Assembly: GCA_964492705.1 (NCBI GenBank)
Contig: CAZBLS010000002.1
Location: forward strand, 140-64,139
Reading direction: 5' to 3'
DNA length: 64,000 nt
Source of the DNA: an uncultured Oscillospiraceae bacterium
GTDB lineage: Bacteria > Bacillota > Clostridia > Christensenellales > QALW01
Of the stretch, positions 1 through 64,000 are shown piece after piece. Under the pieces are notes generated by a model. That model saw only the letters and a list, made by a program, of their open reading frames with translations. It was not told the origin of the DNA and searched no databases. Each line of letters begins with the position of its first letter. The first letter of the stretch is position 1. Made by a program: the position numbers and the translations under genes.

Positions 1-152
1 GGAGTTCCGACAGTCACGTCTTCACCCTCGCCCATAAGAAGCACGTCAAACTTAACGAGAGAATCAACTTCTGCATTAAGTTTCTCAACGTAAATAACGT
101 CGCCTTCCTGAACGCGGTACTGTTTACCGCCTGTTTTGATAACTGCAAACAT
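1..152 (-). CDS. rplU: 50S ribosomal protein L21, N-terminal part (3' end lies beyond the window edge)
   Basis: Absent from the ORF track because there is no stop in the window. Reverse complement reads ATG (150-152) [50 protein letters not shown], a canonical L21 N-terminus. GAGGAGG Shine-Dalgarno at 162-168. Confidence 0.9.
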
Positions 153-235
153 CTTGTAGCACCTCCTCTACAAATCTCGCCGAATGCAGGTACTGCCAAA
201 GCAGATTTAGACACCTTACACCGTGCGGCTTATGT

Positions 236-264
236 ATAATACCACGATTATATTTTTCTGTCAA
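236..264 (-). promoter_or_regulatory. sigma-A-type promoter for rplU; the ~70-nt leader (170-235) may be an L21-leader-like element
   Basis: On the minus strand: TTGACA (259-264), 17 nt, TATTAT (236-241). The leader contains an AAATCT...AGATTT stem; the L21-leader assignment is unverified. Confidence 0.5.
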
Positions 265-301
265 ATATATTCTTCTTTTTTACGCAAAAAACTTAAAAGT
301 A

Positions 302-1543
302 TCAGCCCAATTCGTTGATTATCTCTCTCCAAAGAGCCATTTCGGAAAGTTTTTGGGTATTGTATACGCCGTTTTCGTCAATATCCGTGCGCTCGGTCAT
401 TTCAAGAGCCTCACGTATAAGGGTTTTCCCGTCAAGATTCTTTTCCGCCTCTTCCACCGCCGAAAGTTTGGGCTTTGTGGCAGGATGCTTGGGGGTAAAT
501 ACGGTACAGCAATCTTCATATGGTAAAATGGAAGTTTCGTACGTATTTATCTTCTTTGCCGTTTCCATAATTTCAAGTTTATCCATACCTATACAGGGTC
601 TGAATACGGGTATTTGCACTGCACCGTCGGTACAGGCAAGTCCCTCCATAGTTTGGCTTGCCACCTGACCTATGCTTTCGCCCGTAACAAGTGCTCCGCA
701 GGAACGGGCACGGGCAATGATTTCGGAAATTTTCATCATAAAACGACGGGTAAGCACGGTCATAAATTCATCGGGACACTTATCGTATATTTCTTCCTGA
801 ATATGGGTAAAAGGCACAGTAAACACCGAAAGCCTGCCTGTGTAAGCACAAAGTTCACGTCCAAGTTCAAAGACTTTTTCCTTTGCCCTCTCGCTTGTAT
901 GGGGATAACTGTAAAAGTGCACGCCGTCAAGTTCCACTCCGCGTTTTGCTATCATATATCCCGCTACGGGAGAATCTATTCCGCCGGAGAGCAAAAGAGC
1001 CGCTCTGCCGTTCGTACCCAAGGGAAGTCCGCCCACTGCCGGAATATCCTCAAAGTATACGTACGCCCTGTCCCTTATTTCCACCTGCAAAAGAATTTCG
1101 GGATTATGAAGATCCACTTTCATTTGGGGAAGATTTTCAAGTATTCCCTCACCCACTTTTGCGCCTATCTCGGGCGATTCCATAGGAAAATGTTTATCCG
1201 CCCTACGTGCCTTAACTTTAAAGGTGCAGTCGGTCTTGCCTGCGCTTTCAAGCATTTCAACTGCGTTTTTCACGCACAGATCAAGGTCCTTGTCAAATTC
1301 CCTTGCAGGAGAAAGTGCGTGTATGCCGAATATCTTGCTTAATCTGTCCGTTGCGGTATCAAGATCCGAGGGATCTATATTGTACACGAAAATCCTGCTT
1401 TGGCTGATAGTAACCCGTACGCCATCAAAACTTTTAAGTGCGGTTTTTATTCTGCCCATAAGCGTGCGCTCGAAAAACGGGCGATTAAGGCCTTTTAAGT
1501 GTATTTCTCCCACTTTTACTATTATCATATTACGGTATTCCAT
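302..1543 (-). CDS. thiI: tRNA 4-thiouridine(8) synthase / sulfurtransferase ThiI
   Basis: 413-aa ORF with THUMP-like N-terminus (VGEIHLKGLNR) and PP-loop LLLSGGIDSPVAG. AGGAG 6 nt upstream of the ATG. Sits next to a cysteine desulfurase. Confidence 0.9.
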   Translation of the reverse strand: MEYRNMIIVKVGEIHLKGLNRPFFERTLMGRIKTALKSFDGVRVTISQSRIFVYNIDPSDLDTATDRLSKIFGIHALSPAREFDKDLDLCVKNAVEMLESAGKTDCTFKVKARRADKHFPMESPEIGAKVGEGILENLPQMKVDLHNPEILLQVEIRDRAYVYFEDIPAVGGLPLGTNGRAALLLSGGIDSPVAGYMIAKRGVELDGVHFYSYPHTSERAKEKVFELGRELCAYTGRLSVFTVPFTHIQEEIYDKCPDEFMTVLTRRFMMKISEIIARARSCGALVTGESIGQVASQTMEGLACTDGAVQIPVFRPCIGMDKLEIMETAKKINTYETSILPYEDCCTVFTPKHPATKPKLSAVEEAEKNLDGKTLIREALEMTERTDIDENGVYNTQKLSEMALWREIINELG

Positions 1544-1554
1544 AAAAAACTCCT

Positions 1555-2676
1555 TTATTTTCTCCTGTATTTACGCAAATAGGTTATTGCCTGCTCAAAC
1601 TTGTCTTTAACTTCTTCCGCCTCTTCGGGTGTGTTAAAATATCCGAAACTGAGCCTTACGGTGGATTCCGCACGGGAAAGAGGCATATTTATTGCATCCA
1701 ACACGTGGCTCACCTTGCTTGAACGGCTCGTGCACGCCGAACCTTTGCCTATTATAACGCTGTTTTCCAAATAAGTTTGCAATGAAGATGCTTTTATTCC
1801 GTCAAAAGAAATGCTTAAAATATTCGGTGCGGAATCTTCACACACAAGTTGCGCTCCCGAAATTTGCATAAGCAATTCCGTATATCTTGATTTTGTCAAA
1901 GCAAGTTTTTCGGAAAATTCTCTGTAAGAGCCCAATTCTTCCACCGCTTTTGCAAAGGCTTTGATTCCGGCAACGTTTACCGTGCCCGAACGCAAACCGT
2001 TTTGTTGACCTCCGCCGTTTATAAAGGGCATAAAATCCGTACCTTTCCGCACGTAGAGAAAGCCTATGCCTTTCGGTCCGTGAACCTTGTGTCCGCTTAC
2101 GGAATACATATCCGCATTCAGTGCTTTCATATCGGTATTTACGTGCATATACGCCTGTACGCCGTCGGAATGGAATATAATATTTTTATTTATCTGCTTA
2201 ACTCTGCGACAAAGTTCGGCTATATCGTTTACCGCACCTATCTCGTTATTCACGTGCATTATGCTGACAAGGGACGTTTTTTCCGTAATAAGGGAACACA
2301 GCGTATCCCCATCCACTTTACCGTCGCTCCCAACGGGGCAAAGTATCATCTTGCAACCTTTTTTGTGCAGTGCGCTTTCAACGTTAAGCACTGCGTGATG
2401 TTCGTATGCTGATACGATAACTTCACTGCCGTCCTTTGCGCACAAAAGAGCGGTGTTGTCGCTTTCAGTTCCGCCGGAAGTAAAAATAATTTCCGACGGC
2501 AGTGCATTGATGCTCCGAGCCAAAATTTTTGCAGACTCGTTAACTTCTTTTTCGCACTTCAACGCAGCCGAATAGGGTGAAGATACATTATAGTACAGTT
2601 CTTTTGAAGTTTGCGCCAAAACGTCGCACACCGAATCGAAGGGCTGTGTGGTGGCGCTGTTATCAAGATAGATCAT
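1555..2676 (-). CDS. cysteine desulfurase (class V aminotransferase, IscS/NifS/NifZ type)
   Basis: 373 aa. PLP-lysine motif SGHKVHGPKGIG and active-site Cys in GKGSACTSRS. Lies immediately upstream of thiI. Confidence 0.9.
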   Translation of the reverse strand: MIYLDNSATTQPFDSVCDVLAQTSKELYYNVSSPYSAALKCEKEVNESAKILARSINALPSEIIFTSGGTESDNTALLCAKDGSEVIVSAYEHHAVLNVESALHKKGCKMILCPVGSDGKVDGDTLCSLITEKTSLVSIMHVNNEIGAVNDIAELCRRVKQINKNIIFHSDGVQAYMHVNTDMKALNADMYSVSGHKVHGPKGIGFLYVRKGTDFMPFINGGGQQNGLRSGTVNVAGIKAFAKAVEELGSYREFSEKLALTKSRYTELLMQISGAQLVCEDSAPNILSISFDGIKASSLQTYLENSVIIGKGSACTSRSSKVSHVLDAINMPLSRAESTVRLSFGYFNTPEEAEEVKDKFEQAITYLRKYRRK

Positions 2677-3203
2677 TTTCTTCTGATTTCCTTTTGTATC
2701 TCGGAATAAAATTTTTCGTTAGGTTCTATGACAAGTGCTTTTTCTTCTCCCCCGTCCTGAACGAAAAGTATGTGTTTTTCATTATCTCCGTTAAGGGAAA
2801 AATCAAGTTTTTTGCAATTAAGCGATGCAAAGCGTTCGGTCGAATAACTTTCTATTCGCTTAAAATTCCTTACCTGTACCGAAAAAACTTCTTTTCTCGC
2901 TTTGAGATTAAGTATTTTTGCCACCGTAAACTCATCGTCTTCCACGGTATAGTCGTATTCTTTTAAAAAACCGTCCTTTTTAAGCATACAAAGAACGCCT
3001 GCACCTGCCGTTATAAGTATTGGCACCAACTGTGCAAAAGTGAATTTTCCGTTTGAAGATATCTGCGCAAACGCCACGCACAGCGCCACAAGCGCATAAG
3101 TAAACAGCGCAATCGCCAATATATGGCAAATGCGGTGTTTTAATTTATCTTTGGCAATATCCCGTTCGCTTCTTCTGCGAACCGTCTGTTCTATTCTGTC
3201 CAT
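2673..3203 (-). CDS. hypothetical membrane protein (two TM segments plus a soluble C-terminal domain)
   Basis: ORF 2673-3236. The likely start is MDRIEQ at 3203, preceded by GAGGTG. Its stop overlaps the desulfurase ATG by 4 nt. No motif recognised. Confidence 0.6.
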   Translation of the reverse strand: MDRIEQTVRRRSERDIAKDKLKHRICHILAIALFTYALVALCVAFAQISSNGKFTFAQLVPILITAGAGVLCMLKKDGFLKEYDYTVEDDEFTVAKILNLKARKEVFSVQVRNFKRIESYSTERFASLNCKKLDFSLNGDNEKHILFVQDGGEEKALVIEPNEKFYSEIQKEIRRK

Positions 3204-3282
3204 TATATACACCTCGCAATATATTAATTTTATCACAGATCCCCTTATTTATCAAGCAAATAAATTATTCTCTTCCCGTCAC

Positions 3283-3311
3283 TTGACGGTTTAGGCTCAT
3301 TATGTTATAAT
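3283..3311 (+). promoter_or_regulatory. sigma-A-type promoter of the riboswitch-controlled operon
   Basis: TTGACG (3283-3288), 17 nt, TATAAT (3306-3311). Confidence 0.6.
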
Positions 3312-3339
3312 CCTCGTGCAAAAGAATAACACAGATCAT

Positions 3340-3610
3340 CGGGCATCGTTTTGCCCGTTGTCGGGAGGATACGCTTTTGCGCCTCTCGGGGATAAGGAAA
3401 TCACGGTGAGAATCCGTAGCAACAGCCATTACCGTATCTCACTTTTAAGTGTCAAGTCGGAATGCTTATCGGTCTGTGCCGATAAAAGTTTCTCGGGCAA
3501 TTGGGGAAAACGGCAGATAAAAAGCGGTATTGCAGGATACCGTGCTTTGCTTTGCGTACCCCTCGGAGGATACTTTTATTTTATCCTTTTGATCAAAATG
3601 AAAGGATACG
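3340..3610 (+). promoter_or_regulatory. cobalamin (B12) riboswitch, apparently with a translational (RBS-sequestering) expression platform
   Basis: Core GGTGAGAATCC at 3405-3415, preceded by GGGGATAAGGAA and followed by AGCAACAGCC..ACCGTA. B12-box-like AAGTCGGAATGC near 3454-3465. TATCCTTT (3582-3589) can pair with the RBS region AAAGGATA (3601-3608). The downstream gene is a DUF4430-like lipoprotein, a context I recall as typical of B12 regulons. Confidence 0.6.
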
Positions 3611-3616
3611 AAAATT

Positions 3617-4054
3617 ATGAAAAAACTTATCAAATCATCCGTTTCTGCCGTATTGGTGCTTATGCTTGTTCTTTGCCTTGCAGCCTGCGGACAAAAGGGT
3701 TCGGATAACCAACACACCGGTCTTTGGGCTAACGCCACCTATACAGAGGACGTAGTTCTCGGCACCGGTGCAAAGACTTTCGTTACCGAAGTTTCCGTTG
3801 AAGGCAAAACCGTAAAAGTTACCGTTAATACCGACGAAAGCACCGTAGGTGCCGCACTGTTGGCAGTTGAACTTATCGCAGGCGACCAAAGTGATTACGG
3901 TCTCTACGTAAAAAAAGTAAACGGAATTACCGCCGATTACGACATTGACAAAAGTTACTGGGCATTCTATATTGACGGCGAATACGCTATGACGGGCGTT
4001 GACTCAACCGATATAGAAGACGGCAAAGTTTACAAACTTGAATACGCAAAGTAA
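3617..4054 (+). CDS. surface lipoprotein, DUF4430 / transcobalamin-beta-domain-like; putative corrinoid-binding protein
   Basis: 145 aa. Signal peptide with lipobox LAAC-G. Compact beta-rich domain (YGLYVKKVNGITADYDIDKSYWAFYIDGEYAMTGVD). Located behind the B12 riboswitch. Confidence 0.6.
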   Translation: MKKLIKSSVSAVLVLMLVLCLAACGQKGSDNQHTGLWANATYTEDVVLGTGAKTFVTEVSVEGKTVKVTVNTDESTVGAALLAVELIAGDQSDYGLYVKKVNGITADYDIDKSYWAFYIDGEYAMTGVDSTDIEDGKVYKLEYAK

Positions 4055-4583
4055 TAAAAAACCTTTTCTGACCGTAAGTGAAACGGTAATATTCGCTATG
4101 TTGGGAACGATAATGTTCGTTTCAAAAATATTTTTGGAATTCCTGCCGAACATTCATCTTTTGGGTATGTTTACTATGGTATATACCTTGGTTTACCGCA
4201 AAAAGGCGCTGATTCCCATTTACGTATACGTTTTGTTAAACGGAATATATGCAGGCTTTGCTCTTTGGTGGGTTCCTTACCTTTACCTATGGACCCTGCT
4301 TTGGGGCGCAACCGTTTTGCTTCCGAAAAATATGCCAAAGCCCGTTGCCGCCGTAGTTTATCCCGTCCTCTGCGCCCTCCACGGGTTAGCATTCGGCACA
4401 CTCTACGCCCCTGCGCAAGCTTTGATGTACGGATTTTCCTTTAAGCAGACCGTTGCGTGGATAATAGCAGGCCTGCCGTGGGACGTTATACACGCAGGCG
4501 GAAATTTTGTTGCCGGTCTGCTCATATTGCCTCTATCTGAATTTATGAAGAAACTGAACGGCAAACTTTACCGTCCGCACTGA
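4038..4583 (+). CDS. small polytopic membrane protein, possibly an ECF-type S component (CbrT-like); start uncertain (TTG 4038, CTG 4068 or ATG 4098)
   Basis: 181-aa ORF with 5-6 hydrophobic helices. Overlaps the lipoprotein gene end. Terminator directly downstream. Confidence 0.5.
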   Translation: MNTQSNKKPFLTVSETVIFAMLGTIMFVSKIFLEFLPNIHLLGMFTMVYTLVYRKKALIPIYVYVLLNGIYAGFALWWVPYLYLWTLLWGATVLLPKNMPKPVAAVVYPVLCALHGLAFGTLYAPAQALMYGFSFKQTVAWIIAGLPWDVIHAGGNFVAGLLILPLSEFMKKLNGKLYRPH

Positions 4584-4651
4584 AAAAAATTTTTCGGTCA
4601 ATCGGATAAATATAAAGCCGTTAAGACGGTTACGTATAATCCGAAACACTG

Positions 4652-4690
4652 CCCGAAACGGAAAACAAACTTTCCCTTTCGGGTTTTTTA
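4652..4690 (+). terminator. intrinsic terminator
   Basis: CCCGAAA...TTTCGGG stem followed by TTTTTT. Confidence 0.6.
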
Positions 4691-4864
4691 TATTCCGCAC
4701 CTTTTAACCGAACTGCTCCGATTTGCGCTTACACTTACAAACACATAAACTTTTTATTCCGCCCATCGGTAAAACCGCAAATTTGTTTGCCGTCAAAACG
4801 AATGCGAAAAATACCCGTTAAATTTGCAAAAACACAAAATTTTTACCATTATCGAAAAATATAC

Positions 4865-4893
4865 TTGACTTAATTTCATCTTTATTATATAAT
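4865..4893 (+). promoter_or_regulatory. consensus sigma-A promoter of tRNA-Trp
   Basis: TTGACT (4865-4870), 17 nt, TATAAT (4888-4893), 12 nt before the tRNA 5' end. Confidence 0.75.
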
Positions 4894-4905
4894 CATTTGC
4901 GTATT

Positions 4906-4980
4906 AGGGGAGTGGCTCAACGGTAGAGTAGCGGTCTCCAAAACCGTAGGTTGCGTGTTCGAATCGCGTCTCCCCTGCCA
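4906..4980 (+). tRNA. trnW: tRNA-Trp (anticodon CCA), 75 nt with encoded CCA end
   Basis: Folded by hand: acceptor AGGGGAG/CTCCCCT, D arm GCTC-AACGGTA-GAGT, anticodon arm GCGGT-CTCCAAA-ACCGT, T arm GCGTG-TTCGAAT-CGCGT, discriminator G plus CCA. Confidence 0.92.
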
Positions 4981-4984
4981 AGTA

Positions 4985-5036
4985 AAATCCGAACTTCGTT
5001 TTTTCAAGCGTTACGTTCGGATTTTTTATTTTTTTC
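4985..5036 (+). terminator. intrinsic terminator after tRNA-Trp
   Basis: AAATCCGAAC...GTTCGGATTT stem followed by a T-run. Confidence 0.8.
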
Positions 5037-5148
5037 CGAGTGTTTCCTCTAACCGAAAATTGCAAAAACGGTTGTCGTGCACAAACACGTGTGCTATAAT
5101 ACAGTTAGGTTATTTATCTTTATTTTTTTGCAAAAAGGAAATTTAAAT

Positions 5149-6735
5149 ATGAAAGCCTGTATAATTCAACCTCCGTATTCTTTTGACCTGTCACTTTCGG
5201 ACGAATATTTTGATTTTAAATTGCAAATGCTCGAAAAATGCGACGAATCCGCGGATATAATCGTTTTGCCCGAATACAGTGATGTGCCCTGTGTTACTTC
5301 CACCAAGGAAGAACTTATGTATTATCACGGCAAATATATCGATACTTTACTTAACAAATGCATTGAAACTGCAAAAAGATGCAATTCCGTCGTTTTTGTC
5401 AATGCATTAAAGGAAGTTGACGGCAATTACCGTAACACCACTTACGCCTTTAACCGCAAAGGCGAACTTGTGGGCACTTATTATAAAAGACACTTACCGC
5501 CCGTTGAACGGGAAAAGTTGGACGAAAGTTACACTTTGGAATTTTCAAAGCCGTATACCGTGGAAATCGACGGACTTCGCTACGGTTTTTTGACCTGCTA
5601 CGATTTTTATTTTTACGAATATTTTGCCTGCATTGCACGGCAAAACGTGGATATTATCATCGGCTGTTCTCATCAACGGAGCGACACTCACGATGCCATC
5701 GAAACTACCTGCCGTTTTCTTGCGTACAACACCAACGCTTACGTTATCCGTTCATCGGTAAGTTTCAGTGAAGATTCCGACGTTTGCGGAGCAAGTATGG
5801 TAGTTTCTCCCTACGGCAAAGTCCTTTGCAATATGAAAGGCACTTTCGGCAGCGCAACCGTCGAATTCGACCCGAAAGACAAGTATTATAAACCGGCCGG
5901 ATTCGGCAATCCGCCCTCCGCTCACCACCGATACGTTGAAAACGGAAGACGCCCTTGGCAGTACCGCCCGTCGGGCAGTTCGGTTGTATTGCCGGATTCA
6001 CTTATGAGTTATCCGAGAATATGTGCTCACAGAGGTTTTAATACAGTTGCTCCCGAAAACAGTTTACCTGCTTTCGGCTCGGCTGTTGCATTGGGCGCAA
6101 AGGAAATAGAATTTGACCTTTGGGAAACCAAGGACGGACAGGTTGTATCTCTTCACGACCCGTACTTGGACATAGCAAGCGACGGCGAAGGCTTTGTAGG
6201 CGACAAAACTTACAAAGAACTCCTTAAACTTGATTTCGGCATAAAATACGGCGAGTCATTTAAGGGACTTAAAATTCTTACGTTTGAAGAAATACTTAAA
6301 AAGTTCTCCTGCCAAACGGTTATGAATATTCATATTAAGTCATTAAACTATACAGATCCTCTACCCGAAGAATATCTGTGCAAGATAGTTGACCTGATTA
6401 ACTTGTACGATTGCAAAGATTACGTTTATTTTATGTCATCCAACGGTACGGTGCTTACCCAACTTGCCCGTATTGCCCCCGATATAAGTTTGTGTTGCGG
6501 TGCGGCCGATTCTCCTTGGGATATTGTTGACCGTGCAATAAAATACGGTTGTAAAAAAGTGCAATTTTTCAAGCCGTATTTAAACAGAGAAATGATTAAA
6601 AAAGCACACGCCCACAATATTATCTGCAACGTTTTTCAGTCGGATGATATTGAAGAAGCCCGAGAATTTTTATCCCTCGGCATAGACACGGTTCTTACCA
6701 ACGATTATAACCTTATTTCACAGGTTTTGAAATGA
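5149..6735 (+). CDS. bifunctional fusion: N-terminal carbon-nitrogen hydrolase (nitrilase superfamily) plus C-terminal glycerophosphodiester phosphodiesterase (GDPD)
   Basis: ORF 5077-6735. The likely start is MKACIIQPPY at 5149, after AAAGGAAA. E-K-C triad candidates are LPEYS, YYKRHLP and FLTCYDF. GDPD signature: ICAHRGFNTVAPENSLPAF...EIEFDLWETKDGQVVSLHD. Confidence 0.75.
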   Translation: MKACIIQPPYSFDLSLSDEYFDFKLQMLEKCDESADIIVLPEYSDVPCVTSTKEELMYYHGKYIDTLLNKCIETAKRCNSVVFVNALKEVDGNYRNTTYAFNRKGELVGTYYKRHLPPVEREKLDESYTLEFSKPYTVEIDGLRYGFLTCYDFYFYEYFACIARQNVDIIIGCSHQRSDTHDAIETTCRFLAYNTNAYVIRSSVSFSEDSDVCGASMVVSPYGKVLCNMKGTFGSATVEFDPKDKYYKPAGFGNPPSAHHRYVENGRRPWQYRPSGSSVVLPDSLMSYPRICAHRGFNTVAPENSLPAFGSAVALGAKEIEFDLWETKDGQVVSLHDPYLDIASDGEGFVGDKTYKELLKLDFGIKYGESFKGLKILTFEEILKKFSCQTVMNIHIKSLNYTDPLPEEYLCKIVDLINLYDCKDYVYFMSSNGTVLTQLARIAPDISLCCGAADSPWDIVDRAIKYGCKKVQFFKPYLNREMIKKAHAHNIICNVFQSDDIEEAREFLSLGIDTVLTNDYNLISQVLK

Positions 6736-6771
6736 CACATCCGTCGCTTTCAACTTCACTTTTCAAACCGC

Positions 6772-6800
6772 TTGACAGATAGCAAAAAAAAATATATAAT
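6772..6800 (+). promoter_or_regulatory. consensus sigma-A promoter of the Mn riboswitch-mntP unit
   Basis: TTGACA (6772-6777), 17 nt, TATAAT (6795-6800). Confidence 0.75.
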
Positions 6801-6805
6801 CGTAA

Positions 6806-6957
6806 GCGTTTGATTTGAGGGAGTAGCAAGCGCATTTTGCGTAGCAAGTCAACATTCCGGTTAAAACCTGGCTTGATTTAAATTGCGAGACTCAGAATAA
6901 CTTTTTAAGGTATTCTCGGTCTCTTTTTTTGTCCGAGTATACACTCGGATTTTTTTA
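6806..6957 (+). promoter_or_regulatory. yybP-ykoY Mn2+ riboswitch followed by two consecutive intrinsic terminators
   Basis: Conserved GAGGGAGTAGC (6818-6828), CAAGTCAACAT (6845-6855) and TGCGAGACTC (6884-6893). Terminator 1: GAGACTCAGAATA/TATTCTCGGTCTC plus T7 (6887-6930). Terminator 2: TCCGAGT/ACTCGGA plus T7 (6932-6956). The downstream gene is mntP. Confidence 0.85.
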
Positions 6958-6971
6958 TAGAGGTGAATAAT

Positions 6972-7544
6972 ATGTTTGTTTTACAGCAGATGCTTTTAGG
7001 TGCAGGTCTTGCAATGGACGCTTTTTCCGTATCTCTTGCCAACGGACTGAACGATACGGGAATGAAAAAGCGTAAACTTTTTTTGATATCGGGCACATTT
7101 GCTTTTTTTCAGGCACTTATGCCAATGCTCGGTTGGGTATGCGTGCACACGGTAATCGAGTATTTCTCCGCTTTTGAAAAATTTATTCCGTATATCGCAC
7201 TTCTTCTTTTGCTTTACATAGGCGGAAAAATGCTTATCGACGGAATAAAGCAAAAAGGTGAAGAAATTTCCACCGCTTCCCTTACATTTACCTCACTCCT
7301 TGTACAGGGAGTTGCCACAAGTATCGATGCCCTTTCCGTAGGTTTTACCATTGCCGAATACGATTTTCTTTTGGCTCTTGCTTCATCGCTTATCATTGCC
7401 TCTGTCACATTTATAATATGCTCTTTGGGTGTTATGATAGGCAAAAAATTCGGTACTCGCCTTGCAGGCAAAGCCACTGTGCTTGGCGGAATTATCTTGA
7501 TTGCCATCGGGCTTGAAATATTTATAAGCGGTGTATTCTTTTAA
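6972..7544 (+). CDS. mntP: manganese efflux pump MntP
   Basis: ORF from GTG 6963; ATG 6972 sits behind AGAGGTG. Motif LLGAGLAMDAFSVSLANGL with its internal repeat VATSIDALSVGF is typical of MntP/DUF204. Confidence 0.9.
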   Translation: MFVLQQMLLGAGLAMDAFSVSLANGLNDTGMKKRKLFLISGTFAFFQALMPMLGWVCVHTVIEYFSAFEKFIPYIALLLLLYIGGKMLIDGIKQKGEEISTASLTFTSLLVQGVATSIDALSVGFTIAEYDFLLALASSLIIASVTFIICSLGVMIGKKFGTRLAGKATVLGGIILIAIGLEIFISGVFF

Positions 7545-7621
7545 AAAAACATCTTTTTCTGTCATTATTTACCGTTTGAAATCATAAAATCAACCGTAAA
7601 CCCAATTAAGGAGTTGATTTT

Positions 7622-7825
7622 ATGGCTTGTAACAGTTGTTCAACCGCAAGCAACGGATGCGGTCTGTTTGATTCATCCAATCTGCTGTTTTTCTTTTTGG
7701 CGATGTGCGCCCTGTCCGGCAACGGTTGTTCATTCTCTTCGGGAAACGAATTGCTGATATTTTTCCTGATATTCGCACTTTTGTTTTCACAGGGGAATAC
7801 AAACGTATCCTGCGGAACTTGCTGA
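7622..7825 (+). CDS. 67-aa cysteine-rich, internally duplicated hydrophobic peptide (unknown function)
   Basis: Strong AAGGAG 8 nt upstream of the ATG. Terminator immediately after the stop. 7 Cys, with CxxC at both ends (CNSC, CGTC) and two NGC-plus-hydrophobic-helix repeats. Confidence 0.55.
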   Translation: MACNSCSTASNGCGLFDSSNLLFFFLAMCALSGNGCSFSSGNELLIFFLIFALLFSQGNTNVSCGTC

Positions 7826-7827
7826 AA

Positions 7828-7866
7828 AAATTCCCGAAAGACTTATGTCTCTCGGGATTTTTTATT
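7828..7866. terminator. bidirectional intrinsic terminator between convergent genes
   Basis: AAATTCCCGAAAGAC / GTCTCTCGGGATTT hairpin, with an A-run on one side and a T-run on the other. Confidence 0.75.
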
Positions 7867-8512
7867 ACTGTTTCTTCAAAGTCAAAGGATACAGATCAAA
7901 TTCTTCGTCCGTTCCCACTGCGGAAACAATCTTGATTTCCGTATTGCTTACGATTTCGTATTCTTCATAAACGTCAGCATCGGGAACAGTGCCGCCATCA
8001 TAGGTGTAAAGTTTGCCGTTGCTTGCCTTGTACTTGCCCTCGTCCTCGATGTCATTGAACATATCGGCAAGTTCGTCTCTGTCGATGCTTGTTTCCGTCA
8101 ACTGCGCAATACTGTCAACACCCATATCGGAAAGTATGGCTTTAAGCGTGTCGCCGTCGGTAATATCAACGCCCATACTCAAACACAGGTCTTTAAGATA
8201 CGCTTCCATACCCACGGTAAGCGAGTCGGTAAGAGAATCGATGTACTTATCAACCGAATCTTTGTCAACCTTTGCCGAATAAGTACCGTCTTCGTTAAAT
8301 GCGAATACAAGATATACTTTCAAATCTTCAAACTTGAAGAAATCTTTCAGTTCTTCATCTTCACTGAATTCCTTTGCGGTAAGTTCGGTAACGTCAACTT
8401 CCGCTACCCATTCTCCCACAAATACTTTTTGGTCTCCTCCGCATCCCGTAAATGCCAAAAGCATAATTACGGTCATTACGGCACATACAACAGCCCGCAA
8501 ATGTCTTTTCAT
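7865..8512 (-). CDS. hypothetical lipoprotein
   Basis: 215 aa. Signal peptide with lipobox LAFTGC. Acidic Asp/Glu-rich mature part. No motif recognised. Confidence 0.6.
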   Translation of the reverse strand: MKRHLRAVVCAVMTVIMLLAFTGCGGDQKVFVGEWVAEVDVTELTAKEFSEDEELKDFFKFEDLKVYLVFAFNEDGTYSAKVDKDSVDKYIDSLTDSLTVGMEAYLKDLCLSMGVDITDGDTLKAILSDMGVDSIAQLTETSIDRDELADMFNDIEDEGKYKASNGKLYTYDGGTVPDADVYEEYEIVSNTEIKIVSAVGTDEEFDLYPLTLKKQ

Positions 8513-8540
8513 TGCTCTGCCCCGTTAATTTAAATAAATC

Positions 8541-9398
8541 TTACACCAATCCGTTTGCTTCAAGTTCGGCAATATAACGTTTAAGCGCATCCTGCCAAGA
8601 GGGTAACCGTTTAAAACCGTTTGCTTCAAGTTTATCCTTGCTCATTCTTGAATTAAACGGTCTCTTTGCCTTTGAGGGATATTTATCCGAAGTAATGGGG
8701 TTTACGACCGTATTAAGGTGTGCTTCTTTCATAATGGCATCCGCAAACTCCGCCCAAGAGCAAATACCCTCGTTTGTAGCGTGGTAGATACCGTATTTTT
8801 CCGTTTGTACAGCATCTGCAATAAGTACGGCAAGGTCTTTTGTATACGTGGGCGAACCTATTTGGTCGCAAACAACGTTAAGTTCGTCTCTTTCCTTGCC
8901 CAAGCGAATCATAGTTTTTACAAAATTCGCACCGTTTATGCCGAACACCCAAGAAATGCGGATGATAAAGTACTTATCGGTAATTTCACGCACTTTATCC
9001 TCGCCCAAGGATTTTGTTTCGCCGTAGTAATTGATAGGCTCTTTTTTATCTTCCGGTTCAAAGAAATTTTCGCCCTGACCGTTAAACACGTAATCGGTGC
9101 TGATATAAACCATTTTGGCGTTTATCTCTCGGCAGGCAAGCGCAACGTTTTCGGTTCCGTCTACGTTTACTTTACAGCAAGTTTCCCTTGCTTCTTCCGC
9201 TTTGTCCACAGCCGTAAATGCGGCGCAGTGAACTACCGCATCGGGAGCATATCCGCAAATATTTTTCTTTACCGCATCTCTGTCGGTAAGGTCGAAATCA
9301 TCAATATCAACGCCTTTGCATTCAATGCCCAACTCCGTAAGCCTTTTTACGGTATCGTAGCCGAGTTGCCCTTTTACACCCGTAACAAGTACTTTCAT
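8541..9398 (-). CDS. rfbD: dTDP-4-dehydrorhamnose reductase
   Basis: ORF 8541-9488. The true start is MKVLVTGVKGQLG at 9398, 2 nt after the rfbB stop and behind GAGGTAA. SYVFDG-like YISTDYVFNG motif. Confidence 0.9.
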   Translation of the reverse strand: MKVLVTGVKGQLGYDTVKRLTELGIECKGVDIDDFDLTDRDAVKKNICGYAPDAVVHCAAFTAVDKAEEARETCCKVNVDGTENVALACREINAKMVYISTDYVFNGQGENFFEPEDKKEPINYYGETKSLGEDKVREITDKYFIIRISWVFGINGANFVKTMIRLGKERDELNVVCDQIGSPTYTKDLAVLIADAVQTEKYGIYHATNEGICSWAEFADAIMKEAHLNTVVNPITSDKYPSKAKRPFNSRMSKDKLEANGFKRLPSWQDALKRYIAELEANGLV

Positions 9399-9400
9399 TT

Positions 9401-10420
9401 TTACCTCGCAGAATACATTCTCTCGTAATAGTTTTGATATTCGCCTTTGAGAATGTTCTCCCACCAATCTCTGTTTTCCAAATACCACTTAACGGTCTTA
9501 TGAATACCGTCGTCGAATTTAGTTGCCGGAAGCCAGCCCAACTCTCCGTGAATTTTCGTGGGGTCGATAGCATAGCGCCTGTCGTGACCGGGACGGTCGG
9601 TTACAAAGGTAATAAGACTTTCGGGTTTATCAAGTTCTTTAAGTATAGTCTTAACAACTTCCAAATTTGTTCTTTCGTTATGACCGCCGATATTGTAAAC
9701 TTCGCCCTCTCTGCCTTTTCTTATAACAAGGTCGATAGCCGAGCAATGGTCCTCAACGTACAGCCAATCCCTAACGTTTTCGCCCTTGCCGTACACGGGA
9801 AGACTTTCGTCGGCAAGCGCACGGGAAATTATAAGGGGAATAAGTTTTTCGGGGAAATGATAAGGACCGTAGTTATTGGAGCAACGGGTAATGCTTACGG
9901 GAAGACCGAACGTGCGGTGATATGCCAGCACAAGCAAATCAGCCGATGCCTTACTTGCCGAATAGGGGCTTGAAGTATGTATAGGTGTGCTTTCGGTAAA
10001 GAAAAGTTCGGGTCTGTCCAAGGGAAGATCGCCGTAAACTTCATCGGTGGAAACCTGATGATATCTCTTTATGCCGTACTTACGGCAAGCATCCATAAGC
10101 ACCTGTGTACCCATAATATTGGTGCGCAGGAAAATTTCGGGATTTTCGATTGAGCGGTCAACGTGACTCTCCGCCGCAAAGTTGACAACCATATCGGGTT
10201 TTTCTTCTTCAAAAAGTTTATACACGCATTCTCTGTCGGCAATATCGCCCTTTACAAAGCGGAAATTATCATTTTTCATCGCTTCGTCGAGAGTTGCCAA
10301 GTTACCTGCATAGGTAAGCGCATCAAGGCATACTATCCTATCCTCGGGATGATTTTTAAGTTCAAAATAAACAAAGTTACTGCCGATAAATCCGGCTCCG
10401 CCTGTTACAATAATCGTCAT
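9401..10420 (-). CDS. rfbB: dTDP-glucose 4,6-dehydratase
   Basis: 339 aa. VTGGAGFIGSNF Rossmann motif and YSASKASADLL catalytic YxxxK. Confidence 0.93.
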   Translation of the reverse strand: MTIIVTGGAGFIGSNFVYFELKNHPEDRIVCLDALTYAGNLATLDEAMKNDNFRFVKGDIADRECVYKLFEEEKPDMVVNFAAESHVDRSIENPEIFLRTNIMGTQVLMDACRKYGIKRYHQVSTDEVYGDLPLDRPELFFTESTPIHTSSPYSASKASADLLVLAYHRTFGLPVSITRCSNNYGPYHFPEKLIPLIISRALADESLPVYGKGENVRDWLYVEDHCSAIDLVIRKGREGEVYNIGGHNERTNLEVVKTILKELDKPESLITFVTDRPGHDRRYAIDPTKIHGELGWLPATKFDDGIHKTVKWYLENRDWWENILKGEYQNYYERMYSAR

Positions 10421-10432
10421 TTGTTTTTCTCC

Positions 10433-10984
10433 TTAATATTTAAAATTGCAGTCACTGTCTTTAAGCAGAGGTGCATTCATATCTTTGTCCGAAATAATCG
10501 GGTTTTCCACATTCCATTCAACGCCGATAGTTTCATCGTCGAACCTTACCGAACGGTCACATTCCTTGGAATAATAGTTGTCGCACTTATAAACGAAATT
10601 CACGTCGTCGGTAAGCGTTACAAAACCGTGAGCAAATCCTTTGGGTATAAAGAACTGGCGCTTGTTTTCGGCGGAAAGTTCCACGCTGACCCATTTAAGA
10701 TACGTGGGTGAACCCTTGCGCAGGTCAACCGCCACGTCCATTACCGCACCCGAAACAACTCTTACGAGTTTTGACTGTGCCATAGGATCCATTTGGAAAT
10801 GAAGTCCTCTCAAAGTACCTTTCTTTGCGGTAAAACTTTGATTGTCCTGTACGAAATCAACGTCTATGCCCAATTCTTCAAGTTTCTTTTTTGACCAAGT
10901 TTCGGCAAACCAACCTCTGTGGTCACCGAAAACATCCGGCTCGATTATAACTACGCCGGGTATATCTGTTTTTATTGCTTTCAT
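10433..10984 (-). CDS. rfbC: dTDP-4-dehydrorhamnose 3,5-epimerase
   Basis: 183 aa. FGDHRGWFAETW, LRGLHFQ and KLVRVVSGAVMDVAVDLR motifs. Confidence 0.93.
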   Translation of the reverse strand: MKAIKTDIPGVVIIEPDVFGDHRGWFAETWSKKKLEELGIDVDFVQDNQSFTAKKGTLRGLHFQMDPMAQSKLVRVVSGAVMDVAVDLRKGSPTYLKWVSVELSAENKRQFFIPKGFAHGFVTLTDDVNFVYKCDNYYSKECDRSVRFDDETIGVEWNVENPIISDKDMNAPLLKDSDCNFKY

Positions 10985-11038
10985 TTTTTATTCCTCCGAT
11001 AGAGTAGTGTATCCGTTTTCGCTTTGCGGACACAGTAT

Positions 11039-11067
11039 ATTTTACTACATATACGCTTTTTTTGCAA
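11039..11067 (-). promoter_or_regulatory. candidate sigma-A promoter upstream of rfbC
   Basis: On the minus strand: TTGCAA (11062-11067), 17 nt, TAAAAT (11039-11044). Confidence 0.4.
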
Positions 11068-11089
11068 GCGACAAAAATTGCGCTTTATT

Positions 11090-12106
11090 TTAAATGAAAA
11101 TAAAGTCCGTATCCCAAGCGGGAATATAGTGCCTGTGCCTCATATATATGCGGTATGTAGGGTCGATTTTAAGCACTTTAAGTGGTAATGAAAATATATC
11201 TTCGCTCCTGTGATATGCGGATATCATCATCTTGGGATGACAGCGCTTTACCGTGTTTTCGCCACCCGTCAGCATTTTTTCTTCCGCGCCCTCCACGTCC
11301 GCCTTTATAAAAGTGAAGTCTTCGTTTAAGCCGTCCACGGTAAACGATTGCACCGTCTTGCCGTTTTCCGATATCCTGCCGTTGCGTCCGCCCTTTGAAA
11401 AAAACACCGTTTCACCCTCACGGTCGCTTACCGCACCGTTTAAGCATACCGTATTTTTAAGATTTTCCGTATTGGCTTTAAGTTTACGGAAGTTTCTCGC
11501 ATCTGCTTCTATTGCCGTTATTTTTTGCCAAGACGTGACCTGTGAAACGAATTTCAGCACCGTATCGCCGTTATATGCTCCCAAATCAAGATATTTTTCG
11601 TTATCCGAAAGTTTTAAAATATCCGTTATATCCTTTTCTTCGCATTCGCAAGCGGTTAAGTGGCGTATCTCTCCGTCAAGTTTAAATGCACATATTTCGT
11701 CAAACGTCTTAACGGACAGGCTGTCGGCAAGATGTGCACGTACCGTATCCAATTCTTCTTTATGCTCCTTGTAAAAACCGCAGTTAAACAGTGTGTCCCC
11801 CACAACGGGCACGTCGGGAGCATACGTTTCCGCATCAAGGCTTTTTATTCTGTCGGTTACTTCTTTAAGGCTGCTGCCGAACCCCACCAATACCCTCATA
11901 TCGGGATAGAGTTCTTTCGCCTCATGAAAAGTCATTACTTTTTTCCCTAAAAAGAACTGCCCCCGTACAAATCCGTCACTTGCGAAAAATCCGTCTGCTT
12001 CCTTACCGTAGGAATGCAGTACGTTTACTATCTTCTGTGCACCGTCGCCCATACCGTATATGACAATCGGTCTGTCCGATCTTTTGAGTTTTTCCCAAAT
12101 ATCCAT
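11090..12106 (-). CDS. FkbM-family SAM-dependent methyltransferase with an N-terminal extra domain
   Basis: 338 aa. LDLGAYNGDT (SAM motif I-like) and FIKADVEGAEEKML are typical of FkbM methyltransferases. Confidence 0.7.
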   Translation of the reverse strand: MDIWEKLKRSDRPIVIYGMGDGAQKIVNVLHSYGKEADGFFASDGFVRGQFFLGKKVMTFHEAKELYPDMRVLVGFGSSLKEVTDRIKSLDAETYAPDVPVVGDTLFNCGFYKEHKEELDTVRAHLADSLSVKTFDEICAFKLDGEIRHLTACECEEKDITDILKLSDNEKYLDLGAYNGDTVLKFVSQVTSWQKITAIEADARNFRKLKANTENLKNTVCLNGAVSDREGETVFFSKGGRNGRISENGKTVQSFTVDGLNEDFTFIKADVEGAEEKMLTGGENTVKRCHPKMMISAYHRSEDIFSLPLKVLKIDPTYRIYMRHRHYIPAWDTDFIFI

Positions 12107-12110
12107 ATTT

Positions 12111-13109
12111 TTACCCGTAATTTGAAAGATCGGTGGCGTAGCAATACTGTGCGGAAGTCAGTTTTCCGAATATATACTTATTCGATGCGGATTCGCACAT
12201 AACGTAAAGTTTGCCGTCCGCTACGGCTATTTCTTCCGACATTGGCGGAATTTTTATTTCCTCTTCCAAGCAGGAAGAATCAAGCACGTATCTTTCCGTA
12301 TTTTGCCCAAGCACGGTAATTTCACCCTCTTTTTTCGCTTCTCCGTAAATGCTTATATGGGAAAATGCCGTGGCATATGAGGTGGAAAGGCATATTCTGC
12401 CTTTTGGGTCAAAACACATTCCCTGTACAAGTCCTTTTACGGAATATGCACGTTCTATTTTGTCAAGAATACCGTATTGAGCATTTGCATCAAGTTTAAA
12501 TTCAAGTATCAGTGCGCCGTTTTCGTCCCCTGCGTTTGTGGTATACTTGTGGCTGTCTCTTGTGGGATAGTTTTCTTCACGGTAAAATTCGCCCGCAAAA
12601 ATGCTTCCGTTTTCAATATGAACAAATGCCACGCCCAATCCGTCATCTTCTCCTTGGGTGGAAAACGTGCCCTGTGCCCGTATCTCTCCGCCACTCTCGC
12701 ATCTGTCCGCATCTTCTTTTAAATACGTAACAAGACCCGTTTTATCCGCAATATACACGTAATTTTCGTTTACGGCTATTCCGCCTACGTGACCGCAAAA
12801 TTTTTCTCCGTTTACGTCGGCAAGTTTTATGCTTTTTATCTCCTTACCCGTATTTGCGTCAACTGCAAATATTGCCGAAGCACCGCCGTCCGTCCTATAT
12901 GCGGTAATATAAAACACGCCGTCAAAATAAGCGAGTCCCTGCTGCACGTATCCGCCGTTCACCGACGGTATCTTAAAGGCTTTTTCGGAATTTTTATAGT
13001 ATTCCCGTACGGGAAACCTAAAATATATGCGTGCGCCCAAAACCGTAAGCACAGCCAAAACGATAACCGATGAAATCACTTTTAATATAATTTTTATGCA
13101 CTTATTCAA
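12111..13109 (-). CDS. hypothetical N-terminally membrane-anchored extracytoplasmic protein (beta-rich, propeller-like)
   Basis: 332 aa. Single N-terminal TM (ILKVISSVIVLAVLTVLGA). Repeated beta-strand-like segments. No catalytic motif recognised. Its stop lies 4 nt before the methyltransferase start. Confidence 0.55.
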   Translation of the reverse strand: MNKCIKIILKVISSVIVLAVLTVLGARIYFRFPVREYYKNSEKAFKIPSVNGGYVQQGLAYFDGVFYITAYRTDGGASAIFAVDANTGKEIKSIKLADVNGEKFCGHVGGIAVNENYVYIADKTGLVTYLKEDADRCESGGEIRAQGTFSTQGEDDGLGVAFVHIENGSIFAGEFYREENYPTRDSHKYTTNAGDENGALILEFKLDANAQYGILDKIERAYSVKGLVQGMCFDPKGRICLSTSYATAFSHISIYGEAKKEGEITVLGQNTERYVLDSSCLEEEIKIPPMSEEIAVADGKLYVMCESASNKYIFGKLTSAQYCYATDLSNYG

Positions 13110-13143
13110 AGTTCGTACCTCTTTTCTTTTTAAGCAAAAGCCA

Positions 13144-13168
13144 ATAAAAAACCCGCTTTAAGCGGGTA
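13144..13168 (-). terminator. intrinsic terminator after the ppx-like gene
   Basis: ACCCGCT-TAA-AGCGGGT hairpin followed by TTTTTT on the minus strand. Confidence 0.75.
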
Positions 13169-13171
13169 AAT

Positions 13172-14074
13172 CTAACGTATACCTGTTTTATATTCCGCAA
13201 AACCTTCAAGAGAATCCCTGTCGCTTACGGTTATGCCGTCAAAGCCGTAATATTCCACTACCGCCTGCAATATACATCCGCCGTAAACGATAATATCCGC
13301 CCGAGGAGCAAATTCGCCCGAATACTCTCTGCGTTCTCTGTCCGTCATTTGCGCCATTTTTTCCGTTTGCGAAACAATATCTTCCCTTTTAAGGAACATA
13401 TCCTGAATTTTTTCGGGACAATAAGTTTTAAGTCCCAGACTGAGAGATGCAAGGGTAGTGGGCGTTCCGCTTACGCCGACCAACTCTTTTGCAAGGGCAA
13501 TATCCGTCTTTTCGCCGTACTTGCCCGCAAAATTTTCCTTAACGTACTCTTTCACCGCAACGGTATCTATTTTTCCGCCGTTGTCCGCAAAAACTTCTTT
13601 AAGCCTTACGCCTCCCGTCTTTTGCGAAAGCGCACGGAAATTCCCGTTTATATTCGTAACTACCTCGGTGGAACCTCCTCCGATGTCTATCACCGCACAG
13701 CCGTCCTTGCCGTTTGATGCGCCCATATACGCTATCTTGCCTTCAAGTTCGCCGGATATTATCTCCGGAACGATACCGCACGCTTTTTTTACGGCACCGA
13801 CAAATTCGTTGCCGTTACTCGCTTCACGAACGGTGGCGGTGGCATATATGAAAATTCTGTCCGCATTAAAGTTTTGTGCCTTTTGTACGTATTCTTCTAT
13901 CTGCCTGCACGTACGTTCAAGAGGTTCTTTGCCTATAACGTTTGAAACGCTTATTCCCTCACCTATACGGGTGGTTGCGAGAAATTTACCTTTGCACACC
14001 TGTTTTTTACCCGAAACGTCCGCAACGTAGAGCCTAACCGAATTTGTGCCCACGTCAATTACCGCAATATTCAA
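13172..14074 (-). CDS. Ppx/GppA-family phosphatase (exopolyphosphatase-like)
   Basis: 300 aa. IAVIDVGTNSVRL and IDIGGGSTE are actin-fold ATPase motifs typical of Ppx/GppA. Confidence 0.85.
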   Translation of the reverse strand: MNIAVIDVGTNSVRLYVADVSGKKQVCKGKFLATTRIGEGISVSNVIGKEPLERTCRQIEEYVQKAQNFNADRIFIYATATVREASNGNEFVGAVKKACGIVPEIISGELEGKIAYMGASNGKDGCAVIDIGGGSTEVVTNINGNFRALSQKTGGVRLKEVFADNGGKIDTVAVKEYVKENFAGKYGEKTDIALAKELVGVSGTPTTLASLSLGLKTYCPEKIQDMFLKREDIVSQTEKMAQMTDRERREYSGEFAPRADIIVYGGCILQAVVEYYGFDGITVSDRDSLEGFAEYKTGIR

Positions 14075-14367
14075 CCGTCATCCTCCGCAACGTCAATGCG
14101 CACTTCGCCATCTTTTACCATGCCGAAGTGACTGCGCATATATTTATCGATATAATCAAGCGTGTTTTTATCTTCTACGCTTTTAAGTTTTGCCTGATAC
14201 TCTTCTTCAAGCCGTGCGTTTTCTTCCTGTATCTGTGCCATCTGCTTTCTCTGTTGGGACAGAACCGTTTCCTGCTTTACGTAAACATAGCAAAAAGAGC
14301 ACAGTGCAATAAAGAAAACAACCGTGGTCACCCTGCGGATAAACTTGTTTTTCTTTTTACTTGCCAT
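14071..14367 (-). CDS. divIC: septum formation initiator, DivIC/FtsB family
   Basis: ORF 14071-14400. The likely start is MASKKKN at 14367, behind AGGAGGG. Single TM followed by the coiled coil QQRKQMAQIQEENARLEEEYQAKL. Confidence 0.8.
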   Translation of the reverse strand: MASKKKNKFIRRVTTVVFFIALCSFCYVYVKQETVLSQQRKQMAQIQEENARLEEEYQAKLKSVEDKNTLDYIDKYMRSHFGMVKDGEVRIDVAEDDG

Positions 14368-14378
14368 CTTATGCCCTC

Positions 14379-14735
14379 CTATTTTTTCAGTTTTGCCCAT
14401 TTACTTTTTACGCTCGGACTCTCCTTAAAATTATACAAAACTTTTGCCGAAAAGTCTATTGATTTTTTTATAAAATAGCCGATAAACGGTCTTTCGCATA
14501 AAAAACCCGTAAAAACGGCAACAAAAAAGTACAGACGGATTTCGCCGGAATTGAAAAAGTATGCGCAAAGTGCAAATCCGACCCCGTAAACAAGAGAAAA
14601 AATTATATCCGCAAAGACCTTGCTCCTCCCTCTGCGAAATACATACAGCAATCCGTATACAACGCCTAAAAATATCCCGAGGCAAAAGAACACCGCAAAA
14701 AGCGGTGCCTGCCGAGAAGTCTCGAAAAGTCTCAT
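14379..14735 (-). CDS. yabQ: spore cortex biosynthesis protein YabQ
   Basis: 118-aa polytopic membrane protein located between yabP and divIC, the conserved gene order. ATGA overlap with the yabP stop. Confidence 0.7.
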   Translation of the reverse strand: MRLFETSRQAPLFAVFFCLGIFLGVVYGLLYVFRRGRSKVFADIIFSLVYGVGFALCAYFFNSGEIRLYFFVAVFTGFLCERPFIGYFIKKSIDFSAKVLYNFKESPSVKSKWAKLKK

Positions 14736-15013
14736 TTAAATATCCTTGAAAGAAATCCTTCTTTTCTGTCTTTATCCGTATATTCCACACCCGTTATAAA
14801 TCCGTCAACGGTGAGAATACCGTTTTCGGGGTCAAGCCGTGTAATATGCAGTTTCTGCCCGTAAATGCATATTCCGCCGTTTCCGCCCGATGCATTTACT
14901 TCGCTCTCGTCAAAACTGTCCACTCCCGTTATGCCCGTAAGGGAAACACGTTCTCGGTTTTCTATGTTTATTCTGTAATCGCTTTTCCTCTGTACATTTA
15001 CAAGTTCGTTCAT
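14732..15013 (-). CDS. yabP: sporulation protein YabP
   Basis: ORF 14732-15061. The likely start is MNELVNV at 15013, behind AGAGGTGG. The sequence RVSLTGITGVDSFDESEV...KLHITRLDPENGILTVDGFITGVEY is typical of YabP/YqfC. Confidence 0.8.
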   Translation of the reverse strand: MNELVNVQRKSDYRINIENRERVSLTGITGVDSFDESEVNASGGNGGICIYGQKLHITRLDPENGILTVDGFITGVEYTDKDRKEGFLSRIFK

Positions 15014-15057
15014 TTTACCACCTCTCTTAAATTGATATTCTGTTTTAAAAGAAAATA

Positions 15058-15777
15058 TCACCTCATTTTCCGCCGAAGTTTTTCGATGGTTCTGCTTTCT
15101 ATCCTTGAAATTTGCACTTGCGATATTCCGAGAATATCCGCCGTTCGGCTTTGGGTATAATTTTTAAAATACCTTAACAGTATTACTTTCTTTTCCTTTT
15201 CTTCAAGCTGGTCCAAGCACTGCCTCAACGCAAGTTTATTTTCGATGCTCGCCCCTTTCTTTCTGTCTTCCAGCATATCCAAAACAGCCGTATCGCCGTC
15301 TTCCGAAAGCGGTTCGTCAAGCGAAACCGTCGTGCTCATACTTTCAAGTACGTACAGCACCGTTTCCTCATCGCAACCCATTCTTTCCGCTATCTCTTCA
15401 ACCGTGGCTTCCCTGCCTTTTTCCACTGCCAAAGTACGCCGTGCATAGCGCAGTTTCTGTTGCATATCTTTCAGTGAACGGGGCATTTTCACGGGAGAAT
15501 TATCTCTGACAAAGCGTTTGACTTCTCCGCTTATCATCGGAACGGCATATGTTGAAAAGCGCACGTTAAAACTTGTATCAAACCCTGCCACGGCTTTTAA
15601 AAGGCCGATATTTCCCACCTGTAAAAGATCTTCGTATTCCGTTCCCCGACCCAAAAACCGTTTTATCACCGACCTGACAAGGGGTTCGTTATCGCACACG
15701 AGTTTACTGCGTGCTCTTTCATCCCCCTGCTGTGAAAGTCGGATAAGTTCCGCCGTGTCAGCCGTATCCCACTTCAA
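15058..15777 (-). CDS. sigF: sporulation sigma factor SigF
   Basis: 239 aa. Sigma-70 regions 2-4 present (DLLQVGNIGLLKAVAGFD, TQSRTADILGISQVQISRIE). Third gene of the spoIIAA-spoIIAB operon. Confidence 0.9.
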   Translation of the reverse strand: MKWDTADTAELIRLSQQGDERARSKLVCDNEPLVRSVIKRFLGRGTEYEDLLQVGNIGLLKAVAGFDTSFNVRFSTYAVPMISGEVKRFVRDNSPVKMPRSLKDMQQKLRYARRTLAVEKGREATVEEIAERMGCDEETVLYVLESMSTTVSLDEPLSEDGDTAVLDMLEDRKKGASIENKLALRQCLDQLEEKEKKVILLRYFKNYTQSRTADILGISQVQISRIESRTIEKLRRKMR

Positions 15778-16199
15778 TTTTTTCCTCCTATCTTCTTATA
15801 CATTACAACTCTTGTCCCCTCATCAGGCGCACTGACCACCTCTACTTTGTCGGTAAAACTTTCCATAACGGTAAATCCCATACCCGACCTCGTTCCGTCA
15901 CCGCAAGTGGTGAAAAAAGGTTCCCGTGCCTTTGCAACGTCGGATATTCCCACGCCGTCGTCGAGAACTTCTATTTTCAGCACGTTGCCGTCGGCATACA
16001 TTTTTATTTCTATTATTCCCCTTTTATTGCCGTAGCCGTGCACCACGGCATTGGTAACCGCCTCGCTTACCGCAGTTTTTATATCCGAAATCTCTTCCAC
16101 AGTTGGGTTGTACGGCAATGCGAAAGACGATACCGCCATTCTTGCAAATCTTTCGTTTTCCGAAAGGGATTCAAACTTTATTTCCGCAAAATTATTCAT
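15774..16199 (-). CDS. spoIIAB: anti-sigma F factor (serine kinase) SpoIIAB
   Basis: 141 aa. HATPase-like motifs EAVTNAVVHGY and DDGVGI...GMGF. 4-nt overlap with sigF. Confidence 0.9.
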   Translation of the reverse strand: MNNFAEIKFESLSENERFARMAVSSFALPYNPTVEEISDIKTAVSEAVTNAVVHGYGNKRGIIEIKMYADGNVLKIEVLDDGVGISDVAKAREPFFTTCGDGTRSGMGFTVMESFTDKVEVVSAPDEGTRVVMYKKIGGKN

Positions 16200-16493
16200 T
16201 TACGCTTTCTCCTCTCTTTTCGGCATAAGAGTATATATTCCCGACATTTTAAGTAACTTATCCACGTTCCCCGTTGCACCCGTAATATATATTTTTCGAG
16301 TAGCGAACAGTTTATATCTGCCCAAAAGCACGCCTATTCCGCTTGAATCCATAAACGTAACGTTCGAGAGATCCATTATCACTTTGTCCGCACCGCTCTT
16401 TAATATCGCCCTGTCGGCTTCCTCTCTGACTTTCGGGGCGCTGTGATGATCGATTTCGCCCCGTAAAACTACTCTGCATTCCATAAAAAACAT
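16200..16493 (-). CDS. spoIIAA: anti-sigma F factor antagonist SpoIIAA (STAS domain)
   Basis: 97 aa. The FMDSSGIGVLLGRY motif contains the phosphorylatable Ser. Confidence 0.85.
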   Translation of the reverse strand: MFFMECRVVLRGEIDHHSAPKVREEADRAILKSGADKVIMDLSNVTFMDSSGIGVLLGRYKLFATRKIYITGATGNVDKLLKMSGIYTLMPKREEKA

Positions 16494-16509
16494 CTCCTTT
16501 ATATTTTTT

Positions 16510-16534
16510 ATTCAGCAACAAAAAAGACGTTCCT
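16510..16534 (-). promoter_or_regulatory. candidate sigma-H-type promoter of the spoIIA operon
   Basis: On the minus strand: AGGAAC (16529-16534) and GAAT (16510-16513), with 17 nt between AGGA and GAAT as in the sigma-H consensus. Weak call, and it overlaps a hairpin. Confidence 0.3.
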
Positions 16535-16606
16535 GTATAAAAGAACGTCTGATTTTAGCTTGTTTTGCCGAAAAAAAGCACCGCAGAGATTTACTTACGG
16601 TGCTTT
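16517..16606 (-). terminator. two tandem intrinsic terminators after the surface-protein gene
   Basis: Hairpin AGCACCG/CGGTGCT (16577-16604) plus T7, and hairpin AGACGTTC/GAACGTCT (16525-16550) plus T6, both read on the minus strand. Confidence 0.7.
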
Positions 16607-16624
16607 TAAATTATTTACGGTTAT

Positions 16625-18535
16625 TTATTTTTCTTTGCGCTTTTTTATTACGAAGAATACCGCTACTCCTCCGCCGATAACAACAACTGCCGCTACGGGG
16701 ATTATAACATAAAGTGCGTTAAAACCGCCTTTTTCTTCGGCAGAATCGGTGGGCACGGGAGTTTCGGCGGGTGCATTCGTTGCGCCTGTGGGTGCATCCG
16801 TTGCGCTTACTTCCGTCTTGCCCGACTTAAATGCGTCGATTGCCTCTTTAAGTGCTTCTATTCTCTCGGTGTTCACCTTAACGTTTCCGTTTTCATCCTT
16901 AACGGGAACGCCGTTTTCATCAACGGTCAAAGTGGGGCAAAGCCAGCCGCCCTCTTCGTGCTCGTTCCAACCGTAGGAACAAACAAGGTTGCACTTTGCG
17001 GTATCGGTATTGTTTTTAACAAATGAAAGCACGTCGGTTATCTGCTTTTTCATTTCGTCCATAGTGGGCTGGAAAGAATAGGTGTTTCCGTAGGGCTTAT
17101 CCTTATCTTCCTTGGCATTGGGGTCACCCGCTACCCAACTTACACCTGTTTCGATCCTCGCACGGGAATCTCTTCCCGTGGTAAATGCGGGAATAACGTC
17201 CATACCGACGCCCGATGCAACGGCATTTGCCTTGGTAAGAGCATCCATATTGGACGCAGCAAGTTCCGCAAAAGTCATATCCTTTTTGCTTGCGCCTACG
17301 CTGTACCAAGAAATAGCATCTACGTCTTTTTTGCCAACTTCGCTTATTTTGTTTGCCGAAGAGAACATACCCACAAGGTAAAGAGATTCGTTTATGCCTG
17401 CCTTAACGGCGGATTTACGGAGTTTTTCAATGTCCTTATCATCCCACTTATCCGCATCGTAAACGAATACAACGGGACGGTTGCTTACACGGAGATAACA
17501 GCTTTGACCCATAGCATCGAAAAGTTCGGTCATTGTTTTGCCCGAGCGAAGTTTTTCCAAGATACCGCACATTTTTACGGTATCTTTCTTTGCGCTCTGT
17601 AAATGCATTTTTCTCGGCTGACTCATTGCATCGGAAGTTTCGTACCAAAGATATGCAAAGTAGTCAAGTCCGCCCTGAACCGCATAGTCTGCTTCCTTTT
17701 CCCAGGTTTCCACCGTATACTCGGGGAACGATACCGTTCCGTCGCTTTCAACGTTGGCAAAGAACGGAGCCTGCGAATGGTATTTTGCAGGTGAAAGCAC
17801 TTTTGCAACCTGCGATGCCGGATCGGTTCCGCCTACGGTGCTCTTTGTAAAAGCATCCCAACGGATAGTGCCGATAAGAGTTTCGTCACTGCGTGTAACT
17901 TCCGTTTTTGCGGGGAGTTCAATGCCGTCATCGGGCAGTTCGATATCCGCTTCTTCGGTGGAAAGTATTACGTTGTCGATGTAAAGTTTTTCGCAACATC
18001 TTGTAAGCCCGTCAAAGCAAAGGTTCCACGCTCCCTCCGATACCGTCAGGTCATCGTCTTCCACTTCGAATTCACAGGAAAAAAGCGTCCACTCGCCTGC
18101 CGTGCCCACTTCTGTACCGAGACGGGGATAATCGTTACCGGCAGTCTGCGCCAATGACATATTCTGATTTTGCGTCCTGATGGTAACCTGCAAGGTAACG
18201 TCGGTTTCGGCATAGAACATAATGTAAAGGTAATACGTTCCCGATTCACCGTTTTTTTGAATAATGGGGCGCAAGTCAAGTGCGGGACTTGCCCAAGTTT
18301 TGCTCTTATCTTCGTTTACGGTGTATTCAAGCACCTTGCCCTCGCCGTTGGGGTTGTTTACGGTAGCGATAGTTCCGCCTGCAAAAGGCATCCACGAAGA
18401 CGTTCCCGTTTCAAAAGTCGAACTTTTTTCCGGAATGAGGTTTGTGACATTTTCTTCCGCAAATACAACTGCATTCATCATTCCGAGCAGTGTAACGCAA
18501 GATAAAATGACCGCTAAAATTTTTTTCATCATCAT
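16625..18535 (-). CDS. cell-surface protein: signal peptide, CBM-like beta-sandwich, central domain of unknown (possibly glycoside-hydrolase-like) function, Pro/Thr/Ala linker, C-terminal TM anchor
   Basis: 636 aa. N-terminal signal MMMKKILAVILSCVTLLGMMNAVVFA. NLIPEKSSFETG...WNLCFDG...LYIDNVIL resembles a CBM4/9/22-type module. The C-terminus is ...APTGATNAPAETPVPT... followed by a hydrophobic helix and KKRKEK. Confidence 0.6.
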   Translation of the reverse strand: MMMKKILAVILSCVTLLGMMNAVVFAEENVTNLIPEKSSTFETGTSSWMPFAGGTIATVNNPNGEGKVLEYTVNEDKSKTWASPALDLRPIIQKNGESGTYYLYIMFYAETDVTLQVTIRTQNQNMSLAQTAGNDYPRLGTEVGTAGEWTLFSCEFEVEDDDLTVSEGAWNLCFDGLTRCCEKLYIDNVILSTEEADIELPDDGIELPAKTEVTRSDETLIGTIRWDAFTKSTVGGTDPASQVAKVLSPAKYHSQAPFFANVESDGTVSFPEYTVETWEKEADYAVQGGLDYFAYLWYETSDAMSQPRKMHLQSAKKDTVKMCGILEKLRSGKTMTELFDAMGQSCYLRVSNRPVVFVYDADKWDDKDIEKLRKSAVKAGINESLYLVGMFSSANKISEVGKKDVDAISWYSVGASKKDMTFAELAASNMDALTKANAVASGVGMDVIPAFTTGRDSRARIETGVSWVAGDPNAKEDKDKPYGNTYSFQPTMDEMKKQITDVLSFVKNNTDTAKCNLVCSYGWNEHEEGGWLCPTLTVDENGVPVKDENGNVKVNTERIEALKEAIDAFKSGKTEVSATDAPTGATNAPAETPVPTDSAEEKGGFNALYVIIPVAAVVVIGGGVAVFFVIKKRKEK

Positions 18536-18543
18536 CTTTCCTT

Positions 18544-19251
18544 TTATTTTATTTTTTCTACAAACGGGCAGGTAATTTTCTGTCTGAAATCACTTTTTGC
18601 CCAATGAACGGCATTGGTGATTATCGTCTGTATATTTTCGTTATAGAACGTGGGAAAACTTTCGTGTCCGGGCTGGAAGTAGAAAATATGACCGTAGCCT
18701 CTCTTATAGCAACAACCGCTTCTGAAAAGTTCACCGCCTGCATACCAACCTGCAAAAACAAGTTCGTCCGGCTCGGGCACGGAGAAAGGCTCTGCGTAAA
18801 CTTCTTCTTTTTCAAGTTCGAAATATCTGCCTATGCCCTTTGCAATGGGATGTGAGGGATCTACCGTCCAAACTCTTTCAAAGTCTTCTATTCTCCAAGA
18901 AAGACTGCAAGGTGTACCCATAAGTGCACGGAATATTTTGGAATGGTGTCCGCTGTGAAGAACCACAAGACCCATACCGGACTGCACCGCCACCTTTACT
19001 CTCTCAACTATCTCATCGGGCACTTCGTCATGAGCCATATGTCCCCACCAAAGAAGTACGTCGGTATTATCGATAACCTCCTCGGTAAGTCCGCACTCGG
19101 GTTCGTCAAGCGTTGCGGTTCGGCAAACGATTTCTTCATCTCTTTCAAGGAATTCCTTTATTGCTTCGTGCATACCGTTAGGGTATATCGCCTTGATCGA
19201 TTCCTCGCTTTTTTCGTGTCTGAATTCATTCCATACTGTTACTCTTATCAT
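18544..19251 (-). CDS. ThuA-domain protein (trehalose-utilisation-like, class I glutamine amidotransferase-like fold)
   Basis: 235 aa. The N-terminus [13 protein letters not shown]...[22 protein letters not shown] is typical of ThuA. Confidence 0.75.
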
Positions 19252-19351
19252 AATATCTGTTCCTCTCTTAAAAAAGAATTTTTCTATATTTTAAGTGCTG
19301 TATAGGTTTTTTTCAAGACAAATATTGATTTTAAACGGACAAAATTTGCCT

Positions 19352-20203
19352 TTACTCCGCTATTTTCACCGTTTCTCCCGATTTTACGGAATATGACGTA
19401 CCGTCGCACCAAAACCACACGGTAAACAGCGACGGATTGTACACCGTTCTGCCGTCGGCACTGCGGATAAGGTTCCTGTATGCCGTAACGTAGGAATATA
19501 TCTCCCCGTTGGTGGCGTACCAAATATCGTCACGGTTGCCTATTTTCTCGCAGATTGCATCAAGTCTGTCCCAATTATTCTCTCTGTCAAACTCAAAACT
19601 GTGTCCCCACAGGTAAAAGAGTTGCGCATCGTTATGGGCAATACGCCTCTCATCGTTCTTTGTGAAAAATTTTTCCGCCAAGCCGAAAATCTCGGGGTCG
19701 TTATGGTGTGCGGTGGGCGCCCAAGCAAGCCAATCCCTCGGAATCGAAAAACTTTTATCGTTTGCGGTAGTGCGTGCATAAATAATATCAAGGTCGGTGA
19801 GATACTGTTTTATGTTTGAGTATTCCGCACCGTTTGAAAACACGCCTATTCCGCTGTCGGGATACGCCATTCCCCGTACTATCAAGCCGAAACGCTCTTC
19901 AAGTTCCACTCTGCAATCAAGTACGTCACGTATGCCTTCAACCGCACGCTGTTTGCCCGATGCCTTATGGTATTTGCCGTGAACGGCTATTTCGTGCCCA
20001 CGGGAAATAAGGTCTTTTATATCATCTTCGTTAAGATTATAATCCGACTCGCCTATGCGTGCACTGCAAATATTGAAAGTGGTCTTTATGCCGTATTTTT
20101 CAACGGTTTCCGCAAGCCTCAAATCCGATTTAACTCCGTCATCGTAACTGAACGTTACCGCTTTTTCCCTGTTTTCGGGAAAGCGCAAAAAAGTATATCT
20201 CAT
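19352..20203 (-). CDS. polysaccharide deacetylase (NodB homology domain, CE4)
   Basis: 283 aa. SYDDG (motif 1) and HEIAVHGKYH (motif 2). Confidence 0.8.
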   Translation of the reverse strand: MRYTFLRFPENREKAVTFSYDDGVKSDLRLAETVEKYGIKTTFNICSARIGESDYNLNEDDIKDLISRGHEIAVHGKYHKASGKQRAVEGIRDVLDCRVELEERFGLIVRGMAYPDSGIGVFSNGAEYSNIKQYLTDLDIIYARTTANDKSFSIPRDWLAWAPTAHHNDPEIFGLAEKFFTKNDERRIAHNDAQLFYLWGHSFEFDRENNWDRLDAICEKIGNRDDIWYATNGEIYSYVTAYRNLIRSADGRTVYNPSLFTVWFWCDGTSYSVKSGETVKIAE

Positions 20204-20215
20204 TTTATCTCTCCT

Positions 20216-21655
20216 CTACTCGGTAAGTTCTTTGTACAGCGCTTCGTACTTCTTTGCCGAAGCACTCCACGAAAAATCTTCTTTCATTGCACGTATACAT
20301 GTCTTATTCCAACTGTCCCTGCGGTTAAAATATATTTCCTCGGCATATTCCGTTACCGAAAGCATTTCGTGTGCATTATAGTTTGCAAAGGAAAAACCCG
20401 TACCGCTTTCTTCAAACCCGTTATACGGCACTACCGTATCTTTAAGCCCACCCGTTTCACGTACAATGGGAAGCGTACCGTATTTTAAGGCAATAAGTTG
20501 CGAAAGTCCGCAAGGCTCAAACTTGGACGGCATTAAAAACGCATCGCACCCTGCATATATTCTGTGGGCAAGTTCTTCGGAATAGAAAATATTTGCGCTT
20601 ACCCTTTGCGGGTACTTTGACTGCGCACGGGTAAACATATCTTCAAAGCGCTTTTCTCCCGTACCCAAAACAATAAGTTGCACGTTTTCCTTTTTCAGCA
20701 TATCATCCAAAACGCACTCTATCAAATCAAGACCCTTTTGTTCCGTCAGCCTTGAAACTATTCCCACAAGAAATGCATTTTCATCCTGTTTTAGTTCCGA
20801 CATCTTTTGCAAATACGCTTTATTTGCCCGTTTTCCCTCTTTAAAATCTTCTTCCGAATACTTTTTTTGCAGTATCGTGTCGTTTTCGGGAGAGAAAATA
20901 TTATAATCTATACCGTTTACTATACCGGTGAGGGCATTGCTCCTTGCGCGCAAAAGTCCGTCAAGTCCCTCGCCGTAATAGGGCGTCTTTATTTCTTCGC
21001 CGTAACTTTCGGAAACGGTATTTATCCTGTCGGCATAAACAAGACCGCCTTTAAGCAGATTCACTCCGCCGTAGGCTTCCAATTTATCGCTTGTAAAATA
21101 AGATCCGTCAAGACCTAAAATATCATCCAAGATCTCTTTTCCCCAAATGCCTTGGAATTTAAGGTTATGTACCGTAAGTACGGTTTTAATATCTTTATAG
21201 AAAAGATTACCCTTGAAATGGGATTTGAGAAACACGGGGATAAGTGCGCTTTGCCAATCGTTGCAGTGTATTATATCGGGTTTCCAACCTAAAATCGGCA
21301 AAAACGAAAGAACCGCTCGGCAGAAAAACGTAAATTTTTCAATATCCCAAAGAGTATCTCCGTAAGGGGTATTCCCTGAAAAATAATATTCGTTATCCAC
21401 AAAATAGAAAGTCACGCCGTCCTTTACCGTTTCGAAAATTCCCGTATACTGCTTTCTCCACGAAACGTCGGTATAAAAATGCGTTTTATATTCAAGTCCG
21501 TCTTTTTCTTTCATACAGGCGTATTTTGGCAATATTACCCGTACGTCGTATTTTTCCCTGTCGGTATACTTGGGCAACGTTCCCGCAACGTCCGCAAGAC
21601 CGCCCGTCTTTACAAAAGGCACCGCCTCCGAAGCAACGAAAAGCACGTTCTTCAT
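20216..21655 (-). CDS. glgA: glycogen synthase (ADP-glucose type)
   Basis: ORF 20216-21724. The true start is MKNVLFVASEAVPFVKTGGLADV at 21655, behind AAAGGAG. Contains the KTGGL motif. PSKFEPCGLSQL and RETGGLKDTV in the C-terminal half. Confidence 0.92.
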   Translation of the reverse strand: MKNVLFVASEAVPFVKTGGLADVAGTLPKYTDREKYDVRVILPKYACMKEKDGLEYKTHFYTDVSWRKQYTGIFETVKDGVTFYFVDNEYYFSGNTPYGDTLWDIEKFTFFCRAVLSFLPILGWKPDIIHCNDWQSALIPVFLKSHFKGNLFYKDIKTVLTVHNLKFQGIWGKEILDDILGLDGSYFTSDKLEAYGGVNLLKGGLVYADRINTVSESYGEEIKTPYYGEGLDGLLRARSNALTGIVNGIDYNIFSPENDTILQKKYSEEDFKEGKRANKAYLQKMSELKQDENAFLVGIVSRLTEQKGLDLIECVLDDMLKKENVQLIVLGTGEKRFEDMFTRAQSKYPQRVSANIFYSEELAHRIYAGCDAFLMPSKFEPCGLSQLIALKYGTLPIVRETGGLKDTVVPYNGFEESGTGFSFANYNAHEMLSVTEYAEEIYFNRRDSWNKTCIRAMKEDFSWSASAKKYEALYKELTE

Positions 21656-21742
21656 AAAATTCTCCTTTATTTTACATGATTTTTCTATTATTTGTATGGC
21701 ATAAATAAACTGATTTTTGTCCAAAATAAACTTTTTGACGTT

Positions 21743-22387
21743 TCATCCGTTAAGTATTCTGTTTTCAAGTTCTTTTGCATCCGAAACAAATATTTTTCCG
21801 CCGTTTTTTATAAGAAAATCTTTATCCCTAAACCCCCACGTTACCGAAATACAGTCTACGTTGCCGTTTTTTGCCGTTTGAATATCCACGTCCGAATCGC
21901 CTATATACACCGCATTTTTCCCTTTAAGCGTTTTTACCGCCTTTATAAGTGAATCCGGTGCCGGTTTTTTGCGCACATTTTCGCTTTCGCCTATGGCGAT
22001 ATCTATGAGTCCTCCGAAGTACTTTGCGGTAAGTTTTTTCGTTGCACCGTCAAACTTATTGGAAACCACCGCAAGTTTTATTCCCCTTTCCTTTAAGTTA
22101 ACAAGCATTTCCCCGATTCCCTCATAAGGCAAAGTGTTGTCCTCTCCGTGCAGAGAATAGTCTTTCTTAAACACTTCCAGTGCTTCGTTTAGCAGTTCCT
22201 CGTGTTCTTCCCCCAAACTGCGTTTAACAAGCATCTCAACGCCGTTGCCCACAAAGAGCCTTATCTCATCCTCACTCCTTTCGGGCAGGGAATACTTTTT
22301 AAGCGTTCTGTTTACCGAAAGATACAGATCCTTTAACGTGTTAAGTAACGTGCCGTCAAGGTCAAAAACAGCGCAGTCATACTTCAT
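21743..22387 (-). CDS. HAD-superfamily hydrolase (phosphoglycolate phosphatase-like)
   Basis: 214 aa. DLDGTL motif I, VSNK motif II, GDSDVD motif IV. Confidence 0.85.
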   Translation of the reverse strand: MKYDCAVFDLDGTLLNTLKDLYLSVNRTLKKYSLPERSEDEIRLFVGNGVEMLVKRSLGEEHEELLNEALEVFKKDYSLHGEDNTLPYEGIGEMLVNLKERGIKLAVVSNKFDGATKKLTAKYFGGLIDIAIGESENVRKKPAPDSLIKAVKTLKGKNAVYIGDSDVDIQTAKNGNVDCISVTWGFRDKDFLIKNGGKIFVSDAKELENRILNG

Positions 22388-22510
22388 ATATTTCTTTTAT
22401 TTCTCCTGAAATTTTTCCTCAAATTATTATCATTTATTATATTATACTCCCCTATTCCGTTTTGCGCAAGTTGACATTTTAAAAACGGTAATATATAATA
22501 TTTCCCCGAG

Positions 22511-23134
22511 GTGATACCTATTAAAGAAATTTATCTTGTTTTTTCGTCAACGCCCTATAAAATGGGTAAATTTATACGTTTTTTCACAAAGGAAAAATAC
22601 AATCACGTTTCCTTTTCCTTTGACGCAAATCTTTCATCCGCCTACACTTTCGCACGGAAACATATAAATACGCCCTTTTACGGTGGTCTCGTGTGCGATT
22701 CACCCGAGCGGTACCGCCACAACGGCAAAAAAGCGGATATCGACCTTTGCAGGATTGAAATCGGGGACAGTGCTTACACTGCGGTGAGAAATGCCGTTGA
22801 TGAAGCCTATGCGGAAAAAGACGAATACGTATACAATTTTTACTCCGCACTCTCCGCACCGAAAAAGAAAAAAATTTCGGTAAAAAATGCTTTTACCTGT
22901 GTGGAATTTGCCGTTTACTTGCTTTCCCTTTGCAATGTGGGAATAGATACCGATACTTTTTATTCCGTGGACAGTTTAAAACGCATTTTCAAAGCAAACT
23001 CCGTTTACTCGGGCAAGGAAAATTTCCCCGAAACGCCCGACGATACTTTCGGCAAAAAGATAAATTTTTTCCTTGGTCTGCGTTTAACGTACAAGAACCT
23101 GCACACACTTTATTTAAGGAGACATCATAGATGA
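22511..23134 (+). CDS. hypothetical protein, possibly a circularly permuted NlpC/P60 (LRAT/YaeF-like) thiol hydrolase
   Basis: 207 aa. His-containing KYNHVSFSF precedes Cys-containing NAFTCVEFAV, the His-before-Cys order seen in permuted papain-like folds. ATGA overlap with the kinase gene. Domain call is tentative. Confidence 0.5.
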   Translation: MIPIKEIYLVFSSTPYKMGKFIRFFTKEKYNHVSFSFDANLSSAYTFARKHINTPFYGGLVCDSPERYRHNGKKADIDLCRIEIGDSAYTAVRNAVDEAYAEKDEYVYNFYSALSAPKKKKISVKNAFTCVEFAVYLLSLCNVGIDTDTFYSVDSLKRIFKANSVYSGKENFPETPDDTFGKKINFFLGLRLTYKNLHTLYLRRHHR

Positions 23135-24417
23135 AAAAGCGCATATACACACTGTGTTTTCTGCTGACGTTTGTATCCTGTATTATTGTCTTTTTGCCTT
23201 TTTTATTTTGCGATACGGTTTATGCCCTTTGTATTTCGCCTTTTCTTGCGGTAATACTTGCCCTTGTTTCGGGCAAGATATGTGCCTCCGCAAGTTTGAA
23301 AAGACTTGAAAGCACCGATCCCGACGAAGTTGACGACGATGACTGTGACGGGGAACTTAAACCGTTTTTCCGCAAAATAATCCGTCAAAACGGACTTATA
23401 AACAGCCAAATGTACGAACTTAAACGTCGTATGCAGGAATTTAACGCCATAACGGAAAATATGGCAGAGGGACTTGTGGTTGCCGACAGCAACGGCAAAT
23501 TGCTTATTGTAAATTCCCACGCAAAAAATATACTGTCCGCATCTTCAAACTCGGTATTCGAACTTTCCGAAAACGGCACTTTCCTTTCGGCTGTAAAAAA
23601 TGCGCTTTCGGGAAAAAGCCAAGCCAATTACTTTGACCTGAACGGTAGAATCTACCGCATATATGCCGATCCGCTTAAAAACGAAAACAAACTTACCGGT
23701 TGCGTTATTCTCCTTGCTGATATTACCGAGCAGGAAGAAAGGGAAACTATGCGCAGAGAATTTACTTCAAACGTTTCCCACGAACTGAAAACTCCCCTTA
23801 CTTCCATTTACGGAATTTCCGAGATCCTTGCGGGCGGTATAGTGCGCACGGAGGATATCCCCCGTTTTGCAAAGAGCATTCACGACGAAACGGGCAGAAT
23901 GATAACGCTTGTAAACGATATTATAAAACTTTCACAATTGGACGAAAACTCCATTGAAGAGGTGCGCAGTTTAGTAGACCTTAAAGCCATATGCGAAAAA
24001 GTCGTTATGCGCCTTACTCCCGTTGCCGAGCAAAAAAACATTTCTCTTTCCGTTACGGGCAATTGCGGTAACGTTATGGGAATAAGCGGTATAATAGAGG
24101 AAATGATATACAATCTTACCGATAACGGCATAAAATACAATTCCGACGGCGGATTTGTCAAAATCAGCCTGTCCTCCGATGAAAGCGGCGAAAAGATCTC
24201 CGTAACCGACAACGGTATAGGCATCGCCCCTCAGCACGTGCCGAGAATTTTCGAGCGGTTTTATCGGGTGGACAAGAGCCATTCCAAACAGGTGGGCGGA
24301 ACGGGTCTCGGTCTTTCCATAGTAAAGCACGGAGCGAATTTCCATAAAGCGAAGATCGATGTAAAAAGCACTGTAGACAAAGGCAGTGAAATCTCCCTTA
24401 TTTTTCAAAAGATTTAA
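23131..24417 (+). CDS. sensor histidine kinase (2 TM, PAS-like, HisKA, HATPase_c); PhoR-like
   Basis: 428 aa. H-box FTSNVSHELKTPLTSIYG, N-box LTDNGIKYN, G-boxes DNGIGI and GTGLGLSIV. Confidence 0.88.
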   Translation: MKKRIYTLCFLLTFVSCIIVFLPFLFCDTVYALCISPFLAVILALVSGKICASASLKRLESTDPDEVDDDDCDGELKPFFRKIIRQNGLINSQMYELKRRMQEFNAITENMAEGLVVADSNGKLLIVNSHAKNILSASSNSVFELSENGTFLSAVKNALSGKSQANYFDLNGRIYRIYADPLKNENKLTGCVILLADITEQEERETMRREFTSNVSHELKTPLTSIYGISEILAGGIVRTEDIPRFAKSIHDETGRMITLVNDIIKLSQLDENSIEEVRSLVDLKAICEKVVMRLTPVAEQKNISLSVTGNCGNVMGISGIIEEMIYNLTDNGIKYNSDGGFVKISLSSDESGEKISVTDNGIGIAPQHVPRIFERFYRVDKSHSKQVGGTGLGLSIVKHGANFHKAKIDVKSTVDKGSEISLIFQKI

Positions 24418-24503
24418 CTTAGATTTAACATAGACCGCAGTACAGATTTAACTTTTGCGGTCTATACTTATGCCGATAAAATTATGCAAAACGGAGAAAA
24501 GCA

Positions 24504-26261
24504 ATGGATATTAAGGACGTATTATCCCTCGTAGGCGGACTTGCCCTGTTCCTCTACGGTATGACACTTATGGGCGAAGGACTTGAAAAACGTGCCGGAA
24601 ACAAATTAAAACAGTTTTTGAGCAATGCAACTTCAAGTACGTTTAAAGGATTTCTGTTAGGTCTCGGTGTTACTCTGCTTATTCAGTCATCTTCCGCCAC
24701 CACGGTTATGGTAGTCGGTTTTGTAAACTCGGGGCTTATGACTCTTTCCCAATCTATCGGCGTTATTATGGGCGCAAACTTGGGCACGAGCGTTACCGCT
24801 TGGATACTTTCACTGCAAGGCTTGCAGGGCAACGGTATACTCCAACTTTTCAAACCCTCCACTTTCGTACCGATAGTAGCGCTTATCGGCGTTATCTTAT
24901 ACGCTTTCCAAAAGAACGCAAAGCGTAAAGATACGGGGCTTATCCTTGTGGGATTTGCCGTACTTATGTTCGGTATGGATATGATGTCATCTGCCGTTTC
25001 GGGACTTAAAAACGTGCCTGCATTTACTCAACTGCTTACGCTCTTTTCAAACCCCGTCCTCGGTGTACTTGTAGGAACGGCATTTACCGCAATAATACAG
25101 TCTTCCTCTGCATCGGTAGGTGTTTTGCAGGCTTTGACCGCCACGGGAACAGTACCTTTTTCAACGGTTATACCCGTTGTTATGGGTCAGAATATCGGTA
25201 CCTGCGTCAGCGCAATGATATCCTCCGTGGGAACAGGCAAAAACGCACGCCGTGCCGCCGTTATCCATCTTTCCTTTAATATAATCGCAACGCTTATAAT
25301 TCTGCCCCTGTTCTATCTTGTGAACTCATTTGTCGATTTTGCGTTTATGAATATGTATGCAACACCGTTGGGCGTGGCAATCGTACACACTGCATTTAAA
25401 ATAATCGCTTTGGCAATTCTTATGCCGTGCAGTAACTTGCTTGAAACACTCGCAAAATTCATCGTAAGAGATTCAAAGGACGCCAAAACAGAACTTTTGG
25501 ACGAGCGTTTGCTTTCCGTACCCTCTGTTGCCATCGAACGTTGCCGTTCGGTCGCATCTTCAATGGCGGACAAGGCTGTAAGTTCCATATACTCCGCATT
25601 TGATCTTTTTGACGGCTATAACGAAAAGCAGGCGGATAAGATAAGAAGCGAAGAGGGCGAAGTTGACGTTTACGAAGATAAATTGGGTTCTTATCTTGTA
25701 AAACTTTCCGCTCACAATATGACCGAGAGCGACAGTGCGGAGGAAAACAAACTGCTCCACGTTATCTCCGATTTCGAGCGCATAAGTGACCACGCAGTTA
25801 ATATAGTTGACTCCGTTGAGGAAATTCACGACAAGAACCTTGAATTCTCAGGTGAAGCCAAACGCGAACTTAACGTTATGATGGGAGCAATAAGAGAGAT
25901 ACTATCCCTTTCCCTTAAATCCTTTAAGGACAACGACCTTAACAGCGCAGTTATGGTAGAACCTTTGGAGCAGGTAGTAGACAATTTGCGTGACACACTA
26001 AAAAAACGCCATATACAGCGCTTGCGCAAGCAGGAATGTACTATTGAACTCGGATTTGTTCTCACCGACCTTTTAACCAATATGGAACGCATAAGCGACC
26101 ACTGCTCAAATATCGCAGGATGCGTACTTGAAATTTCTCACGAAGATATGGACGTACACGAGTATTTGAAAAAAGTTAAAGGCGGAGAAATCAAGGAATA
26201 CAACGATTACTACGACTACTTTAAAGTTAAATATGACCTTGCTCCCACGGATGCGGAATGA
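24504..26261 (+). CDS. Na+/phosphate cotransporter family protein with C-terminal PhoU-like repeats
   Basis: 585 aa. Duplicated QSSSATT / QSSSASV motifs of the Na/Pi cotransporter II-related family. The C-terminus has two ERISDH PhoU-type motifs. Confidence 0.88.
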   Translation: MDIKDVLSLVGGLALFLYGMTLMGEGLEKRAGNKLKQFLSNATSSTFKGFLLGLGVTLLIQSSSATTVMVVGFVNSGLMTLSQSIGVIMGANLGTSVTAWILSLQGLQGNGILQLFKPSTFVPIVALIGVILYAFQKNAKRKDTGLILVGFAVLMFGMDMMSSAVSGLKNVPAFTQLLTLFSNPVLGVLVGTAFTAIIQSSSASVGVLQALTATGTVPFSTVIPVVMGQNIGTCVSAMISSVGTGKNARRAAVIHLSFNIIATLIILPLFYLVNSFVDFAFMNMYATPLGVAIVHTAFKIIALAILMPCSNLLETLAKFIVRDSKDAKTELLDERLLSVPSVAIERCRSVASSMADKAVSSIYSAFDLFDGYNEKQADKIRSEEGEVDVYEDKLGSYLVKLSAHNMTESDSAEENKLLHVISDFERISDHAVNIVDSVEEIHDKNLEFSGEAKRELNVMMGAIREILSLSLKSFKDNDLNSAVMVEPLEQVVDNLRDTLKKRHIQRLRKQECTIELGFVLTDLLTNMERISDHCSNIAGCVLEISHEDMDVHEYLKKVKGGEIKEYNDYYDYFKVKYDLAPTDAE

Positions 26262-26273
26262 TTGATTTTTCAT

Positions 26274-26300
26274 GGCGGAAACTTCTCCGCCTTTTTTCTT
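26274..26300 (+). terminator. intrinsic terminator
   Basis: GGCGGA-aacttc-TCCGCC followed by TTTTTT. Confidence 0.8.
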
Positions 26301-26394
26301 TTTTTGACAAATTGTACTTGATATAAAATACTTTATATGTTAAAATAATCGGCGTCCTCTTAAGGAAAATTATATTTTTTAAGGAGTTTTTGCT

Positions 26395-27804
26395 ATGGAA
26401 AAGTTTTTTCATTTGAAAGAGCGTAATACCACGGTGCGCACCGAATTCACGGCAGGTTTGACAACTTTCTTTGCAATGGTCTATATTTTAATGGTCAATG
26501 CAAATATGTTTGCCAATCCCTTTAATGACGGCACAAACGCGCTGGGTGTTTCCTACGGCGCAATCTACGTTGCAACCGCCATTTCTGCGGTAATCGGCAC
26601 TGTTCTTATCGGGTTGCTTGCCAATCTTCCCCTTGCACAGGCAAGCGGAATGGGACTTAATGCATTTTTCGTCTACACCGTTTGCATAGGTTTTAATCTT
26701 TCCTATGCCAATGCATTGGTTCTTGTACTTATCGACGGTTTGGTATTCATTCTTCTTACCGTTACCGGTTTAAGGAAAAAGATATTCGAGGCTATCCCCT
26801 CGGAAGTTCGCACTGCCATCCCCGCAGGTATCGGTCTGTTTATCGCTTTCTTGGGTCTTCAAAATGCAAAGATAATAATCCCCAGTACCTCTACCGGCAC
26901 AACACTTGCTTCATTTAACCTGCTTACCGGTTCTTGGGGTGATATTATGCCTCTCGCCGTTACGATCGTTGCATTTATCGCCATTGCGGTAATGTCAAAG
27001 AGGAACGTTAAGGGTGCGGTTCTTTGGGGCATTCTCGGCGGTGCGGTACTTTATTATCTTTTGGGTCTCACCGTTCCCGACTTCTATAAGGAAAACGTTT
27101 TCACTTTCAGCAATCCGCTTACCGCTTTTAAAGAATTCGGTACGGAAGCATTCGGCAAAGTATTTACCGAAGGATTTGATTTTACCGAATATATTTCCGC
27201 AAACGGAACGGCTAACTTTGTACTTATGCTTATCACCACTTCACTTGCATTCTGTATGGTAGATATGTTCGATACTCTCGGCACTCTTTACGGTGCCTGT
27301 GCAAGGGGCAATTTGCTTGACGAAAACGGTGAAGTTCCCAATATGGACAAGGCTATGCTCGCCGATGCCATCGCCACCACTGCCGGCGCCGTATGCGGTA
27401 CTTCCACCGTTACTACTTTCGTTGAGTCCTCCGCAGGTGTTGCCGAGGGCGGAAGAACGGGTCTTTCGGCTATGTTTTCCGCACTGTTCTTCTTTATCGC
27501 AATGTTTTTAAGCCCTCTTGCCCAACTTATTCCCGGTTGTGCAACAGCCGCCGCACTTATCTACGTCGGCGTACTTATGATGTCCTGTGTTACAAAGATC
27601 GATTGGCTCTCGCCCGACAAGGCGGTCCCCGCATTTATGACCGTTGCCGTAATGCCTTTTGCTTACAACATTTCATTCGGTATTGCATTCGGTCTTCTCA
27701 CTTATACCGTAATCAATCTTTTCTGCGGCAAAGCAAAGGAAATCAAAGCAAGTACTTGGGTAATAACCGCACTGTTCGTTCTTATGCTTCTCTTTACCCA
27801 CTGA
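26395..27804 (+). CDS. NCS2-family nucleobase permease (adenine/guanine/hypoxanthine, AzgA/PbuG-like)
   Basis: 469 aa. The N-terminus FHLKERNTTVRTEFTAGLTTFFAMVYILMVN is typical of the AzgA-like subfamily. Confidence 0.88.
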   Translation: MEKFFHLKERNTTVRTEFTAGLTTFFAMVYILMVNANMFANPFNDGTNALGVSYGAIYVATAISAVIGTVLIGLLANLPLAQASGMGLNAFFVYTVCIGFNLSYANALVLVLIDGLVFILLTVTGLRKKIFEAIPSEVRTAIPAGIGLFIAFLGLQNAKIIIPSTSTGTTLASFNLLTGSWGDIMPLAVTIVAFIAIAVMSKRNVKGAVLWGILGGAVLYYLLGLTVPDFYKENVFTFSNPLTAFKEFGTEAFGKVFTEGFDFTEYISANGTANFVLMLITTSLAFCMVDMFDTLGTLYGACARGNLLDENGEVPNMDKAMLADAIATTAGAVCGTSTVTTFVESSAGVAEGGRTGLSAMFSALFFFIAMFLSPLAQLIPGCATAAALIYVGVLMMSCVTKIDWLSPDKAVPAFMTVAVMPFAYNISFGIAFGLLTYTVINLFCGKAKEIKASTWVITALFVLMLLFTH

Positions 27805-27823
27805 TAAAAAAATTAAAATTTTT

Positions 27824-27856
27824 GCCGAAAAGACATTTTGTTTTTTCGGCTTTTTC
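27824..27856 (+). terminator. intrinsic terminator
   Basis: GCCGAAAA...TTTTCGGC stem followed by TTTTT. Confidence 0.8.
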
Positions 27857-27864
27857 TTTACCCG

Positions 27865-27893
27865 TTGACTTTAATCCCACCGAGTGTTACAAT
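27865..27893 (+). promoter_or_regulatory. sigma-A-type promoter in front of the helicase-remnant ORFs
   Basis: TTGACT (27865-27870), 17 nt, TACAAT (27888-27893). Confidence 0.5.
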
Positions 27894-27916
27894 ATAAAAA
27901 AGGGAAGAAAACTAAA

Positions 27917-29106
27917 ATGAACGTTTCCGCAAAAGACGTAAAAGTTCTTATTCCCGAATACAAAAACTGAAAAAATCACTTGCGGAAAACACACTTTTGG
28001 CTGATTCCTACTTAAAAAGAGCACGTCAGTCCGCTTCGGTTTGTGAGAAAAGCGGTACTTTACTCTGCGCCCAAATTCTGTCCGGCGGAACGGGACTTAA
28101 TATCCAAAGTGCAAGCGTTGTTATTATTTGCGAACCGCAACTTAAACCGTCCGTTGAAAATCAGGCAATTTCCCGTGCATACCGAATGGGTCAGGCAAGG
28201 AACGTACTTGTGTACCGATTGCTGTGCGAAGACACCGTTGACGAGCGCATTTGCGAAATACTTGACAAAAAACAGCGTCTTTTTGACGCTTTTGCCGACA
28301 AATCCGTCGCCGCAAGCAAAACGAACGAAATAGACGATAAAACTTTCGGCAAGATAATCGAAGCAGAGATAGAGAAGATCAAAAAAGAAAAAGCAGACTC
28401 TTCAAATCACAGCACACCAAAAGACGTCACTGCGAAACGTGCCGATTTCAACACCGAAAATATGGGTGAAACAGTTCGGTCGGATACCGCAAAAAACGGT
28501 ACGTATATTTTTACGGATACCGAATATATCTTTACATCTTCCGAAAAATACGACCGTGAGATGCAAATGAGTTACAAAGAATTTGCCGACTACTTAAAGA
28601 ACAAGTACGGTGCAGTTACGGGAGATTACTTTCTCACCGAGTCTTGCGCTTCCCCAAACAAGCGGATAAAACGCACGGACGAGGGGCTGCAAATTCATCA
28701 TATTGACGAAGACAAAGCAATACAACTTTCTTCAAAAGACCGCGCACTTTCAAACCCCTACGATTATCAAAAGGCTGACAGACCTGTATACTGTAATATT
28801 TTGGAACATTTTCTCCTGCACATTAAAATTTACACCGAACCGAGACACCCGAATGCCAACAAAGATGAAATTTCGGGATTTGGCGGAATAGTAAACACTA
28901 TCGGACCGCAAACAAACGGTATTTTTGACGGATGCGACTTCGTTCAGGAGTTTAGAATTCATTTAAAGAACGTAGTAAAGGACAATTTCGAAGATTACAT
29001 AAAAATGCTCAAATACGTTCAGCGAAATTTGGGCATAGATACCTTGACGCTTTCACTGGACTTTAACGGAAACGTAGTTGATAAAGTATATAACGCTTTA
29101 AAATAA
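27917..29106 (+). pseudogene. frameshifted remnant: SNF2-family helicase C-terminal lobe fused to an HNH-like C-terminal region (N-terminal ATPase lobe absent)
   Basis: Short ORF 27917-27970 (MNVSAKDVKVLIPEYKN*) resembles the KVLIFSQF strand of SNF2 proteins. The -1 frame continues as KLKKSLAENTLLADSY... into ORF 27997-29106, which carries helicase motifs V/VI (SGGTGLNIQSASVVIICEPQLKPSVENQAISRAYRMGQ). The frames join at the A5 run 27962-27966. C-terminal LQIHHIDED...YCNILEHFLLH is HNH-like. Confidence 0.6.
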
Positions 29107-29114
29107 GCAAAACC

Positions 29115-29143
29115 TTGACTATTCGGCACCGTTATGATATAAT
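29115..29143 (+). promoter_or_regulatory. consensus sigma-A promoter of argS
   Basis: TTGACT (29115-29120), 17 nt, TATAAT (29138-29143). The leader is only ~25 nt. Confidence 0.7.
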
Positions 29144-29174
29144 GTTTTAACTTAAATGAGCATTGGAGTAATTT

Positions 29175-30863
29175 ATGGATTTTAAAAGTATTATTGCCTC
29201 TCTCATCGCAGAGCAGGCGGGTATTTCGGCAGAAGAATGCGCTTCATATACGGAAATCCCCCCAAAAAAAGAGATGGGAGATCTGGCTTTTCCCTGTTTC
29301 AAATTGGCAAAGGTTATGCGCAAAGCACCGCCGGAGATTGCAAAGCAGTTAAAGGAAAATATCGTTCTGCCCGATTTTGTTAAAGAATGTGCGGTAATGG
29401 GCGGATATCTTAACTTTTTTATCGACCCCGAAAAACGTGCCGAATCGGTTTTGAAGGAAATTGACCGTTTGGGTGAAAAATACGGTTCTTCCGATGAAGG
29501 CAACGGCAAGACCGTCTGTCTTGACTATTCTTCCGTAAACATCGCAAAGCGTTGCCATATCGGTCACCTTACCACCACCGTTCTCGGCAATTCCCTGGCA
29601 AAAATTCACAGGTTTTTAGGCTATAAAACCGTTTCCATAAACCATTTGGGCGATTGGGGAACGCAGTTCGGCAAAATGATTTGCGCCTTTAAGCATTGGG
29701 GCAAACGTGAAGACGTGGAAGAAAAGGGTGTAAACGCTCTTATTGAACTTTACGTGCGTTTTGACAGAGAAGCGGACGAGGAACTTGAAAAAGAAGCCCG
29801 TGCGTGGTTTAAAAGGATTGAAGACGATGACCCCGAGGCAATGGAACTTTTTACGTGGTTTAAAGAAATTACCCTTAAAGACGTGGCTGTGGTTTACGAC
29901 CTTTTGGGAATCGAATTCGATTCCTACGCAGGCGAAAGTTTCTATAAGGACAAGTGCGGAACCGTAATTGACGAACTTAAAGAAAAAAATCTTTTGGAAT
30001 TTTCCCAAGGTGCTTACGTGGTAAAATTGGACGAATACAATATGCCTCCCTGCATACTGCTTAAATCCGACGGCGCAACCATATACGCCACCCGTGACCT
30101 TGCCGCAATATTTTACAGGAAAAAGACCTACGATTTCGACAAGTGTTTATACGTGGTTGCTTATCAGCAGGACCTGCACTTTAAACAGATATTCAAGGTA
30201 GTTGACCTTATGGGATATTCTTGGGCAAAAGATCTTGTTCACGTACCTTTCGGTATGGTAAGTTACGAGGGACAGACTCTTTCCACACGAAAAGGTCACG
30301 TTGTCTACCTTGACGAACTGCTTCACCGTGCCTGCGACAAAGCACTTGATATTATTAACGAAAAGAACCCCAACCTACCCGATAAGGAAAAGGTTGCCCG
30401 TCAGGTGGGAATAGGCGCCGTGGTATTCTACGACCTGTTCTCCGGCAGAATAAAAGACGTGGATTTTTGGTGGGACAGAGCCCTTAACTTTGAGGGTGAA
30501 ACAGGTCCTTACGTTCAGTACGCTCACACCCGTTGCTGTTCGGTTCTCGCAAAAGCCCCCGAACTTGACACTTCAAAAGCGGATTTCTCCGTTCTCTCCG
30601 ACAGTGCAAGCACTGACCTTATCGCAATGCTTGAAGAGTTCCCCCACGTAGTTTCCGATGCGGCGCAAAAATACGAGCCGTCGGTAATTACCCGTTACTG
30701 CGCATCTCTTGCCCAGTGCTACAATAAATTCTACTTTGATAACCGTATTATCGGCGAAGAAGAGGGCATTATGCAGGCTCGCTTGCTTGTGACAAAATGC
30801 ACCCGTGACGTAATAAAGACCGCTCTCGGTCTTTTGGGAATCGAAGCACCCGAAAAAATGTAA
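29175..30863 (+). CDS. argS: arginine--tRNA ligase
   Basis: 562 aa. HIGH-type motif CHIGHL, DALR anticodon-binding C-terminus, overall class I ArgRS layout. Confidence 0.93.
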   Translation: MDFKSIIASLIAEQAGISAEECASYTEIPPKKEMGDLAFPCFKLAKVMRKAPPEIAKQLKENIVLPDFVKECAVMGGYLNFFIDPEKRAESVLKEIDRLGEKYGSSDEGNGKTVCLDYSSVNIAKRCHIGHLTTTVLGNSLAKIHRFLGYKTVSINHLGDWGTQFGKMICAFKHWGKREDVEEKGVNALIELYVRFDREADEELEKEARAWFKRIEDDDPEAMELFTWFKEITLKDVAVVYDLLGIEFDSYAGESFYKDKCGTVIDELKEKNLLEFSQGAYVVKLDEYNMPPCILLKSDGATIYATRDLAAIFYRKKTYDFDKCLYVVAYQQDLHFKQIFKVVDLMGYSWAKDLVHVPFGMVSYEGQTLSTRKGHVVYLDELLHRACDKALDIINEKNPNLPDKEKVARQVGIGAVVFYDLFSGRIKDVDFWWDRALNFEGETGPYVQYAHTRCCSVLAKAPELDTSKADFSVLSDSASTDLIAMLEEFPHVVSDAAQKYEPSVITRYCASLAQCYNKFYFDNRIIGEEEGIMQARLLVTKCTRDVIKTALGLLGIEAPEKM

Positions 30864-30870
30864 AACATAT

Positions 30871-30896
30871 ATCCGTCCGCAAGGGCGGATTTTTTC
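30871..30896 (+). terminator. intrinsic terminator after argS
   Basis: ATCCGTCCGC-AA-GGGCGGAT followed by TTTTT. Confidence 0.75.
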
Positions 30897-30969
30897 ATAT
30901 AAAAACCGCCGATTTCCGCAAAAGAAAAAGCATAATCGCACGCATTTCGTCAAATCAGGCACATAATGC

Positions 30970-31011
30970 AAAAAAGCACCTCAAAAGTATCTGACTTTCG
31001 GGGTGCTTTTA
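30970..31011. terminator. bidirectional hairpin terminator (serves the convergent alcohol dehydrogenase gene)
   Basis: AGCACC...GGTGCT stem flanked by an A-run and a T-run. Confidence 0.65.
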
Positions 31012-31027
31012 TATGCTTTATCGTATT

Positions 31028-32185
31028 TTAAAGGGATTTTGCAAATATTTCCTCGATATCCTTTTCGTAAAGAGGATACCAAGCGTTTTCAAGGTGATCC
31101 TTTTGGGCAACGTGGTGCGCCATTTCGTTTAATCTTGACGAATCAATACCGACTTCGGTAAGGTGCATAGGCATTGAAAACGATTCAAACAGGTCGTACA
31201 CCGCTTTTACGGTCTTTCTTGCCGTCTCCCAACCGTCTTCGCATTCTATACCGAAAATGTTTTTACCGAAACTCACAAACCTTTCAAGGGTCTTTTCACA
31301 CAGGATATGCTCCATCCAACGGGGTGTGATTATGGCAAGTCCCTCTCCGTGGGTGATATCGTAGTATGCGCTGAGTGCGTGCTCCATTGCATGGCAGGGC
31401 CAACCCGAGCGCACCGTGCCCACCGAAAGTATACCGTTGCAGGCAAGTGAACAGCATACCGCTATTTCCGCACGGGCACTGTAATTTTCGGGTTCTTCAA
31501 GGGCAACACGGGCATTTTTTATAAGGCTCTTTATTACGGATTCGCACAGACCGTCGGTAAGCAATGAGTGCGAATCGCAAAAATACTGTTCCATAACGTG
31601 ATTTATGGCATCCGCCACACCCGATGCCGTCTGTCTTTTTGAAACCGAATACATATATTCGGGATCAACAAATGATGCATAGGGGTATATATGAGGGTCT
31701 TTATACCCTATTTTATCGTCGGTTTCCGTACGTGAAATTACCGCAGCCGCATCGTATTCCGAACCTGTTGCGGCAAGGGTAAGCACATCAACAAGAGGAA
31801 GTGCGTCTTCCGCTTTGGCTTTACCCTCTATAAGATCCCATGTTTCGCCGTCATAGAGTGCACCTGCGCATATTGCCTTTGAGCAGTCGATAACGCTTCC
31901 GCCTCCCACTGCCAAAACAGCGTCAATATTTTTCTCTTTGCATATCTTAACGCCTTCCAGCACGCTTGTGTACTTGGGGTTAGGCTCTATTCCCGAAAGT
32001 TCGTAAACTTCAAAATTTTCAAGCAATTCCTTTACTTTGCCGTAAAGCCCGTTCTTTTTAATGCTTCCGCCACCGTAGGTAAGCAAAACTTTTTTGCCTT
32101 TTTCGCCTAATACTTCGGGAAGTTTTTCTATTACGCCTTTACCGAATATAAGTTTTGTGGGTGTATTGTAAATAAAATTTTCCAT
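31028..32185 (-). CDS. iron-containing (group III) alcohol dehydrogenase, butanol dehydrogenase/YqhD-like
   Basis: 385 aa. GGGS motif (AVGGGSVIDCSKAI) and metal-binding His cluster (HAMEHALSAYYDITHGEGLA). Confidence 0.88.
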   Translation of the reverse strand: MENFIYNTPTKLIFGKGVIEKLPEVLGEKGKKVLLTYGGGSIKKNGLYGKVKELLENFEVYELSGIEPNPKYTSVLEGVKICKEKNIDAVLAVGGGSVIDCSKAICAGALYDGETWDLIEGKAKAEDALPLVDVLTLAATGSEYDAAAVISRTETDDKIGYKDPHIYPYASFVDPEYMYSVSKRQTASGVADAINHVMEQYFCDSHSLLTDGLCESVIKSLIKNARVALEEPENYSARAEIAVCCSLACNGILSVGTVRSGWPCHAMEHALSAYYDITHGEGLAIITPRWMEHILCEKTLERFVSFGKNIFGIECEDGWETARKTVKAVYDLFESFSMPMHLTEVGIDSSRLNEMAHHVAQKDHLENAWYPLYEKDIEEIFAKSL

Positions 32186-32194
32186 AACAGTCTC

Positions 32195-32755
32195 CTATTT
32201 TAATTTTTTTCCTGCCGAAAAAGCATTACCGCAAGTGTTGCCCAAAACGGCGTATGTATTTGTAAAGGGGTCAAACGCAATGGGTTTTACTTTTAATCTG
32301 TCAACATTGCCGTTTTCGTCCAATACGCTCTCGTCAACGCTTACGTTTACTATTTCGCCCACAAGCCTGCAAGTTTCTTCATCGTAACTTTTAAGTTTGC
32401 ATTCCAACGCAACGGCGAGTTCGTTTATTAACGGTGCATCGGTAAATTCCGACTTTGTGCAGGTAAATCCCGATTTTTTAAATTTATCCTTTTCGTTATT
32501 ACCCGAAACCATACCCACGTAATCGCAATTCTCCAAAAAATCTTCCTGTCCCATACTTACGGTAAAGGCTTTTCTTTTTAAAATATTCTCCGTTGTTTTA
32601 TGGTTTGCCGAAATACAAACGGATATTTCGTTTTCTTCGCTTATACCTCCCCAAGCGGCATTCATCGCATCGGGTGTTCCGTCATCGCAATATGTGGCGA
32701 TAATAAACACGGGTTGCGGATAACTGTACGGTTTTACTCCAAAATTCTTTCTCAT
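32195..32755 (-). CDS. flavin reductase-like, FMN-binding split-barrel protein
   Basis: 186 aa. PQPVFIIATYCDDGTPDAMNAAWGG is typical of the flavin reductase domain. Confidence 0.75.
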   Translation of the reverse strand: MRKNFGVKPYSYPQPVFIIATYCDDGTPDAMNAAWGGISEENEISVCISANHKTTENILKRKAFTVSMGQEDFLENCDYVGMVSGNNEKDKFKKSGFTCTKSEFTDAPLINELAVALECKLKSYDEETCRLVGEIVNVSVDESVLDENGNVDRLKVKPIAFDPFTNTYAVLGNTCGNAFSAGKKLK

Positions 32756-32821
32756 GTTCCACTGCCTCCGTGAAAATATTTTTATTTATTATACATTACT
32801 TATCCCCTGTTACGCAACTGT

Positions 32822-32863
32822 TTTTTAAAAAACGAAAAGCGGAAATGCACAGAGCACTTCCGC
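32822..32863 (-). terminator. intrinsic terminator after rpmE
   Basis: On the minus strand: GCGGAAGTGC-tctgt-GCATTTCCGC followed by TTTTCGTTTTTT. Confidence 0.75.
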
Positions 32864-32887
32864 CGATTTTCGCCGATTTCGTAACTA

Positions 32888-33265
32888 TCAAAGTCCGTAT
32901 CTCTTCTTAAATTTGTCAACACGACCTGCAGAGTCAACGAACTTCTGCTTACCCGTATAAAAGGGATGGCACTTTGAGCAAATTTCAACAGAAAGAGAAT
33001 CCTTTACCGAGCCTGTTTCGAAAGTTTCGCCGCAAGCACACTTTACTGTTACCTTTTTGTAATCCGGATGTATACCGTATCTCTTCTTAAATTTGTCAAC
33101 ACGACCTGCAGAGTCAACGAACTTCTGCTTACCCGTATAAAAGGGATGGCACTTTGAGCAAATTTCAACAGAAAGAGAATCCTTTACCGAGCCTGTTTCG
33201 AAAGTTTCGCCGCAAGCACACTTTACTGTTACCTTTTTGTAATCCGGATGTATACCTTGTTTCAT
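32888..33265 (-). CDS. rpmE: 50S ribosomal protein L31 (Zn-ribbon type) carrying an in-frame duplication of residues 4-63 (125 aa instead of ~65 aa)
   Basis: MKQ + 2 x [[60 protein letters not shown]] + GL. GAGGTG Shine-Dalgarno upstream. Confidence 0.85.
32895..33256. repeat. perfect head-to-tail tandem duplication, 2 x 180 bp, inside rpmE
   Basis: 32895-33074 is identical base for base to 33075-33254. Identity continues 2 nt further (CC) as junction microhomology. Verified by aligning the printed sequence lines. Confidence 0.97.
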
Positions 33266-33319
33266 AATGGATTCACCTCATTCTTTACGGAAACTAATCC
33301 TTACTATTAAGCATCGGTT

Positions 33320-33348
33320 ATTATACTCTTAAACGCACTTTGTGTCAA
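33320..33348 (-). promoter_or_regulatory. consensus sigma-A promoter of rpmE
   Basis: On the minus strand: TTGACA (33343-33348), 17 nt, TATAAT (33320-33325). Confidence 0.7.
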
Positions 33349-33377
33349 ATGTTTTTTTGCGTATTTACCGCAAATTA

Positions 33378-34844
33378 TTACAGGAAGAAACATTCTGTGC
33401 CCAAAGTAGTATAATAAGTGCGGTTTTTCCCCGCCCAACAGGTGTATCTTACGGATACTGAACAGAAATACAAACAGTTACCAACGGGTTTTACGCCCAT
33501 ATACGCTTCTATTGCCGCATAGTAATTACTGTTGGAATAGGTTTCGTTCTTTAAAGTACTGTTGGCAGTTGAAAACTGATTTGGCGAGTAGATTATATCG
33601 TACACGGATGCGCCGGTACGCTTTACTCGGTTCATTATAACGCTTCCCACCGCCAACTGACATTTATATGAACTTCCGCCCACTTCTCTCTTTATTATTC
33701 TCGCAATAAGTCTTACGTCTTCCAACTGACTTTCCGAAAGAGTGGCAAGTGCGGAATTGACAACGTCCATATTGGCTGAATTATAACCGCTTACCGTTGC
33801 ACCGGTTGAAGTGCTTACGGAACCTGTACTCGGAGTGCTTCCGCCGAGAGCCGCCGAAATTTTGGCAAGCGTCTTACTGCCTGCAATACCGTCGGCACTG
33901 ATAGAATAGGCTTTTTGGAATGCGATTACCGCCTTTTTCGTCACCGAGCCGAATTCGCCCGTGGCAGTACCCGAAAAATAGCCTAATTTTTTCAAATTCT
34001 GCTGTAACTTTTTAACTTCACTGCCCGTATCTCCGAACCTGAGCGTGCCGGGTTTGGCAACAGAATCTTTAAGTTCACCATCGTCATCGTTGACCTTTGC
34101 CGCCACGGAATTAAGTGCCGTAACCGTAAGATTCGCAACCGTTCCCGTCTGGCTTATCTGATTGCTCTTTTGGAAGTTTTTTACCGCCGAAACGGTTATC
34201 GCTCCGTAATATCCCGTTACGTACTTTGAATCCAAGTATCCCAGTTGACACAAACGCTGTTGCAGTGCCTTTACTCCCGAATCTTCATCGCCTGCCTTGT
34301 AAGTCCTGTTTTCGTCAAGTTTGGTGATGTCGGAAAGTTCGTTTATGCGCTCTATTGTAAGTTTCGCCGCAACGCCCGTGGCGGAAATGCCGTGTTCCTT
34401 TTGGAACTTCTTTACCGCCGCCTCCGTAACGTCACCGTAATATCCCGTTACTTTGTCCTTTGCAAGATATCCCATATCCGCAAGTTTTTGCTGTAACGTT
34501 TTAACTTCACTGCCCTCGTTACCGTTTTTAAGTACCATAGAGCCGTCAATATTGGCGGTAAACAGGGCTTCTATCGTCTTTTCAGCCGCCACTCCCGTAC
34601 TGTTTATGTTCTTTGATTTCTGATATTCCTCAACTGCCGATTCGGTTTCCCGTCCGAAAAATCCCGTTACGTATTTTTCTTCCAAAAAGCCGTTTTCCGA
34701 AAGTTTTTGCTGTAACTCCTTAACTTCCGGTCCCTTACTGCCGATTTTTAATACGGACTCCGGCATAGCGTGTGCGGTCAGCACCGATGCCGTCAGTACC
34801 GTTATAAGTACGGCGGAAATCAGCAATGTCAGCCGTTTCTTCAT
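33378..34844 (-). CDS. cell-wall hydrolase: signal peptide, four PG_binding_1 repeats, C-terminal SleB/CwlJ-type (Hydrolase_2) domain
   Basis: 488 aa. Four repeats of the type G..G.EVK.LQQ.L...GYL. C-terminal ARIIKREVGGSSYKCQLAVGSVIMNRV...IYSPNQFS is typical of SleB-like cortex-lytic enzymes. Confidence 0.82.
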   Translation of the reverse strand: MKKRLTLLISAVLITVLTASVLTAHAMPESVLKIGSKGPEVKELQQKLSENGFLEEKYVTGFFGRETESAVEEYQKSKNINSTGVAAEKTIEALFTANIDGSMVLKNGNEGSEVKTLQQKLADMGYLAKDKVTGYYGDVTEAAVKKFQKEHGISATGVAAKLTIERINELSDITKLDENRTYKAGDEDSGVKALQQRLCQLGYLDSKYVTGYYGAITVSAVKNFQKSNQISQTGTVANLTVTALNSVAAKVNDDDGELKDSVAKPGTLRFGDTGSEVKKLQQNLKKLGYFSGTATGEFGSVTKKAVIAFQKAYSISADGIAGSKTLAKISAALGGSTPSTGSVSTSTGATVSGYNSANMDVVNSALATLSESQLEDVRLIARIIKREVGGSSYKCQLAVGSVIMNRVKRTGASVYDIIYSPNQFSTANSTLKNETYSNSNYYAAIEAYMGVKPVGNCLYFCSVSVRYTCWAGKNRTYYTTLGTECFFL

Positions 34845-35130
34845 CTGCCGTTCCTCCTTATTTTAAGTTTGTTTTTTGTTTTTTGCGATGTAAATTCACC
34901 GCTTTTCGTTAGGTATTCTACCATATTTCACCGATTTGCGCAACACTTTTGTAACATTTGGAATTTTTGTCAAATTCAAGTCCTTTTTCCACCCTGTTTC
35001 AAAGCGCAATTTTTTCCGCCTTTATACCCTTAAACGCTTGATTTTTCGCTTTATTTTTTCCGTAAAGTTTGGTATAATATATAATAAGTATGCGCAAGCA
35101 ATTTTTATTTATTGCAAAAAGGAACGAAAA

Positions 35131-35985
35131 ATGGATCAAACAACAAAAAGCACAAACATAAATTGGTATCCCGGGCATATGGCTGCGGCAAAACGTATGA
35201 TGGAAGAAAATATGAAACTCATCGACGTTATAATCGAACTGCGAGATGCACGCATCCCCTTTTCCAGCGGTAACCCCGACATTGAAAAATTCAAAAAGCC
35301 GAGACTGATACTTTTAAATAAATCCGACTTGGCTGACAGTGCAAAAACAAAACTTTGGATAGATTATTTTGAAAGCAAAGGTATCCGTGCAAAAGCGATA
35401 AACGCAAGGAACCGCCAAAGCGATATCGTTTCAGCCATAAACGGTATTTGCCGTGAAAAGGCGGAGTATTTTGCCCAAAAAGGCGTTTGCCGTAATATGC
35501 GTGCGCTGATTGCAGGCATTCCCAACTCCGGTAAATCCACTCTTATAAATTCCATTTGCGGTACGCAAAAGACAAAAACGGGTGACAAGGCGGGCGTTAC
35601 AAGGGGCAAGCAGTGGATCAAAACAGGCAATATCGATCTCTTGGACTCGCCCGGACTTTTATGGCCGAAACTCGAAAACCAAAAGAGTGCGACTTTTCTT
35701 GCATTCACAGGTGCGCTTAATGACGAGATTTTGGATTTTGACGATATCGCTTTCAACCTTGTAAAGACTTTAAAGGAACTCTATCCCGAAAATTTAAAAA
35801 ACCGCTACAATATCGAACTTACCGACGATACTCTCACCGACCTTGAAAACATCTGCCGTAAACGAGGCTTTTTACTCCGCGGCGGCGACTTTGACTATGC
35901 GCGCTGTGCAAGAATGCTTCTTGACGAATTCAGGGGCGGAAAACTCGGTAAAATGACATTGGAGGTACCCAATGGCAAACTTTGA
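35131..35985 (+). CDS. rbgA: ribosome biogenesis GTPase A (YlqF/RbgA)
   Basis: ORF 34936-35985. The true start is MDQTTKSTNINWYPGHMAAAKR at 35131, behind AAAGGAA. Circularly permuted GTPase motifs NKSD ... GIPNSGKST. Extended -10 TGGTATAAT at 35070-35078. Confidence 0.9.
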   Translation: MDQTTKSTNINWYPGHMAAAKRMMEENMKLIDVIIELRDARIPFSSGNPDIEKFKKPRLILLNKSDLADSAKTKLWIDYFESKGIRAKAINARNRQSDIVSAINGICREKAEYFAQKGVCRNMRALIAGIPNSGKSTLINSICGTQKTKTGDKAGVTRGKQWIKTGNIDLLDSPGLLWPKLENQKSATFLAFTGALNDEILDFDDIAFNLVKTLKELYPENLKNRYNIELTDDTLTDLENICRKRGFLLRGGDFDYARCARMLLDEFRGGKLGKMTLEVPNGKL

Positions 35986-36559
35986 CGAAGAACTTGAACT
36001 TTTGCAAAAAGGTTTTATGCGTATCGGCGGAGTTGACGAGGCAGGCAGAGGTCCGCTCGCAGGTCCCGTTTCCGTCGCCTGCGTTATTTTAGATGCAAAT
36101 AATATCCCCGAGGGCATAAACGATTCCAAAAAACTTTCCGAAAAGCGCAGAGAAAAACTTTTTGAGGAAATATATGCCACTTCCCGAGTTTCTTCCGTTA
36201 TGCTTGACAACAACTTAATAGACGAAATAAATATACTTAATGCCACAAAAGAGGCTATGCGCCGAGCAATACTTCAAGCGGAACCCGACTTTGCTTTAAT
36301 AGACGGCAACTTTACGGTGGGTGCAATAATAAACGAAAAATGCATTATCGGCGGAGACGCAAAAAGTTTAAGCATAGGTGCCGCCTCCATAATAGCAAAA
36401 GTCACCCGAGACCGTTTTATGAAGCAGATTGATGAAGAATATCCTATGTACGGTTTTGCAAAGCACAAAGGCTACGGCACAAAAGAACATATTGCAAACA
36501 TATTAAAATACGGTCCCTGCCCCTATCACCGCAGGAGTTTTCTTACAAAAATACTATGA
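35972..36559 (+). CDS. rnhB: ribonuclease HII
   Basis: 195 aa. GVDEAGRGPLAGPV and DSKKLS motifs. Confidence 0.92.
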   Translation: MANFDEELELLQKGFMRIGGVDEAGRGPLAGPVSVACVILDANNIPEGINDSKKLSEKRREKLFEEIYATSRVSSVMLDNNLIDEINILNATKEAMRRAILQAEPDFALIDGNFTVGAIINEKCIIGGDAKSLSIGAASIIAKVTRDRFMKQIDEEYPMYGFAKHKGYGTKEHIANILKYGPCPYHRRSFLTKIL

Positions 36560-36909
36560 ACACACGCAAAATCGGTTCTTACGGTGAAGAAATTGCCCGT
36601 AACTTTTTAAAAAAGCAAAAGATATCGGTTATCGAAAGCAACTATCACGCTTCACGCAATGCGGAAATAGATATTGTCGGTAAAGACGGGGACTTTTACG
36701 TATTTATCGAAGTAAAATACCGTGCAAGTCTTGCTAACGGCTACGGTCGGGAAGCGGTAACCAAAGGCAAGCAAAAGAACATTCGCTACGCAGCCGAACA
36801 TTACCTTGCCACCCACCGCCTGCACGATGTTAATTGCAGGTTTGACGTTATCGAAATAACTTCTCTCGGCGGAGAAACCGATATAGAATATTTTAAAAAC
36901 TGTTTTTAG
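36556..36909 (+). CDS. yraN: YraN-family (UPF0102) endonuclease-like protein
   Basis: 117 aa. GEEIARNFL...EIDIVGKDGDFYVFIEVKYR restriction-endonuclease-like core. Confidence 0.85.
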   Translation: MNTRKIGSYGEEIARNFLKKQKISVIESNYHASRNAEIDIVGKDGDFYVFIEVKYRASLANGYGREAVTKGKQKNIRYAAEHYLATHRLHDVNCRFDVIEITSLGGETDIEYFKNCF

Positions 36910-36930
36910 AGGATATATTAGAGGATATAT
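36907..36930 (+). repeat. perfect 12-nt tandem duplication TAGAGGATATAT x2, covering the yraN stop and the Shine-Dalgarno of the next gene
   Basis: 36907-36918 equals 36919-36930. The ATG of the giant ORF follows at 36931. Confidence 0.9.
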
Positions 36931-39900
36931 ATGAAAAGATTTTTTAAAACGCTACCGCTGATATTAATGCTGATTGCCGTTTTTTGCGGTTGTGAAAGCG
37001 TTTCGGGTCAGCCATACAACGAAAACCTGCTTAAAAATGCAAGTTTTGAAATCACCGAAAACGGCAAATGTACCGATTGGGTTCTTGACCGCTACGATAC
37101 CGCTCAGTCAAGTAGCGGTTGCGGAAGCACGGAGTTTATAAACGCTCCCGACGGAAAAAACGTGCTTGCCGTAATTAACGGCGGTTTTAACGACAGCCGT
37201 TTTGTTCAGGAAGTAGAACTCGAACCCAATACTTACTATAAACTTTCCGCAAGGATCAAAACCGACGGAACGGAAAATTATTCGGTTGAATCCGGTGCAA
37301 ATATAAGTTTTCTTAAAACCTACTGTCGCAGTGAATTTATATCGGGTTACTCCGAGTGGACGGAAGTTGTGCTCTACGGCAAAACGGGCAAAAAAGTCAA
37401 AAGTGCAACCGTTGCTCTGCGCCTCGGATATTACAGTTCCGACTGCTCCGGAAGCGCATATTTTGACGATGTAAAACTCGAAAAAGTAAAAGAAGTGCCC
37501 GACAATGCCGACGTAGGCGATATTTCGGAATTTACTTTTTCTTCTTCCGCAAGCAGTGAAAGCAAGGACGACGGCAAAATCAAACTGTCGGTAGTTTTAA
37601 GGGGAATACTTTACTTCGGCATCCTCGCACCGGCACTTTTCTTTGCCTTTAAAAATTCAAAACATTTTACGCCCTCTGTTGCGTATATAATCATCGCCAT
37701 ATGCTTCTGTATAAGAGTTATGGCATCCGTTACATACACAGGCTTCGGCGTAGATATAAACTGTTTTTCGGCTTGGGCGCAAAAAATGGCTTCAAGCGGT
37801 CCGCTGACATTCTATTCCGACGGATATTTTTGTGACTATCCGCCCCTTTATATGTTGGTGCTCGGTCTCATTTCACTTATTTCCCCTGTGAACCTTAACA
37901 GCGGAATAGGTCTTACATTCCTTAAAATGCCGGCAATGCTTTGCGATATCATCACTGCCGTGCTGATAGTGAAAAAAGCAAAAAAATACGCAGGCGAAAA
38001 TATTGCTTCCGTTTTGGGCATACTTTATGCGCTCTTGCCCACGGTAATACTTAATTCCGCCGTATGGGGTCAGGTAGATTCCATTCTCGCCCTGTTTATG
38101 TTCCTTACGTTTATACTTATTGACGAAGACAAATTCGGTCTTTCCGTTGCCGTTTACGCAATAGGCTTGCTCCTTAAACCGCAGGCAGTGCTCTTCGGCC
38201 CCGTAATGCTGTTTGCCGCCGCAAGGGAATTTGCTCAAATAGGCAACGATTTTAAGGAAAACCGTGCTTCACTTGCAAAGAAAAGACTTGTCTTCGGCTT
38301 CGGAAGTCTGTTTATATCGGCGCTGATATTCGTTCTTCTGTCGCTTTTAATGCAAAACGGTCAAAGCGCATCGTGGCTGTGGGACAAGTATATGAACACC
38401 ATATCATCCTACGATTATGCCACACTGTCCTCTTTCGGTCTTATGGGACTTTTGGGCGGACAGTGGATTCCCTCCGACACGATTTACCTTTTTGGCATTT
38501 CTTACGGAACCCTCGGCACCGTGCTTACGTTACTCGTACTGCTTTCGTCGGTGGCATTTTATATTCTCGCAGTAAAAAATCAGGGTAATATAATTTCCGC
38601 AAAACACTTTTATCTTTTGGCCGCTTACACGGTTGCGGGTGTTGTTACCGTTTCTACCCGTACCCACGAAAGATATATGTTCCCTGTAATACTTATGCTG
38701 ATAGCATCGTTCTTCTGCTTTAAGGATATGCGTATGCTTTATTTAAGCATAGGCTACGCCTTTGTAAACTTTGTAAATACTGCAACGGTGCTGTACGTTT
38801 ACGAAGAATGCGGCGTGTATATGAGTGCCAAAGAGCCTATTATGCTGATTTTCTCCGCAGTAACGGTAATACTCTTTATACTTTTAACGCTTGTAACCGC
38901 CGATACGGTTTTAGGCAAAACGAAAAAGGAGTTTTTTATGAATAACGGATTTTTTACGGTAAACGGACATTTTTCCGAAAATACGGCAAACGGTGAAACT
39001 GCCGAGTGCGGTAAAAACGCCGAAAAGCCCGTAACAAAATACGATAAGCCTTTAAAGAAACTTTTTGCACGCAAGAGTTTTAAACTGCCGAAAGTAACGC
39101 TTAAAGATATACTTATTTGCGGTCTTATTACCGCTATATACGCCTGTGTTGCTTTTACCGATTTGGGTGATACAAAAGCGCCCCAAACTTTGTGGCTCAC
39201 TTCCTCTAACGAAAGTTATATTCTTTGCGATTTAGGCGAAGAAAAGAACATCGACTCAGTGGCGATAAATGCCTCTTCCTCGGGCAAAGTCAAAATTTAC
39301 ACTTCACAAAACGGCACCGATTTCGACCTTGCCGGCGAAACCGAACACTCCTACTATGCCGACGGCGAATGGGTAAACAGCGAACTTGTTTCTTCAAGCG
39401 CAAGATACGTAAAATTCGTTCCCCAAAAATCGACGGTACTGAACGAAGCGGTACTTCTTTCCAACGGCGAAACCGTAACACCCGTAAACGTTACTTCCAA
39501 CACAAATCCCATTGACGGCTCAAACGGCGACGGCAACCGTCTGTTCGATGCACAGTCAAGTTACGGTGTCCGATATAAAACACCCGAAACTTTCGCATCT
39601 CTCTCGGGCGAATACACTTTCACCCTTGAAGAAGGCGCCGTTTTAGGCGGAATATACGGATATTCCGCTTCCGATTGGGGCGGAACTCTTGAATTTGCAA
39701 ACTCCTCGGGCAACACCGTAGCGTATCTTGACATTTACGGTACTTCTTGGTGTTCCGCCGAAGTTTTCGACGGCATTGACTCTGAAAACAACATTTATAC
39801 CGTGCGGATAAACGAAAGCATTTCAGGCGAAGACTCGTTAAACGCAGGCGAGATAGTCTTTACCGATACCGACGGAAAAATCATAAACATTGTGTCCGCC

Positions 39901-41778
39901 ACAGGCGAAAACGTTGAAAAAGTTTTCGACGAACGGGAAACTTTTGCCGAATATTCTGCCGTTAAAGAAGCATCCGATACGGGAGAGTCTTTCGTTATAT
40001 CTTCCGCCTCCGATTGGGTCATTGCCGACTTCGGTGAAGTAAAGCAAGTGAACAGAGGATATTTTTACACAAGCGTATGCTCGGGGTCCTTTGATGTATA
40101 CTTTTCAAAGGACGGCGAAAATTGGACTGTTGCCGAAAAGCACACCGTTGATGCAGGCGACCTATACTATTGGCACGGTCTTCCCTCCGACGGCGGAACT
40201 TATACCGACCTTAACACCCGTTTTGTGGCCGTATGTACTTCAATTACCGATATGCGCATACTTGAAATGGGATTTTTCGAAAACAGCGACGATACAAGCG
40301 TTATCGAAATAAAGAACATTACTTCATCTTCCTCGGGTGAAAAGGGCGGAGGAAATATCTTTGACGAACAGTCCCTTGTCCCCACCCGTCCCTCGTATAT
40401 GAACAGTATGTACTTTGACGAAATATACCACGCCCGTACCGCCTACGAAAACCTTAACGGACTTAATATTTACGAATGGACACATCCGCCTCTGGGCAAA
40501 GACATAATGTCACTGAGCATACAAATCTTCGGTATGACGCCTTTCGGTTGGCGCTTTGCAGGTACTCTTGCAGGCGTACTTATGGTTCCGGCAATGTATT
40601 TTGTGGGCTTGCTTATGTTCCGTAAACGTACTTGGGCATCATTGCTTGCGGTCATAATGAGCCTTGACGGTATGCACTTTGTACAAACCCGTCTTGCCAC
40701 CATAGATTCCTACGGCGTACTTTTTATAATACTGATGTTCCTGTTTATGTATTGGTATTACAGTATCAGTTTTTACGATATGCCCCTTACAAAGACTTTC
40801 CTGCCCTTGGGGCTTTGCGGTCTTGCATTCGGTCTCGGTGCCGCAAGCAAGTGGATATGCCTCTACGCAGGCGCAGGCTTGGCGGTTATATTCTTTATTA
40901 CTCTCGCAAGACGTTACAGAGAATACCGACTTGCAAAATCAGCAGTGTACAATGCAGAGGGTGAAGAAAAGAAGTATCTTCAACATATAATCCGTACGTT
41001 CCCCCTGTACACTGCCGAAACTGTTCTGTTCTGCATAGGTGCGTTTATTATCGTGCCTCTCATAATCTACTGTGCATCCTATTTCCCCTACTTTAATGCC
41101 GAGGGCGAAACCCGTGCGTGGTACGAGATAATCATTGACAATCAGTTTGATATGTTCAACTATCACTCGAAATTACAGGCGACACATCCTTTCCAATCCG
41201 ATTGGTATACTTGGCCTATAATTTACCGTCCTATCTACTATTATGCAGGCAAGGAACTTCCCGATGCAAGCACGGTGGAATGCATTTCTTCTTTCGGAAA
41301 TCCCGTAATATGGTATATGGGTCTTGTATCGACGATATTCGGATTTGTTGTTCTCTTGCGCAGGCTTTTGGATAACAAAAAAGTTACCGTAAAAGATTTC
41401 GGCACAAATAAATTCGAACGTCTGTTCTCATCAGGTGACGAGGACCTTGCCGATGCAACCGAACGTGATACACGGTTGCTTATATTCCTTGCTTTGGGCG
41501 TTGCGTGCAACCTGTTACCGTGGGTAGGAATAAGCAGATGTATATTCATCTACCACTACTTTGCAACAGTTCCCTTTATAATGATATTTACGGTTTATAC
41601 GTTGTGCAACGTATGCCGTAAAAACAAAAAGTTGGGTATTGCACTTACGGTGCTCTTTATCCTTTGCGCTCTTGTACTGTTTATAATGTTTAAGCCCATT
41701 TGGACGGGAACCGCAGTTTCAAAAGAATACGTACGCACTTATCTGCGGTGGTTCGATTCTTGGGTATTCGGAGTATAA
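36931..41778 (+). CDS. giant (1615 aa) polytopic membrane protein: CBM-like module, GT-C module 1 (ALG6/ALG8- or DUF2029-like), discoidin (F5/8 type C)-like domains, GT-C module 2 (GT39/PMT-like)
   Basis: N-terminal signal/lipobox-like VFCGC. NLLKNASFE...AYFDDVKLEKV is a CBM-like sandwich. The multi-TM block has FCDYPPLYML (about nt 37829-37850). Two jelly-roll-like segments (WLTSSNESYILCDLGEEKNIDSVAI...ARYVKFVP and WVIADFGEVKQVNRGYFY...RILEMGFF). MYFDEIYHARTAYE...EWTHPPLGK (about nt 40409-40500) is typical of PMT/GT39, followed by more TMs. Confidence 0.7.
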   Translation: MKRFFKTLPLILMLIAVFCGCESVSGQPYNENLLKNASFEITENGKCTDWVLDRYDTAQSSSGCGSTEFINAPDGKNVLAVINGGFNDSRFVQEVELEPNTYYKLSARIKTDGTENYSVESGANISFLKTYCRSEFISGYSEWTEVVLYGKTGKKVKSATVALRLGYYSSDCSGSAYFDDVKLEKVKEVPDNADVGDISEFTFSSSASSESKDDGKIKLSVVLRGILYFGILAPALFFAFKNSKHFTPSVAYIIIAICFCIRVMASVTYTGFGVDINCFSAWAQKMASSGPLTFYSDGYFCDYPPLYMLVLGLISLISPVNLNSGIGLTFLKMPAMLCDIITAVLIVKKAKKYAGENIASVLGILYALLPTVILNSAVWGQVDSILALFMFLTFILIDEDKFGLSVAVYAIGLLLKPQAVLFGPVMLFAAAREFAQIGNDFKENRASLAKKRLVFGFGSLFISALIFVLLSLLMQNGQSASWLWDKYMNTISSYDYATLSSFGLMGLLGGQWIPSDTIYLFGISYGTLGTVLTLLVLLSSVAFYILAVKNQGNIISAKHFYLLAAYTVAGVVTVSTRTHERYMFPVILMLIASFFCFKDMRMLYLSIGYAFVNFVNTATVLYVYEECGVYMSAKEPIMLIFSAVTVILFILLTLVTADTVLGKTKKEFFMNNGFFTVNGHFSENTANGETAECGKNAEKPVTKYDKPLKKLFARKSFKLPKVTLKDILICGLITAIYACVAFTDLGDTKAPQTLWLTSSNESYILCDLGEEKNIDSVAINASSSGKVKIYTSQNGTDFDLAGETEHSYYADGEWVNSELVSSSARYVKFVPQKSTVLNEAVLLSNGETVTPVNVTSNTNPIDGSNGDGNRLFDAQSSYGVRYKTPETFASLSGEYTFTLEEGAVLGGIYGYSASDWGGTLEFANSSGNTVAYLDIYGTSWCSAEVFDGIDSENNIYTVRINESISGEDSLNAGEIVFTDTDGKIINIVSATGENVEKVFDERETFAEYSAVKEASDTGESFVISSASDWVIADFGEVKQVNRGYFYTSVCSGSFDVYFSKDGENWTVAEKHTVDAGDLYYWHGLPSDGGTYTDLNTRFVAVCTSITDMRILEMGFFENSDDTSVIEIKNITSSSSGEKGGGNIFDEQSLVPTRPSYMNSMYFDEIYHARTAYENLNGLNIYEWTHPPLGKDIMSLSIQIFGMTPFGWRFAGTLAGVLMVPAMYFVGLLMFRKRTWASLLAVIMSLDGMHFVQTRLATIDSYGVLFIILMFLFMYWYYSISFYDMPLTKTFLPLGLCGLAFGLGAASKWICLYAGAGLAVIFFITLARRYREYRLAKSAVYNAEGEEKKYLQHIIRTFPLYTAETVLFCIGAFIIVPLIIYCASYFPYFNAEGETRAWYEIIIDNQFDMFNYHSKLQATHPFQSDWYTWPIIYRPIYYYAGKELPDASTVECISSFGNPVIWYMGLVSTIFGFVVLLRRLLDNKKVTVKDFGTNKFERLFSSGDEDLADATERDTRLLIFLALGVACNLLPWVGISRCIFIYHYFATVPFIMIFTVYTLCNVCRKNKKLGIALTVLFILCALVLFIMFKPIWTGTAVSKEYVRTYLRWFDSWVFGV

Positions 41779-41779
41779 A

Positions 41780-44275
41780 ATGAAAAATTTACTTATTGAC
41801 GGCAACAGTTTGATAAACAGGGCATTTTACGCCCTGCCTCCCCTTTCATCGTCCGACGGCGTGTACACCAACGGCGTGTACGGCTTTTTGAAGATGCTCT
41901 ACAAGGCTATCGACGGCTTTACTCCCGACAGGATAGTTTGCGCCTTTGACGTTAAAAAGCCCACATTCAGGCATCTTCATTACAGTGAATACAAGGCAGG
42001 CAGAAAGAAAATGCCCGAAGAACTTGCGCCTCAGATTCCTCTTTTACAGAACATTTTACAGGAGTTGGGCATATTCTGCGCCACAAGCGAGGGATATGAA
42101 GCAGACGATATCATCGGCACTTATGCTTCCGTCGGCGACAGTTTGGGTGACGAAACCGTAATAATCACGGGAGACAGAGATTCTTTTCAGCTTATAAGCG
42201 CAAACACTTCCGTTTGGTACACGAAAAAGGGAATTTCGGATATACTTATCCTCACTCCCGACAATCTTAAAGAAAACTACGGTGTAAACCCCGAACAGGT
42301 ATGCGACCTTAAAGCACTTATGGGCGACAGTTCGGATAATATCCCCGGTGTTGCAGGCGTAGGCGAAAAAACCGCACTTAAACTTATTGATGAGTATTCT
42401 ACCCTTGACGGCGTTTACGAAAACGTTGATTCCATTGCCGGCAAACTCGGCGAAAAAATAAAAAACGGCAGGTCTTCCGCCTATGACAGCAAGTTTTTGG
42501 CGACAATCCTCCGCACCGTTCCCGTAGAAGATATTGAAAAAGCCGTCTACGTTCCCGCAGACAGCAAGCGTGCATCCGAAATATTCAAAAAGTATCAGTT
42601 CAAAAGTCTGCTTGACCGTTTTGGCGAAACGGAAGAAAAATTCTCATTTAAAACGGCAGATTTCGATGATTTCAGTTTTACGGGCAATACTCTTGCCGTT
42701 ATTTTAGGCGAAAACGAAATTCTCGTTGCCTGTGACGAAAAAGTGCAGTACCGCATAAACTTGGCGGAAGACTTGCTCTCATCAGGCGTTTCCTTTGAAG
42801 ATGGCTTGGAACTGTTGCGCCCGTATATTGAAAACGAAAATATATCAAAGATTTTCTATGACTGCAAATCCGCTATGCATTTATGGGGTGATATACCGAA
42901 TATTGCAGGCGACGTTATGCTTGCAGAGTACCTTATCGACGCAGGTAACGAAAACGTTTCCTTTGAAAACGTGCTTAACCGCTACTGCGCAGATTACGGT
43001 GCCTGCACACTTATTTACGTGCACGGAAAACAGCTTAAAACAATGGAAAGCCGTAATTTAACAAACCTCTATTTTGATATAGAACTTCCTCTTGCAAAAG
43101 TTCTGTACAAAATGGAAAACACGGGATTTTATGCCGATACGGGCATTCTAAGAAATCTCGGCAGTGAGTTTTCCACACGCATAGACGAAGTTTCAAAGGA
43201 AATTTTCGCTCTTGCAGGCAAGGAATTTAACATTAACAGTCCTATGCAACTGGGCAATGTGCTCTTTGAAGACCTCGGTCTTCCGGCAAAAAAGAAGAAT
43301 CGCAGAGGTTACGCCACCGACAATGACGTTTTGGAGTCCTTGGAGCACCCGATAATACCTCTTATTATCGAATACCGCCAAATGCAAAAACTTAAAAGCA
43401 CGTATATCGATTCGGTATTTGCCCTTGTTTCGCCTAAAACGGGACGCATACACACCACCTTTAAACAGGCGGTAACCGCCACGGGCAGGCTTTCCAGTAC
43501 AGAGCCTAATTTGCAAAACATTCCCGTAAGATACGAAGCAGGAAGAAATATTCGTAAGGCTTTTCTTGCGGAAAAAGACGGCTACGTGCTTGTAAACGGT
43601 GACTATTCGCAAATAGAACTGCGCATTCTCGCCCATATGTCAAAAGACCCTGTTTTAACCGATTCGTTTATTAACGGAGATGACATTCATTCCCGTACCG
43701 CCGCCGAAGTTTTGGGTATCGATATTTCCCTCGTAACACCCGAGCAACGCAGCCGTGCCAAAGCGGTAAACTTCGGTATTGTTTACGGTCAGGGCGAATT
43801 CGGTCTTGCCAAAAGCATAAATTCCTCACGAAAGGAAGCAGGCGAATTTATGGAAAAATACTTTGAGCGGTATTCTTCCGTAAAAAGTTACCTTGACTCT
43901 TCCGTTGCCGAAGCAAAAGCAAGAGGATATGCGGTAACCGTTATGGGCAGGCGCAGAGAAATCCCCCAATTAAGAGCGCAAAATCACAATATGCGTGCAT
44001 TCGGCGAGCGCATTGCAATGAATATGCCCATACAGGGCAGTGCCGCCGACATAATAAAACTTGCTATGCTCCGAGTAAATAAACGTTTGGAAGAAAACCC
44101 GAATTTGGGCAATCTTATTTTACAGGTGCACGACGAACTTATTATCGAAGTTCACAAAGACTATTCCGAAGAATGTGCTGAAATGCTCAAAGAAGAAATG
44201 GAGAACGTTATAAAACTCTCCGTACCCCTTACTGTGGAAACAAATATAGGAAAGACTTGGTTTGAACTGAAATGA
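41780..44275 (+). CDS. polA: DNA polymerase I
   Basis: 831 aa. 5'-nuclease N-terminus (LIDGNSLINRAFYA), motif A DYSQIELRILAH, motif B RSRAKAVNFGIVYG, motif C QVHDELI. Confidence 0.95.
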   Translation: MKNLLIDGNSLINRAFYALPPLSSSDGVYTNGVYGFLKMLYKAIDGFTPDRIVCAFDVKKPTFRHLHYSEYKAGRKKMPEELAPQIPLLQNILQELGIFCATSEGYEADDIIGTYASVGDSLGDETVIITGDRDSFQLISANTSVWYTKKGISDILILTPDNLKENYGVNPEQVCDLKALMGDSSDNIPGVAGVGEKTALKLIDEYSTLDGVYENVDSIAGKLGEKIKNGRSSAYDSKFLATILRTVPVEDIEKAVYVPADSKRASEIFKKYQFKSLLDRFGETEEKFSFKTADFDDFSFTGNTLAVILGENEILVACDEKVQYRINLAEDLLSSGVSFEDGLELLRPYIENENISKIFYDCKSAMHLWGDIPNIAGDVMLAEYLIDAGNENVSFENVLNRYCADYGACTLIYVHGKQLKTMESRNLTNLYFDIELPLAKVLYKMENTGFYADTGILRNLGSEFSTRIDEVSKEIFALAGKEFNINSPMQLGNVLFEDLGLPAKKKNRRGYATDNDVLESLEHPIIPLIIEYRQMQKLKSTYIDSVFALVSPKTGRIHTTFKQAVTATGRLSSTEPNLQNIPVRYEAGRNIRKAFLAEKDGYVLVNGDYSQIELRILAHMSKDPVLTDSFINGDDIHSRTAAEVLGIDISLVTPEQRSRAKAVNFGIVYGQGEFGLAKSINSSRKEAGEFMEKYFERYSSVKSYLDSSVAEAKARGYAVTVMGRRREIPQLRAQNHNMRAFGERIAMNMPIQGSAADIIKLAMLRVNKRLEENPNLGNLILQVHDELIIEVHKDYSEECAEMLKEEMENVIKLSVPLTVETNIGKTWFELK

Positions 44276-44868
44276 TACTTGGATTAACAGGCGGTATCGC
44301 CTCGGGGAAAAGTACCGTTTCCGCATATCTTGCCGAAAAAGGCTTTCCCGTTGCCGACAGCGATAAAATCTCCCGTGAGATAACAAAAAAAGGCGGTGAG
44401 GGCGCAAAGGCGATCGAGAGAGAGTTCGGCAGCGAATTTTTCCCCCACGGTGAACTTGACCGCAAAAAACTTGCCGAATACTGCTTTGCCGACGGCGAAC
44501 GCACAAAAAAACTCAATTCTCTTTTGCACCCGATCATTCTCTCCGAAATGCTCGATTTCACAAAAAACGCTTTAAATTCGGGTCACGGTACTGTTATTTG
44601 GGACGTTCCCTTGCTTTTTGAAACGGGTTTTGACTACTATTGTGACAAATGCGCCGTTGTTATTTGCGATACCGAAATACGAATCAACCGAGCCTGTAAA
44701 CGTTCCGATATAAGCAAACAAGATCTTCTTAACCGCATTTCACTGCAAACGGACGACGGCGAACGGATAAAAAAAGCCGATTTTGTAATAGATAACGGCG
44801 GTCCTTTAACCGAGACTTTTTTACAGACCGATAAAATGTTGGAGGAACTTTTTAAATGGCAAATTTAA
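44272..44868 (+). CDS. coaE: dephospho-CoA kinase
   Basis: 198 aa. P-loop LTGGIASGKST. 4-nt overlap with polA, a conserved gene pair. Confidence 0.9.
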   Translation: MILGLTGGIASGKSTVSAYLAEKGFPVADSDKISREITKKGGEGAKAIEREFGSEFFPHGELDRKKLAEYCFADGERTKKLNSLLHPIILSEMLDFTKNALNSGHGTVIWDVPLLFETGFDYYCDKCAVVICDTEIRINRACKRSDISKQDLLNRISLQTDDGERIKKADFVIDNGGPLTETFLQTDKMLEELFKWQI

Positions 44869-45407
44869 AACGCCGAGGGGCGAAAATGCTTTCCTATTTT
44901 TTGATACTTTTATTTTTAATCCTGTCGGTAACGGTAGGGTGCGATGCATTTTTAAAAAGCCGACTGCCCCTAAAATACACCGATATTGTGGAAAAATACG
45001 CAAATGAGTACGGCTTGGACAAATATCTTATTTATGCCGTAATTAGCACCGAAAGCGACTTTAAGCCTACGGCGAAATCCGATGCCGGTGCAATGGGGCT
45101 TATGCAGTTAATGCCCGAAACCGCCGTTTGGATAGGCAATAAGATCTCCTTGTCGGTTGAACCCGATTCTCTTTTCGACCCCGATACCAATATTCATTTG
45201 GGGTGCGCATATCTCTCGTATCTTTTTTCCCGTTTTGACGGAGATATAAAAAAGGTAATCTGCGCTTATAACGGCGGAGAAGGCAACGTACGGGAATGGG
45301 CAAGTAAATATTCGGACAGTTTGGATTATATTCCCTTTAAGGAAACGAGAAAATATTTAAAGAAAGTAACGGTGCGTTATGAAATTTATACGGAAATTTA
45401 TTCTTAA
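44856..45407 (+). CDS. membrane-anchored lytic transglycosylase (SLT domain)
   Basis: 183 aa. AVISTESDF (catalytic Glu), GAMGLMQLMP, AYNGGEGNV. Confidence 0.85.
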   Translation: MANLKRRGAKMLSYFLILLFLILSVTVGCDAFLKSRLPLKYTDIVEKYANEYGLDKYLIYAVISTESDFKPTAKSDAGAMGLMQLMPETAVWIGNKISLSVEPDSLFDPDTNIHLGCAYLSYLFSRFDGDIKKVICAYNGGEGNVREWASKYSDSLDYIPFKETRKYLKKVTVRYEIYTEIYS

Positions 45408-46998
45408 TCTTATTTCCGCCCTTATGTGTATTGCACTTTTCACCTGTTGCGGTGATTACAGCCAAACTCCACCTACGGTAACTCCTCCCTCATCAAAGAC
45501 CGAAACTGAGGAAAAGCCCGTGCAGGGAGGTACTTTGCGTGTGCCTATGAATACTTCCCCCGCAACACTTCATCCCCTTTATGTCCGTCAGGCGCAAACG
45601 AGCAATCTGTTTTCAATGATATTCGAACCTCTTATCGCCTTTGATTCGAATATGGAGCCTACCTCCTGCCTTGCGGAAAGTTGGAAGTATAACGAAGAGA
45701 GCAACGTTTGGGAATTTAAACTGCGCAGTAACGTGCATTGGCACGGCGATATGGGCGAAGTTACGGCAAAAGATGCCGCCTTTACTGTAAATTCCGTACT
45801 TGCCGACAGCACAAGTACGTATTACGCCTCACTTTCATACTATGTGGAAAGTGCCGAAAGTTACGGCAATACACTTGTGCTTCACCCAAAAACAAATTCC
45901 TATCTTTTGGTTTACGCAATGAATATTCCCATTATCCCCGAAAGTTACTATTCGGGCAAAAGCAGTGACACAAAGGATATTCCCGTGGGAAGCGGTTGTT
46001 TTGAGGCAGAATCGCTTGTGCTTAACGGCGAAACGAGAATGACACTGGTTTCCTTTAAAAAATGGTGGAAAAAGATACCCAATATCGAACGTGTGGAAGC
46101 CGTGGGTTATGACAGCACCGAGTCTATCGCAAAAGATTTTACTTCCGGCAATCTTGACTGTTTTCCCACAAAACTGCGCACTACCGAAATATATGAAATT
46201 CTTGACGGCGTAAACAAGAAAAACTATCTTTCCCACAACTATATGTTCTTGGCATTTAACGTTTCAAAGGGAATCTGCGCAAATGCGGACTTCCGCAAGG
46301 GCGTTGCCTACGGCATAAACCGCACCGATATTATCAATAACGTATATCTTTCAAAGGCATCGGGAGCGGAACAACCGCTGTACAACGATTCTTCCCTTAC
46401 AAGTTCCTCGGTAACAATGTATGACTACAATGTTTCAATGGCAAAGGAAACTCTTTCTTCGCTGAATCTTACCGACGGCAACAGCAACGGCATTTGGGAA
46501 TATAACGGCAGTGATATAAATCTTTCCCTTGCCGTAATAAACGACACGGAAGACCCTGTACGCCTTGAAACAGCCGAACTTATAAAAAAAGACCTTGAAC
46601 AGTTGGGTATATCGGTTACGGTAAACGCATTAAGCGAAGAAGACCTGAAAAAAACGGCTTCCACGGGAAATTACGATATGATACTAAGCGGATATTATCT
46701 TTCCGAAGTTCCCATTATGAAATTTGCCTTTTCCCCCGACGGAAGCGGAAATCTTTCCTTTTATTCTTCCGACAGGATGAACGGAGCATTGCAAAATATC
46801 GATTCTGCCAACAGTTTTACTCTGCTGAAAAAAGCAATGTCGGAATTTCAGAACACGCTTGCATCGGATCTGCCCCAACTCGGTCTGTTTTTTGAAATGA
46901 ACACTTTCCTGTACCGTGACGGTCTGCACGTGGAAAATATCCGCCGTGAAACCAACGTATACGAAAGTATAAACAATTGGTATTTTACCGAAGCCTGA
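45379..46998 (+). CDS. orphan family-5 (peptide/nickel/oligosaccharide type) ABC substrate-binding lipoprotein
   Basis: 539 aa. Lipobox LFTCC. SBP_bac_5-like core (EPLIAFDSNMEPTSCLAESW...). No permease or ATPase genes adjacent. Confidence 0.75.
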   Translation: MKFIRKFILNLISALMCIALFTCCGDYSQTPPTVTPPSSKTETEEKPVQGGTLRVPMNTSPATLHPLYVRQAQTSNLFSMIFEPLIAFDSNMEPTSCLAESWKYNEESNVWEFKLRSNVHWHGDMGEVTAKDAAFTVNSVLADSTSTYYASLSYYVESAESYGNTLVLHPKTNSYLLVYAMNIPIIPESYYSGKSSDTKDIPVGSGCFEAESLVLNGETRMTLVSFKKWWKKIPNIERVEAVGYDSTESIAKDFTSGNLDCFPTKLRTTEIYEILDGVNKKNYLSHNYMFLAFNVSKGICANADFRKGVAYGINRTDIINNVYLSKASGAEQPLYNDSSLTSSSVTMYDYNVSMAKETLSSLNLTDGNSNGIWEYNGSDINLSLAVINDTEDPVRLETAELIKKDLEQLGISVTVNALSEEDLKKTASTGNYDMILSGYYLSEVPIMKFAFSPDGSGNLSFYSSDRMNGALQNIDSANSFTLLKKAMSEFQNTLASDLPQLGLFFEMNTFLYRDGLHVENIRRETNVYESINNWYFTEA

Positions 46999-47072
46999 TT
47001 TAATACTTCCGCATCCGCAACGGAAAACAGTATTTTTTATTAAAACATATATAGCCTTTTTCGGCAGGAAAA

Positions 47073-47115
47073 AATTCCCTTACCGTATATCATTGCGGTG
47101 GGGAATTATTTTTTG
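47073..47115 (+). terminator. intrinsic terminator
   Basis: AATTCCC..ACCG...CGGT..GGGAATT stem followed by ATTTTTT. Confidence 0.65.
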
Positions 47116-47245
47116 CGATTTGCTCCGAATGTCTGAATTTTTATAAACTGCATCCCATATCAAGCCGTTTCTCTTATTTTAACTGCAAAATCAAATAAAC
47201 GCAGGATTTTTTCTTACGAAAAATATACTGCAACGTCCTTTTTTA

Positions 47246-47280
47246 ACAAAAAAAGATTTGCCCTTTTTTCAGGCAAATCT
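47246..47280 (-). terminator. intrinsic terminator after the oxidoreductase operon
   Basis: On the minus strand: AGATTTGCC-tgaaaaaag-GGCAAATCT followed by TTTTTTT. Confidence 0.8.
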
Positions 47281-47293
47281 CTGATTTTAATTT

Positions 47294-48229
47294 TTAAATT
47301 TTCTCCGCCGCTTTATCGCTTTTAAGGGCAACCTGTGTTATATATAAGCTCTCTTCCATAGATACTCCCACGTTATTACCCTTTATACGGTCAACAAACA
47401 GTTTGAAAATATCTTCCGACGGCATAAGCGGTAATTCTCTTTCGCCATGTTCGTCTATAAGGAAGACCTTGCCCTTTTCGTATTCCAAAACACCTTTTGT
47501 TCCCACTATCCTGAGCCTGTCATCGTCCCAAGTGGGTGCTTCCGTCGGACGGTAATAATCTGCGGTGACAGTTGCCAATGCGCCGTTTTCCATTACGAAA
47601 GTGCTTACGGCACAGGTTTCAAGGTCTCCGTTATTAAAATTCTCTCGGTTAGATACAAAAGAGCGGACTTCCTTAAATTTAAGACCGGTTACAAAATACA
47701 TCCAGTGCATTGCGTGTATTCCCACCCAAGGCAATATCCCTCCGAAAGTATCTTTGCTCTTGTAAAAATCGGGGCGAACTCCGAGTTTATAGGATTTTCT
47801 GCCGTTTATCATACGCACGGTGCCGATATTCCTGACCGCTTCTTTAAGTGTAAGACACCAGCCCTCGTAACTTATGCCGAACATACAGGCAACAAAAGCA
47901 TCCGTCTTAATATTTTTAATCTCTTCCGTTTCTTCAACGGAAAGTGCAAGAGGTTTTTCCGAAAAAACGAAAATATTTCTTTTCAGGCACTCTTTTGTGT
48001 AACGGGCGTTAAGGTCGAAACGGGTATTTACTATGGCAATGTCCATTTCGGGGATATCCTCAAACCTGCCGTATTTTTTAAAAGGAATGCCGTTCTTTTC
48101 AAGAGTTTTTTCAACCGAAGATATATCTTCCCCGTCAAAACCCGCACAGATACCTGCTACTGTATGGTTTTTAAGTTCATTTAACGCATACGCCCAATGT
48201 CCCGATGCGCCTATTATGCCTATTCTCAT
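47294..48229 (-). CDS. Gfo/Idh/MocA-family NAD(P)-dependent oxidoreductase
   Basis: 311 aa. N-terminal Rossmann MRIGIIGASGHW and EKPLA motif (FSEKPLALS). Confidence 0.8.
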   Translation of the reverse strand: MRIGIIGASGHWAYALNELKNHTVAGICAGFDGEDISSVEKTLEKNGIPFKKYGRFEDIPEMDIAIVNTRFDLNARYTKECLKRNIFVFSEKPLALSVEETEEIKNIKTDAFVACMFGISYEGWCLTLKEAVRNIGTVRMINGRKSYKLGVRPDFYKSKDTFGGILPWVGIHAMHWMYFVTGLKFKEVRSFVSNRENFNNGDLETCAVSTFVMENGALATVTADYYRPTEAPTWDDDRLRIVGTKGVLEYEKGKVFLIDEHGERELPLMPSEDIFKLFVDRIKGNNVGVSMEESLYITQVALKSDKAAEKI

Positions 48230-49392
48230 TTTATTCCCTCAAACGCAGTGTAATCCGTAATATCAACCGTCTTCTCGGGTCGGTAGATCTCGGGCATTAC
48301 ACCTTTTTCAAATGCGTCTTTTATCTGCCTTGCAAGGTCGGGCACGTATTTTACGCCGTCTTTTTCTTTAACCGAGTCAAAGTTCTTAACTTCAAAGAAC
48401 TGACTTAGCGCATTTACGCATTTTAAGTGAGGAAGTGCTGTTTCAACTGTGCAGACAGGCTGTTTTTTGCCCCTGAAAACATCAAGCGCATAGGGAATTT
48501 TTTTAAACCTATCATCGTAAGTTGCGCCGTAAACCTCTTTGGTTCCGTCCTCAAACACAGCATAAACGGATTCGTTTCCGCCGTCTTCGCTCATATATAC
48601 GCAAGCCTTTTCGAACACAAGTTTTATCATCGGATTAAAATTATATTCTGTGGCGTGACTCGCAACAAAGCGCAAAGGAACACCGTCCTTAACCGTAACT
48701 TCCACACAGGCAGTATCGTAAGTTTCTATATTGTTTGCCCTGTAAAGGCTCGCTCCGAGCATTTGAGGCTGTGCGGAACTATCCGTAGTTTCGCCCAAAA
48801 GGAAGAACATATTGTGCAGATAATGGGCACAGGCGTTCATAGCAATGCTGTCAAGCACCCACTTACCGTCAACCGTCGCTTTTGCCGCCCACGGACGTGC
48901 AAAGTATGCACTGTTTCTCGGCCAACAAACTGCCGAATACATATATTTTACACTGCCGAACGTATTATTTAAAATATCTTCTTTAAGTTTAAGTATCGCC
49001 GGTGCGTGGGAAAGTTGAAAACCTATGTTCAGATGTTTACCCGTGCGTTTTGCGCACTCTTCCATAGCATAGGCATCCTGCAAAGTGGGTGCAATGGGTT
49101 TTTCGCACAGTACGTCACTGCCGTTTTCCATTGCGCAAATGCACTGTTCCCTGTGCAAATGTATGGGCGTGGAAATTATTGCCACATCAGCGGTATTTTC
49201 GGCATAAAAGTCCTTAATATCCCTGAAAAGTTTTATATTTTTCTCTTTACATGTACCGAAAACCGGCGAATTTTCAAAAAACGGGTCAACTGCGCCAACA
49301 ACGCAACATCCGTAAGAAGTTGCATTTTTTACGGTATCTTCCGCTATAAGACCGCCGTAACCGCCTATTCCTACCAAAACAACCGTTGTCAT
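48226..49392 (-). CDS. Gfo/Idh/MocA-family NAD(P)-dependent oxidoreductase
   Basis: 388 aa. VVLVGIGGYGG Rossmann motif and CEKPIAPT motif. 4-nt overlaps with both neighbours. Confidence 0.8.
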   Translation of the reverse strand: MTTVVLVGIGGYGGLIAEDTVKNATSYGCCVVGAVDPFFENSPVFGTCKEKNIKLFRDIKDFYAENTADVAIISTPIHLHREQCICAMENGSDVLCEKPIAPTLQDAYAMEECAKRTGKHLNIGFQLSHAPAILKLKEDILNNTFGSVKYMYSAVCWPRNSAYFARPWAAKATVDGKWVLDSIAMNACAHYLHNMFFLLGETTDSSAQPQMLGASLYRANNIETYDTACVEVTVKDGVPLRFVASHATEYNFNPMIKLVFEKACVYMSEDGGNESVYAVFEDGTKEVYGATYDDRFKKIPYALDVFRGKKQPVCTVETALPHLKCVNALSQFFEVKNFDSVKEKDGVKYVPDLARQIKDAFEKGVMPEIYRPEKTVDITDYTAFEGIK

Positions 49393-51080
49393 AATATATA
49401 CTTCCTGTTATTTACAAAATCAAGTACAAGCGTCTGTCCGTTGTTTTTAACCTTTACAACACCCTCGCCCCATTCGGCTTCCACCCAATCGGACTTATAC
49501 ATATAGCCGTAAGGATATTCTTCGGGAGAATCTGTCTTGCCGTTACCCTCCTTATCCAAGAAAAGTCCGTCAAATTCAAGACGTATATTTTCTCTGTCGA
49601 AAATTACGGGCATATTGCGGTATTTTTCCGTAAACTCATCAAAGTCCGTATCGGTTTCCACACGGAAAACATAGGCGTTTTTCCTGCCGTCGGCTCTGAT
49701 CTCGCATTTTTCTTCATTTAAAACATAGGGATTTGCCGTGAAAACAAATACATTTACGTTGCCCTTTTTCAAATATATCCTGTTATTCTCGAAAACAGTA
49801 CGGTCGTATTTTTCCTTTTCAAAGAATATATGTGTATATTCCCTTTCGCCCTCTTTTTCGATATCGTAAACGGTAAGCGCAGTGTTATAATTTGCGTAGG
49901 CTTTCGAACAGCAACATTTAAGGTCGCCTGTCCACTCCCTGTGCTGATCGCTGTCACCGGGGTGTGAAGTATACAACCTTGTGGACTCCTCTCCCGTTTT
50001 GCCCGAAATAACAAGGGACCATTCCACCTGCTGATGATGAGCATATACGTAATCCTCACTCTCATCCACGGGATAACTGTCCTGACGGCATATTGCACCG
50101 ATGCCGTACTCGGGCGAAAGATACGTATACTTCGATATTCCGCCTGCATTTAAAAGTTTTTGTATATGTGCCCAATCGGGAGTATCTTTGCGCCAAGCAT
50201 ACATTGAATGAAGATGTTTTCTTTCTCTCACTTCGCATGGATAATGCCTGTTTTCAAATGCGGAAGCGATAAACTCATCCGGTTCGCACTTTATAAGACC
50301 CACCGTTTCAAATACGGTACGTGATTTTTCATCTTTTAATTCCATATCCACAAACATTCTCTTTATCTCTTCGGTAGTGTGTGCACCTACCGTATCAAAG
50401 AAATATGTTCTGCCTGCCGCACCTGCCAAATATCCGTGCGGATCCAAATTATTAAGTGCCTCGATAAACACAAGGTCAAGTGCCATAGAAACGGTGCGGT
50501 TCAATTCTTCATCCTTAACGTACTCTTTCAGCAAAGCGCACATAAACATATCTTCCAAAAGATATGCGGAAGTAAACTCGCCGATGCCGTACTTTGCCCT
50601 AAACAGGATAAACTCGGTTATGTATTTTTTGTCCGTTTTAAGCACTTCCTCGGCGGTCATACCGAACTGCTTAAAATCCTCGCCGTAGAACTGCGCCGCC
50701 AGATATCTTGCCACACGCATCATAAACACGTGGTTTTCACTGCCGTATTTACTTGTAAAGTCACGTTCAAGGAAAAACCTTTTTATCAGCGTTTTAGACT
50801 CGTCATCCAAATTATCGTATGCGCCGTATAAGGCAACTATAAGACGGGTTGCCGCAAAATCGACTTCACCCTTGGGGTCACGCCCGTCGGGAAGCGGTTT
50901 GTCCATATAAAGCGCAGTGGTTTTAATAAACCCCTGTACTTCATCCGAAACGTTTCCGCTCAAAAGTTTCAGTACGGCTCGGCAGGAATAAATATCCGTC
51001 TTTTCAATTTCCGTTTCAGGTTTGATCCGTATAAGTTTTTCTCGCTGTTTTAAGCAATATTCACTGTAATCTCTTTTCAT
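49389..51080 (-). CDS. hypothetical 563-aa cytoplasmic protein; helical N-terminal half plus beta-rich C-terminal half (polysaccharide lyase/hydrolase-like layout, unverified)
   Basis: Long ORF with no signal peptide, translationally coupled to the oxidoreductases. No motif I can name. Candidate promoter TTGACG-16 nt-TATAAT upstream at about 51120-51150. Confidence 0.6.
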   Translation of the reverse strand: MKRDYSEYCLKQREKLIRIKPETEIEKTDIYSCRAVLKLLSGNVSDEVQGFIKTTALYMDKPLPDGRDPKGEVDFAATRLIVALYGAYDNLDDESKTLIKRFFLERDFTSKYGSENHVFMMRVARYLAAQFYGEDFKQFGMTAEEVLKTDKKYITEFILFRAKYGIGEFTSAYLLEDMFMCALLKEYVKDEELNRTVSMALDLVFIEALNNLDPHGYLAGAAGRTYFFDTVGAHTTEEIKRMFVDMELKDEKSRTVFETVGLIKCEPDEFIASAFENRHYPCEVRERKHLHSMYAWRKDTPDWAHIQKLLNAGGISKYTYLSPEYGIGAICRQDSYPVDESEDYVYAHHQQVEWSLVISGKTGEESTRLYTSHPGDSDQHREWTGDLKCCCSKAYANYNTALTVYDIEKEGEREYTHIFFEKEKYDRTVFENNRIYLKKGNVNVFVFTANPYVLNEEKCEIRADGRKNAYVFRVETDTDFDEFTEKYRNMPVIFDRENIRLEFDGLFLDKEGNGKTDSPEEYPYGYMYKSDWVEAEWGEGVVKVKNNGQTLVLDFVNNRKYIL

Positions 51081-51197
51081 ACATAACTCCGTTTTAGCAG
51101 ATATAACTACTTAATTTTAATAATATTATACAGAATAAAAGCCGTCCGTCAATGGTAATTTCTGCTTTAAATTATGTAAATATTGCATTGTTTGAAT

Positions 51198-52547
51198 TTA
51201 TGCTCTTTTATGCTTCTTTTGATTTTTAAGATAAATAAATACCCCTATGCATATGACAGAAGATATTACCGAGCCGGAAGAAGTGGCAAGTCCCATAGGA
51301 TAAAGAGTATCGGCAAAAAGTTTGGAAGTTAAATATACCCCCGGCACACGCATTAAAACTATTGCGATAACATTATGCATAAACGATATTCCCGACTTAC
51401 CTATTGCGCAAAAATATCCGCTGAAACAGAAATGTATGCCCGCAAAAACGCAGTCCCAAACATATCCCCGCAGGTACTGTCCGCCCAAAAATGCAACCTT
51501 GACCTCATCGGTAAACAACCCCACCGCATTTTCGGCAAAAAACTGCAATATCACCGCCACGGTAAAACCGAAACCTATTGCCGTGATCAGTGCATACTTT
51601 AACGTTTTTTCCGCCCTGTCCTCTTTGCCTGCCCCTATATTCTGCGCACCGAGAACCGAAACAGCGGAAAGCAACGATGACGGCACAAGAAACAGAAAAC
51701 TTATTATTTTTTCGACTATTCCCACAGCCGCCGAATCGTCAAGACCTCGGTTATTGGCAATAACGGTAATTATCATAAAGGCAACCTGAATAAAGCCGTC
51801 CTGTAACGCCACAGGCACACCTACCGAAAGTATCTTTTTTAACGTTTTTTTATGGGGGACAAAATCTTTTTGCCCGATTTTTACGTTGCCTTTCCTGCCA
51901 AAAAGTACCGTTCCCGACAGAATTGCACTTATTCCTTGGGAAATAACCGTACCCAACGCCGCACCCGATGCGCCCATACCTAATTTTCCTATAAAAAGAA
52001 AATCAAGAGCAATATTCATTACGCAGGCTATAAGCACGAAAAAAGTGGGACTTTTTGAATCGCCCATACTCCTGAAAATTGCGCTTATTACGTTATAAGC
52101 TGTAATAAAAGGAATACCTAAAAAGCATATCCGCAAATAATCCTCGCACCCCGCTCTTGCTTCAACGGGCGTTGCGGTTATATCCACTATATCCGCCGTA
52201 AAGCAACTGAGCAAAGCCGTGAGAAAAAGTGCAAAAACCGAAAAAAGCACCACCGTATTGCCTATTCCCCGAGAAGATTTTTTAAAATCCTTTTCTCCCA
52301 TCGCTCTGCCCACAAATACGGTAGTACCCATAGCAAGACCGACAGTTATAACCGTAATCATATGCATTATTTGAGAGCCCACCGAAACGGCAGTAGTATC
52401 GGCAACGGTTCGGTAAAGCCCCACAATATATAGGTCCGCCATACCGTAAAGCGTTTGTAATAAATTAGATAATAAATACGGCAGTGAAAACAGTAGCGTG
52501 TTTTTAAATACACTGCCTTCCGTAAGATTTTTTTCCGTATATCTCAC
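51198..52547 (-). CDS. MATE-family efflux transporter (GTG start)
   Basis: 449 aa, 12 TM. The N-terminus FKNTLLFSLPYLLSNLLQTLYGMADL is typical of MATE/NorM. Confidence 0.85.
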   Translation of the reverse strand: MRYTEKNLTEGSVFKNTLLFSLPYLLSNLLQTLYGMADLYIVGLYRTVADTTAVSVGSQIMHMITVITVGLAMGTTVFVGRAMGEKDFKKSSRGIGNTVVLFSVFALFLTALLSCFTADIVDITATPVEARAGCEDYLRICFLGIPFITAYNVISAIFRSMGDSKSPTFFVLIACVMNIALDFLFIGKLGMGASGAALGTVISQGISAILSGTVLFGRKGNVKIGQKDFVPHKKTLKKILSVGVPVALQDGFIQVAFMIITVIANNRGLDDSAAVGIVEKIISFLFLVPSSLLSAVSVLGAQNIGAGKEDRAEKTLKYALITAIGFGFTVAVILQFFAENAVGLFTDEVKVAFLGGQYLRGYVWDCVFAGIHFCFSGYFCAIGKSGISFMHNVIAIVLMRVPGVYLTSKLFADTLYPMGLATSSGSVISSVICIGVFIYLKNQKKHKRA

Positions 52548-52552
52548 CCCTT

Positions 52553-52586
52553 AAAAAATAAGAGAGAAACTCTTACGTTTCTCTCT
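52553..52586 (-). terminator. strong intrinsic terminator at the end of the ABC operon
   Basis: On the minus strand: AGAGAGAAAC-gtaaga-GTTTCTCTCT followed by TATTTTTT. Confidence 0.85.
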
Positions 52587-52590
52587 TGCG

Positions 52591-52830
52591 TTATCTCCAT
52601 ATAAGCGTCATAATATATATCGCAATGCCGAGTACGCCCATAAAAACAAGACCTATCAGCAATGCCGCTTTCAACGTACCCGTAATTATCGCAAACTTAT
52701 CGCCTGCCGAAAACTCGGGCAAATGCTCATCTTTTTCCGATTTTTCCTGCTTTGATGTACGTTTTCCGCCATCATCAAAGCAACTCATATCGGCGACGGT
52801 TCTGCCGTCATCCCAATCTTCGTTTTTCAT
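52591..52830 (-). CDS. small tail-anchored membrane protein (79-83 aa), last gene of the ABC operon
   Basis: ATG at 52830 lies 1 nt after the TAA of the upstream ATPase gene (TAA-T-ATG); an alternative ATG is at 52842. Acidic N-terminal half, with a single C-terminal TM (ALLIGLVFMGVLGIAIYIMTLIW). Confidence 0.5.
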   Translation of the reverse strand: MKNEDWDDGRTVADMSCFDDGGKRTSKQEKSEKDEHLPEFSAGDKFAIITGTLKAALLIGLVFMGVLGIAIYIMTLIWR

Positions 52831-52831
52831 A

Positions 52832-53851
52832 TTACTTATCATACATATGGCATACTACGAAATGTCCCGGTTCAACCTCACGCTGAACGGGTACTTCGTG
52901 TTTGCAACGCTCGGTGCAATGGGCACACCTTGTGTGGAATTTACATCCTGCGGGAGGATTGGCAGGTGAGGGAATGGTTCCCTCCAACACTATTCTGTTC
53001 ATCTTTACCGTAGGATCGGGTATGGGAATAGCAGAGAACAGTGCCTTTGTGTATGGATGCAAGGGATTTTTAAATATATCCTGTGTTAAGCCGTACTCAA
53101 CCAAATTACCCAAATACATAACACCGACGGTATCGGAAATATGTTCTACAACCGAAAGGTCGTGAGAAATAAACAGATACGTAAGGTTGAATTTATCCTG
53201 CAAATCTTTAAGCAAGTTAATTATCTGTGCCTGTATGGAAACATCCAATGCGGAAACAGGCTCATCGCACACGATAAACTCCGGATTAAGAGCCAACGCA
53301 CGGGCAATGCATATTCTCTGACGCTGTCCGCCCGAGAACTCGTGAGGATATCTGTCCTTATGGAAAGGTTGAAGACCGCAGTTGTCCATAACTTGGTCGA
53401 TATAATTGTTAAACTCTTTTTTGGAAACGAGCTTATGTTCCCTTACCGCTTCACCGATAATCTCACCTACGGGAAGACGGGGTGAAAGGGACGAAAAGGG
53501 GTCTTGGAAGATTATCTGCATCTTGGTACGTGCATGGCGGAGTTCGGCAGGCTTCATATCGTAAACTTCCTTGCCGTTAAACAGCACCTGGCCGGCGGTC
53601 TTATCGCCTGCAAGCCTGAGTATGGCTCTTCCTGTAGTAGTTTTACCGCAACCGGATTCGCCTACAAGACCCATTGTGGTACCGCGCTTTAAGTTGAAAG
53701 TAACACCGTCAACCGCCTTTACGTGGCCTACCGTACGGGAAATAAGTCCGTCCTTTATGGGGAAATACTTTTTAAGTCCGTTGACCATAAGTATGTATTG
53801 AGGATCATATGTTACAGGCGTAAAATCATTGCTGATATTTTGCTTTTTCAT
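52832..53851 (-). CDS. ABC transporter ATP-binding protein, OppF/DppF type
   Basis: 339 aa. Walker [10 protein letters not shown], signature FSGGQRQR, Walker B FIVCDEP, C-terminal Cys-rich oligopeptide-type extension. Confidence 0.9.
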
Positions 53852-54993
53852 TATTGTTCCTCCTTTTTATTACAGTAACGGTAGCAAGTTACGGTGTGTG
53901 TGGGTGAAAGGTGTATTTCCTTGGGATAGTCGCCATCACATTCCGCAACGCACATTTCGCAACGGTCCTTAAAATAGCAATAGTTGGGCATATTGATGGG
54001 ATTGGGCACCTTACCGGGAATGGAATAAAGTGAATCCACTTTTTTACCTACAACGGGTTTTGATGCCATAAGACCTATCGTATAGGGATGTGCGGGAGAT
54101 GCAAATATCTCTTTTGCCGTACCTCTTTCAACAACTCTTCCTGCATACATAACCACAACGTAATCCGCCATTTCCGCAATAACGCCCAAATCGTGGGTGA
54201 TAAGCATAATAGAGGAATTAATTCTGTCTTTAAGTTGCCTTAAAAGGTCAAGTATCTGTGCCTGAATGGTAACATCCAAAGCAGTTGTAGGCTCATCGGC
54301 AATAATAAGTTTGGGGTTGCAGGCAAGTGCCATAGCAATCATAACCCTTTGGCGCATACCGCCCGAAAGTTCGTGGGGGAACATTTTGTAAACGCCCTCA
54401 CTGTTGGCAATACCAACCATTTCAAGCAATTCGATCGTACGTTTTTTTATGTCTTCCTTGCTTTTGCCTGCTCCGTCGTGAAGTTCGATAACTTCTTCGA
54501 TCTGCGCACCTATTCTGAAAACGGGATTGAGGCTTGTCATCGGCTCTTGGAATATCATCGACATATAATTGCCTCTGAGTTTTTGCATTTCAATCGAGGG
54601 CATTTTGGTGATATCCACCGATTTATCGCCTATATTAAGCCTTATTTCACCGCTTACTACCTGTCCTTGGGGGCGTTGCAAAAGTTGCATTATGGAAAGA
54701 CTCGTTACGCTCTTTCCGCAACCGGATTCGCCTACGACACCCACCGTCATTCCCTTGGGAACATTAAACGAAACACCGTCAACTGCCTTGGAAACGCCCA
54801 GATCGGTAAAGAAATAAGTATGAAGATCGTCAACTTCGAGAACGTTTTCGGGGTTCTTCATTTGAGTAATATATTCGCTCTCGGGAACGTTTTTGCGCTT
54901 ATGTTTTTTCTCGTAAGCGTTAGTGATTTTTCTGTTTTCTTTCGATATTTTTCTCGACTCTTTTGCCGAAAGATATCCGTCAGTTTTAGCCAT
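53851..54993 (-). CDS. ABC transporter ATP-binding protein, OppD/DppD type, with a ~45-aa basic N-terminal extension
   Basis: 380 aa. Walker [10 protein letters not shown], signature LSGGMRQR, Walker B IIADEP. ATG 54993 has AAAGGGGAAAG upstream; an alternative internal start MKNPENV is at 54861. Confidence 0.9.
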
Positions 54994-55009
54994 TTTTCTT
55001 TCCCCTTTC

Positions 55010-56584
55010 TTAACGTTTCATCTTGGGGTCGAAAGCATCTCTCAAACCGTCACCCACAAGGTTGAACGCAAGTACCGTGAGGAGCAGGCAAACACCTGCG
55101 GGAACCCACACGTTAAGGTACGTTGTAAGTACGTGCGTATCGTTAACGTCGTTTATAATGTTACCCCACGAAGCAAAGGGGAACTTAACGCCCAAACCGA
55201 GGAACGAAAGCGTTGCTTCGGTAAGAATCGTGGAACCCAAACTCATTGAGCAGTTTACAATCAACTGCGGAATTACGTTGGGAATAAGGTGCTTGAATAT
55301 ACGCCTTGAAACGCTTATACCGCAAGCCTCTGTAGCGGACATAAACTCCTGTTCTCTGAGGGAGAGGATCTGTCCCCTTACAAGACGGGCGATACCGGGC
55401 CACCCCAAGAAGCCGAGCACAAGCATAAGCCAGAACATACGTGCATTGCTGTCCATTTTTGCGGCATCCATTGCGGCACCGATTATAATTATAATAGGCA
55501 TTGAGGGCAAGCAGTAGAAAATATCAACTATACGCATAATAAGGTTATCCACCCATTTGCCGAAGTATCCTGCAAGACCGCCCAAAATAACACCCAAAGA
55601 AGTTTCCATAATAACTACGATAAAGCCGATCAAAAGAGAAACTCTTCCGCCGTACATAAGACGGGAAAGCATATCCATACCCTTGGAGTCGGTTCCCAAC
55701 CAGTGTTCCTTGGAGGGCCTTTCGTACATAGAATATATGGTCTTAGCCTGTTCCTGCTTAATGTTCCACATTTCGTTGGCGGCATTGTAGGAAACGTTGT
55801 ATTTCTGCTCAACGCCGTCTTTATCGGTATAATAGAAAGATTCGCTTTCAACTTCGCCGTTGCGTACGAAATTACCGTTTTTAAGGAACTCTTCTATCTT
55901 TTCTTTAAAATCCCTTTCAAAGGAAAGGTCGGGATTTATGGGGTTAACGATATATCTGCTGATATAGCCGATCTCCGCACCGTTTTCGGTAATTACGCCA
56001 CTGTCGAGAACGTAATCTTTACCGTCCACGGTAAATGTACTTTCGCCGTTTGAATAAGCGGTAAGGGAGTTAAAATAGAAATCAAAACTTGCGGGGTCAT
56101 CTTTTTTGTAGCCGTCGCAATAGAGCAAGTCCTTAAACGCCAAAGCAACTTTTTCGCCGTCGCAATAAAGGGTATAAACGTCCTTGCCCTCTTCGGTTAC
56201 GGTGTATTTAAGGCCTTTGCTTTCAAAAGCCATTGAACCGTTTTTAATGGCAAGTGTCATTTCCGCTTTTGCAATTACGGGAACTTTTTCGCTGTTAAGT
56301 ACGGCATAGTTGAACTCGTTGTTTTCTTTTGCACCTGCAATATCCGTATTGAACACCTGCTTGGTGTAGAAAGTCTGGTCCTGCTCATAGGGGGAGATCC
56401 AACCTCCCACAAAGGAGAAAAGGAACATTGCCACAAGCACTGCAAGACCTGCAACGGCAAGCCTGTTACGGAAAAATCTTTTAAACACAAGCATTCCCGG
56501 AGAAAGCACTTTAACACGGCGGTCATCGTTTAACGAATACTGTTCTTTTCCGTTGTTTTTTTCTTTTTTCTTAACGTTTTCCAT
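55010..56584 (-). CDS. ABC permease, OppC/DppC type, with a large (~230 aa) extracytoplasmic insertion after TM1
   Basis: 524 aa. The HWLGTDSKGMDMLSRL motif appears only at about residue 295. The C-terminal half is a standard BPD_transp_1 core. Confidence 0.88.
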   Translation of the reverse strand: MENVKKKEKNNGKEQYSLNDDRRVKVLSPGMLVFKRFFRNRLAVAGLAVLVAMFLFSFVGGWISPYEQDQTFYTKQVFNTDIAGAKENNEFNYAVLNSEKVPVIAKAEMTLAIKNGSMAFESKGLKYTVTEEGKDVYTLYCDGEKVALAFKDLLYCDGYKKDDPASFDFYFNSLTAYSNGESTFTVDGKDYVLDSGVITENGAEIGYISRYIVNPINPDLSFERDFKEKIEEFLKNGNFVRNGEVESESFYYTDKDGVEQKYNVSYNAANEMWNIKQEQAKTIYSMYERPSKEHWLGTDSKGMDMLSRLMYGGRVSLLIGFIVVIMETSLGVILGGLAGYFGKWVDNLIMRIVDIFYCLPSMPIIIIIGAAMDAAKMDSNARMFWLMLVLGFLGWPGIARLVRGQILSLREQEFMSATEACGISVSRRIFKHLIPNVIPQLIVNCSMSLGSTILTEATLSFLGLGVKFPFASWGNIINDVNDTHVLTTYLNVWVPAGVCLLLTVLAFNLVGDGLRDAFDPKMKR

Positions 56585-56599
56585 TGTTCCGCCCCTTTC

Positions 56600-57586
56600 T
56601 TACGAGATACGTACTCTCGGGTCAACAACTGCGTAAAGGATATCCGAAATCAGGTTGCCCAAAAGCGTAAGTATTGCCAAGAATACAAGATAGAACATTG
56701 AGAAAGGTATATCTCCGCCTACCATTGACATATATGAAGCATAACCGATGCCGGGGATAGCAAACAACTGCTCGGTAATAAGGGCACCGGAGAAAAGACC
56801 GGGGAGCGAACCGCCGATTATGGTAACAAGGGGAATAAGCGTATTGCGGAAAGCGTGGTGATAAATGACCTTGCGCTCCGAAAGACCCTTTGCACGGGCG
56901 GTACGGATATAGTCGGCATTGAGAACTTCAAGCATATTGGTACGTGTATAACGCATAAGCGAACCCATTGAGCAAACAACGAGAACGGTTATGGGCATAA
57001 CCAAGTGGTTGGCCTTGTCCAATATTTGACCGAACGTAGACAGTGTGTCGTAATTCCTGCCAACAAGACCGAAAAGTTCAAACCAGCCTAATTTAACCGA
57101 GAAAACAAGTTTAAGCAACGACGCAAAGAAGAACGTGGGCAATGAAATACCCGCAAGAGCAATTACCGATACCGCATAGTCGGTTTTGCTGTACTGCTTT
57201 GTTGCCGAGAGCACACCCAAAGGTATTGCGATTATTATTTCAAAGAAAAACGAAACTGCTCCCATTACAAACGAAAGCCAAATGGTATCGTTAAACTTTT
57301 GGGTAACGGGAACGTTCCATACCCAACTTTCGCCGAAATCACCCCTGAAAAAACTGCCCAGCCAGCCGAAAAATCCGGGAACGATGCCTTTATCAAGATT
57401 ATACATCGCCTGTAACTGCTCCATCCATTCCTCAAAACTCTTGGAATTGGGTTGCATTGATTTCTGCCTTGCGGAATTTTCGATAAATGACGTAGGCAAA
57501 CAGCGGAGCATCGCATATATTATAAATGCCACAAAAAACAGTATCACTACCGAAAGTAAAATTCTTTTTATTATGTACTTAGACAC
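56600..57586 (-). CDS. ABC permease, OppB/DppB type
   Basis: 328 aa. The N-terminus YIIKRILLSVVILFFVAFIIY and the RTARAKGLSERKV EAA loop are typical. Confidence 0.9.
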   Translation of the reverse strand: MSKYIIKRILLSVVILFFVAFIIYAMLRCLPTSFIENSARQKSMQPNSKSFEEWMEQLQAMYNLDKGIVPGFFGWLGSFFRGDFGESWVWNVPVTQKFNDTIWLSFVMGAVSFFFEIIIAIPLGVLSATKQYSKTDYAVSVIALAGISLPTFFFASLLKLVFSVKLGWFELFGLVGRNYDTLSTFGQILDKANHLVMPITVLVVCSMGSLMRYTRTNMLEVLNADYIRTARAKGLSERKVIYHHAFRNTLIPLVTIIGGSLPGLFSGALITEQLFAIPGIGYASYMSMVGGDIPFSMFYLVFLAILTLLGNLISDILYAVVDPRVRIS

Positions 57587-57740
57587 GGTAATCCTCCTTT
57601 TTTTCCTTTTTACCGCTTAAAACGCAGTAAAAACACCGTAAAATACCCTATTATACAGGGATTTTTGCGGTGCAACGGATAATATCTATCCGAAAATACG
57701 CCAAACGGGCGTTTAGCATATTTTCGCATAAATATCAATA

Positions 57741-57772
57741 TTTGCCCTGCAATTATACTATTGCAGGGCAAA
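57741..57772 (-). promoter_or_regulatory. 13-bp perfect stem-loop between the binding-protein gene and the permease genes (attenuator/mRNA-stabilising hairpin)
   Basis: TTTGCCCTGCAAT (57741-57753) pairs with ATTGCAGGGCAAA (57760-57772). The downstream tract is only partly U-rich. Confidence 0.55.
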
Positions 57773-57794
57773 TTGATTATACGTTAATGCCCGA

Positions 57795-60098
57795 TTATTC
57801 CGCTACGTAAACTTCGAGATTCTGAATCTCAGCCATCCAATCGTAGTACGTGGTGATATCTTTAACTACCGTATTGATATTAACGCGCTCAGTACTGAAT
57901 ACAAATGCATTCTGTCTCTGATATACGGGAACTTCAACAGCCCAATCAACTACCTTTTCAAGGCAATCTTTGTAAAGAGTCTTTCTGTACTCTGTGTCAA
58001 AAGATTTTCTTGCTTTAAGGATGAGTTCGTCAAGGTCCTTATCGGCGATGTCGTACATATAGTTCGATCCGCCTGCGTTTTTACCGCCGTTTTCAACGTC
58101 GGAGTAGTAGATCTGATACATATCGGGGTCAAGAGTTGCGCCCCAAGCGGCAGTCCACATATCGCACTGCTCGGACTCGATAGCGGTCCAAAGGTCAGCG
58201 GAGTTTGTAAGGTCTTTAACGGTAATGGTGATACCGATTTCTTCAAGAGCATTCTTAGCCTCGGTAGCCATCATAAATGCAGGGTGGTCACCTGTTCCGT
58301 CAGCGGGGATCTGCAACTCATATTCGAGTTTTGCGCCTGCGGGAGCGGCAATTGCCTTGCCGTTTTCAACAGTATAGCCTGCTGCTTCAAGGAAGCCGAG
58401 AGCAGCCTTTTTAGCAGCATCGTATTTAGCTTCGGAATCCATATCGGTGGTGTAGATAGGATTGCCGTTAACGTCGGTTGAGAAAGCGATCTTGTATCCC
58501 TCATCGGTAGATCTGGGAGCAGCCCAAGAAGTATCGGAGATAGGATAGTTGATTACGCTTGCACGCTCGCCGTAGTAGGAGTCTACCGAAAGGTCACGGT
58601 AAACAGCGAATACGGTAGCAAGTGCTTTACGGAGGTTTTTGGAAGCCTCTGAGCCTGCATCGCCGCCTACGTTGATGCGGTTAGCGGACATACCCATATA
58701 GCCGTAGCCAAGGTTGTTAACGGTAACGGAAGTGATTTTGTCACCGGTGATATTACCGTTGGAGTTGGTTTTCTGAATGGTCTCAACAGCGTTCAGGTCG
58801 AAGGAAGGATCGGTAATATCGATAGTTCCGGTAACAACACCGTTAAGTTTATCTTTTTCGTTAACTTCTTTAAACTGAACATATTTGGTGAGGGGTTTGC
58901 CCTGATAGTAGTAATCGTTAGCGGTGAAGCTGATTACGCCGTTTTCGAATTTATCGAATTTGTAAGGACCTGCGCCCATGGGAACGGAAGTCTTTGCACG
59001 GACGGTGGAAAGGTCACCCTTTACGAAACCGAACTTGTTGTTGTCATAGTCATAAGCTTCTTTGCTGCCGTAATAGTGCATAGGAGCAACTGTTACGCCA
59101 AGTTGATAAATAGCGGTAGCGTCAACTTCGGTAAGAGTAACACGGAGAGTGTTAGCACCGGTTTTTTCGATACCTTCGATCTTGTCAACACCGGTATCGC
59201 TTATTTTGATACCTTTGGTGGAAGAAGTGTAAACCGCTTCGGGAACAAGGTCGGAAAGAGCGGAACCTGCGCTTTCAGCTTCCATAGCCGAGAAGTTCCA
59301 ATCATAGTCTTCGGCGATAGCAAGGAAGAAATCCTTTGCGGTAGCATCTGCGTCAAGGTCAAAGCCCCAGGTAGCTGCACAAGCGGCAACCGTATCGTCT
59401 TCTTTGTTGTAGCCTGCGCTCTTGCAAAGGTCAACGATCTCCTGAGCGAATTTAACACCGCCGTCATTTACGGCAGCCCAGAATGCATTAACTTCTTCTT
59501 CGGAAACCTTTGAGAAGTCAGTGGTATCTTCGCCCAAGGAAGCAATATATGCCGAAACTGTGGTCATATCGCTTCTGTATTCTTTCATACCTTTGATCGG
59601 AGTGGCGAAGAAAGTGCTTGAACCGTCATAAGTAGGATCGGAAAGAACGTACATTGAGAAGATTACGTCATCAACGGTAAGTAATTCTCCGTCGGAGAAC
59701 TTAACGTCGTCACGGAGCGTGAAATCATATGCAACGGTTCCGTCGGAATTTTCGGTAATTACACAGTCAGCAATACCGTAGTAGGTATAGTCGGTTCCGT
59801 TGTATTGTTTGGTTTCACCCTTGATACCGTTCATAATGATAGCACCGGTTCTGTCGCTGGTAAGCAAACCAACCTGTGTCATCTCCATAGCGTCCTGATC
59901 GTAAGCAGACTCTGCGAAGAAAGGCGAGAATTTGCTTGAAAAGTTCGCATATCCGACAACAAGAGGTGTCTTGTCTTGCTGTTGGCGGTCATTTTCGGGG
60001 TCGTTTACACCCGGAGTTGCGGGTTTACAACCTGCAAGAGCGGACATACAAAGAACCACGCCAAGCGCAACTGCAAGAATGCGTTTTACGTTTTTCAT
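57795..60098 (-). CDS. large (767 aa) family-5 ABC substrate-binding lipoprotein
   Basis: ORF 57795-60266. The true start is MKNVKRILAVALGVVLCMSALAGC at 60098, behind AGGAGG. Lipobox LAGC. SBP_bac_5-like core with long insertions. Confidence 0.85.
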   Translation of the reverse strand: MKNVKRILAVALGVVLCMSALAGCKPATPGVNDPENDRQQQDKTPLVVGYANFSSKFSPFFAESAYDQDAMEMTQVGLLTSDRTGAIIMNGIKGETKQYNGTDYTYYGIADCVITENSDGTVAYDFTLRDDVKFSDGELLTVDDVIFSMYVLSDPTYDGSSTFFATPIKGMKEYRSDMTTVSAYIASLGEDTTDFSKVSEEEVNAFWAAVNDGGVKFAQEIVDLCKSAGYNKEDDTVAACAATWGFDLDADATAKDFFLAIAEDYDWNFSAMEAESAGSALSDLVPEAVYTSSTKGIKISDTGVDKIEGIEKTGANTLRVTLTEVDATAIYQLGVTVAPMHYYGSKEAYDYDNNKFGFVKGDLSTVRAKTSVPMGAGPYKFDKFENGVISFTANDYYYQGKPLTKYVQFKEVNEKDKLNGVVTGTIDITDPSFDLNAVETIQKTNSNGNITGDKITSVTVNNLGYGYMGMSANRINVGGDAGSEASKNLRKALATVFAVYRDLSVDSYYGERASVINYPISDTSWAAPRSTDEGYKIAFSTDVNGNPIYTTDMDSEAKYDAAKKAALGFLEAAGYTVENGKAIAAPAGAKLEYELQIPADGTGDHPAFMMATEAKNALEEIGITITVKDLTNSADLWTAIESEQCDMWTAAWGATLDPDMYQIYYSDVENGGKNAGGSNYMYDIADKDLDELILKARKSFDTEYRKTLYKDCLEKVVDWAVEVPVYQRQNAFVFSTERVNINTVVKDITTYYDWMAEIQNLEVYVAE

Positions 60099-60128
60099 AG
60101 AGTTTATCCTCCTAAAAATTTTATAAAG

Positions 60129-60277
60129 ACCGATTTCTATCGGTACTTTGCAAAAAAGTAACTGATGATCTCTTTGCATCCGTATGTATACGGATGCAAA
60201 AGGGGGATCCCCCTTTTGCCTTAAAGGCATATGCTCAACCGAGAACGAATATTCTTTTCTTCTCAAATATTCGCCTT
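60129..60277 (-). promoter_or_regulatory. structured ~180-nt 5' leader of the ABC operon, made of serial hairpins/palindromes
   Basis: ACGAATATT/AATATTCGC (60245-60274), GCCTTAAAGGC (60218-60228), GCAAAAGGGGGATCCCCCTTTTGC (60196-60219), GCATCCGTAT-GT-ATACGGATGC (60176-60197), ACCGAT-ttct-ATCGGT (60129-60144). Confidence 0.5.
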
Positions 60278-60283
60278 TTTCAA

Positions 60284-60312
60284 ATTATACTCCAAATATG
60301 CAAAAATGGCAA
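60284..60312 (-). promoter_or_regulatory. sigma-A-type promoter of the ABC importer operon
   Basis: On the minus strand: TTGCCA (60307-60312), 17 nt, TATAAT (60284-60289). Confidence 0.6.
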
Positions 60313-60352
60313 GATATTTTTTCCCAAATTTGCGTTATTTTGCATATTTATA

Positions 60353-60904
60353 TCACTTTATTTCATTTTTTGTGGCTCTGTCCTGCCTAAAATCGGCTTT
60401 TTTTGCAAAATTTGCAAGAAAATTCCCCAAAATCCCACTGAGTATCTTTAATGCAAAAAATATAACAGCAAAAAGAATTTTCCCGTCAAATCCGTTTATG
60501 CACACAAATACAACCGTGGCAACGGTTTCAGATGCACATGTAATAAAGTTAAATATACTGCGTTTGGAAAACGCCCCCAAAGTGGCATTGTATATATAAC
60601 CCCGAAGCGGAACCTTTGCCGACATAAACTTTACCGACGCCCAAACAAGGGAAAACGAAGATGCGATTTCAAGCACCCACGGGATAATAACGTAAAAGCA
60701 GTTATCCATTCCCGGTGACGGAATACATCCGCTCAAAACGGCACACAGTGCAGGCAAAAAACTTAAAAGGAGAATTTCCCATTTGAGTTTTTTTATATTC
60801 TTCTCGCCGTAATAACCGTAAAGTGCACCCTCGTAGGCGTATTTGCCCTCACTGTTCAGTTTAAAATCGTTAAGGTAACTTCTGTAACCTTTTTTCTTCG
60901 ACAT
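60353..60904 (-). CDS. hypothetical polytopic membrane protein
   Basis: 183 aa with 4-5 predicted TM helices. Starts 1 nt after the pepF stop. No motif recognised. Confidence 0.6.
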   Translation of the reverse strand: MSKKKGYRSYLNDFKLNSEGKYAYEGALYGYYGEKNIKKLKWEILLLSFLPALCAVLSGCIPSPGMDNCFYVIIPWVLEIASSFSLVWASVKFMSAKVPLRGYIYNATLGAFSKRSIFNFITCASETVATVVFVCINGFDGKILFAVIFFALKILSGILGNFLANFAKKADFRQDRATKNEIK

Positions 60905-60905
60905 A

Positions 60906-62609
60906 TTATTCTATACCCGTAAGATCGAAGTTATCAAGCCACTTTTTAGCTTCTTCGCATACGCTTTTAAGGCAGTTTTCGTCAAAAGGCGAAACCAAAG
61001 AAGCACTTTCAAGCAGTTGGGTAAATGTCTTACTTCCGCCGTGAACGGAATACGCCATATATTTTTCCCACGCTTCCGTTTTGTCCTGCTGTATGAGTTT
61101 CCAGAACTGCAACGCAACAGTCTGTGCAAAGCAGTAATCTATATAGTAAAAAGGCGACGAATAAATATGATGCTTCATCTGCCAATCTTCACCCTCGCCG
61201 TAGAAAGGAATTTCGCCGTCAAGTTTTATCCAAGGCATATAGATGCCCAAAAGTTTTTTCCATTCGCCGTGGCGTTCCTTGGGTGTAAGTTCGGGATGTT
61301 CGTATACGATGTGCTGGAAATGATCCACAGCCGTGCCGTAGGGAATAAACGTAAGTGCGCCGGAAAGATGCGAATACTTAAATTTCCTTGCATCTTCTCC
61401 GAAAAATCCCTCCGCTTCCTGCCAAGCGAAAAATTCCATTGACATCGAATGCACTTCACAAGCCTCGTAACTTGCCCAAATACTGTTAAAGGGAACTCTT
61501 TTGCGATTGAGCCAGCAGTTGAAAGCGTGTCCGCCCTCGTGGGTCAGCACTTCCACGTCGTGCATAGTTCCGTTAAAGTTTGCAAATATAAAGGGTACTT
61601 CGTAATCGGGTATTCCCGTGCAGTAGCCTCCGCCCCTCTTGCCCTCGGTAGAAAGCAAACTCATAAGTTCTCTCTCTCGCATAGTTTTAAAGAACTCGCT
61701 TGTCTCGGGCGAAAGTTCGTCATAGAATTTGGTTGCCGTATTTACTATATCATCCGCATTTCCCGCAGGACGTGCATTTCCCGAACGGAATTCAAGGGCA
61801 TTGTCGGCAAAATTCATAGGATACTCCTTGCCCAATCTTTTCGCCTGCTCCCTGTAAATACTGTCGGCAACGGGAACAAGATACTTTACAACCGCCTTGC
61901 GGAATTTCTCCACGTCTTCTTTCGTGTAGCAATCTCTGCACATACGGTAATAGCCAAGTTCCGTATAGTCCTTATAGCCCATTTTCTTGCCCATTGCATC
62001 ACGCAAATGCACAAGTTTATCGTATATCCCGTCAAGTTTTTCCTGATTGTCCTTAAACCATTTACCCTCGGCTTTCCAAGCACGCAAACGCACACCGTCA
62101 TCGGCGCTGTTTTTAAAGGGCGAAAGTTGCGAAATGGTGTAAACCCCACCGTCAAACTCTATCTGTGCGGAAGCAAGCAACGTTTCGTATTCCTGTGCAA
62201 GATCGTTTTCTTCCTGCGATTCGCTTACTATCTCGGGAGAAAACGCTTTCATCTGTATCTCTTCATCGAGAATCATTCTGTCGCCGTACTCCGCCTTAAA
62301 GTTTTCTTTAAAAGGACTTGCAAGCAACGCAACGGTAAACTGCTGATCTGCCTCGTTGATCTCGGGCATAGCCATATTTAAGTACTTTGTTTCTTCCTCA
62401 TAAAACTTATCTCTCGTGTCTATTGAATTACGGATCTCCGCAAGTGCCGACGAGGTGGCATAATGCCTGATAATTCCGTCGTGCTCCAAGAAAACTTCCT
62501 TTGCTCTTTCGTAACTGTCCGCCTTTTTAAGTTCTTCCGCCAAACGGATAAGTTCGCTTTTCAACTGCTCCTTGTCCGTGCGGATATATTCCATCCCGTT
62601 AAATTTCAT
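60906..62609 (-). CDS. pepF: M3-family oligoendopeptidase (PepF-like)
   Basis: ORF 60906-62681. The true start is MKFNGMEYIRTD at 62609, behind GGAGAGGAAAA. Zinc motif HEGGHAF. Confidence 0.88.
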   Translation of the reverse strand: MKFNGMEYIRTDKEQLKSELIRLAEELKKADSYERAKEVFLEHDGIIRHYATSSALAEIRNSIDTRDKFYEEETKYLNMAMPEINEADQQFTVALLASPFKENFKAEYGDRMILDEEIQMKAFSPEIVSESQEENDLAQEYETLLASAQIEFDGGVYTISQLSPFKNSADDGVRLRAWKAEGKWFKDNQEKLDGIYDKLVHLRDAMGKKMGYKDYTELGYYRMCRDCYTKEDVEKFRKAVVKYLVPVADSIYREQAKRLGKEYPMNFADNALEFRSGNARPAGNADDIVNTATKFYDELSPETSEFFKTMRERELMSLLSTEGKRGGGYCTGIPDYEVPFIFANFNGTMHDVEVLTHEGGHAFNCWLNRKRVPFNSIWASYEACEVHSMSMEFFAWQEAEGFFGEDARKFKYSHLSGALTFIPYGTAVDHFQHIVYEHPELTPKERHGEWKKLLGIYMPWIKLDGEIPFYGEGEDWQMKHHIYSSPFYYIDYCFAQTVALQFWKLIQQDKTEAWEKYMAYSVHGGSKTFTQLLESASLVSPFDENCLKSVCEEAKKWLDNFDLTGIE

Positions 62610-62620
62610 TTTTCCTCTCC

Positions 62621-64000
62621 TTAATCCACTATATTTCTTATCCACATACCTTTTTTCACAAAGATATAACCGATAATGCATTTGATAATATTAAGTGCCT
62701 GACATACCGCAAACAGATACAGTATGGAAAGCGACGTGTATCTGCTCATAAAGAACGCCGCCGGTACGGAAATGCACCAAACAAAGCAACTGTCAAACAG
62801 GAACGTTATAAGGGTTTTTCCGCCCGAACGCAAGGTGAAATACGATGCGTTTGCGAAAGCGTCAATGGGCATTGCCACGGCGCATATCTGCATAAGTCTT
62901 GTGGCGGTGAATTTAATATCATCGGTAGTATTGTACATTTGCGGTATAAAGTCCGCACACACAAAATACGCTGCGCCGACGATAACGCTTACAAACAGCG
63001 AAAAGGCAATAAGTTTACCGCTTTCTTCCTTTGCCCTCTCGGTCTCGCCTGCGCCAAGCGTTTGCCCGAGCATAATACCTATTGCCGCACCAACCGCCAT
63101 AAATGCCACCGAGAACACGTTAAAGAACGTTTGCGAAATATTGTTTGCGGCAACAACGTCAAGTCCCCTTAACGAATAGCACTGGTTAAGCATAGCCGTG
63201 CCTGTTGCCCAAAGCGCTTCGTTTACCATTAAAGGCATACCTTTTACCGCAATATCCTTTACAAGTCCTTTGGGAACTTTCAAACTTGCAAACGCTCCCA
63301 CTATAAAGGGATTTGTCGTACTGTTCATCTTTGTCCACACAACAACAAACAGAAGTTCGGTAAAACGGGAAATTACCGTTGCTATCGCCGCACCCTTTGC
63401 TCCCATTGCAGGGAAACCGAAGTGTCCGAAAATAAGCACGTAGTTAAGACACAAGTTCACACAAACGGCAACTATGCCTGCATACATAGGTATCATTGCC
63501 TTGCCCGTTTCCCTTAAAGTGGAACCGTAGCACTGCACAACGGCATAGGGTATAAGACCTATAAGCATAATATTTATGTATTCCACTGCGCATTTGAGCG
63601 ATGCTTCCGCATTTTCGGCACTACCCTCGCCCTGCAAGTAGAGATTTGTAAGTTCTCCGCCCCAAAGTGCGAAAACGCCTATTGCAAGAAGCGAAAACAG
63701 CACGCAAAATATTACTTTGAACCTAAACGTATCTCTAACACCTTTTACGTCATTCTTGCCGAAAAACTGTGCACCGAAAATTCCGGCTCCGGATACCGCA
63801 CCGAATATGCAAAGGTTAAATACGAAGATAAGCTGGTTTGCAACGGCAACACCCGTCATTTCCACAGTGCCTATACGCCCAACCATAATATTGTCAAGCA
63901 TACTTACAAAGTTGGTTATTCCGTTTTGAATCATTATGGGAATCATCAAAACAAGTATTCTTTTATAAAAATTTTTATCGCCGATATACTTTTTAAACAT
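62621..64000 (-). CDS. MATE-family efflux transporter (ATG is the last codon of the window; an upstream start cannot be excluded)
   Basis: 459 aa. The N-terminus FYKRILVLMIPIMIQNGITNFVSMLDNIMVGRIG is typical of MATE. 12 TM. Confidence 0.85.
   Translation of the reverse strand: MFKKYIGDKNFYKRILVLMIPIMIQNGITNFVSMLDNIMVGRIGTVEMTGVAVANQLIFVFNLCIFGAVSGAGIFGAQFFGKNDVKGVRDTFRFKVIFCVLFSLLAIGVFALWGGELTNLYLQGEGSAENAEASLKCAVEYINIMLIGLIPYAVVQCYGSTLRETGKAMIPMYAGIVAVCVNLCLNYVLIFGHFGFPAMGAKGAAIATVISRFTELLFVVVWTKMNSTTNPFIVGAFASLKVPKGLVKDIAVKGMPLMVNEALWATGTAMLNQCYSLRGLDVVAANNISQTFFNVFSVAFMAVGAAIGIMLGQTLGAGETERAKEESGKLIAFSLFVSVIVGAAYFVCADFIPQMYNTTDDIKFTATRLMQICAVAMPIDAFANASYFTLRSGGKTLITFLFDSCFVWCISVPAAFFMSRYTSLSILYLFAVCQALNIIKCIIGYIFVKKGMWIRNIVD

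Follow-up and report, generated by a model that had tools for sequence, protein, structure and literature searches.

The rpmE locus

The window analysed here, a stretch of 64,000 nucleotides of DNA from an uncultured Clostridia bacterium, carries on its minus strand an rpmE gene for the ribosomal protein bL31 (Table 1). The neighbours of rpmE are housekeeping genes which code for a SleB-like cell-wall hydrolase with four PG_binding_1 repeats, a flavin reductase, an Fe-alcohol dehydrogenase, ArgS, a YlqF-type GTPase, RNase HII and DNA polymerase I, and the same gene order around rpmE is found in MAGs of uncultured human-gut Clostridia. A second L31 gene, type B included, was not found in the 64-kb window. 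With both the gathering and permissive thresholds an Rfam scan returned no L31 leader family at rpmE.

Table 1. Positions of rpmE, its repeat units and its expression signals in the window
Feature	Position	Strand	Basis or remark
rpmE ORF as assembled, 125 aa and stop, two L31 domains head to tail	32888..33265	-	ORF list, Pfam, TIGR00105
First (N-terminal) repeat unit, codons 4-63	33075..33254	-	Tandem Repeats Finder and string comparison
Second repeat unit, codons 64-123, identical to the first in 180/180 bases	32895..33074	-	Tandem Repeats Finder and string comparison
CC microhomology, unit start and sequence past the second unit; breakpoint ambiguous by 2 nt	33255..33256	.	
Single sigma-70-type promoter, TTGACA-17-TATAAT, 12/12 matches	33320..33348	-	Same sequence in conspecific L012
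Shine-Dalgarno GAGGTG, 8 nt before the ATG (33265..33263)	33274..33279	-	Kept in all aligned relatives
Single intrinsic terminator, 11-pair stem with 6 G-C pairs, loop of 5, T run	32828..32864	-	Identical in L012

Some minor features of the surroundings may be recorded. A small direct repeat (CGCCGATTT, two copies with a period of 10 nt, 32861-32879) follows the stop codon of rpmE ahead of the terminator and reaches into the terminator stem; the conspecific contig L012 has it as well, and it is absent from the sister species. The SleB-like hydrolase gene just upstream of rpmE (33378-34844, minus strand, 488 aa) contains its four PG_binding_1 repeats at 34167-34670, where the DNA of the repeats is 67-80% identical among themselves. 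Such an internal repeat is old and diverged, unlike the rpmE duplication described below, which shows no divergence at all. On the plus strand, 36931-41778 codes for a protein of 1,615 aa with a PMT / PMT_4TMC (protein-O-mannosyltransferase-like) C-terminal region and an F5/8 type C (discoidin) domain; such an architecture is unusual for a bacterium of the gut Clostridia.

A perfect tandem duplication within rpmE

Tandem Repeats Finder reports one array at rpmE (32895-33256, period 180, 2.0 copies, 100% matches, 0 indels, score 724), and by direct string comparison the two units agree in every base. The repeat lies wholly within the open reading frame and keeps the frame. Its two copies are arranged head to tail at a spacing of exactly 180 bp with no spacer, and the two bases past the second unit (CC, or GG on the coding strand) are again the first two bases of the unit, i.e., there is an overlap or microhomology of 2 nt. 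At the junction of copy 1 and copy 2 the coding strand reads TAC GGT ATA. The corresponding 30-mer of the doubled gene is AAGAAGAGATACGGTATACATCCGGATTAC, and the wild-type boundaries of the single-copy gene are AAACAAGGTATACATCC and GAGATACGGACTTTGATAG. That a perfect repeat of 180 bp should arise by chance is out of the question. In an exhaustive scan for units of 15-1000 bp it was the sole perfect tandem duplication of the 64 kb, and the window contains 0 N. We also looked at the endpoints of the duplication for inverted repeats and quasi-palindromes, which are possible drivers of template switching, and found none tied to the breakpoints.

The predicted product reads codon by codon M1-K2-Q3, G4..Y63, an identical G64..Y123, G124-L125 and stop, which can be written as MKQ-[G4..Y63]x2-GL. 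Both the Pfam model PF01197 (E 1.5e-66, 220.9 bits with a cut-off of 27) and the NCBIfam equivalog TIGR00105 (206.2 bits with a cut-off of 38.35) match this protein in two stretches. The cysteines of the CxC...CxxC zinc motif are found at positions 16, 18, 36 and 39 and again at 76, 78, 96 and 99. In an alignment of 28 homologues these columns are invariant, marking the protein as type A as opposed to type B, and each half of the doubled protein has every invariant L31 residue of that alignment. The fusion point sits where natural L31 homologues have variable tails of 3-9 residues. With 125 aa and two domains the open reading frame departs from the single-domain L31 form of about 65-80 residues, to which the conspecific allele of 65 aa belongs; the mass is predicted to be 14,037 Da when doubled and 7,306 Da in single copy. 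An AlphaFold2 model of the free 125-aa protein was of low confidence (mean pLDDT 50.5, pTM 0.21).

An earlier note on this DNA had described a perfect in-frame 180-bp duplication of codons 4-63, the CC/GG microhomology with the TAC GGT ATA junction, a head-to-tail double L31 of 125 aa with two complete zinc motifs, and a promoter, Shine-Dalgarno sequence and terminator in single copy. Tandem Repeats Finder together with the string comparison bears out the first of these statements and direct reading the second; the two family models and the cysteine positions agree with the third, and the expression signals are indeed single (Table 1).

The single-copy form of the gene product compares well with a known protein. 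It aligns over residues 1-65 with bL31 type A of Bacillus subtilis (RpmE, seen in 70S structures, 3j9w chain B3; E 9.8e-31), with which it has in common the CxC...CxxC motif and the length class. The window gene as assembled, in contrast, consists of two fused units with 125 aa in all, and we found no solved or predicted L31 of such a form.

Search for a doubled L31 in public sequence data

Among about 15 billion proteins the exact 125-aa sequence is a singleton, found on one NCBI contig of 64,390 bp; the collapsed 65-aa protein is present on 147 contigs from four sources. With a word-indexed search of 5.8 billion clusters no match besides the query itself covered more than 62% of the query, and there was no full-length doubled L31 among the 7,545 matches. 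An exhaustive phmmer search of 1.84 billion representatives gave a best score of 124 bits, which is the level of a single domain, as compared to 281 bits for the doubled protein against itself. The junction, searched as a degenerate 30-mer, was absent from the 185,579 species-representative genomes of GTDB and from the JGI metagenome collection. The doubled L31 architecture is thus without counterpart in public data. Literature searches on tandem duplications of rpmE and on in-frame duplications in ribosomal proteins returned nothing relevant.

Several candidates for a longer L31 were set aside. The L31 matches of 81-157 aa owe their length to miscalled starts, read-through tails or low-complexity extensions and are not two-domain proteins. 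Chain l of the structure 7nbu is annotated as one molecule of 148 residues named 'L16,L31' with L31 at residues 83-147. We dropped it as an earlier example of an L31 fused at its N-terminus; a fusion is nowhere mentioned in the paper (PMC9098466), and the annotation is probably a quirk of the deposition.

Three partial internal duplications of L31 do exist in public data, and each of them is a singleton on one contig. The protein P0139 (89 aa) carries a perfect in-frame duplication of 51 bp, which repeats HPDYFQTTVKCACGNV, on a 2-kb contig of JGI 3300041085 (L020, 865-967). P0125 (113 aa) goes back to a perfect duplication of 72 bp on the contig L021 (JARCCX010202331.1 of GCA_029782595.1), and P0122 (98 aa) to an in-frame duplication of 96 bp with 83% matches (L022, 2025-2215), which creates a second partial CxC...CxxC region. 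P0125 and P0122 both come from the NCBI metagenome assembly GCA_029782595.1. Like the window gene, all three are in-frame tandem duplications inside rpmE; unlike it, they repeat only 16-32 residues of the N-terminal zinc-ribbon region and not the whole protein. The duplication in P0122 may be an older real one or a chimera of two strains.

Conspecific strains and sister species

By an exact look-up of the neighbouring proteins of the window we located contigs of the same species (L012-L017) from three independent runs, SRR17221344, SRR17221342 and SRR22923222. Their identity to the window is 99.8-100% on either side of rpmE, and they carry a single-copy rpmE of 65 aa. At rpmE they differ from the window by exactly one missing unit of 180 bp, with no base differences inside the gene. 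When one unit is removed from the window, the alignment with L016 runs without gaps over 4,038 bp with 4 SNPs, none of them in rpmE, and in L012 the promoter, leader, gene and terminator are the same as in the window apart from the single unit. Per 4 kb, the four strains are 1-4 SNPs apart from one another. Two SNPs are private to the window, which therefore represents a distinct but very close strain. As strains so nearly identical are single-copy, the duplication must be younger than a divergence of about 0.1%, whether it came about in a living cell or computationally.

The species is rare, and only three Logan runs show it. The exact flavin reductase allele of the window had no other occurrence in the exact protein look-up, and a 44-mer specific for the lineage had no matches in the JGI metagenomes.

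Eleven further loci (L001-L011) have flanking genes that are only about 78% identical to those of the window. They were therefore dropped as comparators within the species and assigned to sister species, where they can be used for the architecture only. Their rpmE DNA is about 88-93% identical to that of the window, and in all eleven the gene is single-copy with 65 aa. The longest exact stretch that the window rpmE has in common with a sister-species rpmE is 38 nt (L001 and L010), or 53 nt with L011. The 38-nt stretch corresponds to 33217-33254, with its copy at 33037-33074, and its start coincides precisely with the left edge of the unit (codon 4, first base).

The comparison with rpmE of related genomes had been proposed in the earlier note, and its outcome bears directly on the idea that a two-domain L31 is a conserved, selected architectural variant kept in this lineage. 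Both halves are complete and in frame, as one would expect of such a protein. However, it is absent from three conspecific strains at about 99.9% identity and from the eleven sister-species loci, the sequence collections hold neither its junction nor a protein scoring above the level of a single domain, and the two copies have not diverged at a single position. A conserved two-domain L31 is thus highly improbable and can be regarded as effectively refuted. As judged from the sequences compared here, the duplication is private to one assembly and is not a conserved feature.

Real mutation or artefact of assembly

The earlier note had left the choice between a very recent event and an assembly artefact. 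The same alternative stands, now better bounded by the three single-copy conspecific samples and by the lack of a counterpart elsewhere. We lean towards a very recent real duplication that has become fixed or has reached an appreciable frequency in the population that was sampled. According to this proposal an ordinary bL31 gene of type A (zinc-binding), belonging to an uncultured Clostridia species of the human gut, would have gained in one strain a recent head-to-tail duplication of 180 bp. Replication slippage or unequal sister-strand exchange would be the most likely mechanism, primed by the GG microhomology of 2 nt between codon 4 (GGT) and codon 64 (GGA), and a considerable part of the sequenced DNA would carry the duplication, whether fixed or not.

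Several findings speak for a real event. The duplication is in frame, which by chance happens in 1/3 of cases, and has at least 2 nt of microhomology at the junction (1/16 by chance), although this is weak evidence. The closest relatives (L012-L017) carry the ancestral unduplicated allele, and the duplication is clean, solitary and located in the middle of a contig without gaps. By the way in which de Bruijn and long-read assemblers work, a two-copy tandem within a contig should come only from reads which contain the junction, and the main route to such a tandem that is independent of such reads is the joining of overlapping contig ends after the assembly. We infer a junction present in real DNA. 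It speaks against a real event that the doubled protein is a singleton, as are the other internally duplicated L31 proteins. The zero divergence between the copies, too, counts against it, being also exactly what an artefact would give.

It is quite possible, on the other hand, that the genome is single-copy and that the second unit was created during or after the assembly, either when two contig ends with an overlap of 180 bp were put together head to tail or through a tool for scaffolding, merging, gap closing or polishing. The points just named, a singleton with identical copies, fit this explanation, and so does the finding that every conspecific contig is single-copy with an identical rpmE sequence. 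Moreover, perfect artefactual tandems are demonstrably present in deposited metagenome assemblies and even in the same gene family. In the 1.9-kb contig L021, four overlapping perfect tandem duplications (periods 77, 161, 141 and 72, all 100%) lie within positions 1-741, where they cover the region upstream of the L31 gene as well as its start, and yield P0125. This is assembler stutter and a clear artefact; therefore perfect tandem duplications in deposited assemblies can be purely artefactual. The window does not have the L021 pattern, with its single clean duplication in 64 kb as compared to four in 1.9 kb. The absence of any other such repeat and of any N from the window argues against an artefact, as does the conjunction of frame and junction microhomology, for which a random join would have a combined probability of about 1/48. 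The unit length of 180 bp is also unlike the usual k-mer overlap lengths of assemblers.

The conservation of rpmE could work in favour of an artefact as well, since in metagenome graphs the exact stretches of 38-53 nt common to sister species make it more likely that contigs break within the gene. One of these stretches begins at the left edge of the unit, a coincidence with an estimated chance of about 0.2. This is weak evidence and mechanistically insufficient for making a loop; collinear sharing between species gives bubbles in the assembly graph and not loops. The 'artificial duplication' of the TRITEX paper was considered as a parallel and rejected; it concerns BAC overlaps and is not on point.

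Should the duplication be an artefact, it calls for caution, as a false 'two-domain L31' would already be in the protein databases as a singleton cluster beside at least three internally duplicated L31 entries. If the junction is real, the locus would show a domain doubling in a ribosomal protein caught at time zero. Real or not, it defines no new family or mechanism.

Comparison with other duplicated ribosomal proteins

In-frame tandem changes within ribosomal protein genes are familiar from another context. Macrolides select small in-frame duplications and insertions in rplV (uL22) and rplD (uL4). These resemble the rpmE duplication in being in-frame tandems within a ribosomal protein gene that arose as recent mutations in single strains. 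They differ from it in comprising a few codons of an exit-tunnel loop, with a known selective advantage, whereas in rpmE the whole core of 60 codons is repeated.

The known way for a bacterium to two L31 sequences are paralogous pairs of a type A RpmE and a type B protein (YkgM/YtiA/RpmE2; PMC7363858, PMC13343924). These pairs are separate, diverged genes under zinc/Zur control with one protein per ribosome, whereas in the window two identical type A units stand in one predicted polypeptide and no type B gene is present.

Expected consequences for bL31 function

The N-domain of bL31 binds uL5 and 5S rRNA at the 50S subunit's central protuberance, and the C-terminal part binds uS13, uS14, uS19 and 16S rRNA on the head of the 30S subunit, forming the bridges B1b/B1c; in the E. 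coli protein the last eight residues matter for subunit association (PMC7297116, PMC9966373). The earlier note had counted the protein among the essential machinery. This is overstated, as rpmE is nonessential in E. coli, where knockouts are viable and slow-growing with weakened subunit association (PMC7297116, PMC9966373).

With one promoter and one Shine-Dalgarno sequence the gene as assembled would drive one polypeptide of 125 aa, MKQ-[G4..Y63]-[G4..Y63]-GL. Copy 1 would keep the native N-terminus and have its tail fused to copy 2, and copy 2 would keep the native free C-terminus and have its N-terminus fused. From the known contacts of bL31 one would expect at most one N-domain in the uL5/5S rRNA site and one C-tail extending to the head of the 30S subunit; the remaining half would hang loose within or close to the intersubunit space. 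The doubled protein may be neutral, mildly harmful or non-functional. Model bacteria can do without rpmE, so that a living strain would be consistent with each of these outcomes, and for the same reason the viability of the strain does not imply that the doubled protein is functional. There is no sign of inheritance, selection or function for the doubled L31.

With a perfect tandem of 180 bp, recombination between the direct repeats should make precise reversion far faster than point mutation. The doubled allele should therefore be unstable, because such recombination restores the wild type precisely, and a mixed population is to be expected if the allele is real. With a real junction the rate of reversion should be measurable, and the strain would provide a natural test of how much extra mass is tolerated at the bridge site of bL31.

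That the duplication is not only real but also fixed in the strain, translated and incorporated into ribosomes we consider unlikely. If this were true, there would be a natural ribosome in which the intersubunit bridge protein bL31 bears another full copy of itself with its zinc motif (+6.7 kDa), placed between the central protuberance and the head of the 30S subunit. No whole ribosomal protein doubled head to tail in nature would have preceded it, and the B1b/B1c site would be shown to tolerate doubling.

As a last observation, a 10-nt stretch which spans the start codon of rpmE together with the bases immediately upstream (33265-33274; in the mRNA GAAUCCAUUA) is 90% complementary to codons 27-30 (UAAAGGAUUC). 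Through the duplication the complementary partner occurs twice, at 33177-33186 and at 32997-33006. Possibly an mRNA structure that occludes the start is formed, or the complementarity may be due to chance.
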